Assembly: GCF_058153355.1 (NCBI RefSeq)
Contig: NZ_CM177019.1
Reading direction: 5' to 3' (one strand)
Length of the DNA: 64,000 bases
In this document: one piece after another, positions 1-64,000 of the stretch
Numbering within the stretch: position 1 is the first letter of the stretch
Layout of the letters: the number at the start of each line of letters is the position of its first letter
Notes under the pieces: model-generated
The model's input: only the letters and a program-made list of their open reading frames with translations
Database searches by the model: none
What the model was told of the DNA's origin: nothing
Made by a program: the position numbers and the translations under genes

Positions 1-776
1 GGCACTGGCTTCCAGACGCATTGTTAAATAAGCCTGCGCAGCAACATTCGTACATTTGATCGCAATATTCTTGGTTTGTGGCATGACACCATTAGGTCGA
101 TTCCCCGGCCCTGCCGCACTAAATAACGATGCACCGATATCACCAAAATCAAATTCAACAATTTGCCCGGCATTTAATTCGCAGTTTTGCGGTACTTCAA
201 CCCGGCCACCAAAACTAATGGTATAAACAGGTGTAACCAACGGATCGTAAGGCGTTGATGTCACATACACGGTAAACATCACCTGTCTGGGGATCTCCAC
301 CATGTTAATAAAAGGACGAATAACCTTTAAACGAAATATCAAACGAGAATCCATCACCCCGAACGGAAGGTTTTGCGAAACGTTAGGATCTGTTCCCATA
401 CGGATATAATTTTGCGGGGGAAACTGAATATCCATCACGCTATCAACCAGACTCATCGCACCTAATAGATAATCATTTAATTGCATATATTTATAATTAT
501 CGATAGTTTCCTGAACAACAAAGTTGGTGACATAACTACGGTATGTATAATTCACCAGCGTGCCGGGTGGGCAAATTGCTGACACACCTACCCAGCCGGA
601 TTTTTCCGGTAAAACAACAATCTGACCTGGCTGGTTATTGGTGCTATTAAAAACATTTGAGAGATCATAGTGTTCATCTTCTGCTACGCCAGCACTATTT
701 GCACAAACAGTAGCCCAGGATATGTTTGTTAACCACAAACATGCCATTGCCAATAATGACCTGCAGATTATCTTCA
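1..776 (-). CDS. sfmH: Fimbrial-like adhesin, partial (runs off window start)
   Basis: Reverse strand reads ATG at 776 then an open frame (MKIICRSLLAMACLW…) to position 1; lies directly after the usher stop; synteny with sfm operon. Confidence 0.6.
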
Positions 777-789
777 TTGATAATTTCCT

Positions 790-3399
790 TTATGAGCCAG
801 GATGTGTGCAAACTGCCGAAATAACAGTGACGGCTTGCTGTAAGCTTTGCTTCGGCAATACATAGTGCGCAATGCAGCGTGAGTTCGCGCCGTCTCCCCA
901 CTGAACCAGTAATTCACCAGACAATGGCGCACCACTTAAATAAACTTGCCCGTCATCACCCACCATACTGGTTATTCCGGTACTGTTTTCCCGTACCAGT
1001 GATCCAAACGGCACCGGTTTTCCGCCCTGGGTAACGGTAATGAGCGCCCGCACGCCTATGCGGGTATCAAAATTGGCACGAACCAACGCGCCTTGCGTCG
1101 GCACAACGCTGCTAATATTTTTTTCAACATCGATGGAATTCCCCATCGTATTGGTATCAAGCGCGATACGGTTATACCGATAAACCGTGGCATACGGCAT
1201 CACCGCATAGCCGCGCCAGTCGGTTAAAATTCCAGTTTGATTTTCAACGCGTACACCGCCTGCGCCAGGCGCTTTAATCAAAACATTGGTATCCCCTAAA
1301 GGCTGGCTCAGCGTTATACCATTTTCATGCCCGACCACACCGCCAGACAGCTGCCAGTTAACGTCATGTTGATCGCGGTCGTAGTTATACCCGACCCCCA
1401 GCGTACCGTAAGCGGCCTGCCAGTTTGCCGTGGCGCTGCCCGTGTACCCATTATTCGAGGTATCGCCCTGGCTTACGTGATAACTCAGGTTGTGGCCTTC
1501 CAGTAAGGTCCCACCAACGCCTGCCAGCCAGCTATTTTGCCCGTTGCTGTTACGGTTGGCGTTAAAGGAGGCATAAGCGCGATCGAGCGCATTTTCCCGG
1601 GTGTAGCGACGTTTGGTCAGAACATTGAAAGGCACTGAAACATTAAGTCCGACAATACGTTCGTTATCGGGGATCCCTACAGATTCATTCCACGAAAATG
1701 AGAGTGAATAACTGATGCCAACCCAGCTGCTGGTATACCCCACCTGATACCAGGTATCTGAATCCGAAGTATTCCAGTATTTTTGATGGGTACCAGAAAT
1801 ATAAAGCGAGCCAAAGTCATTAAGTGATTGTGAAATATTTAACTGCAAACGGTCTTTACGACTAAAGCGTAAATTGTGGTAATTCACGATTATCGGTTCA
1901 TCGCGATGCTCACCGTCATAATCGTAATCATATTCGTACCCCTCCATTCGACGATACGCAACATCATCAAGGGTATAAAAACCTTGTGTCGAATAGCGGT
2001 AACCCATTAACTGAAAATTGGTGCCGAAAGTGTTCATTGATTTCGCATAGAGGAAGCGAATGGAATCCCCCTCATGACGACTGTCGTCGGCTAACTGACT
2101 GCGCGCATGCGTTACATCCAGCGACACTGCGCCCCAGTTCCCGAGGTTGCGCCCCAGCCCTAACAAAAAGGCGGTGTAATTTGCAGATAATTGCGTCCCG
2201 CCGTAGGCAGTAAATTCCTGTGGTAAACCGCCGAGTGCCGTGCCCTGAAAAAAGAAAGGCGACGATTGCTGACTATTACCGCTACGAAAATCGCCCGCCG
2301 TCAGGTCAAATTTGAAACGCCCTTCGCGTTGTAAAATTGGCACTGTTGAATACGGAATAGTGTAATTCTGCTGATTACCATCGCGCTCGTCGATGGTGAC
2401 GTCCAGATCGCCATTTGAAGATGTCGGGTGCAAATCTGTAATTTCGAAAGCGCCGGGGGAAACATAGCTTTGATAGATAATAAAACCATTTTGCCGAATC
2501 GTTAGCTGGGCCGCCGTACGGGCAATCCCACGTACCGTTGGGGCAAACCCTTGCTGGCTATCTGGATACATATTATCAGAAGAATAAAGCCGTACACCGC
2601 GAAATCCGACGCCATCGAAAATATCACTCCCTGTATTACCGTCTCCCATTACCAGTTCACTTTTCAGCGGAATAATGGCGCGCTGTACCCAGGTGCCAAT
2701 ATTATTCCACTGTTCTGAATGATATCCATTTCCGCGAAAATAGTTCCAGGAACCATTGTTGCGTAAACGCCACGGGCCAATATTAATCCCACTGAGTTCA
2801 CTAAAAAAATAGCTATCGTTACTATTACCTCTGTTACCGGTGAAATTATAATTCAGGAGTAAAGCAGGAATACCTTCATCCCACTCTTCAGGCGGAATGT
2901 AACCGTGAGCGCTACTCAACAACGCTATCTGAGGAATAGTGATGTTCAGGCGCATCGCTGCAAAATCAAAGTTAATTGTGGCATCAGGTACAGCTTTCAG
3001 TAAATTAATGCATTTATTATTTTGCTGCTGGGCTAACTCGGGGAATGCACTGCTATTAAGGCCAATTCGTTCAAGGAGTGCCTGGTTAAAACAAGGCATT
3101 AATCCACCTGATTTATCACCTGTATTTACTGTCGTCGATTCAAATACGATATCCTGTGAACCAATGAACTCATCATTACGCCAGAGATCCACCCGATACA
3201 CACCCGCAGGTTGATGATTACCTCTCTCAAAGCGCGATAAATCAGCAACGGATGTGCCATTCTCTAATAAAAATGCCGGGTTGAAATAACTTTCCGCATA
3301 GCTTAAAAAGGAGGGTAAAATGGCAAGAGATGAATAACAAATTCCGGCCAGACACCAGGTATACCTCTGCGGAATATCCGTAATAGTGGGTATTTTCAT
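790..3399 (-). CDS. sfmD: Fimbrial outer-membrane usher
   Basis: 869-aa ORF with typical usher length and composition; flanked by chaperone and subunit genes. Confidence 0.85.
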
Positions 3400-3429
3400 A
3401 ATTAGCTCTGATATTGTCAGATGATTCGG

Positions 3430-4122
3430 TTAGTTTAAGTTCACTTCTCTGACCGGGGTTACTGAACCATAATCATTAACGGTCTGAAATTTCAGCTTTC
3501 CCTGTACTCCTGAGGGTAAGGGAATTTGTGAATTAACTCTGGGTGCAGCCATAGCATTCCCCAACTTTTGGCTGCCCACTTGCAGGTTAACCAGGGTGAC
3601 ATAAAAAGGTGATGGATTATGAACATTGATATAGTTACCGGATCGCGAAAACTTGAGTGTGTCCGGCGCTTCTGCGGGTAATTCTTGTAGTTGAATTGGA
3701 CGGAGAAATAACTTCATGCGCGATAAAATCGCCAGTTGCAAAACATTCCTGCCGTTCAATGCATTTTTATCTACCGAAGGGATCGTCTTAACATTCATCC
3801 AGAACAAAGACTCACGATCTGCCGCCAGCGGTGGACCGGTGTAAATAATACGCAAGGTATTTTCGCTTTTGGGTTCACTAACAAACAGTGGCGGTGTAAT
3901 GATGAATGACTTTTCTTTTACACCGCTACTGTTTTCAATCCACGAATTGACCAGAAAGCGCTCATTGGTATGGCTATTTCTAATCCATACCGCAGTCTGT
4001 TTAGCATCGGCGGGATAAATAATACGCGTGGCACCTAATGCGATCCCTCCGGCAGCATGGGCGCTGGCCGAAATGATTAAATAAAATATAATGGGCATCA
4101 ATAACTTTATTTTAGTCATCAT
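3430..4122 (-). CDS. sfmC: Periplasmic fimbrial chaperone
   Basis: 230-aa ORF with signal peptide ([23 protein letters not shown]), PapD-like size and position. Confidence 0.85.
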
Positions 4123-4341
4123 AGTTAATACGCCTTGTGTATTCCTGACGGCAAAAATAAGGAGTATAAAGAAATGATTGCTTTGGTTTATTACAACACA
4201 TCATTCCCTTTTCATTTAATAAAGCGGCATGATACAAAGTGAGCGTGATTTCGATTTACATTGCCACCATACCGCTTCAGACAACCGGTACATTACTTTG
4301 TTATAAGACGTGATATATAATTCAAAACTACGTAGTTTTGA

Positions 4342-4884
4342 TTATTCGTATCTCATAATAAAAGTCGCGTCAGCATTTGCTTGCCCTGCTGATGCACTTG
4401 TACCGGTGCCTTTATAACGCGCAGAAAAATGAAGAACGTTGGTCCCGGGGATCAAGTTCTGGTTGGTTGAGAAGCTATTCCCATCAGGTTTGAGAATTGC
4501 GGATGTATTATCAAGTATTTCAATACCGACACCCGTTGCTGTTGTTGTATTGGTACTGGATGCAATGGCCAATAAATTATCATTGATTGCATCCGCCTGA
4601 CCAGAAAATGCAACGGCAGCATTAGCGGCAACAACAGGATCGCAGTCGTTCAACTGTATAGTGAATGGAATTAATGCAGAGGTATTACCAACAGCATTGA
4701 AAATATCGGTACGATATTGACCGAGTGTGACAACCTGGTCTGCCGAGTCAGTATTCACTGAACAGGCAGCATTCACCAGTTCGCCTTCAAAGTGAATTGT
4801 ACCGCCATCTACAACGGCAGCATAACTACCCGTAGCGGCTAATAGTGCGGCAGCCAGCGCAGACGAAATAAATCTTAATTTCAT
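4342..4884 (-). CDS. sfmA: Type 1-like fimbrial major subunit
   Basis: ORF 4342..4917; likely start at internal Met ([22 protein letters not shown] signal peptide), giving ~180 aa. Confidence 0.8.
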
Positions 4885-5355
4885 ATATATTCCTTCAATC
4901 TCATTTATCGACTCCACATCCGTATATAACCGATTACTTTATTTAAGACACTGATAGTAGTAAAATTCCTTTTTATCCTCTAAGAATGTCTTAATTGAAA
5001 ATATGCACTCTATTCTAAAAAATAGAGAGCCCCGTTAGATGAATATTTCCGCGCAAAATATATTCAACACAAATATAGACCTGAAGCGGTAAATTACCAG
5101 GCTGAAAATTCTTTTTATATTGTCAGGTATTTCTTAAATTATCTTAATCCTTAGACAAGGAAATAAATCAGTTCCAGATTTACAACGTCATCATGGACGA
5201 AAAATGAAGCTTTCAATCTCAGCGACGGTGCGCCTCACCTTCGCAAGAGGTCGCTTCACGCGATAAATCTGAAACGAAAACTGACAGCACGCCCCGCTTC
5301 TGACAAAATAGGCGCATCCCCTTCGACCTACGTAACAGATGGAATCCTCTCTCTG

Positions 5356-6222
5356 ATGGCAGCAAAGATTATTGACGGTAAAACGATTGCGCAGCAGGTG
5401 CGCTCTGAAGTTGCTCAAAAAGTTCAGGCACGTATTGCAGCTGGACTGCGGGCACCAGGACTGGCCGTAGTACTGGTGGGTAGCAACCCTGCATCGCAAA
5501 TTTATGTCGCAAGCAAACGCAAAGCTTGTGAAGAAGTCGGGTTCGTCTCCCGTTCTTATGACCTCCCGGAAACCACCAGCGAAGCGGAGCTGCTGGAGCT
5601 TATCGATGCGCTGAATGCCGACAACACCATTGATGGCATTCTGGTCCAACTGCCGTTACCGGCGGGTATTGATAACGTCAAAGTGCTGGAACGAATTCAC
5701 CCGGACAAAGACGTTGACGGTTTCCATCCTTATAACGTCGGTCGTCTATGCCAGCGCGCGCCGCGTCTACGTCCTTGCACCCCGCGTGGGATCGTCACAC
5801 TGCTTGAGCGATACAACATTGATACCTTCGGTCTTAACGCCGTGGTGATTGGCGCATCGAATATCGTCGGTCGCCCAATGAGCATGGAACTGTTGCTCGC
5901 AGGTTGCACCACCACCGTGACTCACCGCTTCACTAAAAATCTGCGTCATCACGTAGAAAATGCCGATCTATTGATCGTTGCCGTCGGTAAGCCAGGCTTT
6001 ATTCCCGGTGACTGGATCAAAGAAGGCGCAATTGTGATTGATGTCGGCATCAACCGTCTGGAAAATGGCAAAGTTGTGGGCGACGTCGTGTTTGAAGACG
6101 CGGCTAAACGCGCCTCATACATTACGCCTGTTCCGGGCGGCGTTGGCCCGATGACGGTTGCCACGCTGATTGAAAACACGCTACAGGCGTGCGTTGAGTA
6201 TCATGATCCACAGGGTGAGTAA
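5356..6222 (+). CDS. folD: Bifunctional methylenetetrahydrofolate dehydrogenase/cyclohydrolase
   Basis: 288-aa [19 protein letters not shown]… N-terminus characteristic of FolD. Confidence 0.9.
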
Positions 6223-6223
6223 C

Positions 6224-6436
6224 ATGGCGACATTTTCTTTAGGTAAACATCCGCACGTTGAGCTGTGCGACTTGCTGAAACTGGAAGGCTGGAGCGAAAG
6301 CGGCGCGCAGGCGAAAATCGCGATTGCCGAAGGCCAGGTGAAAGTCGACGGCGCGGTTGAAACGCGCAAACGCTGCAAAATCGTCGCCGGTCAGACAGTG
6401 AGTTTTGCAGGTCACAGCGTACAGGTTGTTGCCTGA
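6224..6436 (+). CDS. ybcJ: Small S4-like RNA-binding protein
   Basis: ORF 6170..6436; probable start at MATFSLGKHPHVEL (70 aa), immediately after folD. Confidence 0.7.
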   Translation: MATFSLGKHPHVELCDLLKLEGWSESGAQAKIAIAEGQVKVDGAVETRKRCKIVAGQTVSFAGHSVQVVA

Positions 6437-6446
6437 TCCCTTTCCC

Positions 6447-6478
6447 GGCCTGTATCAACAGGCCGGTTCTCTTTTCAG
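6447..6478 (+). terminator. Rho-independent terminator after folD-ybcJ
   Basis: Hairpin ccggcctg-tatcaa-caggccgg followed by a T-rich run (ttctctttt). Confidence 0.5.
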
Positions 6479-6543
6479 ACTTTTGCCCTCTACGCCCCGT
6501 TCATCCATGCTGATAGCATCGACATTTTGCCGAAGCGACCATC

Positions 6544-7065
6544 ATGCCAACCGTTATTACGCACGCCGCCGTTCCCCTTTGCATTGGTTTAGGGTTGGGT
6601 TCGAAAGTCATCCCTCCGCGCCTGTTATTTGCCGGAATCATCCTGGCGATGCTGCCCGATGCTGATGTATTGACATTTAAATTTGGCGTTGCTTACGGCA
6701 ATGTTTTTGGTCATCGCGGGTTCACCCATTCGCTGGTGTTTGCGTTTGTTGTCCCGCTGTTATGTGTGCTGATTGGACGTCGATGGTTCAGGGCTGGGCT
6801 GATTCGCTGCTGGCTGTTTTTAACCGTTTCGTTGCTATCGCACAGCTTGCTGGATTCGGTAACCACTGGCGGTAAAAGCGTTGGCTGGCTGTGGCCGTGG
6901 TCAGATGAACGCTTTTTCGCTCCCTGGCAGGTGATTAAAGTCGCGCCGTTTGCATTGTCTCGTTACACCACGCCGTACGGGCATCAGGTGATTATTTCTG
7001 AATTGATGTGGGTGTGGTTGCCGGGGATGCTACTGATGGGAATGTTGTGGTGGCGCAGACGATAA
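6544..7065 (+). CDS. ybcI: Inner-membrane protein (DUF457-like)
   Basis: 173-aa hydrophobic ORF at the expected position between ybcJ and cysS. Confidence 0.75.
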   Translation: MPTVITHAAVPLCIGLGLGSKVIPPRLLFAGIILAMLPDADVLTFKFGVAYGNVFGHRGFTHSLVFAFVVPLLCVLIGRRWFRAGLIRCWLFLTVSLLSHSLLDSVTTGGKSVGWLWPWSDERFFAPWQVIKVAPFALSRYTTPYGHQVIISELMWVWLPGMLLMGMLWWRRR

Positions 7066-7100
7066 CCGGATGCGAAAACTCGCATCCGGCAATAGCGCAA

Positions 7101-8486
7101 TTACTTACGACGCCAGGTGGTCCCTTGCGGGCCATCTTCCAGCACGATCCCCATCTCGTTAAGACGGTCACGCGCCGCATCTGCCGCCGCCCAGTCTTTC
7201 GCTTTACGGGCATCCAGACGCTGTTGAATTAACGCTTCAATCTCAGCCACTTCGCTGTCGTCTGCCTGCGCGCCGCTTTGCAGGAACGCTTCCGGTTCTT
7301 GCTCCAGCAGGCCCAATACAGCGGAAAGTTTACGCAGGTGAGATGCCATTGCATTCGCCGCTGCCATATCTTCTGCTTTCAGACGGTTCACTTCACGCGC
7401 CATATCAAACAGCACGGAATAGGCTTCCGGGGTGTTGAAATCGTCGTCCATCGCTTCAATAAAGCGCGCTTCAAACGCTTCACCACCCGCAGGAGCAACG
7501 GTTTTATCTGTGCCGCGCAGCGCAGTGTAGAGACGCTCCAGTGCCGCACGCGCCTGCTTCAGGTTCTCTTCGCTGTAGTTCAGCTGGCTGCGATAGTGCC
7601 CCGACATCAGGAAGTAACGCACGGTTTCGGCATCGTAGTATTTCAGCACATCGCGCACGGTAAAGAAGTTACCCAGCGATTTGGACATCTTCTCTCGGTC
7701 AACCATTACCATCCCCGAGTGCATCCAGTAGTTCACATACTGGCCATCATGGGCACAGGTGGACTGCGCGATTTCGTTCTCGTGGTGCGGGAACATCAGG
7801 TCAGAACCGCCGCCGTGGATATCAAAGTGGTTACCCAGCTGCTTGCAGTTCATTGCCGAACATTCAATGTGCCAGCCTGGACGGCCCGCGCCCCACGGAG
7901 ACGGCCAGCTCGGTTCGCCCTCTTTCGACATCTTCCACAGAACGAAGTCCATCGGGTTGCGTTTGTCGTCGACCACGTCAACGCGCGCGCCTGCCTGCAG
8001 CTGGTCGAGATCCTGACGCGACAGCACGCCATAAGTTGGATCGGTCGGTACGTCGAACATCACGTCGCCGTTGTCCGCCACATAAGCGTGACCTTTGGCG
8101 ATCAGTTGTTCAGTGAGTTCAATAATTTCTGCGATATGGTGCGTCGCGCGCGGCTCCATATCCGGGCGCAGAATGTTCAAAGCATCAAAATCTTTGTGCA
8201 TTTCGGCGATCATGCGATCCACCAGCGCTACAAAGCTTTCGCCATTTTCATTGGCACGCTTGATGATTTTGTCGTCGATATCGGTAATGTTGCGCACATA
8301 CTTCAGCTTATAGCCGAGGAAACGCAGATAGCGCGCAACCACGTCAAAGGCAACAAAGGTACGCCCGTGACCGATATGACAGAGATCGTAAACGGTGATT
8401 CCACACACGTACATGCCGACTTCCCCGGCGTGAATAGGCTTAAATTCCTCTTTTTGGCGTGTCAGAGTATTGAAGATTTTTAGCAT
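7101..8486 (-). CDS. cysS: Cysteinyl-tRNA synthetase
   Basis: 461-aa ORF with class I aaRS motifs (HIGH as [13 protein letters not shown] present). Confidence 0.95.
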
Positions 8487-8659
8487 CGAAGATTCCGTTT
8501 AGACATGTGTGGGTAATTGAGTTGCGTATAATACCCATATTTCCCGCGCGAATCAGCATACATTGCGTGATGATCCGATCGTGCGGTTATGCTATAACAC
8601 CACCCTATATATGACCCGAATCGGGTTGAAGCACCAATCAAACGGAACAGGATGCAAAA

Positions 8660-9154
8660 ATGGTTACTTTCCACACCAATCACGGCGATATTGTCATCAA
8701 AACTTTTGACGATAAAGCACCTGAAACAGTTAAAAACTTCCTGGACTACTGCCGCGAAGGTTTTTACAACAACACCATTTTCCACCGTGTTATCAACGGC
8801 TTTATGATTCAGGGCGGCGGTTTTGAGCCAGGCATGAAGCAAAAAGCCACCAAAGAACCGATCAAAAACGAAGCCAACAACGGTCTGAAAAATACCCGTG
8901 GTACGCTGGCAATGGCCCGTACTCAGGCACCGCACTCTGCAACTGCACAGTTCTTCATCAACGTGGTTGATAACGACTTCCTGAACTTCTCTGGCGAAAG
9001 CCTGCAAGGTTGGGGTTACTGCGTGTTTGCTGAAGTGGTTGAAGGCATGGACGTGGTTGACAAAATCAAAGGTGTAGCAACCGGTCGTAGCGGTATGCAC
9101 CAGGACGTGCCAAAAGAAGACGTTATCATTGAAAGCGTGACCGTTAGCGAGTAA
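8660..9154 (+). CDS. ppiB: Peptidyl-prolyl cis-trans isomerase B (cyclophilin)
   Basis: 164-aa [30 protein letters not shown]… cyclophilin fold signature. Confidence 0.95.
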
Positions 9155-9156
9155 TC

Positions 9157-9879
9157 GTGGCGACACTCTTTATTGCAGATCTTCATCTCTGCGCGGAAGA
9201 ACCGGCGATCACCGCCGGTTTTCTGCGTTTTTTAGCGGGGGAAGCCCGCAAGGCCGACGCGCTGTATATTCTTGGCGATCTGTTTGAAGCATGGATTGGC
9301 GATGACGATCCCAACCCACTCCATCGCCAGATGGCCGCAGCGATCAAAGCGGTGTCCGATTCCGGTGTTCCCTGTTATTTCATTCATGGCAACCGTGATT
9401 TTCTGCTCGGCAAACGCTTTGCCCGTGAAAGTGGCATGACGTTATTGCCGGAAGAAAAGGTGCTCGAACTTTATGGTCGCCGGGTGTTGATTATGCATGG
9501 CGACACGCTGTGCACCGATGACGCGGGTTATCAGGCTTTTCGCGCCAAAGTCCACAAACCCTGGCTGCAAACGCTATTCCTCGCCCTGCCGTTGTTTGTG
9601 CGTAAACGCATTGCCGCGCGAATGCGCGCGAACAGCAAAGAAGCCAACAGCAGTAAATCGCTGGCGATCATGGACGTTAACCAAAACGCGGTGGTCAGTG
9701 CGATGGAAAAACATCAGGTGCAATGGCTGATCCACGGGCATACCCATCGCCCGGCGATCCATGAACTTATCGCCAATCAGCAACCTGCTTTCCGCGTCGT
9801 GCTGGGAGCCTGGCATACGGAAGGTTCAATGGTGAAAGTCACGGCGGATGACGTTGAGCTGATTCATTTTCCGTTTTAA
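9157..9879 (+). CDS. lpxH: UDP-2,3-diacylglucosamine hydrolase
   Basis: 240-aa ORF with GTG start 3 nt after ppiB stop; calcineurin-like phosphoesterase motifs ([15 protein letters not shown]). Confidence 0.9.
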
Positions 9880-9908
9880 ATACCCGCAACTTTGCTGATT
9901 TCACAGCC

Positions 9909-9924
9909 ACGCAACCGTTTTCCT
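9909..9924. promoter_or_regulatory. PurR operator (PUR box) upstream of purEK
   Basis: ACGCAACCGTTTTCCT matches the PurR box consensus (AcGCAAACGTTTtCnT) about 70 bp upstream of purE. Confidence 0.55.
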
Positions 9925-9995
9925 TGCTCTCTTTCCGTGCTATTCTCTGTGCCCTCTAAAGCCGAGAGTTGTGCACCACAGGAGTTTTAAGACGC

Positions 9996-10505
9996 ATGTC
10001 TTCCCGCAATAATCCGGCGCGTGTCGCCATCGTGATGGGGTCCAAAAGCGACTGGGCTACCATGCAGTTCGCCGCCGAAATCTTCGAAATCCTGAATGTC
10101 CCGCACCACGTTGAAGTGGTTTCTGCTCACCGCACCCCCGATAAACTGTTCAGCTTCGCCGAAAGTGCCGAAGAGAACGGTTATCAGGTGATTATTGCTG
10201 GCGCAGGCGGCGCAGCGCACCTGCCGGGCATGATTGCCGCCAAAACGCTGGTGCCAGTGCTGGGTGTGCCAGTACAGAGCGCCGCACTGAGCGGTGTCGA
10301 TAGCCTCTACTCCATCGTACAAATGCCGCGCGGCATTCCGGTGGGTACGCTGGCGATTGGTAAAGCTGGCGCGGCAAACGCGGCGTTACTGGCAGCACAA
10401 ATTCTTGCAACTCATGATAAAGAACTGCACCAGCGTTTGAATGACTGGCGCAAAGCCCAGACTGATGAAGTGCTGGAAAACCCGGACCCGCGAGGTGCGG
10501 CATGA
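9996..10505 (+). CDS. purE: N5-carboxyaminoimidazole ribonucleotide mutase
   Basis: ORF 9969..10505; likely start at [20 protein letters not shown] (169 aa). Confidence 0.9.
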
Positions 10506-11569
10506 AACAGGTTTGCGTCCTCGGTAACGGGCAGTTAGGCCGTATGTTGCGCCAGGCAGGCGAACCGTTAGGCATTGCTGTCTGGCCGGTCGGGCTGGAC
10601 GCTGAACCGGCGGCGGTGCCCTTTCAACAAAGCGTGATTACCGCTGAGATCGAACGCTGGCCGGAAACCGCATTAACGCGCGAGTTGGCACGCCATCCGG
10701 CCTTTGTGAACCGCGATGTGTTCCCAATTATTGCCGACCGTCTGACTCAGAAGCAGCTTTTCGACAAGCTTCACCTGCCGACCGCACCGTGGCAGTTACT
10801 TGCCGATCGCAGTGAGTGGCCTGCAGTGTTTGATCGTTTAGGTGAACTGGCGATTGTTAAGCGTCGCACTGGTGGCTATGACGGTCGCGGTCAATGGCGT
10901 TTACGCGCCGATGAAACCGCACAGTTACCGACTGAATGCTACGGCGAATGTATTGTCGAGCAGGGCATTAACTTCTCTGGCGAAGTATCGCTGGTTGGCG
11001 CGCGCGGCTTTGATGGCAGCACTGTGTTTTATCCGCTGACGCATAACCTGCATCAGGACGGTATTTTGCGCACCAGCGTCGCTTTCCCGCAGGCCAACGC
11101 ACAGCAGCAGGCGCAGGCCGAAGAGATGCTGTCGGCGATTATGCAGGAGCTGGGCTATGTTGGCGTGATGGCGATGGAGTGTTTTGTCACCCCGCAAGGT
11201 CTGCTGATCAACGAACTGGCTCCGCGTGTACATAACAGTGGTCACTGGACGCAAAACGGTGCCAGCATCGGCCAGTTTGAGCTGCATCTGCGGGCAATTA
11301 CCGATCTGCCGTTACCGCAACCGGTGGTCAATAGCCCGTCAGTGATGATCAACCTGATTGGTAGCGATGTGAACTATGACTGGCTGAAACTGCCGCTGGT
11401 GCATCTGCACTGGTACGACAAAGAAGTGCGTCCGGGCCGTAAGGTGGGGCATCTGAATTTGACCGACAGCGACACATCGCGTCTGACCGCAACGCTGGAA
11501 GCTTTAATCCCGCTGCTGCCGCCAGAGTATGCCAGCGGCGTGATGTGGGCGCAGAGTAAGTTCAGTTAA
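10502..11569 (+). CDS. purK: N5-carboxyaminoimidazole ribonucleotide synthase
   Basis: 355-aa ATP-grasp ORF overlapping purE stop (ATGA). Confidence 0.9.
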
Positions 11570-11587
11570 CCTGGTACTCATATTCCT

Positions 11588-11776
11588 GCCGGATGCGGCG
11601 TGAACGCCTTATCCGGCCTACTAATCCGGTACCCATTGTAGGCCTGATAAGAGGCGTCAAGCGTCGCATCAGGCATGGTGCGCCGATTACCGGATGCGGC
11701 GTGAACGCCTTATCCGACTACCAATCCGGTACCCATTGTAGGCCTGATAAGAGGCGTCAAGCGTCGCATCAGGCAT
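11588..11776. repeat. Two tandem BIME units (REP pairs)
   Basis: gccggatgcggcgtgaacgccttatccggcctac and gtaggcctgataagaggcgtcaagcgtcgcatcaggc occur twice in tandem (~95-bp unit duplicated). Confidence 0.8.
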
Positions 11777-11802
11777 GGTGCGCCATATGCTGGATGCTCC
11801 CA

Positions 11803-12699
11803 TCACGACAGCGAAATACAGGTCCCCGCTTCGCCCGCCAGCGTCTCTTCAATCCGCGATAACGCCCCAATCCACGCAGGTTTACCACGGCTTCTGACAT
11901 AGCCACTCACCGCCGTTACCTTCGGTCCCATCGCCCCATCGGCTTTGGCAAATGGCGCTAACTCATCCGGTGTGGCATGGGGAATGGCGCGTTGCTGCGG
12001 CGTTCCCCAGTTTTCATAAACCGCATCAGCATCGGTGAGGATCACCAGTCCATCGGCATTAATCTGCTCGGCAAGCAACGCCGCGGCGAGATCTTTATCA
12101 ATCACCGCTTCACTCCCTGCTCCGTCATCCGTCACCGGAACACCGCCGCCGCCACTGCAAATCACCACATGCCCCTCTTTGAGCAACAACTCGATGGCTT
12201 CGCTGTCGAGAATTTTACGAGGCTGGGGAGATGCCACCACCCGGCGTAAATATTTGCCATCACGCTTCATTTGCCAGCCGTAAGTCGTTTCCAGTGCCTC
12301 TTGTTCTTCTGGCTGATAAACCGGGCCGATAAACTTCTCTGGCTGCAAAAACGCCGGATCATCAGGCGAAACTTCAATGCGCGTCAGCATCGTCGTGACA
12401 GGCGGCATCTGCGGCTGTGCGCTCAAGCTCTGCGCCAGCATATAGCCAATCATCCCCTGGCTTTCCGCCACCAGCACATCCAGCGGATACGGTTCTACCT
12501 CTTTCCACGCCAGATTCTGTAACGCCAGCAGCCCCACCTGTGGCCCGTTGCCGTGAACAATCGCCAGCCGATAAGAACGGGCCAGGCGCGCCAGTGCGGG
12601 TACAGCACTGGCAATGTTGCGATATTGATTTTCTGCCGTCAGCGCTTCGCCGCGCTGGAGTAAGGCGTTGCCCCCAAGAGCCACAACCAGTGTTTTCAT
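11803..12699 (-). CDS. ybcF: Carbamate kinase-like protein
   Basis: 298-aa [21 protein letters not shown]… carbamate kinase/amino-acid kinase N-terminus. Confidence 0.8.
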
Positions 12700-13511
12700 G
12701 GTGTTCCTTGTAATAATTGTTGACCAAGCCAGAACCCCAGCAGCGTATCTGCCCCTGACGTATGCCCCAGCGCCAGCAGCGAATCAATCGCAACAGCGGT
12801 ACGTTTCGGGCAACTCAGAGCATGAACAAAGTGCAGGAGTGGCGAGGCGAAATATCCTTGCGCGGCGTAACGTAAATAATTAACGCTCACCGCCGTGGTA
12901 ACGAGTTGAAGATTGTCGGAACAGGCAAAAAACGGGCGACCGGAGCGCGCATCTAAAGCGCCAAAATACCAGGCCGCCAGCAGCATTCCGCTCAGCGTGT
13001 CATCATGACTCGGCGTTAATCCCGGCCCTTTACCCAGCCAGTGCCGCCAGTCGGTCTTAACGCCATTGAGCGCGGCCTGAAAACAGTGACGAAACTGGCG
13101 TAATTCAGCGGGAAGCGGATCGCCTGCCGCCAACGCCAGCGGCCCGAAAAGCCCGGTTTCCTCCGCGCGTTGCATCCATGCCGCTGCAAGCGGTTGAGGA
13201 TGCGCAGGCGGCGTAATACGCAGCAAACAATAACGCTGTGGCTGTTTAACCGTGAAACGCCCGAGGCGAATCCCTTGAGCCATAACCTGCGGTCGTTCAT
13301 TGCCGCATAATCCACCGCATAACGCATCGAATTGTGCGCGGCGAAGCACCCATCCTCCGGGACCGAAACCACTTCCCTGACGATGTAGCGTTAACAGTTC
13401 GCCGCTTTCTGTCAGCAGATTAATCGCCCGCCGCCAGATGCCCGCTAACCGCCAGGACTGGCGATAGTCAGGTGCACTACGACTGGCAAGCAGAGGATGG
13501 ATGATCGTCAT
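12696..13511 (-). CDS. ylbF: Conserved hypothetical protein (ylbF family)
   Basis: ORF 12696..13604; likely start at [12 protein letters not shown] (~271 aa); synteny. Confidence 0.65.
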
Positions 13512-13521
13512 TGCGCGTTCC

Positions 13522-14781
13522 TCAACCAATCCCCATGCTTTCAGCCAGAGCTTCCAGCGCCTGTTCAAAGCACGCCAGCGGTGCCCGCACAGTGCCTGCG
13601 CCAATCTGCCCGATCCCCGCCTCTTTATGGGCGATACCCGTATTGATGAGTGGTGTAATGCCGGTTTCTACCACGCGACGAATATCCAGCCCCAGACACG
13701 CGCCCTGGAAATCCCAGCCAGGGATCTGCAACTGCATATTGCGCTCAAGGAAGATTTCTGCCATCTCTTCAGATACAGCTCTGGCTGCTTCCATACCACC
13801 TGCACCGACAAAGCGTGTTACGCCAGGGGCGGCGATCATTGCCGCACCACCGATACCAAAGGTTTCGGTAATCGCGCTATCGCCCATATCCGGGTTCGCC
13901 TGCACCTGCGAGAAGCCGGTGAAAAACAGACCTTGGGGAGTGTTTACAGGCGCAGTAAACCAGCGTTCGCCCAGCCCGCTGACCCGAATCCCGAACATAC
14001 TGCCGTTGCGGGTCATAGCCGTAACGATGCTGCCTGCGCGGATCATCGCACCAGTATCCATCGCCGCCTTGCAGTAAGCCATCGCGAGGTTAAGGAAGAA
14101 CTGATCGGTCACGCTGAGGAAATCCATCACTTCCGCAATGTGCTGTTTATCATGATCGAGGCGAGCAATTTGTGGGGCCAGCGCACGCATTAACAGTGCT
14201 GAGGAAGCAATATTGCGTTGATGAAACTCATCGCCCATCGTAATGCCCTGCGCCATCATCGCCGTGAGATCGATACCGCGCTCCATGCGCCCCAGCGCCG
14301 CGCTTAATACTGGCATTAACACATCGCGCATCCAGCGATGGCGAGTCAGGACATCTTCGCCGTAAGCGCCAAAACGCATCACTTTACCGATACCTTCATT
14401 GAGGTTGCAGTACGCCCGGTTACCGTCGGTCACGTTCTCGACCACCAGCATCGGCATACTGGCAGAAGTAATTCCGCCCATTGGCCCGACGGCATTCACA
14501 TGGTGACAAGGAATGAAGTTCACTTCCCCCTGCTCCAGCATCGCCAGTGCCTGCGCTTCATCTTTCGCCCAGCCTTCAAACAGACACGCACCCACGCACG
14601 CCCCTTTCATGGGGCCGGTCATCTCCTGCCAGCGCATCGGCGGCCCGGCGTGAAGCAGTGTTTTGCCCGGGTGTAGTTCACTGATAAGTGAAGAAGCCGG
14701 TTGCACATCCAGCCAGTGTGGACGAGCGCGACGAATTTGTTCGATAACCGCAGCATTGGCTTGCGCCACTGATGTAAACAT
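13522..14781 (-). CDS. ylbE: DUF1116-family protein (intact here)
   Basis: Uninterrupted 419-aa ORF between ylbF and fdrA. Confidence 0.7.
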
Positions 14782-14790
14782 GGGAACCCC

Positions 14791-16458
14791 TTATTGCAAA
14801 CGTTCTAATAAACGAGCCAGTTTTTTATTGCCGCCAGCGACTGGTGACCATTGGTAATGCACAACCGGTTTGCTGGCGCTTTGTAGTTCCAGCGCAAAGC
14901 TGCGTAATCCGATGTTAATCACGGCGACGTTTTCCAGTAGTGACGGTGTGTGTTGCTGTGTGGCAGGCGAGAGCGGATGAATTAACGCCGCCGCCAGCAA
15001 GGTGGCTTCCGGCAGCGAACTCACTACCGCGATCCCTGCATCTTCCAGCGTGGCGATTTGTTGCGAGCGGCATTGCGGGTCACGTTCAGTGCCTGTCACT
15101 GTGGCAATGGCATACAGTGGTTGATTGTCTGAACGCGCGGCACAGGCTTTTTGCCAGGCGCTTACCAGCGAGGCTGCAGGATCGGCAGTCGCACCGAAGC
15201 CAATCACCACATCAAGCAGCAATACGCGCACTTGCGCTTTAGCGCCGAGATCGGCAATTAACTGGTTGCGTAAGGTTGGGTCGATCATCGGATGGGGACG
15301 CCCGACGGTGTAGAAATCATCGCCGAGGTCAATGATCTGGTGACCATCGGCGTCCAGCATCATGCCGTGATGATGGGCATCGTCGGCTACCACGCCAAGA
15401 TGCCTGGCAAGTAATCCCGCCGCTTCGGCGGCCAGCGTACCGCCGGTATACAAGCCGCAAATAAGTCCGCTGCTGGCAGGCGCTATCGCGTTACGTCGCG
15501 CCGTAACGCGTGAAAGCAGGCAAGCCAGACGCGCGGCCTCATCCAGCGAGGAGGCAAACCAGACATTCTCGTCGCGGGCCACCGCCGGGATATAACCTAA
15601 AAACAGCGCCACCGTTGGTTTGCCGGTTGCTTTCATGGCATTAACAATTTTCAGACGCACAGCTTCGGCAGGCGGTTTTGAAACAAACGCCAGCACTTCG
15701 CTTTTCTCATCTACACTGAGCATTTCCAGCGCCGTTAGCGCACTGATGCCGCCCACGTCACGGCTGAGGTCGCGCCCGCCAAGACCAATCGCGTGAGTAA
15801 TTCCCTCACCTGCCAGTGCAATCTGCGAACACAGTTCCTGAATCCCGGTACCGGAAGCGCCAATGACGCCAATGTTGCCTTCCGGCATCACGTTAGCAAA
15901 AGCCAGCGGCGTGGCGGCAATCATCGATGTACCGCAGTCCGGCCCCATCACCAGCAAACCTTTTTCCCGCGCGCGGGTTTTAAGTTGGATTTCATCTTCC
16001 AGCGTGACGTTATCGGAGAACATCATCACGTTGAGGTTGCGATCCAGCGCCTGGTTCGCCAGTTCCGCCGCATACTCGCCAGCCACTGAAATCAGCGCCA
16101 GATTGGCATTGGGTAATTTCTGACTGGCACTGTCCCAGCGACGTACCTGCGTCAACGCCTGGCTGCTGCCTGTACCCTGTGCCAGTTGTTTTAGCGCCTC
16201 TTCAAGCTGCCGCATAATCGCCTGCGCGATCCCTGCATCCGCCGCTTCGCTACGAATCGCCACGCAAATATCGTTCGGCGTGGCGTGATTAAAATCGTCA
16301 TGCCAGAAACCTGTAGTCTCTAATAACGCTTTATTGGCGGGCGTACCCATCATTACGGAAACATCATCAACATTTTCTGATTCGCTGAGTTTTCGTGAAA
16401 TAATCATTAAACTGACCGAATCCTGAAAACACCCTTTTTTAATAAAGGCGTGGATCAT
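14791..16458 (-). CDS. fdrA: Acyl-CoA synthetase-like protein FdrA
   Basis: 555-aa ORF with succinyl-CoA synthetase-like CoA-binding region; synteny. Confidence 0.8.
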   Translation of the reverse strand: MIHAFIKKGCFQDSVSLMIISRKLSESENVDDVSVMMGTPANKALLETTGFWHDDFNHATPNDICVAIRSEAADAGIAQAIMRQLEEALKQLAQGTGSSQALTQVRRWDSASQKLPNANLALISVAGEYAAELANQALDRNLNVMMFSDNVTLEDEIQLKTRAREKGLLVMGPDCGTSMIAATPLAFANVMPEGNIGVIGASGTGIQELCSQIALAGEGITHAIGLGGRDLSRDVGGISALTALEMLSVDEKSEVLAFVSKPPAEAVRLKIVNAMKATGKPTVALFLGYIPAVARDENVWFASSLDEAARLACLLSRVTARRNAIAPASSGLICGLYTGGTLAAEAAGLLARHLGVVADDAHHHGMMLDADGHQIIDLGDDFYTVGRPHPMIDPTLRNQLIADLGAKAQVRVLLLDVVIGFGATADPAASLVSAWQKACAARSDNQPLYAIATVTGTERDPQCRSQQIATLEDAGIAVVSSLPEATLLAAALIHPLSPATQQHTPSLLENVAVINIGLRSFALELQSASKPVVHYQWSPVAGGNKKLARLLERLQ

Positions 16459-16774
16459 AACAACTCCTTAAAAATTGCACCCATGGCAATTGCACGAGCA
16501 ATGTTAATGTGGCGATTACGGTATCGATGGATGGTGATAAATAAGGTGATGAATATCACACAGACATTATTAACAAAAGAATTCAAATAACCGCCAGACT
16601 ATTACGCGTTATTTTTTAATAAGCATAGTTGTTTTAAAAACCAGGTTAAAAGCGAGCGGATTATCAAATAAATTCTAACTATATTTTTTTGCCTGTCTGG
16701 ATCACATAATCCAGATATTTTCCCTGTATGTTAATTGCAGTCATGCTTCACACCGTCGTTAAAAAGGAAGACAG

Positions 16775-17824
16775 ATGAAAATCAGTCGGGAAACACTCCA
16801 CCAGCTAATCGAGAATAAACTCTGTCAGGCTGGGTTAAAACGTGAGCACGCTGCAACCGTGGCTGAAGTATTGGTTTACGCCGATGCCAGAGGGATCCAC
16901 TCTCATGGCGCGGTGCGCGTTGAATACTACGCAGAGCGCATATCAAAAGGCGGCACCAACCGCGAACCAGAGTTTCGTCTTGAAGAAACCGGACCGTGCT
17001 CGGCAATTTTACATGCCGACAATGCCGCCGGACAGGTCGCGGCAAAAATGGGTATGGAACATGCCATCAAAACCGCCCAGCAAAAAGGCGTTGCGGTGGT
17101 CGGTATCAGCCGGATAGGTCACAGCGGCGCAATCTCTTATTTTGTGCAGCAGGCAGCCCGCGCCGGATTGATTGGCATTTCGATGTGCCAGTCCGATCCA
17201 ATGGTGGTGCCGTTTGGCGGCGCGGAAATTTACTACGGCACTAACCCACTGGCCTTTGCCGCGCCGGGAGAAGGCGACGAGATCCTTACTTTTGATATGG
17301 CGACTACCGTACAGGCATGGGGAAAAGTGCTCGACGCCCGCTCGCGCAATATGTCTATCCCGGATACCTGGGCGGTCGATAAAAACGGTGCACCAACAAC
17401 CGATCCCTTCGCGGTTAACGCCCTGCTCCCGGCTGCCGGACCGAAAGGTTATGGCCTGATGATGATGATCGACGTCCTCTCAGGCGTCTTACTCGGCTTA
17501 CCGTTCGGGCGTCAGGTCAGTTCGATGTATGACGATTTACACGCCGGACGTAATTTGGGGCAATTACATGTAGTTATTAACCCGAACTTTTTCTCCTCCA
17601 GCGAATTATTCCGTCAACATCTTAGCCAGACCATGCGCGAATTAAATGCCATAACCCCCGCGCCCGGTTTTAACCAGGTTTATTATCCCGGACAGGATCA
17701 GGATATTAAACAACGCAAAGCCGCCGTCGAAGGCATCGAAATTGTTGATGATATTTACCAGTATTTAATTTCCGACGCGCTTTATAACACGTCATACGAA
17801 ACGAAAAATCCCTTTGCGCAATAA
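16775..17824 (+). CDS. allD: Ureidoglycolate dehydrogenase
   Basis: 349-aa ORF, Ldh_2 family; position in allantoin cluster. Confidence 0.85.
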   Translation: MKISRETLHQLIENKLCQAGLKREHAATVAEVLVYADARGIHSHGAVRVEYYAERISKGGTNREPEFRLEETGPCSAILHADNAAGQVAAKMGMEHAIKTAQQKGVAVVGISRIGHSGAISYFVQQAARAGLIGISMCQSDPMVVPFGGAEIYYGTNPLAFAAPGEGDEILTFDMATTVQAWGKVLDARSRNMSIPDTWAVDKNGAPTTDPFAVNALLPAAGPKGYGLMMMIDVLSGVLLGLPFGRQVSSMYDDLHAGRNLGQLHVVINPNFFSSSELFRQHLSQTMRELNAITPAPGFNQVYYPGQDQDIKQRKAAVEGIEIVDDIYQYLISDALYNTSYETKNPFAQ

Positions 17825-17845
17825 TTGTTGAGACAGGACTTTCTT

Positions 17846-19081
17846 ATGATTACACATTTCCGTCAAGCCATAGAAGAAACGCTGCCCTGGCTTTCCTCTT
17901 TTGGCGCTGACCCAACGGGTGGAATGACCCGTTTACTTTATTCGCCGGAGTGGCTGGAAACCCAGCAGCAATTTAAAAAAAGAATGGCAGCAAGTGGGCT
18001 GGAAACACGTTTCGATGAAGTGGGGAATTTATACGGCCGCCTGAACGGCAGCGAATACCCTCAGGAAGTGATTCTGAGCGGTTCGCATATTGATACCGTG
18101 GTTAACGGCGGTAACCTCGACGGACAATTCGGCGCACTGGCGGCGTGGCTGGCGATTGACTGGCTGAAAACGCAATACGGCGCGCCGCTGCGAACGGTCG
18201 AAGTGGTGGCAATGGCGGAAGAAGAAGGCAGCCGCTTCCCGTATGTCTTCTGGGGCAGTAAAAATATCTTTGGGCTGGCGAATCCTGACGACGTGCGGAA
18301 TATCTGTGATGCCAAAGGAAATAGTTTTGTCGATGCGATGAAGGCTTGTGGATTTACTCTGCCCGCCGCCCCACTGGCTCCGCGTCAGGACATCAAAGCC
18401 TTTGTCGAACTGCATATCGAACAGGGTTGTGTGCTGGAAAGTAATGGTCAGTCAATTGGCGTGGTGAATGCGATTGTCGGGCAACGTCGCTACACGGTGA
18501 CGCTGAACGGCGAATCAAACCATGCAGGCACCACGCCGATGGGTTATCGTCGTGATACGGTTTACGCTTTCAGTCGCATTTGCCATCAGTCAGTTGAGAA
18601 AGCGAAAAAGATGGGCGATCCGCTGGTGCTGACCTTTGGCAAGGTGGAGCCGCGCCCGAATACGGTGAATGTAGTGCCGGGTAAAACCACGTTCACTATT
18701 GATTGTCGTCATACCGACACTGCCGTGTTGCGCGATTTTACCCAACAGTTAGAAAACGACATGCGGGCGATTTGCGATGAAATGGACATTGGTATTGATA
18801 TCGATTTATGGATGGACGAAGAACCCGTGCCGATGAACAAGGAGCTTGTCGCCACCCTGACAGAATTGTGTGAAAGCGAAAAACTGAATTATCGGGTAAT
18901 GCACAGTGGTGCCGGGCACGACGCACAAATTTTCGCGCCTCGCGTGCCGACCTGCATGATTTTCATTCCCAGCATCAACGGGATCAGCCATAACCCGGCG
19001 GAACGCACCAATATTACCGACCTTGCCGAAGGGGTCAAAACGTTGGCACTCATGCTTTATCAACTTGCCTGGCAGAAATAA
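17846..19081 (+). CDS. allC: Allantoate amidohydrolase
   Basis: ORF 17825..19081; likely start at MITHFRQ (~411 aa); M20 peptidase-like. Confidence 0.85.
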   Translation: MITHFRQAIEETLPWLSSFGADPTGGMTRLLYSPEWLETQQQFKKRMAASGLETRFDEVGNLYGRLNGSEYPQEVILSGSHIDTVVNGGNLDGQFGALAAWLAIDWLKTQYGAPLRTVEVVAMAEEEGSRFPYVFWGSKNIFGLANPDDVRNICDAKGNSFVDAMKACGFTLPAAPLAPRQDIKAFVELHIEQGCVLESNGQSIGVVNAIVGQRRYTVTLNGESNHAGTTPMGYRRDTVYAFSRICHQSVEKAKKMGDPLVLTFGKVEPRPNTVNVVPGKTTFTIDCRHTDTAVLRDFTQQLENDMRAICDEMDIGIDIDLWMDEEPVPMNKELVATLTELCESEKLNYRVMHSGAGHDAQIFAPRVPTCMIFIPSINGISHNPAERTNITDLAEGVKTLALMLYQLAWQK

Positions 19082-19091
19082 GGAGTTATAA

Positions 19092-19877
19092 ATGGGATAT
19101 TTAAATAACGTCACCGGTTACCGCGATGATTTACTGGCTAACCGTGCGATTGTTAAACACGGTAATTTCGCGCTGCTAACCCCGGACGGTCTGGTAAAAA
19201 ATATTATTCCGGGCTTTGAAAATTGTGACGCAACAATCCTCTCCACGCCAAAGCTGGGGGCCTCTTTTGTTGATTATCTGGTCACACTGCATCAAAACGG
19301 CGGCAACCAACAGGGCTTCGGTGGTGAAGGAATTGAAACGTTCCTGTATGTGATCTCTGGAAATATCACTGCCAAAGCCGAAGGGAAAACATTTACCTTA
19401 AGCGAAGGTGGTTATCTTTATTGCCCGCCAGGCTCCTTAATGACTTTTGTTAACGCCCAGGCCGAAGACAGCCAAATCTTTTTATATAAGCGTCGCTATG
19501 TTCCGGTAGAAGGTCATGCGCCGTGGCTGGTTTCTGGCAATGCCAGCGAACTGGAACGCATTCATTATGAAGGCATGGACGATGTTATTCTGCTGGATTT
19601 TCTGCCCAAAGAGTTAGGTTTTGATATGAACATGCATATCCTCTCTTTTGCGCCAGGTGCCAGCCACGGTTATATCGAAACTCACGTCCAGGAACACGGT
19701 GCCTATATTCTTTCCGGTCAGGGGGTTTATAACCTCGACAATAACTGGATCCCGGTGAAAAAAGGCGATTACATCTTTATGGGCGCTTATTCCTTACAGG
19801 CTGGTTATGGCGTAGGACGTGGTGAAGCGTTCAGCTATATTTACTCGAAAGATTGCAACCGTGATGTTGAGATTTAA
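19092..19877 (+). CDS. allE: (S)-ureidoglycine aminohydrolase (cupin)
   Basis: 261-aa bicupin ORF following allC. Confidence 0.8.
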   Translation: MGYLNNVTGYRDDLLANRAIVKHGNFALLTPDGLVKNIIPGFENCDATILSTPKLGASFVDYLVTLHQNGGNQQGFGGEGIETFLYVISGNITAKAEGKTFTLSEGGYLYCPPGSLMTFVNAQAEDSQIFLYKRRYVPVEGHAPWLVSGNASELERIHYEGMDDVILLDFLPKELGFDMNMHILSFAPGASHGYIETHVQEHGAYILSGQGVYNLDNNWIPVKKGDYIFMGAYSLQAGYGVGRGEAFSYIYSKDCNRDVEI

Positions 19878-19917
19878 GTCATACCACTCGCCTGATTATT
19901 TTTAGCTATGTTGGATT

Positions 19918-19950
19918 TTGCCACGGTTTATACCGTGGCTTTTTTTTTGT
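19918..19950 (+). terminator. Rho-independent terminator after allDCE
   Basis: gccacggtttataccgtggc hairpin followed by T9. Confidence 0.6.
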
Positions 19951-19967
19951 AGTCAATTCAGGTAAAA

Positions 19968-19990
19968 AAAGATGCGATATAAATCGCATC
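19968..19990 (-). terminator. Rho-independent terminator after glxK
   Basis: gatgcgat-ttat-atcgcatc hairpin followed by T7 on the minus strand. Confidence 0.5.
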
Positions 19991-20007
19991 CGCTTTAAAG
20001 GTAAGAG

Positions 20008-21153
20008 TCAGTTTTTAATTCCCTGACCTATTTTAATGGCGCAGGCAATATTTCGCGCGCTGTTGAAGAGATTGGTTTCACCGCTTGCGAGCACTTCGGC
20101 TAAAGGTGCCAAACGTGGCAAAATGCTGAACACCGCGTCAATGCCGTACTGGTGCACCACTTCCACGCCATCACCCAATACGCCAGCAATCCCAATCACC
20201 GGGACATTAAACTGCTTCGCCACCGATGCCACACCCAGCGGCGCTTTACCGCCTGCCGTTTGCGAGTCGATGCGCCCTTCCCCGGTGATCACCAGTGCTG
20301 CACCCTGCACCGCCTGCGCAAGATTGACCGCATTCAACACAATCTCAATACCCGGTTTAATATCCGCATTGAGGAATACCGCTGCGGCAATTCCCATGCC
20401 TCCGGCCGCGCCGCCGCCCGCCATCTGGCAGACGTTGATTTCAGTTAGCTGTTGTAAAACACGGGCGTAATTTTGCAGCCCCTGTTCCAGCTCTTCGACC
20501 ATTTCTGGCGTTGCCCCTTTTTGCGGGCCAAACACCGCCGCCGCGCCGCGTGCCCCTACCAACGGATTATCTACATCGCACGCTACTTCAATATGGCAGT
20601 TCGCCAGGCGCGGATCGCACTCCTCCATCTCAATGCTTGCCACGCGCGCTAAATTGCCGCCGTTAGCCACCAGCACCTGACCGTCGGCATCGAGAAAACG
20701 CACACCGAGCGCCTGCGCCATGCCCATACCGCCGTCGACCGTCGCGCTACCACCAATGCCGAGAATAATATGGCGAATATCGTTATCCAGCGCATGGCGA
20801 ATTAACTCCCCCGTACCAAAACTGGAGGCCAGCAACGGATTACGCTTTTCAGGCTCGACCAGCATCAGGCCACTTGCAGCCGCCATCTCAATCACCGCCG
20901 TTTTCCCGTCGCCGGTAAGGCCATAAAAAGCATTCACTGTTTCCCCCATCGGCCCACAGACTTCAAGCGTCACGATTTTGCCGCCCGTCGCGGCGACCAT
21001 CGCCTCCACCGTCCCTTCGCCGCCATCCGCTATCGGCAGACAGATATAGTGCGCATCGGGAAAGAGGGTCGAAAACCCGGCTTTAATTGCCTGACAACAT
21101 TTTTCTGCACTTAAGCTCTCTTTAAACGAGTCTGGTGCAATGACAATTTTCAT
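20008..21153 (-). CDS. glxK: Glycerate kinase II
   Basis: ORF 20008..21159; likely start at [14 protein letters not shown] (~381 aa). Confidence 0.85.
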
Positions 21154-21174
21154 TATCAATCCTTTTTCAACAAA

Positions 21175-22482
21175 TTATTCGATGCGTTCCCACGGAATAA
21201 GATTATCCATAAGAACAGCCAGTAAAATTCCGACCAGTAAGCCGTTACTGAGCAGAGGACGAAGCGTTAATGGAAGGTCTTGCAGATACACAGGCGGTAA
21301 TGCCATTAAAAATATGCCGACAAATAACGGCAATGCGAGTCGATAAATATTGCGAGCGGTAAACGTGATTTGCTGGCTAAACACCAGCGCGGAAAAGAGT
21401 AAAGGCAGATAAGAAACCAGCATGACCGCGCTACTGACTGGTAAGGGGATACTGCAAAACAGTCGCGTGAGTGCCGGAACCAGTGCCACCAGCAGGCAAA
21501 TAACGCTGCCATAAATAAACGAACGCCGCGTGTAATCGCCAGTCTGGGTTAATAAACCAATGGATGAAACAAACGGTGAAAATGGAATTACCGCCAGCGG
21601 CACGGTTATCAGCGTCATAAATCCGGTCGCCACAAAGCTGCGACGATAACGCGTATTCCCCGCGCCCTGTTGCGGATAAAAAACATCCGTGCCACGAATC
21701 GCACCGTAGGTATTGCTGATATTTACCAGACCTGTAATCACCGCCGTCAGAATAATCCCCGGCAACAAAGCACCGCCACTGCCAAGCGGGAACCACTGCC
21801 AGTGCAACTCACCGGAAAGCGAGTGCGAAGAAGGAAAGCAAAAGTACCACAACAACCAGCCGGTTATGGTACCGACCAGCAGGCCATAACGGGCAAAACG
21901 TTGCGGCAGAAAAATAATCATTGCCAGTACCAGGCACATCACCGCCACCGAGAGCGCGAACGGCGGTAACTGAATTTTAAAATTCGGGTCGGCTATGCCA
22001 AACGGCAGGCCGAGCATACCTTTGAAAAAGATAGTGGTCAGCTGCGCGCCCAGCATCAACATAAACAAGACCATCACCGACGGCGTAAATAACCGCGCCA
22101 GGCGATGACCTAATCCGCTAAAACCAATCAACATCGTCAGCACGCCAGAAATCGCAATCCCCACCGCCAGACTGGTAGCGATATCGTTGATCGGGGTCCC
22201 GCGCGATGCTTCGCCAAGGGTAATAGTAAGGATGGTTCCCCACCACAGGCCACCCGGCCCTTCCATAATAGCGCGACGATGACCGCAGAACGCCTGAGCG
22301 AAGCAGGCCAGTGCGGTAGCAAGAAAAGCATATTGCGTGAGCGTAAGCAGGCTACTTTGCGGCAACTGAAAAGCAGAAAGTAGCGTAGGAGGAACCACAA
22401 CCGTGTTGCAAAAAATAAAGAAAAACCACTGAAATCCTGATAACAGGCTTTCGCGGCTGACTGCAAAATTGAACATAAACAC
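21175..22482 (-). CDS. ybbY: Putative purine/uracil permease (NCS2 family)
   Basis: 435-aa polytopic membrane ORF; synteny. Confidence 0.8.
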   Translation of the reverse strand: MFMFNFAVSRESLLSGFQWFFFIFCNTVVVPPTLLSAFQLPQSSLLTLTQYAFLATALACFAQAFCGHRRAIMEGPGGLWWGTILTITLGEASRGTPINDIATSLAVGIAISGVLTMLIGFSGLGHRLARLFTPSVMVLFMLMLGAQLTTIFFKGMLGLPFGIADPNFKIQLPPFALSVAVMCLVLAMIIFLPQRFARYGLLVGTITGWLLWYFCFPSSHSLSGELHWQWFPLGSGGALLPGIILTAVITGLVNISNTYGAIRGTDVFYPQQGAGNTRYRRSFVATGFMTLITVPLAVIPFSPFVSSIGLLTQTGDYTRRSFIYGSVICLLVALVPALTRLFCSIPLPVSSAVMLVSYLPLLFSALVFSQQITFTARNIYRLALPLFVGIFLMALPPVYLQDLPLTLRPLLSNGLLVGILLAVLMDNLIPWERIE

Positions 22483-22532
22483 ACCTTAACCGGAGAATGC
22501 CCGCCGCAAGGACGGGCATTGCAGGGGCCAGA

Positions 22533-23894
22533 TTACTGCTGATGTTTAAGGATAAATTGACCTTTCGGCGCAACAGGGAAGCCCTGTTCGATGTCGTAAA
22601 TCACATCACCACGTAAGAGGGTTTTCGTGATACGCGCGCCAATGGTACGGCCAACATACGGGCTGACTTTGTGGCGATATTCCAGATCGTCATTGGTAAG
22701 AACATAGCTGCTATTCGGCTGAATGAAGACGAAGTCGGCATCTTTTCCTGGGGCGATCCGGCCTTTTTGCTGCAAACCGAAAATATCTGCTGCGTTAGTT
22801 GCCATTAATTTGCCGAACATCGGCAGAGACATACCACGTTTCTGTACCGCTTCATCGAACATCACGTCCATGCAGCTTTGCAGACCGGCGATACCGCCCC
22901 ATGCTTTCATAATGTTACCGGCTTTCATTTCCGGCGGGCATGGAGAGTGGTCGGAAACCAGGCAGTCGATTTCACCGTTAAACAGTTTTTCCCACATGCC
23001 TTTCTGGTTTTCCAGATCGCGGATCGGTGGTGAACACTTCGCCAGAGTACCGATTTCTTCGAACTGATCGGTATCCAGCACAAAGTAATGCGGGCAGGAT
23101 TCACAGGTAACATCCTGGCCTTCCTGACGTGCACGAGTCACTTCCTCAACACCTTCCGGGCTGCTGATATGACAAACGTGCAGACGGCAACCAGCAACTT
23201 TCGCCAGGTACAGCACGCGGCGAATCGCTTCCACTTCGGTAAATACCGGACGCGAAGCCACATAGTCATGTGCGGTTACGCGACCTTCACGTTTCGCTTC
23301 TTCGCCCAGTTCGTCACAGATCAGCGCGTTTTCGCAGTGCACCAGCACCGGCTGTCCCAGTTCGCCCAGCTTCTGCGCACCTTTGAAGAACTGCCAGTCA
23401 TTGACGTCACGGAAGTCGTTGTCGATACCGCGATCGCCACAGGTCGCAACGAAGCATTTGAAGCCGACAACGCCCACTTCATCCAGCTCATGCAGACGGT
23501 CGATGTTGTAAGACACCAGGCCACCGAGTTGCGCCGCATCGATAGTCAGCTTGCCTTTAGCGGCATCAAACTTCAGTTCAATCGATGCGCGGTCAACCGT
23601 TGCAGGCTGCTGGTTGAGCGGCATTTCGATCATGGTGGTGATACCCCCTTTTGCCGCTGCGCGAGTACCCGTTTCATAACCTTCCCAGTGGCTACGACCC
23701 GGTTCAGAAATATGGGTGTGCGCATCAACCATGCCTGGCGAAACCACCAGACCAGACGCATCCATAACTTCTTTTGCATCGCCCAGATCCTGACCGATAG
23801 CAGCAATTTTTCCGCCTTTAACGGCGATATCTACAACGCGAGCTTCGTTTTCTAAAATAACGGTGCCGTTTTTAATGATTAAATCAAAAGACAT
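22533..23894 (-). CDS. allB: Allantoinase
   Basis: ORF 22533..23942; likely start at [14 protein letters not shown] (~453 aa); amidohydrolase metal-binding motifs (DAHTH). Confidence 0.85.
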
Positions 23895-23954
23895 AACAAA
23901 CTCCTTGTAAAATACAGATTGGTTTTTTAACTCAATGTTCAATATCGGGATTAA

Positions 23955-36809: not shown

Positions 36810-37295
36810 TTATTGGGGCCGATTTAGATCTATATGAGTCGTCTGAGCAGCCGGTATACGGGCTGAGCCATTGACTAAATTGGTATAATTTTTAAAATTG
36901 CCATATATTAGTTGTACATTATCTTGCGTTCGAGTTTCAATGATCAAGCTATCACAAATCATGATCATTCTGTAAACCCCCTCTTTTATAAAACTATGTG
37001 CGTCAATATTCTTGGTTTGTGGAGTGAAGTTCCCATTATTATCTGACTTTTGACAAGGAGCATAGTGTTCCATTGTTATAATAGCATCACCTGGTAATCC
37101 AAATATATCTTCAAAATTTGTCTGATCTGCTGGTGTCCATGCTTCCAGATTTTTCGCTCTGATATTCAATACTCGCTTTGTTTCTTTCAAAGCAGGGGTT
37201 ATCATGTTGTAAAATTGATCAGTAACCTTTGCTTCTTTTTTACACACATTGCCTTTTTGAGTTACTCCTTGTGAACTTCCTTTGTTATTATTCAT
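36810..37295 (-). CDS. Truncated paralogue of the HEXXH protein (lacks HEXXH region)
   Basis: ORF 36810..37310; N-terminal ~110 aa align with 39064..39855 (QFYNMI/HFKIMI; IFGxxG; GVxRLMII/GVYRMIMI) but the ORF ends before any HEXXH motif. Confidence 0.45.
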   Translation of the reverse strand: MNNNKGSSQGVTQKGNVCKKEAKVTDQFYNMITPALKETKRVLNIRAKNLEAWTPADQTNFEDIFGLPGDAIITMEHYAPCQKSDNNGNFTPQTKNIDAHSFIKEGVYRMIMICDSLIIETRTQDNVQLIYGNFKNYTNLVNGSARIPAAQTTHIDLNRPQ

Positions 37296-37700
37296 AAACA
37301 CCGCCCTCAATCATATCTATACTTTGATGCAATAGCCTGACTTTTATCGTCTGCTCACTGTCAGTGATAAATATTTCCGTATACCCATCCTTATCCGTTT
37401 CCCCTCGCGCTTGTGTGCCGTCCTCAAAAAAGGCAATGTAGCGTGTTTCTGAATACGGTATCCCGTCATCGTCTGTAAAATGAAACTGGAGGGTGTATTT
37501 CTCAGGTTCATCCTTATCTTCATTGTCGTTCCCAGAATCATTTCCATCGCCACCACCGACCCCGCCATTGCCTTGCCCGCCCTCTGCACCACCATCTTTA
37601 TCACTACCTTCATCCGTCAGTGCCTCCAGCACGCCCGGTTGCAGTGTCGGTACCGGAGTCCCCGGACTACCCCCACCATTCAGATTTATCTTCGGCCCCC
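37288..37700 (-). pseudogene. VgrG C-terminal fragment (last ~135 codons only)
   Basis: ORF 37288..37632 encodes DEPEKYTLQFHFTDDDGIPYSETRYIAFFEDGTQ, near-identical to the C-terminus of the intact vgrG; nucleotide similarity extends to ~37700, where it abuts the H-repeat remnant. Confidence 0.6.
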
Positions 37701-37709
37701 AGGGAAAGA

Positions 37710-38063
37710 TTACGAAAGCCCGCTCCCCGCAAGGACTGACGCCAGATACTTTCTGTCCATGGCTGCTTTTCGCATCTTACGTCTTAACCCTGCCTTGAAT
37801 ACCTTATCATTCGTCAAAATATTAATAGCGATGTGCCGTATCCCTGAAAATAATTCTGCTGCATTTCCTCTTCTTATTTTGCAGTCGTCTTCATTCATTA
37901 CCACGTCCAGACGCCAGTGCAGCTTATTCTCCACGTGCCCGTGGTTTCGGATTGCTGTGGCGAACTTCTCTGCGGTTAAATCAGCAGAACTGATATAATA
38001 TCTGACCGTCATTTCTGGCTCTTTCTTTTGTTCTGCTATTATGGACCGAAAGGAGACTGCCAC
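37710..38063 (-). mobile_element. ISAs1-family (H-repeat) transposase, C-terminal fragment
   Basis: 117-aa ORF ending …[23 protein letters not shown]…, resembling ISAs1/H-repeat transposase C-termini; no N-terminal part present. Confidence 0.55.
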
Positions 38064-38218
38064 GCATAATTTCTTCAGCCCTTTCCATTCAAACGTGAAA
38101 TCAATAAGTTCATCAGGGACATCGCAAACAATATGAAGACGGATTTCTTCTCTGCCGTGACTAAAATGCGAATTATTTAGTACAAAAAAAGCGGCGCACC
38201 TTGTTCTTTCCCAGATTC

Positions 38219-39040
38219 CTAATATGGCAACTTTAAGTTATCGCCGTCTATACTTATAGAAATTTCATCAGGGGTGACGTAAATAGAATTTTTTTCATCC
38301 TCAATTGCCCATAACTGATTAATAAAAAAGTGTTTTTTTTCATCTAATAACAAATTATCACATGTAGTAAAATTATTAATATCAAAAAGATCATCAGCAC
38401 AATTAATTTTTAAATTTAAAAAATAAAGAAAAATATTATTGATTGATTTGAGTGTAAACCACTTGTCATTAACAAATTTATAGCCAGATGATTTTATAAA
38501 ATAATAATTATCTCCTGGTATAAAGGCATACATATCATTTAAGGTTATACTCAACAAAAAACTACGACCTGGTTTAATAGTATTCCACCGTTCAGGATTC
38601 GTATTAATTTCAAAAGGACATGAACCACCTAAGTAGTCCAACGTGATATTCCCAGAGTTGATTCTGAATGGTTTTTTGCATATTGCATCATATTCATCTC
38701 CTTTTCCATCTTTTACTTTCATAGGTAGATAATATTTAGAAAAAAAATACGTGGTAGAGCTTTTGTTAGTAAAGGTTATGTTAGCAAAAATCCTGTTATT
38801 TTTTTTACTCATAGCTAATTGAGCATTGACATCCGCTATATAATTTATATGATTACATTTTTTCTTACACTCATCATAATTTTCGATAGGATAAATTAAT
38901 GGCCTTCCTTTGATATCTCTCTCAAGCCCAAACCCGTATTTTTTTATTAAAACCATTTCATCTGCAGTCGATTGAAAGGAATAGAAAAATATAATATTTA
39001 CTATTGTCATTATTATGATTTTTTTTATAGCTTGCAGCAT
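38219..39040 (-). CDS. Signal-peptide protein (candidate periplasmic immunity protein 1)
   Basis: 273-aa ORF with N-terminal signal-like segment ([16 protein letters not shown]); immediately downstream of the HEXXH protein; paralogous to 35583..36554. Confidence 0.5.
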
Positions 39041-39063
39041 TAATATATTTCTCGACTTATTAG

Positions 39064-39855
39064 TTAATGGAGAAGTGCTTTTTCTAATTCCGCTATTTTT
39101 TTCTTAACTAAATTGCTTAATATTTCATCATTAATCGAGTCTATCTCACTTTCAATTAATCTTATTTCAAAATATCTTTCTATGTTATATGCATTCTCAA
39201 ATATTTGATCTTTTTGTTTAGAGATCAGTTTAGTTGCAATACGGATATGTTCGTCATATGAAACTTCATCCTCTTTGCACGTTGAATATTTATCAGTAGT
39301 TGTATAATCCTGTGACCACATACCACCTTTTTTATTATCCCTATAATACCACTGAATATGAGACATTTCATGACATAAAGTAGCAACATGAGAATCCTTT
39401 CCCGTTACTGGATTTTTTTTGCCATCTCTATACTCAAATTTTGCGCCTATGTTAATTATATAGGGCATATCCTTACTTGGGCTGACGAATGCTGCAAATT
39501 CATTACAACCTGTATAATTTATAAAACTGCTCATTGTTAAATCATTAGCTATAATCATTAATCTTCTCACACCATCCATCATAAGAAATCTAGCATTCAT
39601 GCGCCTGCCTGTATTATGTCCATATTTTCTTATATTAACTTCCTTATTTCCTTTAACACCAAAGATCTTACTGAAATCATATTCCTCCTGTGCTCCCCAT
39701 CTCAAAAGATCATCTGCTCTTTTTATCAAAACCAACTTTTGTGCCTTACGAGCCTTATCAATCATTATTTTAAAATGATCAGTTATTTTTTGCTCTTTCA
39801 CACATTCTTCTGGCTCTGGCTTTGGTTGTCCAGAAGTTTGATTATTATCGTCCAT
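39064..39855 (-). CDS. HEXXH zinc-metallopeptidase-like protein (candidate VgrG-associated effector)
   Basis: ORF 39064..39891; contains CHEMSHIQWY (HEXXH); probable ATG at 39855 (MDDNNQ…) overlaps the vgrG stop by ~11 nt; AT-rich relative to vgrG. Confidence 0.55.
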   Translation of the reverse strand: MDDNNQTSGQPKPEPEECVKEQKITDHFKIMIDKARKAQKLVLIKRADDLLRWGAQEEYDFSKIFGVKGNKEVNIRKYGHNTGRRMNARFLMMDGVRRLMIIANDLTMSSFINYTGCNEFAAFVSPSKDMPYIINIGAKFEYRDGKKNPVTGKDSHVATLCHEMSHIQWYYRDNKKGGMWSQDYTTTDKYSTCKEDEVSYDEHIRIATKLISKQKDQIFENAYNIERYFEIRLIESEIDSINDEILSNLVKKKIAELEKALLH

Positions 39856-42250
39856 AGTGTCCTTCCATTGAGAGAAAATCATCATTCGCAAATAGCAACT
39901 TCACTTTAATTTCATGTTTGCTAGATACAAAAAAACGCTCTGTATACCCCTCTTCATCCGTTTCTCCGCGGGTCTGCGTGCCATCCTCAAAGAAGGCAAT
40001 GTAGCGGGTTTCTGAATACGGTATCCCGTCATCGTCTGTAAAATGGAACTGGAGAGTATATTTTTCAGGTTCATCCTCATCGTCACCTCGATCATCACCA
40101 CCACTTCCGGTCACGCAGTTCCCTCCAGAGTTTTCATTTTCTTCTCCGGAATCACTGCCATCACCACTCTTCTCATCCCCCAGTGTCTTCAGCACCGCCG
40201 GTTGCAGCGCCGGCACCGGCGCTCCCGGACTACCGCCGCTATTGAGATTGATTTTCGGCCCGACGATGTCCACGCCCCCTGAATGGATGACCACAAACGA
40301 GCCCCCCACCTTCAGGCTTATCCGGCTGCTGCTCTCCAGCACGATATCCCCGTCCACCTTTATCCCCAGCGCGCCACTCACCTTCTCCGCCAGGTCGCCC
40401 TTCACCTCCAGACTGTGCTTCCCCTCCACCAGACTGATATGGTTCCCCGTCGTCTTATGCTCCTGCTTCCCTTCCACCGTCACTTTACGGTCGTTTCTGA
40501 CATACAGGCCGTCATCGTGACTCACGCTCACCGTCCGGTCATTCGTCACCTTCAGCGTCTGGTCATTACGTACCGTTATGCGCCGGTCGTTCGCCACCGT
40601 GATACTCTGGTCGTGACCCCCTTCTTTTCTGGTGCCGACCTCAACCGTCTGCCCCTTCACCACCCTTATCTTCTGGTCGTTACCGATGGTCTCCGTATGG
40701 TCATGCTTCACGTCCGTCGTCCGGTCGTTAAGCACCTCCGTGTCCATGTTCTTCTGCGCGTGGATATACACCTGCTCACTGTCCGTCGCATCCTCGAAAC
40801 GCAGTTCATTAAAGCCGCTTCCTTTATAGGTCTTCGAGCGGATGGTCATCTGCGTCCGCGTGCCCGGTAAATCCCCCGGTGAACGGTTATCTTCATGGTA
40901 GGTCCGCCCCGTCACAATGGGCTGGTCCGGGTCGCCGTTCAGAAAGTCCACTATCACTTCCTGACCCACACGCGGTATCGCCAGATTGCCGAACCCCGGT
41001 CCCGCCCATGCCTGCGACACCCGTATCCAGCACGAACTCTCCTCCGTCATCCCGTGATAACGGTCCCAGTGAAACTTCACCCGTACCCGGCCATGCTCGT
41101 CGCAGAATATCTCCTCACCCTTCGGCCCGGTCACGATGGCACTCTGCGGGCCGTCCACCTTCGGCTTCGGCAGCGGCGCGTGACGCCACGTCCTGTCTGC
41201 CGGTATCACCTCAAACTGATTGCTCAGTGTCGTCCCTTCACCGTGACTCCCGTGCAGCGCCTGCGGCTGTTCTCCCCGCAGTGTGCTTCCCACAACCTGC
41301 CATTCCCGGTTCAGCGTCTCTGAGGGATGGCCCGTCAGCCGGAACCGCGTTCCCGGCCACAGCCGCGCCGTGTTACACACCCCGCTCGCCGTCTCCGCCC
41401 CGTTCCGCCACCCTTCCGTCTGGTAACGCGCAAAATCCTGGCCATGCTGCTCATCCTTGAAACGCCCCGGATAATCAAATATCTCGTACTGCGTTCCCTG
41501 CCCGTTCAGGCTCTCCCCGTCATGGCTGTAGTACCCCGGCCACCCCGGCGTTTTGAACGTATAATCCTGCGTCTCCACCGACGCCACGCTTATCTGCGCA
41601 CGGTAACGAAACTCACTGATGTACTCCGTCGTTCCCCCGGTCGTGGTATTCGGGTTAAACGCCAGCGCCCCCATTCCCGTCAGCCCCGCCACGTCATCAC
41701 ACACCGCCAGCTTCTGCTCCGGCCCTTCCTGACCGCAGCGCTCATAAAAGAAGATACCTTCCTCCGCCCACAGCCGGGTCAGGAATGCCAGGTCGCTCTC
41801 CCCGTACTGCACGCAGAACTCCCGCGCCGGGTGCGCCTCATAGAACAGCGGCATCCACGCCGTCACCCCGTTCTCTCTCAGAAGCTGTGCTGATATCGTC
41901 TGAATGTCCTGCTGCTGGAAGATACGGAAGTTCTGCCGTAACCCTGCCCGCCACAGCGGCGGGCTGATGCTCAGGGAATAACGCATCTGCCAGTCGTTGT
42001 TCTCACCGAGCTGCACCTCCGTCACGATACCGCTGACGTAACGCTGCGGGATATCACCCTGCCAGACCGTCAGCACCGCGCTCTTCTCCAGAAAATCCTC
42101 CGCCGTCAGGTCGGGCAGCCCGCTGGCGATATCCACATCCAGGATGAACGGCGTGCAGTGGTGCTGGTACAGACGGAAGCTCACCACCGCCGTCGCCATC
42201 TCCACGATACCGGCCACCGACAGCGTGAAACGTAATCCTTCTGCTGCCAT
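39845..42250 (-). CDS. vgrG: Type VI secretion spike protein VgrG with C-terminal extension
   Basis: ORF 39845..42283; N-terminus MAAEGLRFTLSVAG…AVVSF, gp5 OB-fold motif GPQSAIVTGPKGEEIFCDEHGRVRVKFHWDR, beta-helix repeats, then Gly/Asp/Glu-rich linker and ~80-aa terminal domain; no YD repeats. Confidence 0.85.
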   Translation of the reverse strand: MAAEGLRFTLSVAGIVEMATAVVSFRLYQHHCTPFILDVDIASGLPDLTAEDFLEKSAVLTVWQGDIPQRYVSGIVTEVQLGENNDWQMRYSLSISPPLWRAGLRQNFRIFQQQDIQTISAQLLRENGVTAWMPLFYEAHPAREFCVQYGESDLAFLTRLWAEEGIFFYERCGQEGPEQKLAVCDDVAGLTGMGALAFNPNTTTGGTTEYISEFRYRAQISVASVETQDYTFKTPGWPGYYSHDGESLNGQGTQYEIFDYPGRFKDEQHGQDFARYQTEGWRNGAETASGVCNTARLWPGTRFRLTGHPSETLNREWQVVGSTLRGEQPQALHGSHGEGTTLSNQFEVIPADRTWRHAPLPKPKVDGPQSAIVTGPKGEEIFCDEHGRVRVKFHWDRYHGMTEESSCWIRVSQAWAGPGFGNLAIPRVGQEVIVDFLNGDPDQPIVTGRTYHEDNRSPGDLPGTRTQMTIRSKTYKGSGFNELRFEDATDSEQVYIHAQKNMDTEVLNDRTTDVKHDHTETIGNDQKIRVVKGQTVEVGTRKEGGHDQSITVANDRRITVRNDQTLKVTNDRTVSVSHDDGLYVRNDRKVTVEGKQEHKTTGNHISLVEGKHSLEVKGDLAEKVSGALGIKVDGDIVLESSSRISLKVGGSFVVIHSGGVDIVGPKINLNSGGSPGAPVPALQPAVLKTLGDEKSGDGSDSGEENENSGGNCVTGSGGDDRGDDEDEPEKYTLQFHFTDDDGIPYSETRYIAFFEDGTQTRGETDEEGYTERFFVSSKHEIKVKLLFANDDFLSMEGHYGR

Positions 42251-42539
42251 ATAAACCCCATAGCTACCGCACTCATAGTGCAAACCATACGGGCTTATAA
42301 GAAAGGCTTAAGTGAGATATCTGCCAGATAGCAACTATTAGGAAAATATTTATATACATTTCATGAATACATTCATTAATACCGAGATGTTTTTGTCTAT
42401 ATAAACAGAGCAAGCTAACGTCCTCACTCCATGAAAGAAACTACGTAGGGGCCTTTCGGTCCATAACAACTTTTTCCCTGTTATATCCTGACGTTCTGGT
42501 CTACTGGTGTAGTCATGCATATTGCAACGTTCTACCCAT

Positions 42540-42675
42540 GGAAAGATAAATAAAGCCAGCTCTCCGCAAGGACTGAAGCGAGGTGCTTTCTGTCCATAGC
42601 TGCTTTTCGCAACTTACTCCTTAAGCCAACACTGAATTCCTTATGATTTGTCACAGTATGAACTTTTAATTTCAT
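42540..42675 (-). mobile_element. H-repeat (ISAs1-family) 3' remnant upstream of vgrG
   Basis: Nucleotide block matching 37704..37800; encodes …[31 protein letters not shown], homologous to the last ~40 residues of the 37710..38063 fragment. Confidence 0.5.
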
Positions 42676-42756
42676 ACATTGCTCTTTAGTCAATGGAAGA
42701 AAAATAAGCACCCTCTACCAAACGACACAAATAACCTGCAAATGGGAAATGACTTA

Positions 42757-43065
42757 TTACTTAGAAATTTGCAGAGATATAAACCACGAGATATATCCAC
42801 CTTTTGAGTTAACAGTTACAGACGTTATAACATTATCTTTTATCCAGATATCAACAAAAAAGTCCTTACCACAATAAAGACATTCACAATATCCTTCAGA
42901 GATAAAGTTGTCCTTAAGTTTATTTCTGGTTATATTAATAAGTTTATCGCCAGGATTGTAATGTACTAAATTTCCAGATGGCACAAACATCTCAATTTCA
43001 CACTGTCCTGACGTTCCACATCGAGGGCAAACGCACCATGCTTTCAATAAATCATAATTCGACAT
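42757..43065 (-). CDS. Hypothetical small protein with two CxxC pairs
   Basis: 102-aa ORF with CPRCG…CLYCG; AT-rich. Confidence 0.3.
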   Translation of the reverse strand: MSNYDLLKAWCVCPRCGTSGQCEIEMFVPSGNLVHYNPGDKLINITRNKLKDNFISEGYCECLYCGKDFFVDIWIKDNVITSVTVNSKGGYISWFISLQISK

Positions 43066-43115
43066 TATATTACCTTAATTTATTTCACATCAGCATCCCC
43101 CCTTGCAAACCACAA

Positions 43116-43472
43116 CTAAACTATTCCCATAAAATACAACGAGATAATTTTACTGTTAAACGTACATTCACAAAACTCAGGGGAAGAAAAATGACCATCA
43201 GTCAAAAATAAAGATAGTTTGCTTAGTGCGTAATCAATTGAATCAAGCGACAAGTATAATTTTATTACTAGTGAGTCCTGTATCAGGACATCATCTTCAT
43301 TGGGGGATTGTAAAAGTAATAAATTTTTATACGCTACAGGTGATCTGTTTTCCAGTCTAATAGGTTTGCTTGCTTCCGTCTCCAATAAACTATAAAGAGC
43401 ACAAACCATCTCATGAGCATCATCTTTATCAAAATATAAATGAAAACCGCCCAGAGATTTGTTAGCAATCAT
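43116..43472 (-). CDS. Hypothetical protein
   Basis: 118-aa ORF in AT-rich island; no recognisable motif. Confidence 0.3.
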   Translation of the reverse strand: MIANKSLGGFHLYFDKDDAHEMVCALYSLLETEASKPIRLENRSPVAYKNLLLLQSPNEDDVLIQDSLVIKLYLSLDSIDYALSKLSLFLTDGHFSSPEFCECTFNSKIISLYFMGIV

Positions 43473-43568
43473 AATACGTTTCTAAAGTTGATTTAAAATT
43501 TTGCATTTCATGCCCATCAAAAAATAAATATTTTTTAACTACAAAGCAAACCTCACAGCGCATAGCGG

Positions 43569-43784
43569 TTAATATTCTACCTTAACGACTTTCATTCCTC
43601 TTTCAATCATACCATTAATTAATTGATAATACTCTTTATCCCCTATATCTACTATTAGAACATGGCCCGTAAGTTCATTGATGAATAAATACTCAGGTTC
43701 CTCATCTGTACCAGCATTTGAAATAACCCAACCAGGATCAGTACCGTCTATAAAAAACTCCCACTCTTTAAAATTAACACTCAT
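43569..43784 (-). CDS. Hypothetical small acidic protein
   Basis: 71-aa ORF in AT-rich island; no recognisable motif. Confidence 0.3.
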   Translation of the reverse strand: MSVNFKEWEFFIDGTDPGWVISNAGTDEEPEYLFINELTGHVLIVDIGDKEYYQLINGMIERGMKVVKVEY

Positions 43785-43939
43785 TTAATCCTCCTTTTTA
43801 TACTCGCAAGAAAAGGAGAGTATCGTTTCTAACTCCGAAATAAAAGTATGATAAAAGACAGGACCTGACCTCATTTAATGTTATTTATCAATTCTTGATA
43901 GTTTTTGCAGATGCAGCGTAAACGCCTTATCTGGCCTAC

Positions 43940-46331
43940 ACAATCTTGCAAAATCAATATATTGCACGATCTGTCGGGTAGCAGCGATTCATTACTGTCT
44001 CGCCGCCCCCTAAGAACGGTACGTGCGAGTTTCCCCGCATACCGCTCAAGCCTTTATAAGCCTCCACCTTGTGGGAGACCAGCGTCATTACTATGTAGTT
44101 GTCGATGGCAGTTGGGATGGAGTAGGACTAAATTGCTCACATCATCGCTACCGCCAAGAGATTTCTTGAGCAAATGATGAACATTCCATCCTGTATCGCG
44201 ATTAATCGGTTGCTCACATAAAGGGCAGCGCGATCCTTGCCTTTTCCATATAGCGAGAATCCTTTTCTGCCCCTGTTGGGATTTCTTCCATGAGTAGTCC
44301 AGCCTTCTTTCGAAGTATGTTTCCCACTCGGGATCATATGGATTTGCCGTTCCCTTTATTTTTATATAGCGATTAATATGGATGTCGCTGGCCCGGGACA
44401 GAACATATTTCCTACCCTCCGGATCGACTCCATAAAATCGACCATGACACATTTTTATTGTCGTGTGGTACTTTCGGAAGATCCATCTCCGGCCTTTGCC
44501 GGGATGTCTCCTTCTGCACCACTGCCAGATTTTGCGCCAGATTTGGTTGTCGACATAGTTAAATGTCTCTGCCGATGCTACATGTTGGTGATAGTTTGCC
44601 CACCCGGTGATGATTGGATTAAGCAGATTTATTAGCACCCATGCAGGAACCGTTCGGTTACCTTCAATAGTCTCTCTGATCTTGCTAAGAAATTGTTTAA
44701 CGTTTTTCTTGGCTGGTCTGATTATGAGTTTTCTACCGAAGCGTCGGACGTGCTGCCCAAGGAAATCAAATCCGTCAGTAATGTGAGTGATGACCGTTTT
44801 CTCTTCGGATAACGTCAGCCCTCTTTCTGCAAGAAATGATTTCACCAACGGAAGAACATTCTCCTCCAGAAGTTCTTTCGACTTTCCGGAAATGATGAAA
44901 TCATCAGCATACCGGACGAAGTGAACCTGATGTTTCCTGAATGTTTTTGAGCGTTTCGGACCAAAGCGATTTTGCAGCAGTCTTTCCAGTCCATCCAGGG
45001 CCATGTTTGCCAGAACTGGAGATATGATTCCTCCCTGGGGTGTACCCGAGAGAGTTTTGCTGAATATGCTTTTTTCGATGATCCCGGCTTTCAACCAATT
45101 ACGGAGTATTTGCTTGTCCATAGGAATATTTTCAAGCAGCCACTCGTGGCTAATGTGTTCAAAGCATCCTTTAATATCGCCTTCCAGAACCCATTTCGAG
45201 GCGTTCCGGGAACTATACATATTACATACCTGTTGAATGGCGTCAGCCGTACATCGCGCTGGTCTGAAACCATAACTGTTGTGATCTGCATTAGTTTCCG
45301 ATACAGGCTCCAATCCCAGCAGATGCAGGGCCTGCATTGCCCTGTCAAGCATGACGGGGATTCCTAATGGTCTTTTCTTGCCATTAGATTTGGGTATAAA
45401 AACTCTTTTTAGCGGTAGGGGCTTGTACCCTTTTCGCCTGAGTTTGAATATCGCTTCCCATTTTGATTCTGGAGTACTCCAGATTTGACCATCAACTCCG
45501 GGGGTTTTACGCCCGCTATTTTCCGTAACTCGTTTCACCGCCAGTGCTCTGGCGCTGAATGAGCGAACCAGCAATCGTTGCAATCTACCGACTGTACGCC
45601 ATTGCTGGTTACATGCCGCCTTTGCGATTCTTGTCTGTATGGTTTTAACGTGTTGATGGCATTTCTTCCAGTTAATGGAATGCCAACCTTTTCCGTTGAT
45701 GACCGCAGTTACATTGTTAGATGTAATTTTCATACATGTCATCCAAAGAAACCTTCGCAGATGTTTCGCAATTAAAGACCAGATGGAAGTCAGCACGGTT
45801 TCCCGTTAAGGCAAATATTGAACCTCTATCCGCACGATTACAGTCCGGCTTTCGCTTTTTCCATCCTCCTTTACCCGCATTCTCATCAGTTTGCCTTACG
45901 GTGCCCCTGCCACTAGGGCGAGAATTCGGGCTTACCAAGTTCCGACCAACATACAAAGAACGGGTTAGGTTCTGTCTATCCGCCGGGGGAGTTATTGTCC
46001 ATGTATTCCCACTACGAACAGGAATAGCCTTACCCCTTACCTTTTGGTGCAAGCCTATCAGCATCTTTGGCTCGTTCTCTGTTACGACGTTTAACGACAG
46101 TTCACTATGTTAACCATACCGCCCAGCCTAGCGCTCTCGCCGCATGATGCTTGTAGCGATCAGGTTTTCTCACGATTAACTGAAGCAATATTTGCTAAGC
46201 TACATTGTCCCAAGGGCTTCAGACAGAGCCGTTACCAGCTTTGCCTGCCTCAGTAGGCTACAACTAATGGAATAGTTGGTTTTATATAAATAATTTATCA
46301 AAACAATATGTTGGACGACTTCTTGTCGCAC
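43940..46331 (-). mobile_element. Group II intron (about 2.4 kb; 3' boundary approximate)
   Basis: Minus strand begins GTGCGAC at 46331; ~535 nt precede the ORF (room for domains I-III); RT/maturase/HNH ORF in domain IV; domain V-like agcggtatgcggggaaactcgcacgtaccgttct at ~44012-44047; short hairpin after it (candidate domain VI). Confidence 0.8.
44054..45796 (-). CDS. Group II intron-encoded reverse transcriptase/maturase with HNH endonuclease
   Basis: 580-aa ORF: RT palm motif FVRYADDF, maturase-like region, C-terminal HNH (CPLCEQ…NVHHL…HPNCH). Confidence 0.85.
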   Translation of the reverse strand: MLTSIWSLIAKHLRRFLWMTCMKITSNNVTAVINGKGWHSINWKKCHQHVKTIQTRIAKAACNQQWRTVGRLQRLLVRSFSARALAVKRVTENSGRKTPGVDGQIWSTPESKWEAIFKLRRKGYKPLPLKRVFIPKSNGKKRPLGIPVMLDRAMQALHLLGLEPVSETNADHNSYGFRPARCTADAIQQVCNMYSSRNASKWVLEGDIKGCFEHISHEWLLENIPMDKQILRNWLKAGIIEKSIFSKTLSGTPQGGIISPVLANMALDGLERLLQNRFGPKRSKTFRKHQVHFVRYADDFIISGKSKELLEENVLPLVKSFLAERGLTLSEEKTVITHITDGFDFLGQHVRRFGRKLIIRPAKKNVKQFLSKIRETIEGNRTVPAWVLINLLNPIITGWANYHQHVASAETFNYVDNQIWRKIWQWCRRRHPGKGRRWIFRKYHTTIKMCHGRFYGVDPEGRKYVLSRASDIHINRYIKIKGTANPYDPEWETYFERRLDYSWKKSQQGQKRILAIWKRQGSRCPLCEQPINRDTGWNVHHLLKKSLGGSDDVSNLVLLHPNCHRQLHSNDAGLPQGGGL

Positions 46332-46378
46332 TCGTAGACCAGATAAGCGTAGCGCATCAGGCAATCTAACGCCTGTCA

Positions 46379-48793
46379 TCACCCCGCAAACTGCCTGAAC
46401 AGCGCCTTCCCTTTTACCAGTCGCGCGCCCAGCCAGCCGCCGAAAAGTGACAGCAGCAGCGCACCGCTACACGGCAACACAATCCACAATCGCCAGTCTG
46501 GCTCCCACGGGAAATCAAACACTTTCGATTGCAGTACCGCCAGCACCGTTTCCGCACCAATTGCGGCCACCAGGCCGGATACAAACCCGAGCATGGCGAA
46601 CTCACACCACAATGTCGTGCGCAGCAGTTTTTTGCCCGCACCGAGAGTGCGCCACACCACCAGCTCCTGATGACGCTGACGCATTCCCACCTGCACCTGT
46701 GCCAGCAACAGCAACATACCGCAGGCGGTGACCAGCACCACCATCACTTCCAGCGCCCGACTTACCTGCTCCAGCACCTGACCGACCTGTTTTAAAATCG
46801 CGCCAATGTCTAACAGGCTAATGGTCGGGAACTGGCGGTTGAGTTGCGTCAACATGCCGTTGCCATTCTCCCAGCGGAAACTGGTAAGCCAGCTCTGCGG
46901 TTGCCCGTCTAATGCCCCTTCAGGGAAAATAAAATAGAAATTAGGCCGCAGACTTTCCCAGTCCACTTTGCGCAGGCTGGTCACTTTAGCGCGGAACTCC
47001 TGGGTATCGCCCATAAAAGTCACGGTATCACCGAGGGCAACGTTTAAGCGTTTCGCCAGCCCCTCTTCCATCGACACTTCATCGGCTTTTGGCGGCCAGT
47101 TACCGGCGACAATCGGATTATGATCGGGCCGCGTATTTTGCCAGGTAAGATTGAGTTCGCGATTGAGCGCCTCATCTTCATTGCCTTCTGTCGGCTTGCC
47201 GTTAATCGCCGTCAGTCTCGCCCGCACCACCGGATAAAACGATTCCGGGACTATCTGATGTTCCGCGAGGAACGCTTTTAGCGGTGCTACCTGTTCTGTG
47301 GCGATGTTAATTAAAAAGTAGTTCGGGCTTTCTGGTGGTAGCTGCTGCTGCCAGCGGTCGAGCAGATCGCCACGCAGCACCAGTAGCAGTGCCAGCAGCA
47401 TAAAGGAGAGCGAAAATGCCGAAAGCTGGCTTAACGTTGACCACGGCTGACGTAACAGGCGGCTAACCGCCAGGCGCAGAGGCAGCGATTTCAGCGTCAT
47501 GCGGCGAAGTACATTCAGCAGCATCCAGCCCAGCACACCGCACAGCAAAGCCAGTACTACCGCGCCCGCCAGCACCGCCCAGAGCAGCATACTGCCGCCC
47601 ATCAGTCCGGCGAGCAGTAGCACAACCACCACACTGACAATCGGCAGATAAAACTTGAGCGGCCAGACGTTCGCTACCACATCATTTCGTAATACCCGTA
47701 AAGGCTGCGTTGCCAGCAACAGTCGGTATGGTCGCAGCCCTACCAGCAGCGAGATGACGGTCATGGTGCCGAGCGCCCACAGCCACGGCCAGAGGCTGGC
47801 AGGCGGTAGTGCGGCTGGCAGCACGGGTTTGAGAAGTACCATCAACACGTTTTCGAACAACAGACCTATAGCCCCGCCGGTAACGGCTGAAAGTACCAGC
47901 ACCATCAACCACTGACCGACAATTAACTTACGCAATTGCGCTCGCCTTGCTCCCAGCGTTTTGAGGATCGCCACCAAGTCGTAGCGACTGCGACAGTAAT
48001 GATTCATCGCCACCGCGACCGCCGCCACCGCCAGCAGCAAGGTCAGAAGCGCCGAAAGCAGCAGGAACTGTTGCGAGCGTTCCATTGAGCGCCCCAGCGC
48101 GCCTTCGTCCTGTTCCAGACCGTACCAGCGTTGTTCGGGTTTAAGCTGGGGTAACAACCATTTCTCATAGCCGTCGAGCTGGTTCTCGCTGCCGCCGAAT
48201 TTATAGCGCCAGGTGACCCGACTCCCCGGCTGCACGGCTCCGGTTTTATCAACATCCGCCAGATTCATCATCAGGCGTGGGGCTATCTGGAAAGGATTAA
48301 AACCGGAATCCGGTTCCTGAATCACTTCTCCGGCAATCCGCAAGGTGGCATCGCCCACGTCAATGGTGTCGCCCGTTTTCAGGTTAAGCAGCGCCATCAG
48401 GCGTGGGGCCAGCAATACGCTGCCCGCCTGCGGTTTCAGGCCAGGGGGATTAGTTTGCAGATCGCCATACATCGGGTAGATATCATCCACCGCTTTGACG
48501 TTCGCCAGCTGCGGTGTGTCGCCTGCAAATGTCATGGTGGCGAAAGTCAGCTGCTTGCCGACTTTCAGGCCGCGCTTTTGCGCTTCCTCCAGCCACGCTT
48601 GCGGCACTTCGCGCGAACTGCGCAACGCCCGATCGCCCGCCATAAACTCCCGGCTTTGCTGGCTTAAGCCCTTCTCCATGCGATCGCTGATATTGCCCAG
48701 CGCCAGCACACAGGCCACCGCCAGGCTAAGCGCCAGCCAGACAATTAACAGCGACGGCGAGCGCCATTCGCGCCAGAACCAACGTGCAATCAT
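46379..48793 (-). CDS. ybbP: ABC transporter permease (FtsX-like, duplicated)
   Basis: 804-aa polytopic ORF overlapping the ybbA stop. Confidence 0.85.
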   Translation of the reverse strand: MIARWFWREWRSPSLLIVWLALSLAVACVLALGNISDRMEKGLSQQSREFMAGDRALRSSREVPQAWLEEAQKRGLKVGKQLTFATMTFAGDTPQLANVKAVDDIYPMYGDLQTNPPGLKPQAGSVLLAPRLMALLNLKTGDTIDVGDATLRIAGEVIQEPDSGFNPFQIAPRLMMNLADVDKTGAVQPGSRVTWRYKFGGSENQLDGYEKWLLPQLKPEQRWYGLEQDEGALGRSMERSQQFLLLSALLTLLLAVAAVAVAMNHYCRSRYDLVAILKTLGARRAQLRKLIVGQWLMVLVLSAVTGGAIGLLFENVLMVLLKPVLPAALPPASLWPWLWALGTMTVISLLVGLRPYRLLLATQPLRVLRNDVVANVWPLKFYLPIVSVVVVLLLAGLMGGSMLLWAVLAGAVVLALLCGVLGWMLLNVLRRMTLKSLPLRLAVSRLLRQPWSTLSQLSAFSLSFMLLALLLVLRGDLLDRWQQQLPPESPNYFLINIATEQVAPLKAFLAEHQIVPESFYPVVRARLTAINGKPTEGNEDEALNRELNLTWQNTRPDHNPIVAGNWPPKADEVSMEEGLAKRLNVALGDTVTFMGDTQEFRAKVTSLRKVDWESLRPNFYFIFPEGALDGQPQSWLTSFRWENGNGMLTQLNRQFPTISLLDIGAILKQVGQVLEQVSRALEVMVVLVTACGMLLLLAQVQVGMRQRHQELVVWRTLGAGKKLLRTTLWCEFAMLGFVSGLVAAIGAETVLAVLQSKVFDFPWEPDWRLWIVLPCSGALLLSLFGGWLGARLVKGKALFRQFAG

Positions 48794-49476
48794 GCTTCCT
48801 CCTGCAACTGCCCGTTCACCAGCCGTAAGCAGCGGTCACAGCGTGCCGCCAGTTGCAGGTCGTGAGTCACCATAATCAACGTGGTGCCATGCTCACGGTT
48901 GAGGGAAAACAGCAGGTCGGCAATTTTATCGCCTGTCTGGCGGTCAAGGTTACCGGTGGGTTCGTCGGCAAACAGCACATCAGGCCGACCATTAAAAGCT
49001 CGCGCCAGCGCCACACGTTGCTGTTCGCCGCCGGAAAGCTGTGCCGGAAGATGATCAAGACGTTTACCCAGCCCTAACTGTTCGAGCAACGCTTTCGCCC
49101 CATTACGACTTTCCACGCTACTCTCACCGCGCAGCAGCGCCGGAAGCTCGACGTTTTCCAGCGCGTTAAGGGTAGGAATTAACATAAATGACTGAAAAAC
49201 AAAGCCTACGTGCTTCGCGCGCAACTTTGCCCGCGCTTCTTCGTCCATATTATGTAGCGGTTGTCCCACCAGATTTACTTCGCCACTGCTGCCGTCATCC
49301 AGCCCAGCGAGGATCGCCAGCAACGTTGACTTACCCGATCCCGACTCGCCCACCAGCGCGATGGTCTCGCCACGTTTGACAACCAGCTCAACTCCGGTGA
49401 GGATGGAGAGTTCATGCTCCCCCTGACCGACGGACTTCTTAAGATGATGAACTTCAACAATGTTTTCCGCTGGCAT
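48790..49476 (-). CDS. ybbA: ABC transporter ATP-binding protein
   Basis: 228-aa ORF with Walker A (GESGSGKST) and ABC signature (LSGGEQQR). Confidence 0.85.
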   Translation of the reverse strand: MPAENIVEVHHLKKSVGQGEHELSILTGVELVVKRGETIALVGESGSGKSTLLAILAGLDDGSSGEVNLVGQPLHNMDEEARAKLRAKHVGFVFQSFMLIPTLNALENVELPALLRGESSVESRNGAKALLEQLGLGKRLDHLPAQLSGGEQQRVALARAFNGRPDVLFADEPTGNLDRQTGDKIADLLFSLNREHGTTLIMVTHDLQLAARCDRCLRLVNGQLQEEA

Positions 49477-50070
49477 TTGCCCTTCCTGTTCCTGGTCCTG
49501 TTAACCTTCCGTGCCGCCGCAGCAGACACGTTATTGATTCTGGGTGATAGCCTGAGCGCCGGGTATCGAATGTCTGCCAGCGCGGCCTGGCCTGCCTTGT
49601 TGAATGATAAGTGGCAGAGTAAAACGTCGGTAGTTAATGCCAGCATCAGCGGCGACACCTCGCAACAAGGGCTGGCGCGCCTTCCGGCTCTGCTGAAACA
49701 GCATCAGCCGCGCTGGGTGCTGGTAGAACTGGGCGGCAATGACGGTTTGCGTGGTTTTCAGCCACAGCAAACCGAGCAAACGCTGCGCCAGATTTTGCAG
49801 GATGTCAAAGCCGCCAACGCTGAACCATTGTTAATGCAAATACGTCTGCCTGCAAACTATGGTCGCCGTTATAATGAAGCCTTTAGCGCCATTTACCCCA
49901 AACTCGCCAAAGAGTTTGATGTTCCGCTGCTGCCCTTTTTTATGGAAGAGGTCTACCTCAAGCCACAATGGATGCAGGATGACGGTATTCATCCCAACCG
50001 CGACGCCCAGCCGTTTATTGCCGACTGGATGGCGAAGCAGTTGCAGCCTTTAGTAAATCATGACTCATAA
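49444..50070 (+). CDS. tesA: Acyl-CoA thioesterase I / lysophospholipase L1
   Basis: ORF 49414..50070; likely start at MMNFNNVFRWHL; GDSL motif present (ILGDSLSAGY). Confidence 0.85.
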   Translation: MMNFNNVFRWHLPFLFLVLLTFRAAAADTLLILGDSLSAGYRMSASAAWPALLNDKWQSKTSVVNASISGDTSQQGLARLPALLKQHQPRWVLVELGGNDGLRGFQPQQTEQTLRQILQDVKAANAEPLLMQIRLPANYGRRYNEAFSAIYPKLAKEFDVPLLPFFMEEVYLKPQWMQDDGIHPNRDAQPFIADWMAKQLQPLVNHDS

Positions 50071-50869
50071 AGCAACGGAGATCCTGACAGGTAAAGTTAT
50101 GCAAAAATCGGTCTTAATTACCGGATGTTCCAGTGGAATTGGCCTGGAAAGCGCGCTCGAATTAAAACGCCAGGGTTTTCATGTGCTGGCAGGTTGCCGG
50201 AAACCGGATGATGTTGAGCGCATGAACAATATGGGATTCACCGGCGTGTTGATCGATCTGGATTCGCCAGAAAGTGTTGATCGTGCAGCCGACGAAGTGA
50301 TCGCTCTGACCGATAATTGTCTGTATGGGATCTTTAACAATGCCGGATTCGGCATGTATGGTCCCCTTTCCACCATCAGCCGTGCGCAGATGGAACAGCA
50401 GTTTTCCGCCAACTTTTTCGGCGCACACCAGCTCACCATGCGCCTGTTACCCGCGATGTTGCCGCACGGTGAAGGGCGTATTGTGATGACCTCATCGGTG
50501 ATGGGATTAATCTCCACACCGGGTCGTGGCGCTTACGCGGCCAGTAAATATGCGCTGGAGGCGTGGTCAGACGCACTGCGCATGGAGCTGCGCCACAGCG
50601 GAATTAAAGTCAGCCTGATTGAACCCGGTCCCATTCGTACTCGCTTCACCGACAACGTCAACCAGACGCAAAGTGATAAACCAGTCGAAAATCCCGGCAT
50701 CGCCGCTCGCTTTACGTTGGGGCCGGAAGCGGTGGTGGACAAAGTACGCCATGCTTTTATTAGCGAGAAGCCGAAGATGCGCTATCCGGTGACGCTGGTG
50801 ACCTGGGCGGTAATGGTGCTCAAACGCCTGCTGCCGGGGCGCGTGATGGACAAAATATTGCAGGGGTGA
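50060..50869 (+). CDS. ybbO: Short-chain dehydrogenase/reductase
   Basis: 269-aa ORF with SDR cofactor motif (ITGCSSGIG) and YxxxK (YAASK). Confidence 0.8.
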   Translation: MTHKATEILTGKVMQKSVLITGCSSGIGLESALELKRQGFHVLAGCRKPDDVERMNNMGFTGVLIDLDSPESVDRAADEVIALTDNCLYGIFNNAGFGMYGPLSTISRAQMEQQFSANFFGAHQLTMRLLPAMLPHGEGRIVMTSSVMGLISTPGRGAYAASKYALEAWSDALRMELRHSGIKVSLIEPGPIRTRFTDNVNQTQSDKPVENPGIAARFTLGPEAVVDKVRHAFISEKPKMRYPVTLVTWAVMVLKRLLPGRVMDKILQG

Positions 50870-50887
50870 GTTGAAGCGCGCGCTTAA

Positions 50888-51784
<897 letters not shown>

Positions 51785-51812
51785 TTTTCCGTTGAAATGC
51801 GATGTGCTGGTT

Positions 51813-51897
51813 TGTAGGCCTGATAAGACGCGCCAGCGTCGCATCAGGCATCCGCGCATAGCCGCCGGATGCGGCGTGAACGCCTTATCCGGCCTAC
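51813..51897. repeat. BIME (pair of inverted REP units)
   Basis: gtaggcctgataagacgcgccagcgtcgcatcaggc … gccggatgcggcgtgaacgccttatccggcctac. Confidence 0.8.
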
Positions 51898-51918
51898 CAA
51901 ACCGTGCTAATTCAATAT

Positions 51919-52698
51919 TTATTTCTTCGTCAATTGCGTCACCACCAACTGGTGGCGCGAATTATAAAACTTACGATAGGTTAAATAGCAGGCAATAATG
52001 GTCGACAAGCTGGCGGTTGAGAGCAGCATAAAGGTCACCATAATCTGATACTTAATCGCCTTCACCGGATCAATCCCGGCAAATATCAGCCCGGACATCA
52101 TTCCCGGTAAACTCACTAAGCCAACCGTTTTTGCTGAATCCACCGTCGGAATTAAAGCCGCGCGAATACTGTCGCGAATCAATATCGCTGAAGCCTGTTT
52201 CGGCGTCGCGCCAAGACTCAGTTTCTCCTGAATCTGTTGTTGTTCGCTAATGACCCGTTGCCCTAAATTATTGTAACATAGCCCTACCGCCACCATCGCG
52301 TTACCGGCAATCATCCCTGCAATAGGAATCACCTGCATCGGGATAAACTCAATCGACCCTGAGAGAATCAGCACCGCCAGGGTAATTCCTGCCCCGACCG
52401 TAATGGCAATAAACGATGAGATAAAAGCTTTAGCAATATATTTACTGCGTTTTTGCGCGTTCCACGCCGCATTAAAGCAGATAAATAACACCATCAATAA
52501 TGTCAGGCTGGCATCATCCACGCTGAAAATATACTTCAGCACATAGCCGACAATAATCAGCTGAATTATCGCGCGCCCGACGCTCCAGAGAATATCTTTC
52601 TCCAGCGCCAGTTTTTCTTTATGGCTAATTAAGATTGCCACCACCACCAGCATTAATGCCAGTGCCAATGATTCGTTAGTAATATTATGCGAGTTCAT
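51919..52698 (-). CDS. fetB: Iron export ABC transporter permease
   Basis: ORF 51919..52725; likely start at MNSHNITNESLALA (~259 aa), overlapping fetA stop. Confidence 0.8.
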   Translation of the reverse strand: MNSHNITNESLALALMLVVVAILISHKEKLALEKDILWSVGRAIIQLIIVGYVLKYIFSVDDASLTLLMVLFICFNAAWNAQKRSKYIAKAFISSFIAITVGAGITLAVLILSGSIEFIPMQVIPIAGMIAGNAMVAVGLCYNNLGQRVISEQQQIQEKLSLGATPKQASAILIRDSIRAALIPTVDSAKTVGLVSLPGMMSGLIFAGIDPVKAIKYQIMVTFMLLSTASLSTIIACYLTYRKFYNSRHQLVVTQLTKK

Positions 52699-53362
52699 AG
52701 CGTGCTTCCTGCATTTCTCCGGCATGCGGTTGCAGTGTAATCACTTTATCCGCATGATTAATTTCGTCTTTATCGTGTGTCACCCACAGCACGGCAATAT
52801 TTTGCTCGCGCACATAACGGTGGATCATCTCATTAACGTTATGTTTATTACTTTCATCCAGTGCACTGGTGATTTCATCCAGCAATAATACCTTTGGCAT
52901 AAATTGCAGGTTACGAATCAATGAGATGCGTTGTTTTTCACCACCAGATAGCTCGGCGATATTCTTTGTCAATATGCTGTCCGGCAAAGCGAAGCGTTCG
53001 AGAAAATCGAGAAAAATGGCTGGGTCAGGCTGCTGGTTACGGATCTGCCAGGGAAAGATCAGATTATCGTATACCGTATCGCCAAACAGCGTCGGCGTCT
53101 GGGCGCAGTAAGATACTTGCTGGCGGTAGATTTCTGGCTTGAGTGTACTGACATCCTCACCTTCAAACAGCAACGTTCCGCTGGTTGGGCTGATTAATGA
53201 AGCAACAATTTTCAGCAGCGTACTTTTGCCACAACCGGAAGGGCCGGTAATTAACTTAAATTCGCCAGCACGTAGCGAAAAATTGATGTTATTAAGAATC
53301 TTCGTATCACCCGCCAGATATCCTACGTTTTGTAGCTAAAGCAAAGGACTATTTTCCTGCAT
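52685..53362 (-). pseudogene. fetA: Iron export ABC ATPase with in-frame amber codon at codon 9
   Basis: Minus strand reads ATG CAG GAA AAT AGT CCT TTG CTT TAG … from 53362; the 225-codon frame is otherwise open; ORF track only shows the 162-aa remainder from an internal Met. Confidence 0.7.
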
Positions 53363-53507
53363 CGCTGTTCCCTTTTTCTGATTTTTACTAAAAACAGTTT
53401 ATCCTTCGCAGGAATAAGGGGGAACTCTCTTTCAGTAATCAGGTATAATTTGTTTAATCAAGCAGCAATTTTGCTGATTATGGACGGTACAACAGGAGGT
53501 TTTTCCG

Positions 53508-54425
53508 ATGCTTATCTTTATCCCGATTCTCATTTTTGTCGCGCTGGTCATTGTCGGCGCGGGTGTTAAAATCGTGCCGCAGGGCTATCAATGGACGGTA
53601 GAACGCTTTGGTCGCTATACCAAAACGTTACAGCCGGGGCTCAGTCTGGTCGTGCCGTTTATGGATCGCATTGGTCGTAAGATCAATATGATGGAGCAAG
53701 TGCTCGATATCCCTTCTCAGGAAGTTATCTCGAAAGATAACGCCAACGTTACCATCGACGCGGTCTGTTTTATTCAGGTAATTGATGCCCCGCGCGCGGC
53801 TTATGAAGTCAGCAATCTGGAGCTGGCGATCATCAATCTGACCATGACTAACATCCGTACCGTACTGGGTTCAATGGAACTTGACGAAATGCTCTCTCAG
53901 CGCGACAGCATCAACTCACGCCTGCTGCGTATTGTCGATGAGGCCACCAACCCGTGGGGGATTAAAGTCACCCGTATTGAAATTCGCGACGTGCGCCCAC
54001 CGGCAGAGCTTATCTCTTCGATGAACGCGCAGATGAAAGCGGAACGTACCAAACGCGCTTACATCCTTGAAGCGGAAGGGATCCGTCAGGCGGAAATCCT
54101 CAAAGCCGAAGGTGAAAAACAGTCGCAAATCCTGAAAGCGGAAGGTGAACGTCAGTCGGCATTCTTACAGGCCGAAGCGCGTGAACGTTCTGCCGAAGCG
54201 GAAGCCCGCGCCACCAAAATGGTGTCTGAAGCCATCGCCTCCGGTGATATTCAGGCGGTGAACTACTTCGTAGCGCAGAAATACACCGAAGCGTTACAAC
54301 AGATCGGTTCGTCCAGTAACAGCAAAGTAGTGATGATGCCATTAGAGGCCAGCAGCCTGATGGGGTCGATTGCCGGGATTGCTGAACTGGTGAAAGACAG
54401 CGCCAACAAGCGGACTCAGCCATGA
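53508..54425 (+). CDS. qmcA: SPFH/stomatin-like membrane protein
   Basis: 305-aa ORF with N-terminal TM helix and band-7 domain. Confidence 0.85.
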
Positions 54426-54880
54426 TGGAGTTAATGGTCGTTCATCCACATATTTTCTGGCTCAGTCTCGGCGGGTTGTTGCTGGCAGCCGAGATGTTGG
54501 GCGGAAATGGTTATCTGTTGTGGAGCGGCGTGGCAGCGGTGATTACCGGCCTGGTGGTCTGGCTGGTGCCGCTGGGTTGGGAGTGGCAAGGGGTGATGTT
54601 TGCCGTCCTGACGCTGCTCGCCGCCTGGCTGTGGTGGAAATGGTTGTCGCGGCGGGTGCGCGAACAAAAGCACAGCGACAGTCATTTAAACCAGCGCGGG
54701 CAGCAGCTGATTGGTCGACGTTTTGTGCTGGAATCACCGCTGGTCAATGGGCGAGGTCATATGCGCGTCGGTGACAGTTCATGGCCTGTCAGCGCCAGCG
54801 AGGATCTCGGCGCTGGTACGCATGTTGAGGTGATTGCGATAGAAGGGATAACGCTGATTATCCGTGCGGTCATCGCCTGA
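54422..54880 (+). CDS. ybbJ: NfeD-like membrane protein
   Basis: 152-aa ORF overlapping qmcA stop (ATGA); two TM helices plus C-terminal OB-like region. Confidence 0.8.
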
Positions 54881-54919
54881 CGCGTCTTATCACACCCGGA
54901 AATCTGTACTAAAAATCAT

Positions 54920-54949
54920 GCCGGATAAGGCGTTTACGCCGCATCCGGC
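54920..54949. repeat. REP element
   Basis: gccggataaggcgtttacgccgcatccggc palindromic unit after ybbJ. Confidence 0.7.
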
Positions 54950-54972
54950 ATAATAGCCGAGTAGAGGCAAAA

Positions 54973-55335
54973 TTACTCTTCCCGGCCTTTACCCATACTT
55001 TTTTGGTCTTCATCCGGATAGTGTTTTTTTAGATATTCCAGGACGTTTTTATTGACCTTGTGTTGCGTATACACCCACCCTTTCCAGTAATCAGGCTGGT
55101 CCAGATAAACTTCTGGCGGAATGGTGAAATCAGAAAGCGTTAACCATTCGGCTAACAGATCGGGGTTTCGTTTCTGGATCAACTGCAACAGCATAATCAG
55201 CGACATGGCAGAGGCAGGAGCCGTACTATCGCCGCTTAAATACTTCCACACTGTCGACCGGTTCGAACGAAAAAGGATCGGTAGCAATGCCCGGTCCAGA
55301 TTCATTTCATTAAAAATCTTCTCAAATTCATTCAT
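54973..55335 (-). CDS. Hypothetical protein, possible HTH regulator
   Basis: 120-aa ORF divergent from the autotransporter gene; segment NRSTVWKYLSGD resembles a helix-turn-helix turn. Confidence 0.3.
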   Translation of the reverse strand: MNEFEKIFNEMNLDRALLPILFRSNRSTVWKYLSGDSTAPASAMSLIMLLQLIQKRNPDLLAEWLTLSDFTIPPEVYLDQPDYWKGWVYTQHKVNKNVLEYLKKHYPDEDQKSMGKGREE

Positions 55336-55519
55336 TTAAATGTTCCTGCCTGGCGTAAACCTCTTAAAAATTGAGATTTATCAAAGAAACGCATTTTAGC
55401 ACACATCAGGAACCGCTTCACGTTTAGTCCAGAAACAGAATTTATTTCGCTTTTCAAAACAAGTCTTTACTCTTTTTTACATTGAAAGAGCACGAAATGT
55501 TTTCCTTTTTAATTTATAA

Positions 55520-55540
55520 AAGAAACATTTTTTGTTTCTT
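55520..55540. promoter_or_regulatory. Perfect inverted repeat AAGAAACA-N5-TGTTTCTT
   Basis: Read directly; AT-rich intergenic region ~165 bp upstream of the autotransporter start. Confidence 0.4.
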
Positions 55541-55652
55541 ATTGGTGGTGTTTACGCTTACACCAGACAAAAATGCGCTTTACATCACACAAATGGCGGC
55601 GTAGATTTCGATCATATTGCAACGTATTTTATTTCTTAATAACAATATTATT

Positions 55653-55669
55653 TGTTTCTTATAGAAACA
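55653..55669. promoter_or_regulatory. Perfect inverted repeat TGTTTCT-N3-AGAAACA
   Basis: Same half-sites in opposite arrangement, ~35 bp upstream of the autotransporter start codon. Confidence 0.4.
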
Positions 55670-55702
55670 TTAATGCGACTTATTTTGAACAAGAGAAAAT
55701 GA

Positions 55703-56719
55703 ATGAAAACTGTAAACGTAGCTTTACTGGCACTCATAATTTCAGCAACATCCAGCCCTATTGTTTTAGCTGGTGATACCATTGAAGCGGCGGCAACAGA
55801 GCTTTCAGCCATTAACTCTGGCATGTCGCAATCGGAGATTGAGCAGAAGATTACCCGCTTTTTAGAACGCACCGACAACAGCCCCGCTGCATATACCTAT
55901 TTGACTGAACATCACTACATCCCTTCTGAAACACCTGATACCACTCAGACTCCCCCTGTCCAGACAGATCCTGACGCAGGACAAAAAACCGTTGCCGCTA
56001 CAGGTGATGTACAGACAACCGCCCGTTATCAGAGCATGCTCAACGCCCGACAGTCTGCGGTAACTGATGCCCAGCAAACGCAAATTACAGAGCAACAGGC
56101 GCAGATCGTAGCCACACAAAAAACGCTCGCCGCGACTGGAGATACGCAAAATACCGCGCATTATCAGGAGATGATTAATGCCAGGCTGGCGGCTCAAAAT
56201 GAGGCTAATCAGCGCACTACCACTGAACAAGGGCAGAAAATGAATGCGCTGACAACCGATGTGGCAGCACAACAGCAATATGAAAGGACTCAATACGATA
56301 AACAAATGCAAAGTCTGGCGCAGAAGTCTGTCCAGGCACATGAGCAAATTGAAAGTCTGAGACAAGATTCCGCACAAACGCAGCAACAGTTAACCAACAC
56401 CCAAAACCGGGTCGCTGATAACAGCCAGCAAATTAACACGCTCAATAACCATTTCGATTCGCTGAAAAACGAAGTTGAGGACAATCGTAAAGAAGCCAAT
56501 GCGGGAACTGCATCTGCCATCGCTATCGCCTCACAACCACAGGTGAAAACCGGTGACTTGATGATGGTGTCAGCGGGAGCGGGAACGTTCAACGGTGAAT
56601 CTGCGGTGTCTGTAGGAACATCTTTTAATGCCGGAACGCATACGGTACTTAAAGCAGGTATTTCTGCGGATACACAATCTGATTTCGGTGCGGGTGTCGG
56701 CGTGGGATATTCGTTCTAA
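55703..56719 (+). CDS. Small YadA-like trimeric autotransporter
   Basis: 338-aa ORF: signal peptide, Gln-rich region with internal repeats (TVAATGDVQTTARYQSMLNAR / TLAATGDTQNTAHYQEMINAR), C-terminal anchor-like GTASAIAIASQPQ…GAGVGVGYSF. Confidence 0.6.
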   Translation: MKTVNVALLALIISATSSPIVLAGDTIEAAATELSAINSGMSQSEIEQKITRFLERTDNSPAAYTYLTEHHYIPSETPDTTQTPPVQTDPDAGQKTVAATGDVQTTARYQSMLNARQSAVTDAQQTQITEQQAQIVATQKTLAATGDTQNTAHYQEMINARLAAQNEANQRTTTEQGQKMNALTTDVAAQQQYERTQYDKQMQSLAQKSVQAHEQIESLRQDSAQTQQQLTNTQNRVADNSQQINTLNNHFDSLKNEVEDNRKEANAGTASAIAIASQPQVKTGDLMMVSAGAGTFNGESAVSVGTSFNAGTHTVLKAGISADTQSDFGAGVGVGYSF

Positions 56720-56772
56720 TTTTAACAGCAATTTCTTATTCGCAATTTTCCGCACATTATTTAAGGTTAACA

Positions 56773-57195
56773 ATGATGAATAGCTCCATTAAATCGTTTT
56801 CCCTGCTGGCGGTTATATTACTGGCTGGCTGTAGTTCACCCACTTCCCGCATCGCAGATTGCCAGGCGCAGGGCGTCAGTCATGATACCTGTTATCTCGC
56901 AGAACAGCAGCGTCAGACGGCTATTTTAAGTGCATCCGAGGCGCAGGCATTTAAAAATGCAGAAGCCGCACAACATGCCCAGGCGGCAAAGAAAGCCATT
57001 TATAAAGGATTTGGCGTCACCTTCAGAATGAGCAGTAAGAACTTTGCTTATCTCAATGATTCATTATGTGCCATAGATGAGGATAATGCCGATGCCACGG
57101 TTTATCAGTCGGGTCTGTATAACGTCATTGTTTATCATCACACAGGAAAAATCGCCTTAATGAAAGAAGGCCAGTTTGTGGGTTATTTAAAATGA
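56773..57195 (+). CDS. Lipoprotein
   Basis: 140-aa ORF with lipobox (LLAGC) after signal peptide. Confidence 0.5.
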   Translation: MMNSSIKSFSLLAVILLAGCSSPTSRIADCQAQGVSHDTCYLAEQQRQTAILSASEAQAFKNAEAAQHAQAAKKAIYKGFGVTFRMSSKNFAYLNDSLCAIDEDNADATVYQSGLYNVIVYHHTGKIALMKEGQFVGYLK

Positions 57196-57395
57196 AGGAG
57201 CAAAGGAAAATCCCCCTGACGCATATTATGATTATCGGTGCGTTTATTTTTGCCTTCTTGCAAGTAGTATTATTAGCCTCCCTGGTTCACGCTGTGAATG
57301 TTAACAACGAAATCCAGGAAGGCTTATTTCAGTCGGGGCGCATTATGGTAGAAAGTTTGCAGCATATTCTTTCGGTGCAAACGGGGATTAACTGA
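57192..57395 (+). CDS. Small membrane protein
   Basis: 67-aa ORF with one TM helix; start overlaps lipoprotein stop (ATGA). Confidence 0.35.
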   Translation: MKEQRKIPLTHIMIIGAFIFAFLQVVLLASLVHAVNVNNEIQEGLFQSGRIMVESLQHILSVQTGIN

Positions 57396-57398
57396 TTT

Positions 57399-57806
57399 TC
57401 ACCCCGCCCGATGATGACAGCAGCCGGAGAGATTTTCGATAATTGGGCAGTCGGCGCTGTCATCACCGGGGCAGGCATTCGCCAGCGCCAGTAGCTGGTC
57501 GCGCATGGATTGCAGCTCCTCAATATGTCGCTCGATCTCCGCCACCTTTTCCAGCGTGCGCCGTTTAACGTCGGCGCTGTGCCGCTGCGGGTCGTTAAAC
57601 AGATTCACCAGCTCGCCGCTCTCTTCCAGGTTAAAACCCACCTGGCGTGCCTGCCGCAGTAAGGTCAGTTCGTTGAGATGCTGCTGCGTGTAAGTACGAT
57701 AACCGTTTTCGCTGCGCATCGGCGGCGTCACCAGCCCCTTCTCTTCATAGAAGCGGATTGCTTTGCTGGTCAGGCCGGTAATTTTTGCTACATCGCTAAT
57801 GTTCAT
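57399..57806 (-). CDS. cueR: MerR-family copper-responsive regulator
   Basis: 135-aa [29 protein letters not shown]… with C-terminal metal-binding Cys pair. Confidence 0.9.

Positions 57807-64000: not shown

What the first reader, a model, noticed from the sequence alone, without database searches (positions are those of the whole stretch)
11588..11776. Tandem duplication of a BIME unit downstream of purK
The same REP pair with the same linker occurs twice back to back (~95-bp unit), indicating local duplication of the palindromic element.
Basis: seen in the sequence. Interest (0 to 1): 0.15.

Follow-up and report, generated by a model that had tools for sequence, protein, structure and literature searches.

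The report
Two-unit BIME-2 REP array after purK
The stretch after purK is an ordinary E. coli BIME-2 element, a pair of palindromic REP sequences repeated twice in tandem, at a site where strains carry zero to five such units, so it is a real but already well-described kind of repeat.

Summary
Window 11589-11784 is a 2.0-copy tandem repeat with a 100-101 nt period (not ~95) and 96% identity. Each unit is a y-type REP, a 16-nt linker, an inverted z2-type REP and a 14-nt linker. It lies between the convergent genes purK (+) and ybcF, a carbamate kinase (-). This is the architecture that defines BIME-2, whose tandem copy number is already known to vary between E. coli strains (PMC3333891).

I found alleles at this site with 0, 1, about 1.5 (K-12), 2, 3 and 5 units. 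Units within one array resemble each other more than they resemble units in other lineages, which supports local duplication. The window's own 2-unit allele is rare: 6 of 5,426 complete genomes plus one metagenome contig.

Two small extras. Rfam's naRNA4 model matches each internal z2-S-y junction, so the number of hits is units minus one, and the duplication creates the single hit here. The window also differs from the seven other carriers I read by the same C>G change in both z2 copies (11653 and 11753). That change weakens both hairpins and suggests conversion between the copies.

The likely function (inferred) is a two-way RNA 3'-end hairpin barrier and attenuator, and possibly a gyrase site. 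Verdict: ordinary, already known, low interest.

The parts
10502..11569 (+). purK coding sequence (upstream gene). Its 3' UTR reads into the array.
   Evidence: 355-aa ORF. E. coli genomes annotate the matching gene as purK.
11588..11621 (+). y-type REP, copy 1. In the Ton-Hoang convention this is an iREP, ending in CTAC at 11618-11621.
   Evidence: Exact match to the y consensus, with 0 expected by chance. The RNA hairpin folds at -21.3 kcal/mol.
11622..11637 (.). 16-nt linker between units (TAATCCGGTACCCATT), on the CTAC...GTAG side.
   Evidence: No IHF consensus, even allowing 1 mismatch.
11638..11674 (-). z2-type REP, copy 1. The consensus orientation is on the - strand, and the + strand reads GTAG... 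It carries the private C>G change at 11653.
   Evidence: 3 errors against the z2 consensus. GTAG is at 11638. The hairpin folds at -18.6 (+ strand) and -15.5 (- strand) kcal/mol, against -21.8 and -21.3 in relatives.
11675..11688 (.). 14-nt short (S-type) linker ATGGTGCGCCGATT, between z2 copy 1 and y copy 2.
   Evidence: The other BIME in the window, at 51814-51897, has a linker of the same length.
11689..11721 (+). y-type REP, copy 2. It has A for G at its first base and a 1-nt deletion in the stem (CCGACTAC instead of CCGGCCTAC).
   Evidence: The hairpin is weaker at -15.3 kcal/mol. All carriers of this allele share these copy-specific markers.
11722..11737 (.). 16-nt linker between units, copy 2 (CAATCCGGTACCCATT).
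11738..11774 (-). z2-type REP, copy 2. It carries the same private C>G change, at 11753.
11775..11802 (.). Right flank. It holds a degenerate S-type linker plus the first ~9 nt of a y REP (GCTGGATGC), a short homology that could have seeded slippage.
   Evidence: The direct repeat D1 extends to 11797. Single-unit alleles end in ...GCCGATTGCCGGATGC.
11641..11719 (-). The one complete z2-S-y module, matched by the Rfam naRNA4 model RF02564. It spans the junction between the two units.
   Evidence: 65.9 bits against a gathering score of 59.5. The number of such hits per array is units minus one.
11803..12699 (-). ybcF (carbamate kinase), the convergent downstream gene. Its 3' UTR reads into the array from the other side.
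   Evidence: 298-aa ORF. Annotated as ybcF carbamate kinase in E. coli genomes.

Best explanation
This is a BIME-2-type array of REP elements, with y and z2 palindromic units alternating in inverted orientation. It sits in the 233-nt gap between the convergent genes purK and ybcF and is present here as two 100-nt units. The second unit arose by local tandem duplication, either by slipped-strand or unequal exchange between the short y/linker homology that flanks a single unit, or by the TnpA-REP (RAYT) amplification route proposed by Ton-Hoang et al. A small E. coli lineage inherited it. The array makes no protein. Either transcript that reads into it gains four stable hairpins with no U-tract. 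By analogy with tested REP arrays, these most likely block 3'-to-5' exonucleases and partly stop read-through into the opposing gene. As DNA, the array is a plausible gyrase binding site. Shown here: the anatomy, the type assignment, copy-number polymorphism at the site, homogeneity within arrays, and the fold energies. Inferred: the duplication mechanism and every functional effect.
For: Repeat. REP typing and alternating orientation, with linkers of 16 and 14 nt. Position between convergent genes. Copy number at the orthologous site across 20 fetched E. coli loci: 0, 1, ~1.5, 2, 3 and 5 units. A systematic sample of 59 chromosomes gave about 5% with 0 units, 34% with 1, 41% with the K-12-type 1.5, 5% with 2 and 15% with 3 or more. 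Those classes were assigned by span. Units are more alike within an array or lineage (93-99%) than between the two lineage types (78-88%). The intergenic RNA folds better than shuffles on both strands, with z = -5.2 on + and -3.9 on -. There is no intrinsic-terminator-like site and no IHF consensus. Literature: BIME-2 is defined as z2 plus y in multiple tandem copies, with copy number varying between strains at a given locus and tandem copies at one locus well conserved (PMC3333891). Gyrase cleavage sites are over-represented in BIME-2, mainly in y REPs (PMC6379681). REP325 acts as a partly Rho-dependent attenuator and an mRNA stabiliser, and REPs between convergent genes go with higher expression of both genes (bioRxiv 10.64898/2026.03.23.713779).
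Against: No expression, half-life or gyrase data exist for this locus. The Harris et al. preprint stresses that REP effects depend on context, and that terminal REPs do not uniformly lengthen half-lives. In the window three of the four hairpins are weakened: both z2 copies by the C>G change and y copy 2 by a stem deletion. That does not look like strong selection on the structure. About 5% of sampled strains have no REP at this site at all (L009 type), so the array is dispensable. Neither supplementary file held for the gyrase-mapping paper mentions purK or ybcF.
Confidence: 0.9

Rival explanations
1. It is a gene for a nucleoid-associated noncoding RNA of the naRNA4 type. The z2-S-y module would be cut out of read-through transcripts on the - strand and act with HU to condense DNA.
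For: The Rfam model RF02564 (naRNA4) matches 11641-11719 (-) at 65.9 bits, above the gathering score of 59.5. The original claim for naRNA4 from REP325 is in PMC4550694.
Against: The model also matches the unrelated single BIME at 51817-51894, with a higher score of 83.6 bits. It matches every internal z2-S-y junction of other arrays too, always units minus one. So it recognises any BIME-2 module, not one specific gene. No promoter-like site lies next to the array on the - strand. A 2026 preprint that includes the senior author of the original paper (Adhya) reports that REP325 and naRNA4 do not measurably compact the nucleoid, and that REP-REP contacts do not depend on HU.
Confidence: 0.05
2. 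The two units arrived by two independent insertions of mobile BIMEs (RAYT-mediated transposition into the same gap), not by duplication in place.
For: TnpA-REP cleaves and recombines BIMEs in vitro, and a transposition step is part of the published model (PMC3333891).
Against: The two units share both linkers and the z2 loop variant, in register. Single-unit alleles at the same site share them as well. The other BIME in the window has a different S linker and is only 82% identical. The published model itself assigns tandem copies to local amplification.
Confidence: 0.03
3. It is an assembly or sequencing artefact: a collapsed or expanded repeat, or polishing that copied one variant into both units.
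For: Tandem 100-nt repeats can be mis-assembled. The paired C>G change at exactly 100-nt spacing is what cross-copy polishing could produce.
Against: Four independent complete genomes and one metagenome contig carry the same two-unit architecture, identical or nearly so (at most one difference apart from the two variant sites), and two more complete genomes carry a 97.3% variant. An artefact therefore remains possible only for the two G bases, not for the duplication.
Confidence: 0.02

Closest known systems
BIME-2 family of bacterial interspersed mosaic elements (Gilson 1991 and Bachellier 1994, 1997, 1999, as summarised in Ton-Hoang et al. 2012, PMC3333891)
   Same: y and z2 REPs alternate in inverted orientation with short linkers, in multiple tandem copies. 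The array is extragenic, at the 3' ends of genes. Copy number at a locus varies between strains, while copies within a locus stay alike.
   Different: Nothing essential differs. The z2 loop is 1 nt longer than the consensus I used (TTGAC rather than TGGC). y copy 2 has lost one stem base. Both z2 copies carry a private change that breaks a stem pair.
REP325 / naRNA4 (Rfam RF02564; Qian et al. 2015, PMC4550694; Harris et al. 2026 preprint)
   Same: It has the same z2-S-y two-hairpin module repeated about every 100 nt, and Rfam scores the junction module above the gathering threshold.
   Different: REP325 has six repeats (12 hairpins) and lies between two genes of the same operon, yjdM and yjdN. 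This array has two units (4 hairpins, one full module) and lies between convergent genes. No RNA product or HU binding is known for it.
BIME-1 / RIB-RIP elements (y + z1 with the long L linker and an IHF site)
   Same: Both contain a y REP paired with an inverted second REP in an intergenic region.
   Different: The second REP here is z2-like, not z1. The linkers are 14 and 16 nt. There is no IHF consensus. BIME-1 occurs as single copies, whereas this element is tandem.
REPIN / RAYT systems (Bertels & Rainey 2011; Nunvar 2010)
   Same: Both are inverted REP doublets that may be mobilised or amplified by a domesticated Y1 transposase. The GTAG tetranucleotide that TnpA-REP requires is intact in all four REPs.
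   Different: No RAYT gene was looked for beyond this site. Only 64 kb is visible, and K-12 synteny places the window away from the K-12 REPtron (the REPtron's position is from my own knowledge). Growth at this site looks like local tandem change rather than dispersal.

Membership tests
BIME-2 | Composed of y-type and z2-type REPs | tested here: met
   y copy 1 matches the consensus with 0 errors and y copy 2 with 3. Both z2 copies match the z2 consensus with 3 errors each. No z1 match was kept. The consensus sequences were typed from my own knowledge and agree with the y/z1/z2 scheme described in PMC3333891.
BIME-2 | REP and iREP in inverse orientation, with GTAG/CTAC at the outer ends and a short (S) linker between them | tested here: met
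   GTAG lies at 11638 and 11738, and CTAC at 11618 and 11718. A 14-nt linker separates z2 from y. I could not compare the S, s, l and r consensus sequences, because the Bachellier papers are not held.
BIME-2 | Occurs as multiple tandem copies that are well conserved within a locus | tested here: met
   2.0 copies at 96% identity. Other strains have 3 and 5 copies at 92-98% identity within the array.
BIME-2 | Number of tandem copies at a given locus varies between strains | tested here: met
   0, 1, ~1.5, 2, 3 and 5 units at the purK-ybcF site.
BIME-2 | Extragenic location | tested here: met
   The array lies wholly within the 233-nt purK-ybcF gap. The 89-aa ORF at 11593-11862 that runs through it has the arginine-rich, low-complexity composition expected when REP sequence is translated, so I judged it spurious. 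I did not search it against any database.
BIME-2 | Bound and cleaved by DNA gyrase in vivo | not testable with these tools
   This is known for a subset of BIME-2 (PMC6379681). Neither supplementary file held for that paper mentions purK or ybcF.
BIME-1 | z1 REP plus a long L linker carrying an IHF site, in single copy | tested here: not met
   There is no z1 match, the linkers are 14 and 16 nt, there is no WATCAANNNNTTR match even with 1 mismatch, and the element is tandem.
naRNA4 (Rfam RF02564) | Score at or above the Rfam gathering threshold | tested here: met
   65.9 bits against 59.5 at 11641-11719 (-). The model also matches generic BIME-2 modules elsewhere, so meeting it shows BIME-2 structure, not a dedicated RNA gene.
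naRNA4 (Rfam RF02564) | A discrete transcript that binds HU and acts on the nucleoid | not testable with these tools
   There are no expression data for this genome. The function itself is disputed.
Intrinsic (Rho-independent) terminator | G+C-rich hairpin followed by a U-tract | tested here: not met
   0 terminator-like sites in 11300-12100 on either strand.

The most novel reading that the evidence does not exclude
The same C>G change sits at the same position of both z2 copies (11653 and 11753). It is absent from all seven other carriers of this allele that I read, while the copy-specific markers in the y REPs and linkers are kept. This would be a caught-in-the-act case of short-tract sequence exchange (under ~65 nt) between adjacent BIME units. 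That is the process that keeps tandem BIMEs homogeneous, and it might be driven by TnpA-REP. The change spread even though it weakens the hairpins. A further reading is that copy number (units minus one complete z2-S-y modules) acts as a lineage-specific dial on 3'-end processing or supercoiling between purEK and the ybcF operon.
Probability: 0.35. Interest if true: 0.3.

Novelty: already known. Interest (0 to 1): 0.1.

Why it matters
It matters little on its own. It is a clean example of a known phenomenon: BIME-2 arrays are hotspots of length polymorphism between E. coli strains. In practice, the purK-ybcF gap spans 119 to 533 nt across strains and could serve as a simple VNTR-like typing marker. 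The Rfam naRNA4 hits here should be read as 'BIME-2 module', not as an sRNA gene. The natural allelic series at one convergent gene pair (0, 1, 1.5, 2, 3 and 5 units) could be used to test the recent proposal that REPs act as two-way 3'-UTR terminators and stabilisers. The paired substitution is a small piece of evidence for concerted evolution inside BIME arrays.

Tried and rejected
(1) Intrinsic terminator: the scan found none on either strand.

(2) BIME-1/IHF site: there is no IHF consensus and no z1 REP.

(3) A dedicated naRNA4 gene: rejected because the model matches any z2-S-y junction and the proposed function is disputed.

(4) Coding potential: the only ORF across the array (89 aa, 11593-11862, +) looks like translated REP sequence. 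I did not pursue it.

(5) Alleles with G in only one z2 copy: a metagenome scan with N at both positions found one contig, and it was C/C. None of the complete genomes I read had G at either position.

(6) Prior mention of this locus: neither purK nor ybcF occurs in the Harris et al. main text or in the two supplementary files held for the gyrase-mapping paper. The Ton-Hoang paper has no supplements held, and Bachellier 1997 is not held.

(7) My first REP regex missed several units in the long arrays. Re-splitting on the start of the y REP resolved most of them. One join (L012) and one last unit (L013) were still missed, so copy numbers for those arrays rest on the intergenic lengths.

(8) I did not use the genome-contig scan or any protein or structure tools, because the element is non-coding and the question was answered within E. 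coli.

Full report
**Observation.** This is correct.

- Tandem Repeats Finder reports a single array at 11589-11784 with period 100, 2.0 copies, 96% matches and score 371.
- The repeat finder gives an 80-nt pair at 100-nt spacing and an exact 27-nt pair at 101-nt spacing.
- The unit is therefore 100-101 nt rather than ~95.
- purK is the 355-aa ORF at 10502-11569 (+).
- The next gene is a convergent 298-aa carbamate kinase, ybcF, at 11803-12699 (-).
- The array fills most of the 233-nt gap between the two stop codons.

**Anatomy.** The order along the + strand is:

| Coordinates | Feature |
|---|---|
| 11570-11587 | 18-nt spacer |
| 11588-11621 | y REP, copy 1 (exact consensus match; 0 expected by chance), ending in CTAC |
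| 11622-11637 | 16-nt linker |
| 11638-11674 | inverted z2-type REP, copy 1, beginning with GTAG |
| 11675-11688 | 14-nt short linker |
| 11689-11721 | y REP, copy 2 (first base changed, one stem base deleted) |
| 11722-11737 | 16-nt linker |
| 11738-11774 | z2 REP, copy 2 |
| 11775-11802 | 28-nt flank |

There is no z1 REP, no IHF consensus even with one mismatch, and no terminator-like hairpin with a T-run. As RNA, the gap folds better than shuffled controls on both strands (z = -5.2 and -3.9). The individual hairpins fold at -14 to -21 kcal/mol.

**What it is.** Ton-Hoang et al. (PMC3333891, read) summarise the classification of Bachellier and Gilson:

- BIME-2 elements are composed of z2 and y REPs.
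- Tandem copies at any one locus are well conserved.

The region meets every feature I could test (see the membership table). A 'tandem duplication of a BIME unit' is therefore the normal form of this family, not an anomaly.

In the Ton-Hoang convention the BIME proper is GTAG-z2-S-y-CTAC. The window then contains one complete BIME (11638-21) flanked by a lone y on the left and a lone z2 on the right.

The window is syntenic with the E. coli cysS-lpxH-purE-purK-ybcF region. It is at most 98.6% identical to any of 5,426 complete E. coli genomes there. I fetched 20 orthologous loci and dissected the gaps.

| Allele | Gap length | Examples |
|---|---|---|
| No REP; a different G/C-rich palindromic element | 152 nt | L009 |
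| One unit | 119-138 nt | L003, L007, L008, L018; by span also O157:H7 and CFT073 (not fetched) |
| About 1.5 units (second y internally deleted) | 194-204 nt | K-12 MG1655, L004, L005 |
| Two units | 232-233 nt | window, L002, L006, L017, L019, L020, L022 |
| Three units | 332 nt | L015 |
| Five units | 532-533 nt | L010-L014, L016 |

An evenly spaced sample of 59 chromosomes down the BLAST ranking gave these classes, assigned by the span of the match:

| Class | Count | Share |
|---|---|---|
| 0 units | 3 | ~5% |
| 1 unit | 20 | ~34% |
| K-12-type 1.5 units | 24 | ~41% |
| 2 units | 3 | ~5% |
| 3 or more units | 9 | ~15% |

The window's own two-unit allele is rare. It occurs in 6 of 5,426 complete genomes (four at 99% or more, two at 97.3%) and in one metagenome contig.

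**Local duplication or independent insertion.** Units fall into two lineage types:

- One has the GGTACCCATT linker and the GCGTCAAGCG z2 core. It is found in the window, K-12 and O157-like strains.
- The other has the CCRACACCGMCT linker and the GCGCCAGCAT core. It is found in the fetched type-B one-unit strain L008 (and, by span, CFT073) and in the long arrays.

Every array is built from one type only. Units are 93-99% alike within an array or lineage, against 78-88% between types. The only other BIME in the window (51814-51897) has a different S linker and is 82% identical. This supports amplification in place.

Single-unit alleles already carry the linker plus GCCGGATGC on both sides of the unit. 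That short direct repeat could seed the first slippage, and after that the 100-nt homology would allow unequal exchange. The RAYT-based amplification models of Ton-Hoang et al. are an alternative that sequence alone cannot separate from slippage.

**Two small extras.**

*naRNA4 hits.* Rfam's naRNA4 model (RF02564) matches 11641-11719 on the - strand at 65.9 bits, above its gathering score of 59.5. This match spans the junction between the two units. In other alleles the number of hits above threshold is always units minus one: four hits in a 5-unit array, two in a 3-unit array, one in a 2-unit array, and none in the 1-unit, K-12-type or REP-less alleles. The duplication is therefore what creates the one complete z2-S-y module here. 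The model also matches the unrelated BIME at 51817-51894 with a higher score, so the hit marks BIME-2 structure rather than a specific RNA gene. The nucleoid-condensing role claimed for naRNA4 (PMC4550694) is contradicted by a 2026 preprint that includes that paper's senior author.

*Paired substitution.* The window differs from four identical-allele genomes and from the metagenome contig at only two positions in the gap (three against L019, which has one difference of its own). These are 11653 and 11753, the same position of the unit in both z2 copies, and both are C>G. The 97.3% variant also has C at both positions. The markers that distinguish copy 1 from copy 2 in the y REPs and linkers are unchanged.

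- Under a uniform model, the chance that a second difference falls on the homologous base with the same change is about 0.0014.
- The simplest explanation is a short conversion tract between the two z2 copies, or an expansion followed by a contraction. Polishing error is a minor alternative.
- The change breaks the central pair of the upper stem. It costs 3.2 kcal/mol on the + strand and 5.8 kcal/mol on the - strand per hairpin, and about 7 bits of naRNA4 score (65.9 against 73.1).
- There is no compensating change.

**How it most likely works (inferred).** The function is inferred by analogy and was not shown here. The literature supports the following roles:

- REP arrays act as 3'-UTR elements that protect upstream mRNA from 3' exonucleases and attenuate read-through, partly through Rho.
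- REPs between convergent genes are associated with higher expression of both genes and often coincide with two-way terminators (bioRxiv 10.64898/2026.03.23.713779).
- BIME-2 elements are enriched for gyrase cleavage, mainly in y REPs, independently of transcription (PMC6379681).

The purK-ybcF array has the right position and structure for all of these roles. However, it is absent in some strains and carries weakened hairpins here, so any effect is probably modest and dispensable.

**Verdict.** The element belongs to a long-known family, and its copy-number variability is already described. Interest is low. The only mildly new points are the locus-specific allelic series, the units-minus-one rule for Rfam naRNA4 hits, and the paired substitution that suggests exchange between the copies.

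Noticed in passing
window 43973-46279 (- strand): Rfam finds group II intron RNA domains: RF02012 (D1-D4-7) at 46132-46279 with 112.5 bits, and RF00029 (domains V/VI) at 43973-44049 with 65.5 bits. Together they imply a ~2.3-kb group II intron, presumably with an intron-encoded protein between them.
   Followed up: no
window 51814-51897: A second BIME-2-type module in single copy: z2, a 14-nt linker (ATCCGCGCATAGCC), then y. Both REPs match their consensus exactly. It scores 83.6 bits with Rfam naRNA4 on the - strand.
   Followed up: partly
window 19884-19950 (- strand): Match to the enterobacterial sRNA STnc480 (RF02068) at 86.1 bits, above its gathering score of 72.
   Followed up: no
window 11653 and 11753: The same C>G substitution occurs in both z2 REP copies, exactly 100 nt apart. 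It is absent from all seven other carriers of this two-unit allele that I read. It breaks a stem base pair in each hairpin. This suggests conversion between the copies, or a polishing artefact.
   Followed up: yes
window 6000-11560: The window is no more than 98.6% identical to any of 5,426 complete E. coli genomes over 5.5 kb of conserved housekeeping genes, and all records fall in the 95-99% band except one in the 90-95% band. The source is therefore a less-sampled E. coli-group lineage that is not in that collection.
   Followed up: partly
L009 521-672 (E. coli DA33137; by span also the H34 and H97-H99 class): About 5% of sampled strains have no REP between purK and ybcF. They have instead a different G/C-rich palindromic element (…CCCTCACCCTAACCCTCTCCCCACAGGGGCGAGGGGAC…) that resembles the E. 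coli BoxC repeats. That resemblance is from memory and was not tested.
   Followed up: no
L001 (K-12 MG1655 551333-551526), L004, L005: The commonest allele (~41% of the sample, including K-12) looks like a two-unit array whose second y REP has lost about 30 nt internally (GCCGGATGCGGC|ACCGGTT). It has 4 REP positions but only 3 intact hairpins, and no naRNA4 hit above threshold.
   Followed up: partly
window 11593-11862 (+ strand): An 89-aa ATG ORF runs through the whole REP array into the antisense of ybcF. Its arginine-rich, repetitive translation is what REP sequence gives when translated, so gene callers could mis-annotate it.
   Followed up: no

Follow-up and report, generated by a model that had tools for sequence, protein, structure and literature searches.

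Analysis of a 64,000-nucleotide stretch of DNA (contig NZ_CM177019.1 of assembly GCF_058153355.1; here, the window) indicates that an orphan vgrG island very probably encodes a T6SS spike together with a cargo toxin and its immunity protein. The three genes, vgrG (tssI), E1, and I1, all lie on the minus strand. Within this proposal, we lean, by a small step only, toward a more specific reading: the immunity proteins of this widespread enterobacterial T6SS effector family would be homologues of the M35 propeptide that became detached and are exported by Sec, produced by fission of a zymogen and blocking the active site in trans, and the ~75-aa TTR-like end of VgrG, not DUF2345, would match the spike to the effector subtype. 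Neither propeptide-derived immunity nor a TTR-like tail as a specificity determinant was found in the searchable literature. The toxin and the module are already known. The first-pass annotation of this DNA had put forward a new effector/immunity pair, a claim of novelty that falls because both an orthologue and a paralogous pair have been published.

The VgrG spike and its C-terminal end

The mechanically called vgrG open reading frame spans positions 39845 to 42283 from a TTG start (812 aa); translation from the ATG at 42250 gives an intact 801-aa protein (39845..42250, minus strand). This protein matched TIGR03361 (TssI/VgrG) with an E value of 7.7e-177 and 589 bits (cutoff, 186), the Pfam families Phage_GPD (4.8e-75), Phage_base_V, and Gp5_trimer_C, and the PDB entries for VgrG1a/VgrG1 (E, 1e-93). 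These matches identify the product as a TssI/VgrG spike, with a predicted gp27-like hub, OB-fold, and gp5-like beta-helix in a single protein.

As the first-pass annotation had described, VgrG continues into a Gly/Asp/Glu-rich linker, read from the translation (residues 691 to 728; 40067..40180, minus strand), and a terminal domain with its tail (residues 729 to 801; 39848..40066, minus strand). The linker differs in sequence and length by locus and is missing from the DUF2345-type VgrG of L007. The pattern FxFTDDDGxPY...DGTQ..G.TD..GYTE in the terminal domain is kept in every VgrG that precedes an effector of the E1 family, across two VgrG classes, and in these two classes changes in the extreme tail go with changes in effector subtype. 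When a profile of this domain was compared with the PDB, the top match was EAEC VgrG1 (6sjl, residues 780 to 830), at a marginal level (E, 0.0015; domain E, 0.017). In the EAEC VgrG1-Tle1 system (PDB 6SJL/6SK0/6SKI), whose cargo is a phospholipase encoded by its own gene, VgrG recruits this effector through a C-terminal TTR domain (cited in PMC6899460). On the basis of the tail co-variation, the homology to the EAEC VgrG1 TTR domain, and the binding published for a paralogue (see below), we infer that the terminal domain is TTR-like and of the cargo-recruiting type, the role that had been suggested for this extension. The searchable literature yielded no report of a VgrG terminal domain that resembles the EAEC VgrG1 TTR domain and co-varies with effector subtype.

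E1 belongs to the M35 aspzincin fold

E1 encodes a 263-aa protein (39064..39855, minus strand). Its ATG sits within the final vgrG codons (...cac tATGgacgaTAA), so that the two genes overlap by 11 nt, and an AAGGA ribosome-binding site lies upstream. The HEXXH motif noticed earlier in this overlapping frame was found as CHEMSHIQWY (encoded at ~39346 to 39375). In the sequences of 21 family members, its zinc-binding and catalytic HEMSH core (H162, E163, and H166; 39358..39372, minus strand) was invariant, as were D183 (39307 to 39309) and N221-A-Y-N-I-E-R-Y-F229 (39169 to 39195). M35 peptidases take their third zinc ligand from a downstream Asp in a GTxDxxYG-type motif. D183 (in GGMWSQDY), the proposed third zinc ligand, lies 17 residues past H166 in E1, compared with 10 in short family members and ~9 in AsaP1.

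What kind of peptidase is E1? The protein had been said to show no obvious similarity to characterized peptidase folds. Our data revealed instead a catalytic-domain fold common to GfMEP, deuterolysin, and AsaP1 of Aeromonas salmonicida, with which E1 also shares the HExxH motif, a candidate for the downstream Asp, and an NA-x-N-x-E-x-F helix. On its own, E1 scored an i-E value of 0.0045 against Pfam PF14521, below Pfam significance, and an NCBIfam search with E1 returned no match. At the level of the family, PF14521 matched 15 of the 21 members at E <= 0.1 and 2 of them at E <= 1e-3 (best, 2.3e-6), and the E1 family profile matched AsaP1 at 8.7e-6. On the modeled aspzincin fold and the family-profile match, E1 is therefore a zinc endopeptidase of the M35 (aspzincin) type, and peptidase M35 is already its name in RefSeq.

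In M35 enzymes, an Asp and a Glu in an NAD-x-x-E helix determine the peptidyl-Lys (P1' Lys) specificity. In E1 (NAYNIE), the Glu is conserved as E226 and the Asp position is Tyr223. A role of E157 in GfMEP has been described (PMC11985622). The N terminus of E1, MDDNNQTSGQPKPEPEE, has neither a hydrophobic segment nor a propeptide, and E1 does not show the cis zymogen arrangement of M35.

The first-pass annotation had also considered an ImmA/IrrE-type (M78) regulatory peptidase unconnected with secretion. This reading has nothing in its favor beyond the HEXXH motif itself and the small protein size. Searches of Pfam and NCBIfam gave no M78 match, the fold is that of M35, the neighbors are vgrG and I1 with no adjacent HTH repressor, and linkage and translational coupling to vgrG were strict in every genome examined. 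Fold and gene context together refute the regulatory reading, to which we assign a negligible chance.

We also tried and rejected E1 as an evolved-VgrG metallopeptidase of the VgrG2b type: E1 is a separate open reading frame with an aspzincin fold and had no match to the VgrG2b C-terminal structure. Pseudomonas aeruginosa VgrG2b/PA0261 (Cell Rep 2019, PMC6899460) does share a VgrG-borne zinc peptidase toxin, and its TTR-like fold adjoining the toxin recalls the domain proposed here. The VgrG2b toxin acts only in the periplasm and is neutralized by an immunity protein with a signal peptide (PMC6899460). It differs in being fused to VgrG and in its HEXXH plus Glu983 and thermolysin-like, not aspzincin, fold. 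VgrG2b was absent among the sequence and fold matches of E1; it is an analogue of E1 with no homology that could be detected.

I1 resembles an M35 propeptide

The 273-aa product of I1 (38219..39040, minus strand) begins with a signal-peptide-like segment (residues 1 to 26, ending in STA before DE; 38963..39040, minus strand), in keeping with the signal peptide reported for this frame. Two Lys residues precede a hydrophobic 12-mer with a mean Kyte-Doolittle value of 2.88, by a hydrophobicity heuristic and not by SignalP. The same heuristic found a signal-like segment in 44 of 54 members of the I1 family and in I2, the partner of a second effector described below. In the loci compared, the I1 gene always lies 3' of the effector gene, and effector and partner identities fall together (63/42, 55/39, 35/24, and 34/22%). 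Conserved gene order and partner co-variation support the VgrG-linked effector/immunity module that had been suspected here.

The I1 family (139 representatives) had no sequence match in Pfam or the PDB. HMM and structure comparison of the 263- and 273-aa proteins, the check put forward with the first-pass annotation, matched them to the M35 catalytic domain and the M35 propeptide, respectively. E1 and I1 match the two domains of one proenzyme, AsaP1 (2x3a), and the part of I1 concerned is a beta-sandwich (~residues 68 to 190; 38471..38839, minus strand). Compared directly with the AsaP1 propeptide sequence, the I1 family profile gave a weak match (hhalign probability, 10%; E, 0.0032), so that the case for homology is carried by a bridging family together with fold similarity. 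By fold and transitive profile homology, the core of I1 appears to be a homologue of the inhibitory M35 propeptide. M35 zymogens are single Sec-secreted polypeptides with the propeptide in cis; here there are two genes, of which only the propeptide-like half would be exported and the catalytic half would leave via the T6SS. We propose that I1 is an immunity protein located where the toxin would act, the periplasm.

Could E1 instead be aimed mainly at a host, with I1 serving as a folding chaperone or inhibitor in trans within the producer? AsaP1 is a lethal fish toxin. M35 propeptides both inhibit and aid folding (PMC11985622), and I1 appears homologous to that propeptide. We nevertheless regard this reading as improbable. 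I1 has a predicted export signal, and E1 has none and would join the spike in the cytoplasm, which would keep the two apart in the producer. Moreover, the E1 orthologue is lethal to E. coli when it acts in the periplasm, a paralogous partner protects E. coli, and I1 is kept without E1 in some genomes (in DA61218 as an intact 261-aa open reading frame).

Published relatives of the module

Module 5 of effector locus 1 in E. coli BCE049 (VgrG-O2, "M35-peptidase" FQU84_13640; Front Vet Sci 2021, PMC7904677) encodes an effector identical to E1 at 260 of 263 residues (99%). This orthologue was toxic to E. coli only if directed to the periplasm by a PelB leader (PMC7904677), which agrees with the periplasmic action predicted for the toxin in the first-pass annotation. 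The BCE049 locus has the same order as the window, in that genes for an 801-aa VgrG, the effector, and I1 are followed by an ISAs1 fragment. It differs in lying at yncG-yddH with a PAAR gene upstream, and its tests concerned toxicity, not immunity. I1 carries three homopolymer indels in that assembly.

The module of E. coli PAR (VgrG/"DUF2345"/M35-PAR AKO63_2955/AKO63_2956; Commun Biol 2023, PMC10673891) is more distant, with effector and partner 35% and 24% identical to E1 and I1; the published primers place M35-PAR/AKO63_2956 at the P0023/L007 paralogues of E1/I1. M35-PAR kills E. coli, AKO63_2956 neutralizes it, and a C-terminal piece of VgrG binds it (PMC10673891). The authors attributed effector binding to DUF2345 rather than to the terminal domain and did not take up the question of what kind of protein confers immunity (PMC10673891). 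The VgrG piece contains the same terminal domain as the VgrG of the window, ending in ...GGVHE. The PAR module differs in lying inside a T6SS core cluster and in its DUF2345/T6SS_Vgr-type VgrG, which has no acidic linker.

The module was present in 640 of 5,426 complete E. coli genomes (~12%). Since the same effector has been tested, is named in RefSeq, and occurs at this frequency, E1-I1 adds little as a toxin/immunity pair.

A mosaic island and its proposed mode of action

The order vgrG-effector-partner, with an 8- to 11-nt vgrG/effector overlap, recurs in Salmonella, in Buttiauxella, and at other E. coli loci. Because order and overlap are repeated in other genera and loci, the arrangement is not a matter of chance. 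In Salmonella, the three genes adjoin VipA/VipB/Hcp; in E. coli, they also occur within a ClpV...TssM core cluster. The island of the window lies in an E. coli chromosome and occupies what we take to be the mnmH-ybbP site, held by rhsD in K-12.

The contrast in base composition noticed in the first-pass annotation was confirmed, with a GC fraction of 0.26 to 0.36 in E1/I1 versus 0.56 to 0.63 in vgrG. Positions 37780 to 40700 are 94 to 100% identical to the copy at the yncG-yddH locus, compared with 65 to 80% DNA identity between the 5' two-thirds of vgrG and the yncG-yddH-type vgrG (measured against T-HYM1). These data support the swapped cargo module proposed earlier.

How might the island work? 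E1 translation would be coupled to that of vgrG through the observed overlap, and E1, having no signal peptide or propeptide, would be taken up by the spike in the cytoplasm through the TTR-like domain and tail of VgrG. A UTI89-type T6SS would then fire the spike into neighboring cells, where E1 would cleave an envelope or periplasmic substrate. I1 would be exported by Sec to the periplasm, protecting the producer and its kin, and would most likely cover the HEMSH cleft in the manner of the AsaP1 propeptide. On the propeptide reading, the pair would be a zymogen whose halves are encoded by separate genes and act from separate compartments. New modules would enter by recombination in the 3' third of vgrG.

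Alternatively, the island may be a silent relic, a mosaic orphan vgrG island that lacks PAAR and core genes of its own, has IS and intron debris on its flanks, and is no longer expressed or fired despite its intact open reading frames. Several observations point that way: the neighboring effector gene E2 is already a pseudogene, the vgrG of N96 is frameshifted at the same locus, no PAAR gene lies upstream of the window vgrG as one does at yncG-yddH, an ISAs1 fragment is close by, as is a group II intron, and CFT073, BCE049, and 19AR1724 carry broken copies of I1. No T6SS core gene was found in the flanks compared (the stretch beyond the window's first ~26 kb that aligned with MFDS1022581). Against decay, vgrG, E1, and I1 are intact in the window with the coupling overlap kept, E1-I1 is 98 to 100% conserved over hundreds of genomes, and the BCE049 authors assigned the orthologous VgrG to the T6SS2 spike (PMC7904677). 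In addition, three complete genomes with this island each carry a UTI89-type tssC: E2-I2 as a query alone hit one place per genome, and E2-I2 joined to UTI89 tssC hit two places per genome. We therefore consider a relic unlikely and favor a working spike with its toxin and immunity protein.

If I1 is a pro-domain acting in trans, it offers a testable structural model for the neutralization of this family of T6SS peptidase toxins, and zymogen splitting would be an evolutionary route to a toxin/immunity pair. Genes for propeptide-like beta-sandwiches could also serve as a search handle to flag hidden protease effectors.

A displaced second module downstream

An ISAs1 transposase fragment separates the active module from a displaced one (37710..38171, minus strand; identified from how RefSeq annotates the homologous region of N96 and MFDS1022581), and this fragment also comes after I1 at the yncG-yddH locus. 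A group II intron is also found near the locus. Beyond the ISAs1 fragment lies a displaced vgrG 3' fragment (37288..37701, minus strand) with linker, TTR-like domain, and E2-type tail. It runs from GPKINLN (~VgrG residue 664) to the stop and is 73% identical to VgrG residues 723 to 793. E2, a second M35-family effector 34% identical to E1, follows as a pseudogene (36496..37295, minus strand) with family HMM matches in three frames; relative to the intact 266-aa gene of N96, a TAC codon has become a stop (TAC>TAA) and a run of A8 has lost 1 nt. Its partner I2 (323 aa; 35583..36554, minus strand; probable start, Met8) is intact and would be a second immunity gene, matching I1 by BLASTP with an E value of 3e-21 at 23% identity and the family HMM with an E value of 2.2e-70.

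Recombination in the 3' third of vgrG would push the previous 3' end of vgrG, along with its effector and immunity genes, to a downstream position, the one now occupied by the E2 pseudogene and intact I2. Together with the co-variation of the VgrG tail, this displaced set suggests that spike specificity and cargo are exchanged together, which would refine the DUF2345-based loading model. We found no description of a displaced vgrG 3' fragment with a decayed effector and an intact second immunity gene in the searchable literature. Orphan arrays of Rhs and CdiA hold a displaced carrier 3' fragment with toxin and immunity genes downstream of the active copy. The window resembles them in its decayed toxin (E2) and intact immunity gene (I2); it differs in having VgrG as the carrier and an open reading frame for the toxin alone in place of a fused C-terminal domain.

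Organization of the vgrG-E1-I1 locus

The locus encodes a genuine VgrG/M35-peptidase/immunity module of a T6SS, intact and of an already annotated and experimentally tested kind. It lies in an E. coli chromosome between mnmH/allS and ybbP, where K-12 has rhsD. The minus strand encodes all three genes: vgrG at 39845-42250 (801 aa from its ATG; the mechanical ORF reaches a TTG at 42283), the effector gene E1 at 39064-39855 (263 aa), and its proposed immunity partner I1 at 38219-39040 (273 aa). vgrG and E1 overlap by 11 nt, with the E1 start codon inside the 3' end of vgrG and AAGGA ahead of it. VgrG matched TIGR03361 at E 7.7e-177 and carries Phage_GPD, Phage_base_V, and Gp5_trimer_C domains, the E1 translation contains CHEMSHIQWY, and in the I1 N terminus two lysines precede a strongly hydrophobic stretch that leads to STA|DE. 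The trio described in the first-pass annotation (vgrG, an HEXXH ORF, and a partner with a signal peptide) is therefore present in its ORFs, overlap, motif, and N terminus, and a signal-like N terminus recurs in 44 of 54 aligned I1-family members. The contrast that it drew between AT-rich cargo and GC-rich vgrG also held (GC of 0.26 to 0.36 for E1 and I1 versus 0.56 to 0.63). An NCBIfam scan of nine local ORFs returned no match except VgrG, and no promoter-like or terminator-like signal beyond shuffle expectation marked the operon limits.

Is the pair new, as had been proposed? Modules of this kind are already annotated, and both the BCE049 effector and the pair M35-PAR/AKO63_2956 have been tested. 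RefSeq names E1 "peptidase M35" or "M35 family metalloendopeptidase," and E1-I1 DNA occurs in 640 of the 5,426 complete genomes, and both genes are present in 508 of those 640. The "M35-peptidase" of BCE049 module 5 (FQU84_13640) is identical to E1 at 260 of 263 positions; it lowers E. coli survival only as a PelB-leader fusion (PMC7904677). By exact placement of the published primers (PMC10673891 supplement), M35-PAR (AKO63_2955) is the E1 paralogue found in loci L007 to L009 (the P0023-type gene), and the immunity gene AKO63_2956 is the partner gene that follows it. M35-PAR kills E. coli, the partner rescues the cells, and a C-terminal piece of VgrG binds the effector (PMC10673891). Two points that we infer below go beyond the searchable literature: that the immunity protein derives from a propeptide and that a TTR-like tail matches spike to cargo.

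All E1 homologues examined directly follow a vgrG, with an overlap of 8 to 11 nt, and the next gene in each case encodes a partner of 266 to 308 aa that lacks any Pfam domain. The trio adjoins vipA/vipB/hcp in Salmonella; in the E. coli loci L007 and L009, it lies within the core cluster, with clpV-vgrG on one side and tssM on the other. Effector and partner identities fall in parallel (63/42, 55/39, 35/24, and 34/22%).

E1 is an M35-family peptidase

The statement that the HEXXH protein had no obvious similarity to characterized peptidase folds did not survive profile searches. E1 alone matched Pfam PF14521 weakly (i-E 0.0045); it had no match in NCBIfam, and phmmer against PDB sequences gave nothing useful. 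A search of 5.8 billion proteins recovered 29 relatives, all enterobacterial. A 21-sequence family profile matched AsaP1, the Aeromonas salmonicida M35 zymogen (2x3a; E 8.7e-6), and GfMEP, the peptidyl-Lys metalloendopeptidase of Grifola (1g12; E 1.5e-3), and 15 of the 21 members matched PF14521 at E<=0.1. Invariant residues are H162, E163, H166, D183, and N221-A-Y-N-(I)-E-(R)-Y-F229. Motif alignment suggests that N221-F229 is the counterpart of the NAD-x-x-E-Y-F helix of AsaP1 and GfMEP; E1 keeps E226, but Tyr223 stands at the Asp position. In GfMEP, E157 has a role in Lys specificity (PMC11985622). E1 has neither a signal peptide nor a propeptide.

The HEXXH motif had also raised the alternative of an ImmA/IrrE-type peptidase. 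Both the M35 fold and the gene neighborhood speak against it, and we rejected this reading. Homology to VgrG2b was rejected as well: the VgrG2b active site is of the gluzincin type, and no match was obtained.

The VgrG terminal domain

All VgrGs encoded ahead of a member of the E1 effector family share the conserved last 73 residues of VgrG, among them the unrelated DUF2345/T6SS_Vgr-type VgrG of L007, which is without the acidic linker. The extreme tail covaries with effector subtype, ending ...EGHYGR with E1-type effectors and ...IDMI(E/L)GGV(Y/H)E with E2/P0023-type effectors (E2 being a second M35 effector of the window). The "DUF2345-PAR" construct that binds M35-PAR ends in ...LGGVHE and so contains the terminal domain. 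The best PDB match of the terminal-domain profile was to residues 780 to 830 of EAEC VgrG1 (6sjl; E 0.0015), the TTR region, which is cited as required for Tle1 delivery (PMC6899460). We infer that the TTR-like tail matches spike to cargo.

I1 resembles an M35 propeptide

I1 had no match in Pfam, NCBIfam, or PDB sequences (phmmer against the latter gave nothing useful), and its family profile found nothing in PDB or Pfam. A six-partner profile recovered 139 representative proteins from 1.84 billion searched; one cysteine never varies in the six-partner alignment and hardly varies among 54 members. Outside its own family, Foldseek of I1 against AFDB found sponge "lysine-specific metallo-endopeptidase" proenzymes and BsuPI-domain proteins. 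Because beta-strands make up most of I1 and the catalytic half of AsaP1 is already taken by E1, any match of I1 would have to be to the pro-domain.

Aligned directly with the AsaP1 propeptide sequence by hhalign, the I1 family gave only a weak match (E 0.0032, probability 10%, same register), and the link therefore needed a bridging family. This family, A5, is an alignment of 30 relatives, each with a single domain, from the low-scoring end of the I1-family search. Its profile matched AsaP1 residues 31 to 155, the propeptide, at E 1.4e-13, matched the I1 family with 99.7% probability (E 2.5e-26), and also matched I1 and I2 (the partner of E2) directly, at 75 and 64 bits. The A5 matches bear out the expectation of a pro-domain, and with the fold reasoning they make E1 and I1 counterparts of the two halves of a single M35 zymogen.

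In AsaP1, the propeptide acts as an intramolecular inhibitor. M35 propeptides hold the enzyme inactive until their removal (PMC11985622). By analogy, I1 would inhibit E1 in the manner of a propeptide, in trans, in the periplasm; we found no paper in the searchable literature stating such inhibition of E1 by I1.

P0124 and P0129, close to AsaP1 in size (344 to 354 aa), were considered as fused zymogens and ruled out, as both lack HEXXH and their conserved C-terminal domain is a different one. Together with P0121, they join the propeptide-like domain to this domain of ~90 aa (...SG.SSP.SGLWEPL.G...IPQWKD.KG.Y.IEW.LV...). The bridging-family members P0127, P0139, and P0151 had no aspzincin neighbor on their contigs, which are too short. 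Two tandem single-domain propeptide-like genes at L014:142-1216, on a metagenomic contig not long enough to reveal a peptidase partner, suggest that arrays of such putative inhibitors exist outside Enterobacteriaceae.

A/T homopolymer runs are abundant in I1 (38219-39040). In the BCE049 copy (L020:3240-4110), three indels of 1 nt fall in such runs, and I1 is split into several ORFs in CFT073 (L010:5004-6009) and 19AR1724. Either true frameshifts or assembly errors could account for this, and I1 gene annotations are therefore unreliable.

Module exchange and displaced copies

The segment 37780-40700, comprising an ISAs1 fragment, I1, E1, and the last ~285 vgrG codons, is 94 to 100% identical to the yncG-yddH locus copy of strain T-HYM1, whereas the 5' two-thirds of vgrG are just 65 to 80% identical to it. 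The cargo module had been suspected of being swapped, and this comparison bears that out. A mosaic breakpoint falls within vgrG at about 40700-40900. The 5' two-thirds are a rare allele (at least 95% match in 3 of 5,426 genomes, about 78% elsewhere), and the 3' third together with E1-I1 hardly differs from the common copy at yncG-yddH. Only three of the 5,426 complete genomes, MFDS1022581, MFDS1019527, and N96, share the entire island.

Downstream of the ISAs1 fragment, also on the minus strand, are a vgrG 3' fragment starting GPKINLN (37288-37701), E2 (36496-37295), and I2 (35583-36554; intact, 323 aa). Two changes relative to the N96 gene inactivate E2: a TAC>TAA nonsense mutation and the loss of 1 nt from an A-run. 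Of 5,426 complete E. coli genomes, just three carry E2-I2, and in all three E2 is intact.

In CFT073-type strains, the yncG-yddH locus has a short E3-I3 module adjoining vgrG, with I1 left behind it without E1. The orphan I1 is an intact 261-aa ORF in DA61218 and is fragmented in CFT073 and 19AR1724, which weakens the argument that I1-only genomes prove selection for orphan immunity. This third subtype (L010:6228-7622 in CFT073; L021:5726-7118 in DA61218) has a short M35 effector of 200 aa with CHEFSH...NGYNIERYFE, followed by its own same-family partner and then the orphan I1.

T6SS core genes and neighboring features

No core genes were seen in the flanking regions compared, which lie beyond the first ~26 kb of the window. 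The window vgrG is closest to the spike of the UTI89-type cluster. We scored tssC with a chimeric query, E2-I2 joined to UTI89 tssC, counting places per genome. The query hit two places in each of the three island genomes and E2-I2 alone hit one; these genomes therefore carry UTI89 tssC. A guessed core position in MFDS1022581 proved to be a prophage instead.

Unlike the yncG-yddH locus, the window has no PAAR gene upstream of vgrG. Directly upstream are two small AT-rich ORFs, 42757-43065 (102 aa, two CxxC pairs) and 43116-43472 (118 aa), both on the minus strand; neither matched NCBIfam. Between this region and ybbP lies a group II intron (43973-46279, minus strand), with RF00029 at 43973-44049, RF02012 at 46132-46279, and an ORF for a 580-aa reverse transcriptase/maturase at 44054-45796. 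The three genomes otherwise sharing the island lack it at that position. A (GCAGTA) x 26.5 hexanucleotide repeat with 100% matches (35013-35171, minus strand) lies in AT-rich DNA (~30% GC), within the ORF 34811-35272 (153 aa, hydrophobic N terminus). It encodes ~27 Ala-Thr dipeptides and could change in length in frame.

Follow-up and report, generated by a model that had tools for sequence, protein, structure and literature searches.

A group II intron of plasmid hok-family toxin genes in a REP pair downstream of ybbP: probable retrotransposition into a look-alike of its home site

By the prevailing view, group II introns of bacteria endure by residing in dispensable or mobile DNA and soon disappear from chromosomes. 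The intron that we analyse here lies downstream of ybbP in a 64-kb stretch of DNA (hereinafter the window, meaning the whole stretch analysed) and, judged by its sequence, is of the IIB1 RNA/CL1 intron-encoded protein (IEP) class. This class, the IEP lineage, the endonuclease (En) domain and residence on plasmids are also seen in EcI5 (E.c.I5) of the E. coli O157:H7 plasmid pO157, as is the geometry of the target: IBS1 at -6 to -1, a 2-nt gap, IBS2 at -13 to -9 and IBS3 at +1 (PMC8643678). EcI5 obeys a strict Watson-Crick rule for the EBS2a-IBS2a pair at position -14 (PMC8643678), which is not evident in the family described here. The two further differ in that the home of EcI5 is not a hok gene (its site in pO157 reads ...CTGGTGCTCGAAT/, the slash here and below marking the insertion point) and that no REP insertions are reported for it. 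Identity of the two as one intron species was rejected because their IEPs are only 53% identical (over 552 aa) and their DNA matches are patchy (68-89%), with domains V and VI at 89% and domain I at about 72%.

The remaining points of comparison concern how introns reach new sites. The CL1/IIB introns of Thermosynechococcus elongatus, which include the closest solved relative of the IEP (the RT of PDB 6ME0/6MEC), are reported to have spread within the genome via divergence of EBS and IBS towards new sites (PMC2882425); they have a cyanobacterial host and other targets, whereas the new sites of the hok/srnB intron belong to a pre-existing dispersed repeat. Ll.LtrB and other group II introns insert ectopically where the match is mainly to IBS1 and IBS2 rather than to the full homing site (PMC3522654), a behaviour that the present intron shares; such events are scattered, while three of its four chromosomal sites fall at one position of one repeat family. 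Group IIC introns resemble it in inserting just 3' of palindromic intergenic stem-loops; unlike it, they have neither EBS2 nor an En domain and recognise DNA structure instead of sequence.

The insertion sequences that target REPs include IS1397 and ISKpn1. These are reported to use REPs and BIMEs as dispersed, selectively neutral landing sites (PMC1525189), a role comparable to that proposed below; they are, however, DNA transposons with a transposase, and the intron is a retroelement that depends on RNA-DNA pairing. Finally, the IS-homing introns E.c.I1, E.c.I3, E.c.I4 and E.c.I9 are likewise group II introns of Enterobacterales residing in repeated, non-essential mobile host sequences (PMC3522654), but they sit in transposase genes, whereas REP tails and a type I toxin gene host the present one. 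A further candidate for the CL1 class is E.c.I8.

The locus comprises the following features, all on the minus strand and listed from high to low coordinates:

46379..48793, minus strand: host gene ybbP, encoding an ABC transporter permease, upstream of the intron and co-oriented with it (804-aa ORF; name from the annotation of homologous E. coli loci)
46334..46362, minus strand: host REP unit 1, gcctgatgcgctacgcttatctggtctac, continuous in the intron-less alleles L001 and L013 and matching the REP tail pattern
46332..46337, minus strand: IBS1, CTACGA (-6 to -1, ending at the insertion point), complementary to EBS1 UCGUAG; from covariation
43973..46331, minus strand: group II intron, 2359 nt, GTGCGAC...CTACCCGAC; IIB1 RNA with CL1 IEP, from Rfam matches and empty sites
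46132..46279, minus strand: part of ribozyme domain I (Rfam RF02012)
46077..46083, minus strand: EBS2, CAGAG (intron nt 251-255, 46081..46077), with candidate EBS2a A249 at 46083; from the alignment of copies and EcI5
46012..46017, minus strand: EBS1, UCGUAG (intron nt 315-320), in the loop of a TATTCC/GGAATA stem; from the alignment of copies and EcI5
44054..45733, minus strand: IEP, 559 aa plus stop, with RT, maturase/X and HNH endonuclease regions (Pfam)
43973..44049, minus strand: domains V and VI, with the domain V helix at 44047..44014 (RF00029 alignment)
near 43979, minus strand: candidate branch-point A, bulged and 7 nt away from the 3' splice site, chosen by eye
43972, minus strand: IBS3, the +1 A of the 3' exon, from empty-site alleles
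43940..43972, minus strand: BIME linker forming the 3' exon, agatcgtgcaatatattgattttgcaagattgt, contiguous with REP unit 1 in empty-site alleles
43907..43939, minus strand: host REP unit 2, inverted, gtaggccagataaggcgtttacgctgcatctgc

A preliminary description of the window had recognised a group II intron here, and the covariance models bear this out. RF02012 (group II D1-D4-7) matches at 46279..46132 with 112.5 bits (E 1e-23; gathering score 34) over positions 1-151 of its 151, giving the domain I-IV architecture, and RF00029 (domains V/VI) matches over its full length at 44049..43973 with 65.5 bits (E 2e-11; gathering score 40). Domains V and VI are canonical in this alignment, and the earlier placement of domain V at about 44012-44047 agrees with the helix listed above. 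The ORF, reported earlier as an intact RT/maturase/HNH frame, indeed encodes, counted from its ATG, RVT_N, RVT_1 (E 2e-40), GIIM and HNH domains with the RT motif YADD; its length is identical to that of the IEPs of three other copies (L002, L004 and L005), and its best PDB match is the T. elongatus CL1 RT 6ME0 (E 2e-187).

Alleles without the intron give the boundaries at single-base precision: E. coli GF4-3 and N96 carry the exact uninterrupted join ...GGTCTACGA/AGATCGTG..., which places the 5' end GTGCG at 46331, where it had been proposed to lie, and the 3' end ...CCCGAC at 43973; these termini (GTGCG and ...GAC) fit the conserved 5' GUGYG and 3' AY. The range 43908..46363 initially given thus holds the intron but also takes in two host REPs, the intron proper being 46331..43973. 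Since the empty alleles carry the join without interruption, both REP units are host DNA and form a BIME, in keeping with the earlier placement of the insertion within or beside such an element. The flanks show the hallmarks of REPs and BIMEs, namely an imperfect palindromic unit of about 35 nt with a CTAC end, high repetition and frequent inverted pairing: the 45-nt uninterrupted junction has a median of at least 29 occurrences per E. coli genome; CTTATCNGGYCTAC, which marks REP tails, occurs 7 times in the 64-kb window against 0.11 expected; and the uninterrupted pair folds as a long hairpin (-54.8 kcal/mol, z -6.9). The insertion point lies 2 nt past the CTAC tail of REP unit 1, the 3' part of which holds IBS2 (ATCTG, -13 to -9) as well as four bases of IBS1, CTAC at -6 to -3. 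The spacing between the ybbP stop and the intron is 47 nt, close to the 48 nt estimated before, and we found no terminator or promoter consensus between the two.

The home of this intron family lies elsewhere, among the final codons of toxin genes of the hok family, carried by enterobacterial plasmids that are mostly IncF-type. Full-length plasmid copies in PLSDB whose flanks were read are 77-99.6% identical to the window intron, the upper value being that of the copy in plasmid CP057208. These PLSDB copies and the hok-type copies of draft and metagenome assemblies occupy the equivalent codon of hok-family genes, with the exception of three look-alike ectopic sites. Two sublineages can be told apart by their guides: the srnB sublineage, to which the window copy belongs, has EBS2 CAGAG and EBS1 UCGUAG and the site A-CTCTG-GC-CTACGA/AG, and the hok sublineage has EBS2 CAUGA and EBS1 UCGUAA. 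Across copies the guides covary with their targets: EBS1 UCGUAG occurs with CUACGA and UCGUAA with UUACGA, and EBS2 CAGAG, CATGA and CATAA occur with CTCTG, TCATG and TTATG, respectively. The +1 position is A at every site seen. The REP sites have an EBS2 mismatch at -13. At -14 they have a T, which pairs with A249; srnB has an A opposite A249, and hok a T opposite G249. The EBS2a/IBS2a rule was dropped as a judge of whether srnB or the REP is the better-matched target, being inconsistent across intron copies.

What joins the two settings is the sequence at the junction, as the srnB home site and some REP tails have the 14-mer TCTGGCCTACGAAG in common. In other E. coli, copies differing by at most 10 nt from the window intron sit at the identical position of the REP tails between rsmC and leuV and between ybaL and gsk, and at a non-REP site in ptrB. 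The window junction and those of L014/L028 and L018/L019 all read CTTATCTGGYCTACGA/A, with introns 1 to 10 nt from the window copy, and the REP-tail variant at the insertions is TCTGGYCTACGA/A. Empty sites are known for rsmC-leuV and ybaL-gsk too, that of ybaL-gsk being 100% identical in many genomes. Among the seven REP tails of the window, to which this target count refers, TCTGG followed by GAA is found only in the occupied one. No hok-sublineage copy was found in a REP in about 15 contexts.

We regard as highly probable, taken as a whole, an explanation read from these sequences in which the ancestral homing site is the Glu codon (GA/A) that precedes the stop by five codons in plasmid-borne type I toxin genes of the hok family, the intron is intact and recently mobile, with splicing and retromobility predicted, and a plasmid-borne hok/srnB intron entered a REP resembling its home site by ordinary base-pairing retrotransposition. 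A IIB1/CL1 intron with an endonuclease-bearing IEP would thus have passed from an IncF-type plasmid to the chromosome after the sublineage of the window copy was retargeted to the srnB paralogue. On this explanation the escape step from plasmid to chromosome is visible at base resolution: a few guide nucleotides changed between paralogous toxin genes, with a match to a subset of REPs as the side effect. The 3' tail of a REP variant, when followed by GAA (T-ATCTG-GY-CTACGA/AG), reproduces the srnB site with 6/6 IBS1 and 4/5 IBS2 pairs, as counted at the window site, and the +1 A. Because the REP tail mimics the srnB site in this way, the intron RNP would have entered the REP strand by reverse splicing, at a point exactly 2 nt beyond CTAC, with reverse transcription completing the insertion; by analogy with EcI5 and Ll.LtrB, the HNH domain would be expected to nick the bottom strand and reverse transcription to be target-primed. 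The same process probably placed the near-identical copies at the two other REP tails. As the intron is co-oriented with ybbP and no terminator consensus intervenes, read-through transcription and splicing would be possible, and splicing out would restore the BIME in the RNA.

A quite different route would be targeting by structure, with the intron recognising the REP/BIME hairpin and inserting just 3' of it, as group IIC introns do at terminator and attC stem-loops. The fixed distance of 2 nt from the end of the palindromic unit in all three REP insertions would fit such a route, as would the folding of two of these three 5' exons into DNA hairpins (-10 to -11 kcal/mol). At srnB, hok and ptrB, however, the 5' exon folds no better than shuffled sequence, and hence a hairpin is not needed for targeting; moreover, the REP hairpin would sequester IBS2, and five other REP tails of the window that lack TCTGG...GAA are unoccupied. 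Assignment to group IIC was itself rejected, given the covariation of EBS2 with IBS2, the HNH domain, the CL1 IEP, a length of 2359 nt versus about 1.9 kb and home sites without a hairpin, and we consider structure-directed insertion very improbable.

Base pairing at a look-alike site also has to be weighed against two further readings. The insertion could be a single chance ectopic event, with the REP context coincidental and uninformative on target preference: ectopic non-REP sites do exist for the family (ptrB in L027, and those of L005, L032 and L042), and chromosomal copies are very rare. Yet REP tails make up three of the four distinct chromosomal sites that the srnB sublineage occupies, all three with the same 18-nt junction, and the 14-mer is common to this junction and the home site, so that coincidence appears improbable, if slightly less so than the hairpin route. 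Nor is it at all likely that the intron is an immobile relic, a fixed and decaying insertion inherited only vertically, as its single copy within the window might suggest. Against this stand the full-length ORF with its YADD and HNH motifs, ribozyme models that match end to end, related genomes with the same downstream island without the intron, and intron-only contigs that recur in drafts (L024 in 18 samples), which suggests multi-copy genomes. L014, which differs from the window copy at 1 of 2359 nt and lies at a different chromosomal locus, lends weight to the earlier suggestion of possible continued mobility.

Chromosomal copies of the intron are rare. No chromosomal copy was found in 5426 complete E. 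coli genomes, thousands of which carry empty targets, suggesting that REP sites are either poor or recently opened targets. Scans of species-representative genomes for the intron 5' end returned nothing with a 36-mer and only two unrelated MAG introns with a 20-mer. In draft assemblies the intron collapses to intron-only or chimeric contigs; GCA_018981665.1 and SRR34880567 are examples with intron-only contigs. Independent insertion events may be fewer than copies, as slightly divergent introns at a shared site could be the product of vertical descent. We found no description of a REP insertion of a group II intron, or of the ybbP-linked intron itself, in the literature searched, in which recurrent use of REP tails thus appears undescribed.

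We would go further only tentatively, at somewhat below even odds, in proposing that the srnB sublineage has opened dispersed REPs as a chromosomal landing pad via RNA-DNA pairing, and that we see an early plasmid-to-chromosome invasion that could become multi-copy. If this is true, colonisation of REPs would be known for a retroelement for the first time, and type I toxin genes would have their first specialised intron family. The case as such offers a natural system for asking what holds back the spread of an intron with plentiful targets, how strict the IIB1 target rules at -13 and -14 are in nature, and what consequences an interrupted BIME or hok/srnB toxin mRNA has for the host.

The preliminary description had placed a group II intron 3' of ybbP, in the same orientation and about 48 nt past its stop; the orientation holds and the distance is 47 nt. 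The locus is composed of the following features:

48793-46379, minus strand (as the intron): ybbP, named from the annotation of homologous E. coli loci
46331-43973, minus strand: intron, 2359 nt, GTGCGAC...CCCGAC, ends set by intron-less alleles
46279-46132, minus strand: group II D1-D4 match, RF02012 (Rfam, 112.5 bits, E 1e-23)
45733-44054, minus strand: ORF of the intron-encoded protein (IEP), 559 aa from ATG, between both Rfam matches
44049-43973, minus strand: domain V/VI match, RF00029 (Rfam, 65.5 bits)

The IEP combines RVT_N, RVT_1 (E 2e-40), GIIM and HNH domains and displays a YADD motif, read from the sequence; the mechanical start of its ORF is a GTG 21 codons upstream of the ATG. 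Together with the two Rfam matches, this ORF bears out the identification as a group II intron, and the RF00029 match speaks against the lack of a canonical domain V/VI. The closest solved relative of the IEP is the Thermosynechococcus CL1 reverse transcriptase 6ME0 (E 2e-187), while EcI5, the IIB1/CL1 intron of pO157, has the same geometry of intron guides (EBS) and exon sites (IBS) as the family of the window intron and shows 53% IEP identity and patchy ribozyme DNA similarity (68-89%). Hence, the window intron belongs to IIB1/CL1; that it is EcI5 itself was ruled out on these same values.

Empty alleles define its boundaries. A search of 1125 E. coli chromosomes with the 68 nt that follow the intron matched at a single place, which in GF4-3 lies directly 3' of ybbP and reads ...gcctgatgcgctacgcttatctggtctacga|agatcgtgcaatatattgattttgcaagattgtgtaggccagataaggcg... 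N96 has the identical uninterrupted junction and also shares with the window the vgrG type VI secretion island 3' of the BIME. These alleles therefore fix the intron exactly at 46331 to 43973, in agreement with the GTGCG 5' end proposed earlier, and uphold its proposed insertion within a BIME: both REP units are host DNA and not part of the intron. Without the intron, the two REPs form a tail-to-tail pair that folds as a long hairpin (-54.8 kcal/mol, z -6.9); the insertion point lies 2 nt past the first REP's CTAC tail. The 45-nt junction is repetitive, members of its family occurring at a median of at least 29 sites per genome.

The home of this intron family is in hok-family toxin genes on plasmids. 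Among 5426 complete E. coli genomes, the intron is present in only 2, each time in a hok gene on a plasmid. In PLSDB, 20 full-length copies (77-99.6% identical) are found on plasmids of Escherichia, Salmonella, Citrobacter and Enterobacter, most of those examined being IncF-type. For seven of them we read the flanking sequence, as we did for copies from draft assemblies and metagenomes: nearly all split a hok-family gene at one codon, ...A-Y-E(GA|A)-x-x-K-stop. There are two clear sublineages: the hok type, in the psiB-psiA-hok leading region, with the site T-TCATG-GC-TTACGA|ATCCGG and the guides EBS2 CAUGA and EBS1 UCGUAA, or UCGUAG with a G-U pair; and the srnB type, in a hok paralogue adjoining finO/RepFIIA, with the site A-CTCTG-GC-CTACGA|AGCACG and the guides EBS2 CAGAG and EBS1 UCGUAG. 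A Salmonella copy has EBS2 CAUAA adjoining TTATG. Because the guides covary with the sites, EBS1 can be assigned to intron nt 315-320 and EBS2 to nt 251-255.

In several plasmid copies, annotated Hok/Gef ORFs read across the 5' splice site (L002 2893-3039, L004 1364-1534, L007 and L008 1355-1534), the product ending ...AYE + CDKKSSNILF*; thus the last four codons are swapped for intron and the ORF is cut off from the hok mRNA 3' end. One of these plasmids, pCRST030_1 (L002 1-202), bears a second, different ltrA (group II intron RT) about 3 kb upstream of hok::intron. The commonest srnB-type variant (L003, L017, L018) has T instead of C at intron nt 2261, together with an IEP of 554 aa that is 5 residues short of the full 559 at its C-terminal end; the window copy is the full-length form.

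The window copy is of the srnB type; between it and the copy on plasmid CP057208, 10 of 2359 nt differ. Its target, T-ATCTG-GT-CTACGA|AGATCG, agrees with the srnB site at 11 of the 13 positions from -13 to -1, and at +1, +2 and +5 to +7. Using the exact IEP sequence and near-identical variants, we found further chromosomal copies in public assemblies:

L014 and L028: rsmC-leuV BIME copies, junction ...CGTCTTATCTGGCCTACGA|AGGGCTAACG, empty site confirmed in KE55
L018 and L019: ybaL-gsk copies, junction ...CGCCTTATCTGGCCTACGA|ACCGACG
L027, about 2600-2902: ptrB coding-sequence copy, ...AACTGATCTACGA|, non-REP, sense orientation

The L014 intron is 1 nt off the window intron, and that of L028 7 nt off across the 2150 nt held by its contig. 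Many complete genomes contain the reconstructed ybaL-gsk empty site at 100% identity. The ptrB copy, identified from the translated flank, is a near-identical intron at ...DKLIYE(GA|) of the chromosomal protease II gene, an ectopic site. Thus, of the four distinct chromosomal sites, three are REP tails that share one junction, CTTATCTGGYCTACGA|A, and the 14-mer TCTGGCCTACGAAG is common to the srnB site and the rsmC and ybaL-gsk REP sites. In GCA_042204225.1, an 8674-nt contig (L020) has the intron with a plasmid srnB 5' flank on one side and a gsk 3' flank from the chromosome on the other; this contig is probably chimeric, an artefact of assembly, and the genome would then carry both a plasmid and a chromosomal copy.

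The choice of REPs could lie in their structure or their sequence, and three controls support the latter. Among the seven REP tails in the window, three read TCAGG and two TCCGG, and TCTGG then GAA occurs solely in the occupied tail; at TCAGG or TCCGG, base -10 would mispair with A252 of EBS2. Across about 15 contexts, no hok-type copy was found in a REP, the sites being hok genes or ATGGCTTACGA-like ectopic sites. At srnB, hok and ptrB, the 5' exon has no more folding potential than shuffled controls; hence a hairpin is unnecessary. Moreover, at ybaL-gsk the two REPs are head to head and the occupied tail is at the outer end; therefore, it is the REP tail with GAA that matters and not BIME architecture. 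For the EBS2a/IBS2a pair, which EcI5 requires (PMC8643678), the candidates are A249:T-14 in REP sites, A:A in srnB and G:T in hok.

Two minus-strand Rfam matches to naRNA4 (REP325, nucleoid-associated RNA; 11641-11719 and 51817-51894) are other, intron-free REP/BIME clusters with TCAGG/TCCGG tails, and an STnc480 enterobacterial sRNA match lies at 19884-19950 (minus strand, 86 bits). In homologous E. coli loci, ybbP is followed in the annotated gene order by ybbA and tesA. Of 5418 complete E. coli genomes, none matches the ybbP-tesA flank at more than 98.1% identity; the host belongs to E. coli or to a very near relative absent from that set. The type VI cargo island directly downstream of the BIME (39845-43900, minus strand; an 812-aa VgrG/TssI ORF at 39845-42283 and small ORFs) is common to only 3 complete E. 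coli genomes (96-97% identity), includes M35 metallopeptidase genes in related genomes, and lies at the position of the rhsD region of K-12. Other strains have dinQ-mnmH in its place; GF4-3 has, after the ybbP BIME, a gene annotated as type I toxin DinQ (L001 3173-3256) amid repeated 'gctagatgaggactg' segments, an arrangement absent from the window.

As a type of element the intron is unremarkable, its class being well known and its mechanism the textbook one; it may already be named in the curated group II intron database. Known parallels include REP-targeting IS elements (PMC1525189), IS-homing E. coli introns (PMC3522654) and hairpin-targeting IIC introns. In the literature searched we found no description of specialisation of an intron family on hok/srnB toxin genes, or of a REP-tail variant serving repeatedly as a site in the chromosome; both features thus appear undescribed there.

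Insertion is base-exact, guides covary with targets, and the REP tail mimics the home site. By the mechanism established for IIB1 and En-positive introns (PMC8643678, PMC3898094), EBS1, EBS2 and EBS3 of the lariat-IEP particle would pair with the top strand, reverse splicing would occur between A-1 and A+1, the HNH domain would nick the bottom strand a few bases downstream, and the IEP would copy the intron. The intron is co-oriented with ybbP and we found no terminator-like site between them in the window; therefore, transcription by read-through from ybbP, followed by splicing, is plausible. The IEP ORF is full length, as in L002, L004 and L005 (other loci holding relatives), and copies at different loci are 1 to 10 nt apart. 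Several assemblies contain intron-only contigs, one seen in 18 samples; these and chimeric contigs are expected where a genome holds at least two copies. None of the 5426 complete E. coli genomes searched has a chromosomal copy, and thousands have empty targets, which means that the REP route either works inefficiently or opened only very recently.

What the first reader, a model, noticed from the sequence alone, without database searches (positions are those of the whole stretch)
52685..53362. In-frame amber stop at codon 9 of fetA
The reverse strand reads ATG CAG GAA AAT AGT CCT TTG CTT TAG and then stays open for the remaining ~216 codons, including the Walker A motif. Full-length product would need suppression or reinitiation; otherwise the ABC ATPase of the FetAB iron exporter is inactivated while fetB is intact.
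Basis: seen in the sequence. Interest (0 to 1): 0.4.

Follow-up and report, generated by a model that had tools for sequence, protein, structure and literature searches.

The report
Early stop codon inactivating fetA
A single C-to-T change turns codon 9 of the E. coli iron-exporter ATPase gene fetA into a stop codon; this is a real, recent and rare knockout of an otherwise intact gene, which makes it an ordinary young pseudogene and not a new biological mechanism.

Summary
On the minus strand, fetA starts at 53362. Codon 9 (53338-53336) is TAG, and the frame then stays open for 216 codons to the normal TAA at 52685. All 25 fetched relatives encode Gln there (CAG or CAA). None of 5,319 complete E. 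coli genomes matches the TAG-bearing 57-mer perfectly. The window's fetA differs from the nearest intact allele by only this change plus one synonymous change, so the lesion is young. It is not an assembly error: an independent Logan assembly of reads (SRR31441161) is 100% identical over 3,078 bp, TAG included. The same Q9-amber also occurs on an unrelated fetA haplotype (SRR8456483), and other lineages carry different fetA frameshifts, so fetA loss recurs sporadically. No ATG, GTG or TTG lies in frame before codon 57, which is downstream of Walker A. Residues 7-15 align to the first beta-strand and probable A-loop of ABC ATPases, so a functional restart product is unlikely. No suppressor tRNA lies in the window. 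Best reading: a null or severely hypomorphic fetA, probably with reduced fetB expression through lost translational coupling and polarity (inferred). The expected result is mild, conditional sensitivity to peroxide, iron or nickel. Interest is low.

The parts
52685..53362 (-). fetA (ybbL) coding region, now a pseudogene: 225 codons with one internal stop
   Evidence: NCBIfam FetA equivalog scores 347.6 bits against a cutoff of 292. 99.7% identical to intact alleles.
53336..53338 (-). Amber codon TAG at codon 9 (ancestral CAG, Gln); the mutated base is the T at 53338 on the minus strand (A on the plus strand)
   Evidence: 25 of 25 comparators encode Gln. 0 of 5,319 complete genomes match perfectly.
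53339..53362 (-). Residual 8-codon ORF (MQENSPLL), the only product expected from normal termination
   Evidence: translation.
53222..53245 (-). Walker A / P-loop GPSGCGKS (codons 40-47), downstream of the stop and upstream of any canonical restart codon
   Evidence: Alignment to ABC nucleotide-binding domains.
53171..53173 (-). First canonical in-frame start after the stop (TTG, codon 57). It would give a 162-aa fragment lacking beta-strand 1, the A-loop and Walker A. This is the product gene callers report.
51919..52698 (-). fetB (ybbM) permease gene, intact; its ATG overlaps the 3' end of fetA by 14 nt (52685-52698)
   Evidence: no stops or gaps. (TIGR00245 scores 476.8 bits against a cutoff of 410). 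(overlap ATGAACTCGCATAA).
52705..52710 (-). Shine-Dalgarno-like AGGAAG 6 nt upstream of the fetB ATG; it would allow some independent fetB initiation
   Evidence: anti-SD duplex -4.3 kcal/mol, similar to fetA's own -5.3.
53363..53507 (-). fetA-qmcA intergenic (promoter/5' UTR) region. The 138 nt next to fetA (53363-53500) are identical to relatives with intact fetA, so there is no second lesion in that stretch.
   Evidence: columns 1-138 are identical in the four closest alleles. The consensus promoter scan found nothing above chance.
52985..53062 (-). C-rich, G-poor stretch of fetA mRNA (C/G 1.6-1.9), a candidate Rho-loading region once ribosome-free
   Evidence: composition scan. Function is inferred only.

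Best explanation
This is a genuine, evolutionarily recent nonsense mutation (CAG to TAG, Gln9 to amber) in fetA, the ATPase subunit of the FetAB (YbbL/YbbM) ABC iron exporter, in a rare E. coli lineage. Ribosomes starting at the normal ATG terminate after 8 residues. No usable in-frame start precedes the Walker A motif, so essentially no active FetA is made and the FetAB exporter is null or severely hypomorphic. Basal near-cognate readthrough of UAG could supply only a trace of wild-type protein. fetB is intact in sequence and has its own Shine-Dalgarno, but it probably loses expression. Translational coupling to fetA is lost, and the 637 nt of ribosome-free fetA mRNA are open to Rho-dependent polarity. 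Shown here: the mutation, its rarity, its support in reads, the absence of restart codons, and the intactness of fetB and the upstream region. Inferred: loss of activity, polarity on fetB, and phenotype (conditional sensitivity to H2O2, iron or nickel).
For: The sequence and translation are. Codon 9 is Gln in 25 of 25 comparators, including alleles only 90-92% identical, where it is the synonymous CAA. No perfect match to the TAG 57-mer exists in 5,319 complete E. coli genomes. Versus the nearest intact allele (L005, MFDS1022581) there are only 2 nt differences, the nonsense change and one synonymous change, so no further decay has occurred. fetA is normally under purifying selection: 36-43 synonymous against 9-12 nonsynonymous codon differences to divergent alleles. 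An independent assembly from reads (Logan SRR31441161, contig 367) is 100% identical to window 51872-54949 including the TAG, and two samples carry that contig. No ATG, GTG or TTG lies in frame before codon 57. Residues 7-15 align with beta-strand 1 and the A-loop aromatic region of solved ABC domains, and the NCBIfam FetA profile starts at residue 7. The window holds no tRNA. On function, fetA and fetB transposon mutants lose fitness under H2O2-generating honey, and that paper cites deletion of either gene as causing H2O2 sensitivity (PMC8803141). fetA and fetB act synergistically on nickel (PMC6338753).
Against: Only 64 kb of the genome is visible, so an amber suppressor tRNA elsewhere cannot be excluded. 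Basal UAG readthrough and weak initiation at near-cognate codons (CUG16, ACG20, AUU22) could give traces of protein. SRR31441161 may be the read set behind this very assembly. If so, it excludes assembly error but not a mutation acquired in the sequenced culture. No expression or phenotype data exist for this strain.
Confidence: 0.85

Rival explanations
1. Sequencing, base-calling or assembly error: the true base is C and fetA is intact.
For: The allele is private: 0 of 5,319 complete genomes and 0 hits in metagenome contigs. The window also contains two 1-bp indels in other genes, one of them in an A8 homopolymer.
Against: A Logan assembly built independently from raw reads (SRR31441161) has the same T within a 3,078-bp contig that is 100% identical, and two samples carry that contig. 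The change is a substitution, not the homopolymer indel typical of error-prone assemblies. About 50 other genes in the window, including all core genes, are clean relative to the reference. The window's T1SS frameshift is also present in a different run, SRR8656992, so the window's lesions are generally real. The metagenome denominator is tiny: only 15 CAG contigs.
Confidence: 0.04
2. The gene is still functionally expressed. Either the strain carries an amber suppressor (a supE-type tRNA-Gln would restore the exact wild-type protein), or natural UAG readthrough or reinitiation gives enough FetA for a leaky, hypomorphic exporter.
For: The stop replaces Gln, the residue that near-cognate tRNA-Gln(CUG) or supE would insert (established knowledge). 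The following base is C, generally the weakest termination context in E. coli (recalled from Poole et al. 1995, not checked here). The rest of the ORF carries no further damage. Near-cognate codons CUG16, ACG20 and AUU22 follow the stop, some with moderate anti-SD complementarity.
Against: The window holds no tRNA gene. Suppressors are rare in natural isolates (general knowledge). The lack of further damage is equally expected for a very young pseudogene. Restart at codon 16 or later removes beta-strand 1 and the probable A-loop Tyr15. Near-cognate starts typically work at about 1% or less of AUG (general knowledge). The stop is not conserved in any relative, so this is not a programmed recoding site.
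Confidence: 0.08
3. Adaptive loss: inactivation of fetA, possibly at Q9 in particular, is positively selected in some niches, for example iron-poor hosts where exporting iron is costly.
For: The identical CAG-to-TAG change occurs on an independent haplotype with 19 other fetA differences (L034, SRR8456483). At least six other independent fetA lesions occur in otherwise clean contexts, and one complete genome appears to have an IS1 insertion at fetA (H19).
Against: Only three C-to-T nonsense targets (Q2, Q9, Q11) lie in the region that my look-up method could detect, so hitting the same codon twice has roughly a 1-in-3 chance. The lesions are very rare against tens of thousands of fetA-bearing contigs: 5,417 of 5,426 complete genomes keep at least 80% of the 901-nt fetA probe region. 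fetA shows purifying selection overall. Several of the other broken copies sit in obviously low-quality assemblies with broken neighbours (L032, L035, L040, L041).
Confidence: 0.03

Closest known systems
FetAB (YbbL/YbbM) ABC-type iron exporter of E. coli K-12 (Nicolaou et al. 2013, AEM 79:7210; cited via PMC8803141, PMC6338753, PMC4902296)
   Same: Same locus (cnoX - fetB - fetA - qmcA - ybbJ). fetA and fetB overlap by 14 nt. Both reach the NCBIfam equivalog thresholds. The upstream region is identical to that of intact relatives.
   Different: Codon 9 is TAG instead of CAG, so the ATPase subunit cannot be made at full length by normal decoding.
Classical polar amber mutations in promoter-proximal genes of E. 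coli operons, with occasional reinitiation (lacZ/lacI amber mutants; from established knowledge, not tested here)
   Same: An early UAG in the first gene of a two-gene operon, a long ribosome-free mRNA upstream of the distal gene, and a distal gene start embedded in the end of the first gene.
   Different: This is a natural isolate allele, not a laboratory mutant. Unlike lacI, no in-frame AUG, GUG or UUG is available near the stop for a functional restart.
Other naturally disrupted fetA alleles in E. coli assemblies (170-aa truncated 'YbbL' products, e.g. GCN00656.1, VFS02733.1, STI19272.1)
   Same: N-terminal lesions leave an internal TTG-initiated fragment as the called gene. One of them (Logan SRR8456483) has the identical Q9 amber.
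   Different: Most are 1-2 bp deletions or insertions at other codons (6, 11, 27, 39, 45, 50). They lie on different haplotypes. Some are probably assembly artefacts, because their neighbouring genes are broken too.

Membership tests
FetA (iron efflux ABC transporter ATP-binding subunit; NCBIfam NF007601) | Whole-protein score above the curated equivalog cutoff | tested here: met
   347.6 bits against a cutoff of 292, covering profile 1-204 over residues 7-210, with codon 9 read as Gln.
FetA (iron efflux ABC transporter ATP-binding subunit; NCBIfam NF007601) | ABC ATPase motifs present: Walker A, ABC signature, Walker B | tested here: met
   GPSGCGKS, LSGGEKQR and LLLDE are all present in the conceptual translation, which aligns along solved ABC domains.
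FetA (iron efflux ABC transporter ATP-binding subunit; NCBIfam NF007601) | Adjacent, co-oriented FetB permease gene (TIGR00245 / UPF0014) | tested here: met
   fetB at 51919-52698 scores 476.8 bits against a cutoff of 410. It is intact and overlaps fetA by 14 nt.
FetA (iron efflux ABC transporter ATP-binding subunit; NCBIfam NF007601) | Uninterrupted reading frame, i.e. a functional gene and not a pseudogene | tested here: not met
   In-frame TAG at codon 9. The locus is therefore a fetA pseudogene by sequence.
FetA (iron efflux ABC transporter ATP-binding subunit; NCBIfam NF007601) | Iron export or peroxide-protection activity | not testable with these tools
   Needs phenotyping.
Programmed stop-codon readthrough / recoding site | The stop codon is conserved at the same position in related genes | tested here: not met
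   25 of 25 comparators encode Gln. 0 of 5,319 complete genomes carry the TAG. The only other carrier is an independent, equally isolated mutant.
Suppressed amber allele (supE-type strain) | Presence of a tRNA with a CUA anticodon | tested here: inconclusive
   No tRNA gene of any kind lies in the 64-kb window. The rest of the genome is not available.
Young (recent) pseudogene | A single inactivating lesion, no accumulation of further nonsynonymous changes or indels, intact flanks | tested here: met
   One nonsense and one synonymous difference from the nearest intact allele, and no indels. The upstream 138 nt are identical to relatives.

The most novel reading that the evidence does not exclude
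The Q9 amber might not be a neutral accident but a recurrent, selected hypomorphic allele. The same CAG-to-TAG change arose independently on two unrelated E. coli haplotypes. Because UAG-C is a leaky context and near-cognate tRNA-Gln restores the exact wild-type residue, the allele could act as a low-output 'dimmer' of iron export, favoured where iron is scarce. It would also uncouple FetB, for which a FetA-independent role has been suggested (PMC6329577).
Probability: 0.05. Interest if true: 0.35.

Novelty: already known. Interest (0 to 1): 0.1.

Why it matters
For annotation, this locus should be labelled a fetA pseudogene (internal stop). The 162-aa fragment that gene callers emit should not be taken for a functional ABC protein. 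For this strain's biology it predicts a missing or crippled FetAB iron exporter, with mild, conditional sensitivity to peroxide, iron or nickel stress. More generally, it adds one documented example to the sporadic loss of a conserved but non-essential metal-homeostasis gene in natural E. coli. It opens no new mechanistic question.

Tried and rejected
(1) I looked for the window's genome among 5,426 complete E. coli genomes. None is identical: the best is 99.7% over fetA and about 97% over 24 kb, so the strain could not be named.

(2) I considered a Shigella-like decaying genome. This was rejected because no IS-disrupted genes were found. Of about 55 genes compared, all core genes are intact except fetA; the other two lesions are in accessory genes.

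(3) I considered low-quality assembly noise. This was rejected. One of the two indels is not in a homopolymer and is reproduced in another run, and the TAG is reproduced in a reads-based assembly.

(4) I considered a Dcm (CCWGG) deamination hotspot to explain the recurrence. The local sequence CTT-C-AGC is not a Dcm site.

(5) I asked whether the true start could lie downstream of codon 9, which would make the TAG harmless. This was rejected. No canonical start lies before codon 57. Codons 7-15 are homologous to ABC beta-strand 1. In the first 15 codons, the three differences from the most divergent alleles, codon 9 CAG/CAA among them, are all synonymous, as expected of coding sequence.

(6) Metagenome scans gave 0 hits for the TAG 43-mer, but the control CAG 43-mer found only 15 contigs, so the test has little power.

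(7) The consensus promoter and terminator scan of the operon gave nothing above chance.

(8) The primary FetAB paper (PMC3837747) is not held, so its findings are cited second-hand.

(9) I could not identify the second sample that carries the TAG contig, nor tell whether SRR31441161 is the read set of this very assembly.

Full report
**Observation**

Reading the minus strand from 53362 gives ATG CAG GAA AAT AGT CCT TTG CTT TAG.
- The TAG is codon 9 and occupies 53338-53336.
- The same frame then runs open for 216 more codons to TAA at 52687-52685.
- It contains Walker A (GPSGCGKS, 53245-53222), the ABC signature LSGGEKQR and Walker B LLLDE.
- The interval 52685-53362 is exactly the 678-nt fetA CDS annotated in related genomes.

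**Identity of the gene**

With codon 9 read as Gln, the product scores 347.6 bits on the NCBIfam FetA equivalog NF007601 (cutoff 292). The profile begins at residue 7, so the stop lies inside the conserved core. The next gene, 51919-52698, scores 476.8 bits on the FetB equivalog TIGR00245 (cutoff 410). It has no stops or indels. Its ATG lies 14 nt inside the end of fetA. The neighbourhood is the standard E. coli cnoX / fetB-fetA / qmcA-ybbJ arrangement.

**Is the stop unusual?**

The four closest complete genomes all read CAG. All 25 comparator loci fetched by various routes encode Gln. Twenty use CAG and five use CAA, the latter in fetA alleles only 90-92% identical.

A 57-nt probe centred on the T found no perfect match in the 5,319 complete E. 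coli genomes that matched; all were 98.2% or lower. One caveat applies: a TAG on a background with another mismatch inside the probe would be hidden. The probe sequence is invariant in the common haplotypes.

fetA is normally constrained. Against the divergent alleles there are 36-43 synonymous and 9-12 nonsynonymous codon differences. In the first 15 codons the only nonsynonymous difference is the stop itself.

Relative to the nearest intact allele (L005, MFDS1022581; WP_001157551-type), the window's fetA carries only the nonsense change and one synonymous change. The 138 nt upstream are identical to relatives. This is the signature of a very young lesion.

**Is it an artefact?**

The exact 162-aa fragment that a gene caller would emit (TTG at 53173 onward) exists in the public collection only on two Logan contigs. 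The one retrieved, from run SRR31441161, is 100% identical to window 51872-54949 and includes the TAG. Another contig of that run matches window 46314-51842 at 100%. The window's exact YbbP occurs only in that run.

That run is therefore the same strain, possibly the very reads behind this assembly. Either way, a reads-based re-assembly reproduces the T, which argues against an assembly or consensus error.

The rest of the window looks sound. Of about 55 genes compared with strain MFDS1022581, only three are disrupted:
- fetA.
- A hypothetical HExxH protein next to vgrG, which carries a nonsense change plus an A8-to-A7 slip.
- The type I secretion ABC gene, which carries a TT-to-T deletion. 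That lesion is also present in a different run, SRR8656992.

**Can the gene still be expressed?**

- The window holds no tRNA gene. The rest of the genome cannot be examined.
- Between the stop and Walker A there is no in-frame ATG, GTG or TTG. The first is TTG at codon 57.
- Near-cognate codons (CUG16, ACG20, AUU22, AUC26, AUU38) exist, some with moderate anti-SD complementarity.
- Residues 7-15 (LLQLQNVGY) align with the first beta-strand and the aromatic A-loop position of solved ABC domains. Any such restart product would lack elements needed for ATP binding (inference).
- From general knowledge, basal UAG readthrough by tRNA-Gln would regenerate the wild-type protein, but only at trace level.
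- No FetAB structure is in the PDB by sequence search.

**Effect on fetB (inferred)**

fetB has its own AGGAAG Shine-Dalgarno 6 nt upstream of its ATG, with an anti-SD duplex of -4.3 kcal/mol against -5.3 for fetA. However, its start is embedded in fetA, and 637 nt of fetA mRNA would be untranslated. That stretch includes a C-rich, G-poor region with C/G of 1.6-1.9 around 53062-52985. By analogy with classical polar amber mutations, reduced fetB expression is expected.

**Functional expectation from the literature**

- FetAB is regarded as an iron exporter that lowers Fenton chemistry. fetA and fetB transposon mutants lose fitness under an H2O2-generating honey model, and that paper cites deletion of either gene as sensitising cells to H2O2 (PMC8803141).
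- fetA and fetB act synergistically on nickel (PMC6338753).
- Transport itself has not been shown directly (PMC4902296).
- One study found a phenotype for a fetB deletion but not a fetA deletion, hinting at a FetA-independent role of FetB (PMC6329577).

The predicted consequence is therefore a mild, conditional stress sensitivity.

**Recurrence**

The same protein cluster holds other truncated FetA calls. Their loci show diverse lesions: 1-2 bp deletions at codons 6, 11, 27, 39, 45 and 50, and insertions. Some sit in assemblies with broken neighbours and are probably artefacts.

One contig (L034, run SRR8456483) carries the identical CAG-to-TAG at codon 9 on a different haplotype. It has 19 other fetA differences and is 97.3% identical over 2.8 kb. 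It differs from the strain 120899 allele only by the nonsense change.

This is independent recurrence, but it is not remarkable:
- Only Q2, Q9 and Q11 offer C-to-T nonsense targets in the part of the gene my look-up could detect.
- The site is not a Dcm motif.
- Such alleles are very rare among tens of thousands of fetA-bearing contigs.
- Metagenome scans found 0 TAG and only 15 CAG contigs, so they add little.

**Verdict**

This is a real, recent, lineage-private nonsense mutation that makes fetA a pseudogene. It is an ordinary event of a well-known kind, and interest is low.

Noticed in passing
window 43973-46279 (- strand): A complete group II intron lies between a small hypothetical gene and ybbP. 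Rfam finds D1-D4 (RF02012, 112.5 bits) at 46132-46279 and domains V/VI (RF00029, 65.5 bits) at 43973-44049. These flank a 580-aa RT/maturase/HNH ORF at 44054-45796 (Pfam RVT_1, RVT_N, GIIM, HNH). No intron-encoded protein is annotated at this site in the nearest complete genome.
   Followed up: partly
window 35013-35171 (ORF 34811-35272, - strand): A perfect hexanucleotide array, (GCAGTA) x 26.5 with 100% matches, encodes a (Thr-Ala)n tract inside a 153-aa ORF with no Pfam match, in the accessory region near the vgrG/tssI island. It could be a length-variable locus.
   Followed up: partly
window 58975-61136 (- strand), lesion at ~60219: The type I secretion permease/ATPase gene next to HlyD and the giant adhesin siiEA is frameshifted by a 1-bp deletion (GCCGTTGC to GCCGTGC) and splits into 308-aa and about 430-aa ORFs. 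The same lesion is in Logan run SRR8656992, which is 99.985% identical over 6.8 kb, so it is a lineage-level pseudogene.
   Followed up: yes
window 36496-37295 (- strand): A hypothetical protein with an HExxH motif (HELSH), adjacent to the vgrG/tssI cluster, carries two lesions: a Tyr-to-stop nonsense (ORF ends at 36810) and an A8-to-A7 frameshift near 36598. It is an older pseudogene than fetA.
   Followed up: partly
window 54973-57400: An accessory insert lies between ybbJ and cueR: a 120-aa hypothetical, a 338-aa YadA-anchor adhesin at 55703-56719, and two small hypotheticals. It is followed by cueR, HlyD, the T1SS ABC gene and siiEA. From recalled knowledge of K-12, ybbJ and cueR are adjacent there. 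The length of the YadA-like gene varies widely among relatives, from 338 to 594 aa.
   Followed up: no
window 51817-51894 (- strand): A REP-derived naRNA4 (RF02564, 83.6 bits) element sits in the cnoX-fetB intergenic region, just downstream of fetB.
   Followed up: no
L009, L011, L015, L017, L018 (loci with FetB protein identical to the window's): These loci encode the identical FetB protein, but their fetA DNA is only 90-92% identical to the window's. This shows strong mosaicism or recombination breakpoints inside the fetAB operon among Escherichia lineages.
   Followed up: no
L006 19052-20101 (strain MFDS1022581): In the reference strain used for comparison, allD is annotated as a pseudogene with an internal stop, whereas the window's allD (16775-17824) is intact. 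This is another example of sporadic single-gene nonsense lesions in E. coli.
   Followed up: no

What the first reader, a model, noticed from the sequence alone, without database searches (positions are those of the whole stretch)
54973..57395. Small YadA-like autotransporter operon with paired palindromes and a divergent putative regulator, inserted between ybbJ and cueR
A 338-aa protein with signal peptide, Gln-rich repeats and a YadA-type C-terminal anchor is followed by a lipoprotein and a small membrane protein with overlapping stop/start, reminiscent of autotransporter/lipoprotein partner pairs. Upstream are two perfect inverted repeats built from the same half-site (AAGAAACA-N5-TGTTTCTT and TGTTTCT-N3-AGAAACA). 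A divergent 120-aa ORF with a possible HTH is a candidate regulator. As far as I recall, ybbJ and cueR are adjacent in K-12, so this ~2.5 kb is likely accessory.
Basis: partly seen in the sequence, partly recalled or inferred. Interest (0 to 1): 0.5.

Follow-up and report, generated by a model that had tools for sequence, protein, structure and literature searches.

The report
OI-29 trimeric autotransporter adhesin locus
This 2.5-kb accessory island of E. coli (O-island 29) encodes a small surface-anchored trimeric autotransporter, a partner lipoprotein, a tiny membrane protein and a divergent helix-turn-helix regulator. The island is already known, but its autotransporter gene has been published as a cytoplasmic "transcription factor" (GmrA), and the sequence argues strongly against that.

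Summary
Window 54881-57398 is inserted exactly between the ybbJ and cueR stop codons, which abut in K-12. It is the known O-island 29 of EHEC O157:H7 (z0640/z0639/z0638, also called ihp3/ihp1/ihp2) and occurs in 1367 of 5426 complete E. coli genomes.

The 338-aa ORF is a headless trimeric autotransporter (TAA). It has a signal peptide, an acidic Gln/Ala/Thr-rich stalk and a YadA anchor (Pfam E=1.6e-11). Its alleles run 338-709 aa through repeat expansion. A lipobox lipoprotein and a 4-nt-overlapping 67-aa membrane protein follow it. Both travel with the TAA in other genera. The lipoprotein is not SadB-like.

The divergent 120-aa protein belongs to a tiny Pfam-less family (23 representatives among 1.84 billion). 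Its members score as Xre/MqsA-type HTH and almost always sit about 310-370 bp opposite a TAA gene.

The conserved DNA signal is an array of same-strand AGAAAC boxes plus a σ70-like promoter. Palindrome 1 is conserved. Palindrome 2 is conserved only as its right half outside E. coli.

Published deletion primers show that "GmrA", reported as a fliA-binding transcriptional activator, is this autotransporter. The locus is known and ordinary in kind. The literature conflict and the uncharacterised regulator and partner genes are the only novelty.

The parts
54906..54993 (.). REP-type repeat at the left junction, directly after the ybbJ stop at 54880
   Evidence: Sub-threshold Rfam naRNA4 (REP-derived) hits on both strands. 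The first 78 nt after ybbJ match REP copies in nearly all E. coli genomes.
54973..55335 (-). z0640 / ihp3: 120-aa MqsA/Xre-like HTH protein, the candidate local regulator
   Evidence: ORF. The z0640 deletion primer arm maps right next to its start codon. The family has only 23 representatives among 1.84 billion. Family members hit MqsA_antitoxin 3e-5, Xre-like-HTH 7e-5 and HTH_3 3.8e-4. hhalign to the MqsA HTH domain gives E=6.6e-4. It lies opposite a YadA_anchor gene (in one locus a truncated TAA remnant) in every locus with enough context, and opposite a TAA-like N-terminal fragment in L015.
55336..55702 (.). 367-bp divergent control region (31% GC). Its length of about 360-380 bp holds in the close family members; it is 308 bp in L016.
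   Evidence: Alignments A1 and A2. Motif statistics.
55385..55390 (+). AGAAAC box 1 (-318 from the TAA ATG). It lies next to a conserved TGnTAAAAT extended -10-like motif read on the minus strand for z0640.
   Evidence: Invariant in A2. The position is conserved in 8 loci. The promoter reading is my inference from the sequence.
55431..55436 (+). AGAAAC box 2 (-272)
55520..55540 (.). Palindrome P1, AAGAAACA-N5-TGTTTCTT, containing box 3 at -182. It is the candidate dimer operator about 40 bp upstream of the -35 hexamer.
   Evidence: The arms AAGAAAC/GTTTCTT are fixed in 7 E. coli lineages while the 7-nt spacer varies. It is also present in Symbiopectobacterium. The remote L016 system has AAGAACAT-N3-ATGTTCTT at a similar position.
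55579..55607 (+). σ70-like promoter of the TAA operon, TTTACA-17-TAGATT
   Evidence: Consensus scan. It is the most conserved block across genera (GCTTTAC...GGCGTA). No transcription start site data were available.
55653..55669 (.). Palindrome P2, TGTTTCT-N3-AGAAACA. Its right half is box 4 (55663-55668, -40), in the predicted 5' UTR.
   Evidence: The right half is invariant in all genera. The left arm is mutated in the GmF067/JSWP006 lineages and absent outside E. coli.
55703..56719 (+). z0639 / ihp1 / 'gmrA': 338-aa headless trimeric autotransporter. Signal peptide aa 1-23, stalk aa ~24-278, YadA anchor aa 279-338 (56537-56716).
   Evidence: Pfam YadA_anchor E=1.6e-11. PDB AtaA and Hia anchors. 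RefSeq annotation 'YadA family autotransporter adhesin'. The gmrA deletion arms flank exactly this CDS. Length alleles of 338/436/477/709 aa exist.
56773..57195 (+). z0638 / ihp2: 140-aa lipoprotein (lipobox LAGC, Cys20, Ser at +2). It has a conserved Cys30/Cys40 pair, a long helix 37-69 and an 8-stranded β domain 75-139.
57192..57395 (+). 67-aa single-pass membrane protein, translationally coupled to the lipoprotein gene (ATGA overlap). It ends 3 nt before the cueR stop.
   Evidence: Homologues of 68 aa in Pseudocitrobacter have the same 4-nt overlap; a 48-aa relative is in L011. No family hit in NCBIfam or PHROGs.

Best explanation
The segment is O-island 29, a small, horizontally mobile type Vc secretion (trimeric autotransporter, TAA) cassette.

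Shown by sequence:
- The 338-aa protein has a Sec signal peptide, an acidic Gln/Ala/Thr-rich repeat stalk with no head domain, and a C-terminal YadA four-strand anchor ending in Phe.
- A lipobox lipoprotein and a translationally coupled 67-aa membrane protein follow it.
- A 120-aa MqsA/Xre-like HTH gene diverges from it across a 367-bp spacer. The spacer carries a conserved σ70-like promoter and four same-strand AGAAAC boxes.

Inferred from what is known of the TAA family:
- The protein is exported by Sec. Three anchors are assembled by BAM into a 12-strand barrel. The coiled-coil stalk is threaded to the cell surface, where repeat expansion (338 to 709 aa) varies its length and antigenicity.

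Inferred from conserved gene linkage:
- The lipoprotein and the small membrane protein act in the envelope together with the TAA, in biogenesis, anchoring or a shared function.
- The HTH protein binds the AGAAAC boxes. It would bind as a dimer at the palindrome AAGAAAC-N7-GTTTCTT upstream of the promoter, and also at boxes over its own promoter and in the TAA 5' UTR. In this way it would control the operon and itself.

The published assignment of z0639 as the cytoplasmic, fliA-promoter-binding activator 'GmrA' is most likely an artefact of tagged, mislocalised protein. The motility phenotype itself may be real but indirect.
For: Identity of the island. Primer arms from PMC5826968 Table S2 map to the borders of OI-29 and of each ORF. 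The island covers at least 80% of the query in 1367 of 5426 complete genomes. The K-12 site is empty. The ISO-type O145 'ihp1' primers and probe match 100% inside the TAA allele at the same locus in O145:H28. UniProt names the neighbours IHP2 and IHP3.

TAA. YadA_anchor E=1.6e-11. AtaA and Hia anchors in the PDB. Signal peptide, and passenger charge of K+R 18 against D+E 31. Coiled-coil-type profile hits only; the sole 'DNA-binding' match is TMF_DNA_bd at E=0.088. A 369-bp repeat in 2.7 copies at 96% identity sits in the 709-aa allele.

Partners. The lipoprotein and small protein are conserved next to TAAs in other genera.

Regulator. The family is tiny, and its members sit opposite a TAA gene in every locus with enough context, even at 32-48% identity. 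There is family-level HTH evidence.

Cis-elements. AGAAAC occurs 3-5 times per spacer in 9 loci against about 0.2 expected (P<=0.001), at conserved positions. P1's arms are fixed while its spacer varies. The promoter block is conserved.
Against: - PMC5826968 reports EMSA and ChIP-qPCR binding of GmrA to the fliA promoter, and complementable motility defects in eight strains.
- The same paper found no adherence defect of ΔOI-29 on HeLa or Caco-2 cells, and no motility phenotype for Δz0638 or Δz0640.
- No localisation data exist for any of the four proteins.
- z0640 itself scores only E=0.12 against an HTH model, and its AlphaFold model has low confidence (pLDDT 56).
- The lipoprotein has no detectable relation to SadB or TpgA. 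One homologue stands alone without a TAA (L020).
- The E. asburiae TAA-lipoprotein pair lacks the regulator.
- The remote L016 system lacks AGAAAC boxes.
- The promoter is only a consensus match.
Confidence: 0.72

Rival explanations
1. [not shown]
For: PMC5826968 reports an EMSA with His6-GmrA, ChIP-qPCR with GmrA-3xFLAG, reduced fliA/fliC/motA expression and loss of flagella in ΔgmrA, complementation, and the same phenotype in eight strains. Two reviews repeat the claim.
Against: - The deletion arms flank a protein with a Sec signal peptide and a significant YadA outer-membrane anchor.
- No DNA-binding domain was found in Pfam or NCBIfam; there are only coiled-coil-type weak hits.
- The passenger is acidic (net about -13).
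- The gene shows repeat-length polymorphism typical of surface proteins.
- RefSeq and UniProt annotate it as an adhesin.
- The constructs used carried an N-terminal His tag, placed ahead of the signal peptide if the full ORF was cloned. They also carried a C-terminal 3xFLAG after the terminal Phe that OMP assembly needs. Both would be expected to trap the protein in the cytoplasm. This last point is my inference from general OMP biogenesis knowledge.
Confidence: 0.08
2. [not shown]
For: - The boxes are mostly direct, not inverted, repeats. That suits tandem response-regulator binding better than a symmetric HTH dimer.
- The spacer is 31% GC.
- P2 lies downstream of the predicted promoter and could fold in the mRNA.
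- gmrA expression is reported to respond to osmolarity, pH and temperature.
Against: - The boxes travel with the cassette into different genera and chromosomal sites, together with the regulator gene.
- The most diverged regulator (L016) is paired with a changed motif, AAGAACAT-N3-ATGTTCTT, at the P1 position. That looks like co-variation of protein and site.
- P2's stem is not maintained by compensatory change; only one arm is conserved.
- No Rfam family matches the region.
Confidence: 0.2
3. The lipoprotein and the small membrane protein are not autotransporter helpers. They would have an independent envelope function, for example a MliC/PliC/ACP-like lysozyme-inhibitor-type β-barrel lipoprotein, and merely hitch-hike in the island.
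For: - One homologue occurs without an adjacent TAA.
- Δz0638 gave no motility phenotype.
- A 2026 survey found no TAA helpers beyond SadB and TpgA.
Against: - Its position immediately downstream of a TAA is conserved in at least five lineages, including one without the regulator.
- There is no Pfam MliC hit even at E<=10.
Confidence: 0.3

Closest known systems
YadA / Hia / AtaA-type trimeric autotransporter adhesins (type Vc secretion); in E. coli UpaG/EhaG, Eib and Saa
   Same: Sec signal peptide, fibrous repeat passenger and a C-terminal YadA_anchor (Pfam E=1.6e-11; PDB AtaA and Hia anchors). Allelic length variation by repeat expansion.
   Different: Very short (338 aa). No head, neck or Hep_Hag modules were detected. 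The passenger is a Gln/Ala/Thr-rich acidic stalk only. No adhesion phenotype was seen on HeLa or Caco-2 cells in the one published test.
SadB-SadA of Salmonella (a lipoprotein that helps TAA surface display; PMC3953254)
   Same: A small lipoprotein with an N-terminal helix followed by a β domain, encoded in the same operon as a TAA and lost together with it in K-12.
   Different: No sequence or fold match to SadB or YajI. The β domain is an 8-strand barrel-like fold of about 65 aa, not a MATH-like sandwich of about 100 aa. The gene lies downstream, not upstream. The +2 residue is Ser, so outer-membrane sorting is predicted, whereas SadB is in the inner membrane. An extra 67-aa membrane protein is coupled to it.
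TpgA-AtaA of Acinetobacter (a periplasmic BamE/OmpA-like TAA partner)
   Same: A conserved neighbour gene of a TAA that encodes an exported envelope protein.
MqsA / Xre-family HTH proteins
   Different: No zinc-binding N-domain and no toxin partner. There is a distinct ~55-aa C-terminal extension. The family is tied to TAA genes and has no Pfam or NCBIfam model of its own.
O-island 29 / GmrA (PMC5826968) and the ihp1 O145 PCR marker
   Same: It is the same locus. The primer arms and the PCR oligonucleotides map onto it.
   Different: The literature describes z0639 as a DNA-binding activator and the neighbours as hypothetical proteins. The sequence shows an outer-membrane autotransporter, a lipoprotein and an HTH protein. 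The window's allele lacks the O145-specific ihp1 primer sites.

Membership tests
Trimeric autotransporter (type Vc) | C-terminal YadA-type membrane anchor (four β-strands per monomer) | tested here: met
   Pfam PF03895, residues 279-338, full-length model match, E=1.6e-11. PDB AtaA at 4e-7 and Hia at 6e-6 to 1e-5. NCBIfam EmaA and Vomp C-terminal regions.
Trimeric autotransporter (type Vc) | N-terminal Sec signal peptide | tested here: met
   Positively charged N-region, hydrophobic core 6-24 (Kyte-Doolittle 2.06) and a VLA|GD cleavage motif. The same layout holds in all alleles and orthologues. No dedicated predictor was available.
Trimeric autotransporter (type Vc) | Fibrous coiled-coil stalk passenger | tested here: inconclusive
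   Only coiled-coil families match residues ~100-270 (SMC 1e-4, CCDC93_CC, ATG16). The hydrophobic periodicity peak at 3.46 residues is weak. No structure model was made for it.
Trimeric autotransporter (type Vc) | Trimerisation, BAM-dependent insertion and surface display | not testable with these tools
   Requires fractionation, heat-modifiability gels and surface labelling.
Trimeric autotransporter (type Vc) | Adhesive head domain (YadA head / Hep_Hag). Common but not required. | tested here: not met
   No head, neck or Hep_Hag hit in Pfam or NCBIfam.
SadB-type TAA helper lipoprotein | Homology (sequence or fold) to SadB/YajI: coiled coil plus MATH-like β-sandwich | tested here: not met
   [not shown]
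SadB-type TAA helper lipoprotein | Lipoprotein encoded in an operon with a TAA | tested here: met
   Lipobox LAGC. The gene starts 53 nt after the TAA stop. The linkage is conserved in at least five lineages.
SadB-type TAA helper lipoprotein | Enhances TAA surface display | not testable with these tools
   Needs Δz0638 and Δ67-aa strains with TAA quantification.
Xre/MqsA-type HTH regulator | Recognisable HTH-XRE domain | tested here: inconclusive
   The window protein scores only MqsA_antitoxin E=0.12. Among family members, one scores at E<=0.001 and two at E<=0.1 on each of four HTH models. hhalign to MqsA gives E=6.6e-4 but only 27% probability. The AlphaFold model is all-helical at pLDDT 56.
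Xre/MqsA-type HTH regulator | Sequence-specific DNA binding to an adjacent operator | not testable with these tools
   Only indirect support: conserved AGAAAC boxes and the P1 palindrome.
Cytoplasmic transcription factor ('GmrA' as published) | A recognised DNA-binding domain | tested here: not met
   None in Pfam or NCBIfam. The only 'DNA-binding'-named hit is the coiled-coil family TMF_DNA_bd at E=0.088.
Cytoplasmic transcription factor ('GmrA' as published) | Cytoplasmic location | tested here: not met
   By prediction only: a signal peptide plus an outer-membrane anchor. Experimental localisation was not available.

The most novel reading that the evidence does not exclude
OI-29-type loci would be a distinct, self-regulating autotransporter cassette. 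It would have (i) a dedicated MqsA-like HTH regulator family that reads AGAAAC boxes, and (ii) a new lipoprotein plus mini-membrane-protein pair forming a third class of TAA partner or helper, after SadB and TpgA. On this reading the reported 'GmrA' control of flagella is really an envelope-to-flagellar signalling consequence of displaying, or losing, this surface fibre, not direct DNA binding.
Probability: 0.3. Interest if true: 0.6.

Novelty: already known. Interest (0 to 1): 0.4.

Why it matters
The locus is an ordinary, already catalogued accessory island (OI-29). RefSeq annotates the TAA correctly, and one allele is the routine 'ihp1' PCR target for EHEC O145.

Its value lies in three points:
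- A protein carried in several reviews as an OI-encoded transcription factor is, by sequence, an exported outer-membrane autotransporter. The proposed GmrA-fliA mechanism therefore needs re-testing with correctly localised protein.
- The real candidate regulator (z0640) and its conserved AGAAAC boxes have not been studied.
- The lipoprotein and 67-aa pair is a testable candidate for a new TAA partner system, in a field where only SadB and TpgA are known.

Tried and rejected
- A known RNA in the long spacer: Rfam at E<=1 finds only the REP-derived naRNA4 at the left junction.
- DNA tandem repeats in the window's TAA: none. The repeats are diverged at the protein level, while long alleles have near-perfect 369-bp repeats.
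- Direct family assignment of z0640: NCBIfam and PHROGs give nothing. PDB profile searches give only non-significant hits; the best, from the broader family alignment, is an Xre antitoxin HTH at E=0.55. The AlphaFold model was too poor (pLDDT 56) to justify a fold search, so none was run.
- AGAAAC boxes at the fliA promoter, as a possible link between z0640 and motility: one copy about 45 nt upstream of fliA, not above chance (59 of 200 shuffles reach the count).
- ihp1 primers in the window or in the other fetched alleles: no match. They are specific to the 436-aa O145:H28 allele.
- A toxin-antitoxin reading of the MqsA-like protein: no toxin-like neighbour in any locus.
- Integrase or target-site duplication at the island borders: nothing seen. 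The island sits flush between two stop codons with a REP on one side.
Full report
**What is there.**
They are a 120-aa ORF on the minus strand (54973-55335), a 338-aa ORF (55703-56719), a 140-aa ORF (56773-57195) and a 67-aa ORF (57192-57395). The 67-aa ORF overlaps the 140-aa ORF by ATGA. On the left are qmcA and ybbJ. On the right is cueR, followed by a type I secretion HlyD/ABC pair.

In K-12 the cueR stop (514400) and the ybbJ stop (514401) touch. The junction alignment shows the island lying flush between the two stops, with a REP-type repeat on the ybbJ side. A megablast against 5426 complete E. coli genomes finds at least 80% of the segment in 1367 of them. In every copy inspected it lies at this site and is annotated [quoted passage not shown].

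**The locus is already known.**
It is O-island 29 of EHEC O157:H7. Yang et al. 2018 (PMC5826968) describe OI-29 as a 2,643-bp island containing z0638, z0639 and z0640. I mapped the homology arms of their λ-Red primers (Table S2) onto an O157:H7 genome and onto the window.
- The OI-29 arms sit in ybbJ and cueR.
- The z0640 arms flank the 120-aa ORF.
- The z0638 arms flank the lipoprotein ORF.
- The "gmrA" (z0639) arms abut the start and stop codons of the 338-aa YadA-family CDS.

UniProt calls the lipoprotein IHP2 and the 120-aa protein IHP3. I recalled the O145 "ihp1" real-time PCR primers and probe from memory. They match at 100% in 28 E. coli genomes, the eight listed all being O145 or O145:H28. 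The match lies inside a 436-aa allele of the same TAA gene, at the same ybbJ/cueR locus. They do not match the window's allele.

**The 338-aa protein is a trimeric autotransporter (TAA).**
- Pfam YadA_anchor covers residues 279-338 over the whole model at E=1.6e-11.
- The same region matches the solved anchors of AtaA and Hia and the C-terminal parts of EmaA and Vomp.
- The N-terminus is a classical signal peptide. The protein ends in Phe, has no Cys, and carries an acidic passenger (K+R 18, D+E 31) that is 18% Gln in the stalk.
- Two ~46-aa repeats share 59% identity.
- Other strains carry 436-, 477- and 709-aa alleles. The 709-aa allele holds a 369-bp unit in 2.7 copies at 96% identity.
- RefSeq truncates the 477- and 709-aa alleles to 350 aa without a signal peptide.
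- No head or neck modules were detected, so this is a short, headless TAA.

**Conflict with the literature.**
- I find no DNA-binding domain. The only hit with such a name is the coiled-coil family TMF_DNA_bd at E=0.088, among other coiled-coil matches.
- A tag placed ahead of the signal peptide, if the full ORF was cloned, should keep the protein in the cytoplasm. So should a tag after the C-terminal Phe that outer-membrane protein assembly needs. This is my inference from general OMP biogenesis knowledge.
- The motility phenotype was complemented and reproduced in eight strains, so it may be real. A direct DNA-binding mechanism is unlikely for an exported, acidic, repeat-variable anchor protein.
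- In the searchable library, no paper connects GmrA with an autotransporter.

**Partner genes.**
The 140-aa protein has the lipobox LAGC with Ser at +2, a conserved Cys30/Cys40 pair, a long helix and a C-terminal β domain. The AlphaFold model is confident for the β domain (pLDDT about 90).

Even so, the lipoprotein lies immediately downstream of a TAA in four other settings:
- Pseudocitrobacter (L007);
- an unnamed enterobacterial contig (L012);
- a more distant system (L016);
- Enterobacter asburiae (L019, which has no regulator gene).

One homologue stands alone. The 67-aa single-pass protein is conserved with the same 4-nt overlap in Pseudocitrobacter, and a 48-aa relative occurs in L011.

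**The divergent 120-aa protein.**
Its family is tiny: 21 clusters at 90% identity among 5.8 billion, and 23 representatives among 1.84 billion. It has no Pfam, NCBIfam or PHROG model.

Individual members nevertheless hit MqsA_antitoxin (3e-5), Xre-like-HTH (7e-5), HTH_3 (3.8e-4) and HTH_26 (4.5e-4). The family profile aligns to the HTH domain of MqsA, including the helix after the recognition helix (hhalign E=6.6e-4 but probability only 27%). The AlphaFold model is all-helical but of low confidence.

In every locus with enough context, down to 32% identity, the gene lies head-to-head with a YadA_anchor gene (in Symbiopectobacterium a truncated remnant) across about 310-380 bp. This holds at different chromosomal sites:
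- between qmcA and fetA in Pseudocitrobacter;
- next to qmcA in L012;
- in unrelated contexts in L011, L014 and L016.

The copy in the symbiont Symbiopectobacterium is decaying.

**The cis-elements.**
Both palindromes are present and perfect, but a single such palindrome is unremarkable in this AT-rich spacer (14% of shuffles). The non-random feature is the shared half-site.
- Two palindromes sharing a half-site occur in 5 of 3000 shuffles.
- AGAAAC occurs four times on the TAA-sense strand, against about 0.2 expected (0 of 2000 shuffles).
- The same holds in nine loci from several genera, at conserved positions of roughly -318, -272, -182 and -40 from the ATG.
- Five of the eight AGAAACA copies in the 64-kb window are in this spacer.

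P1 behaves like a protein-binding palindrome. Its arms AAGAAAC/GTTTCTT are fixed in seven E. coli lineages while the 7-nt spacer varies (ATTTTTT, CATTTTT, TATTTTT, ACTTTTT, CAATTCA). It is present in Symbiopectobacterium. The most distant system carries a changed palindrome, AAGAACAT-N3-ATGTTCTT, at a similar position.

P2 is weaker. Its right half is invariant everywhere. Its left arm is mutated in the long-allele E. coli lineages and absent outside E. coli.

The best-conserved block of all is a σ70-like promoter, TTTACA-17-TAGATT, at 55579-55607. That placement puts P1 about 40 bp upstream of the -35 hexamer and box 4 in the 5' UTR. Boxes 1 and 2 flank a conserved TGnTAAAAT motif on the minus strand, which I read as the z0640 promoter (inference).

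**Mechanism and confidence.**
- Shown by sequence: the domain architecture, the gene order, the insertion site, the conservation of the module and of the boxes, and the identity with OI-29/ihp/gmrA.
- Inferred from TAA biology: Sec export, BAM-dependent trimeric barrel formation and surface display of a length-variable stalk.
- Unknown: the ligand or role of the fibre (ΔOI-29 did not change HeLa or Caco-2 adherence), and how its loss lowers fliA expression.

**Verdict.**
The object is a known accessory island of an ordinary kind. What remains of interest is a published functional assignment that the sequence contradicts, an unstudied TAA-linked HTH family with a clear candidate operator, and a candidate new TAA partner pair.

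Noticed in passing
window 53336-53338 (fetA, minus strand; ATG at 53360-53362): fetA carries an in-frame stop at codon 9 (MQENSPLL*LQNVGYL...). The longest remaining ORF starts after the Walker A motif, so the iron-efflux ATPase FetA looks like a pseudogene in this strain.
   Followed up: partly
window 57803-60267 and beyond: cueR is followed by a HlyD-family adaptor and a type I secretion ABC permease/ATPase. In O157:H7 a giant, disrupted Ig-like-domain (RTX-type) gene follows these, forming an OI-28-like island. K-12 has ybaT there instead.
   Followed up: no
L003 2264-3697; L004 2218-4347: RefSeq/PGAP annotates the 477-aa and 709-aa TAA alleles as 350-aa 'YadA-like family protein' starting at an internal codon. 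The signal peptide and the repeat region are therefore missing from the annotated product.
   Followed up: yes
L018 5893-7116; L006 4106-5329: O145:H28 and strain GF4-3 carry an extra 407-aa hypothetical ORF between the small membrane protein gene and cueR. It is absent from the window and from O157:H7, and its function is unknown.
   Followed up: no
L007, L008, L012 (Pseudocitrobacter and an unnamed enterobacterial contig): The same four-gene cassette sits on the other side of ybbJ-qmcA: between qmcA and fetA, or in L012 next to qmcA where fetAB is missing. The qmcA-ybbJ neighbourhood seems to be a recurrent landing site for this cassette.
   Followed up: partly
[not shown]
   Followed up: no
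[not shown]
   Followed up: partly
L009 4520-5621 (Symbiopectobacterium): In this symbiont the cassette is decaying. The TAA is truncated to 174 aa without an anchor, and the lipoprotein is split into 64- and 115-aa ORFs. The HTH gene and the AGAAAC boxes are intact.
   Followed up: partly
L012 2792-4639: The TAA paired with this regulator homologue has a passenger made of about 14 near-identical ~26-aa repeats (KPNGSQHPTNEHHIENAPV...). It is His/Pro-rich and unlike the Gln-rich E. coli stalk, so passengers are swapped freely on a conserved anchor and regulator.
   Followed up: no
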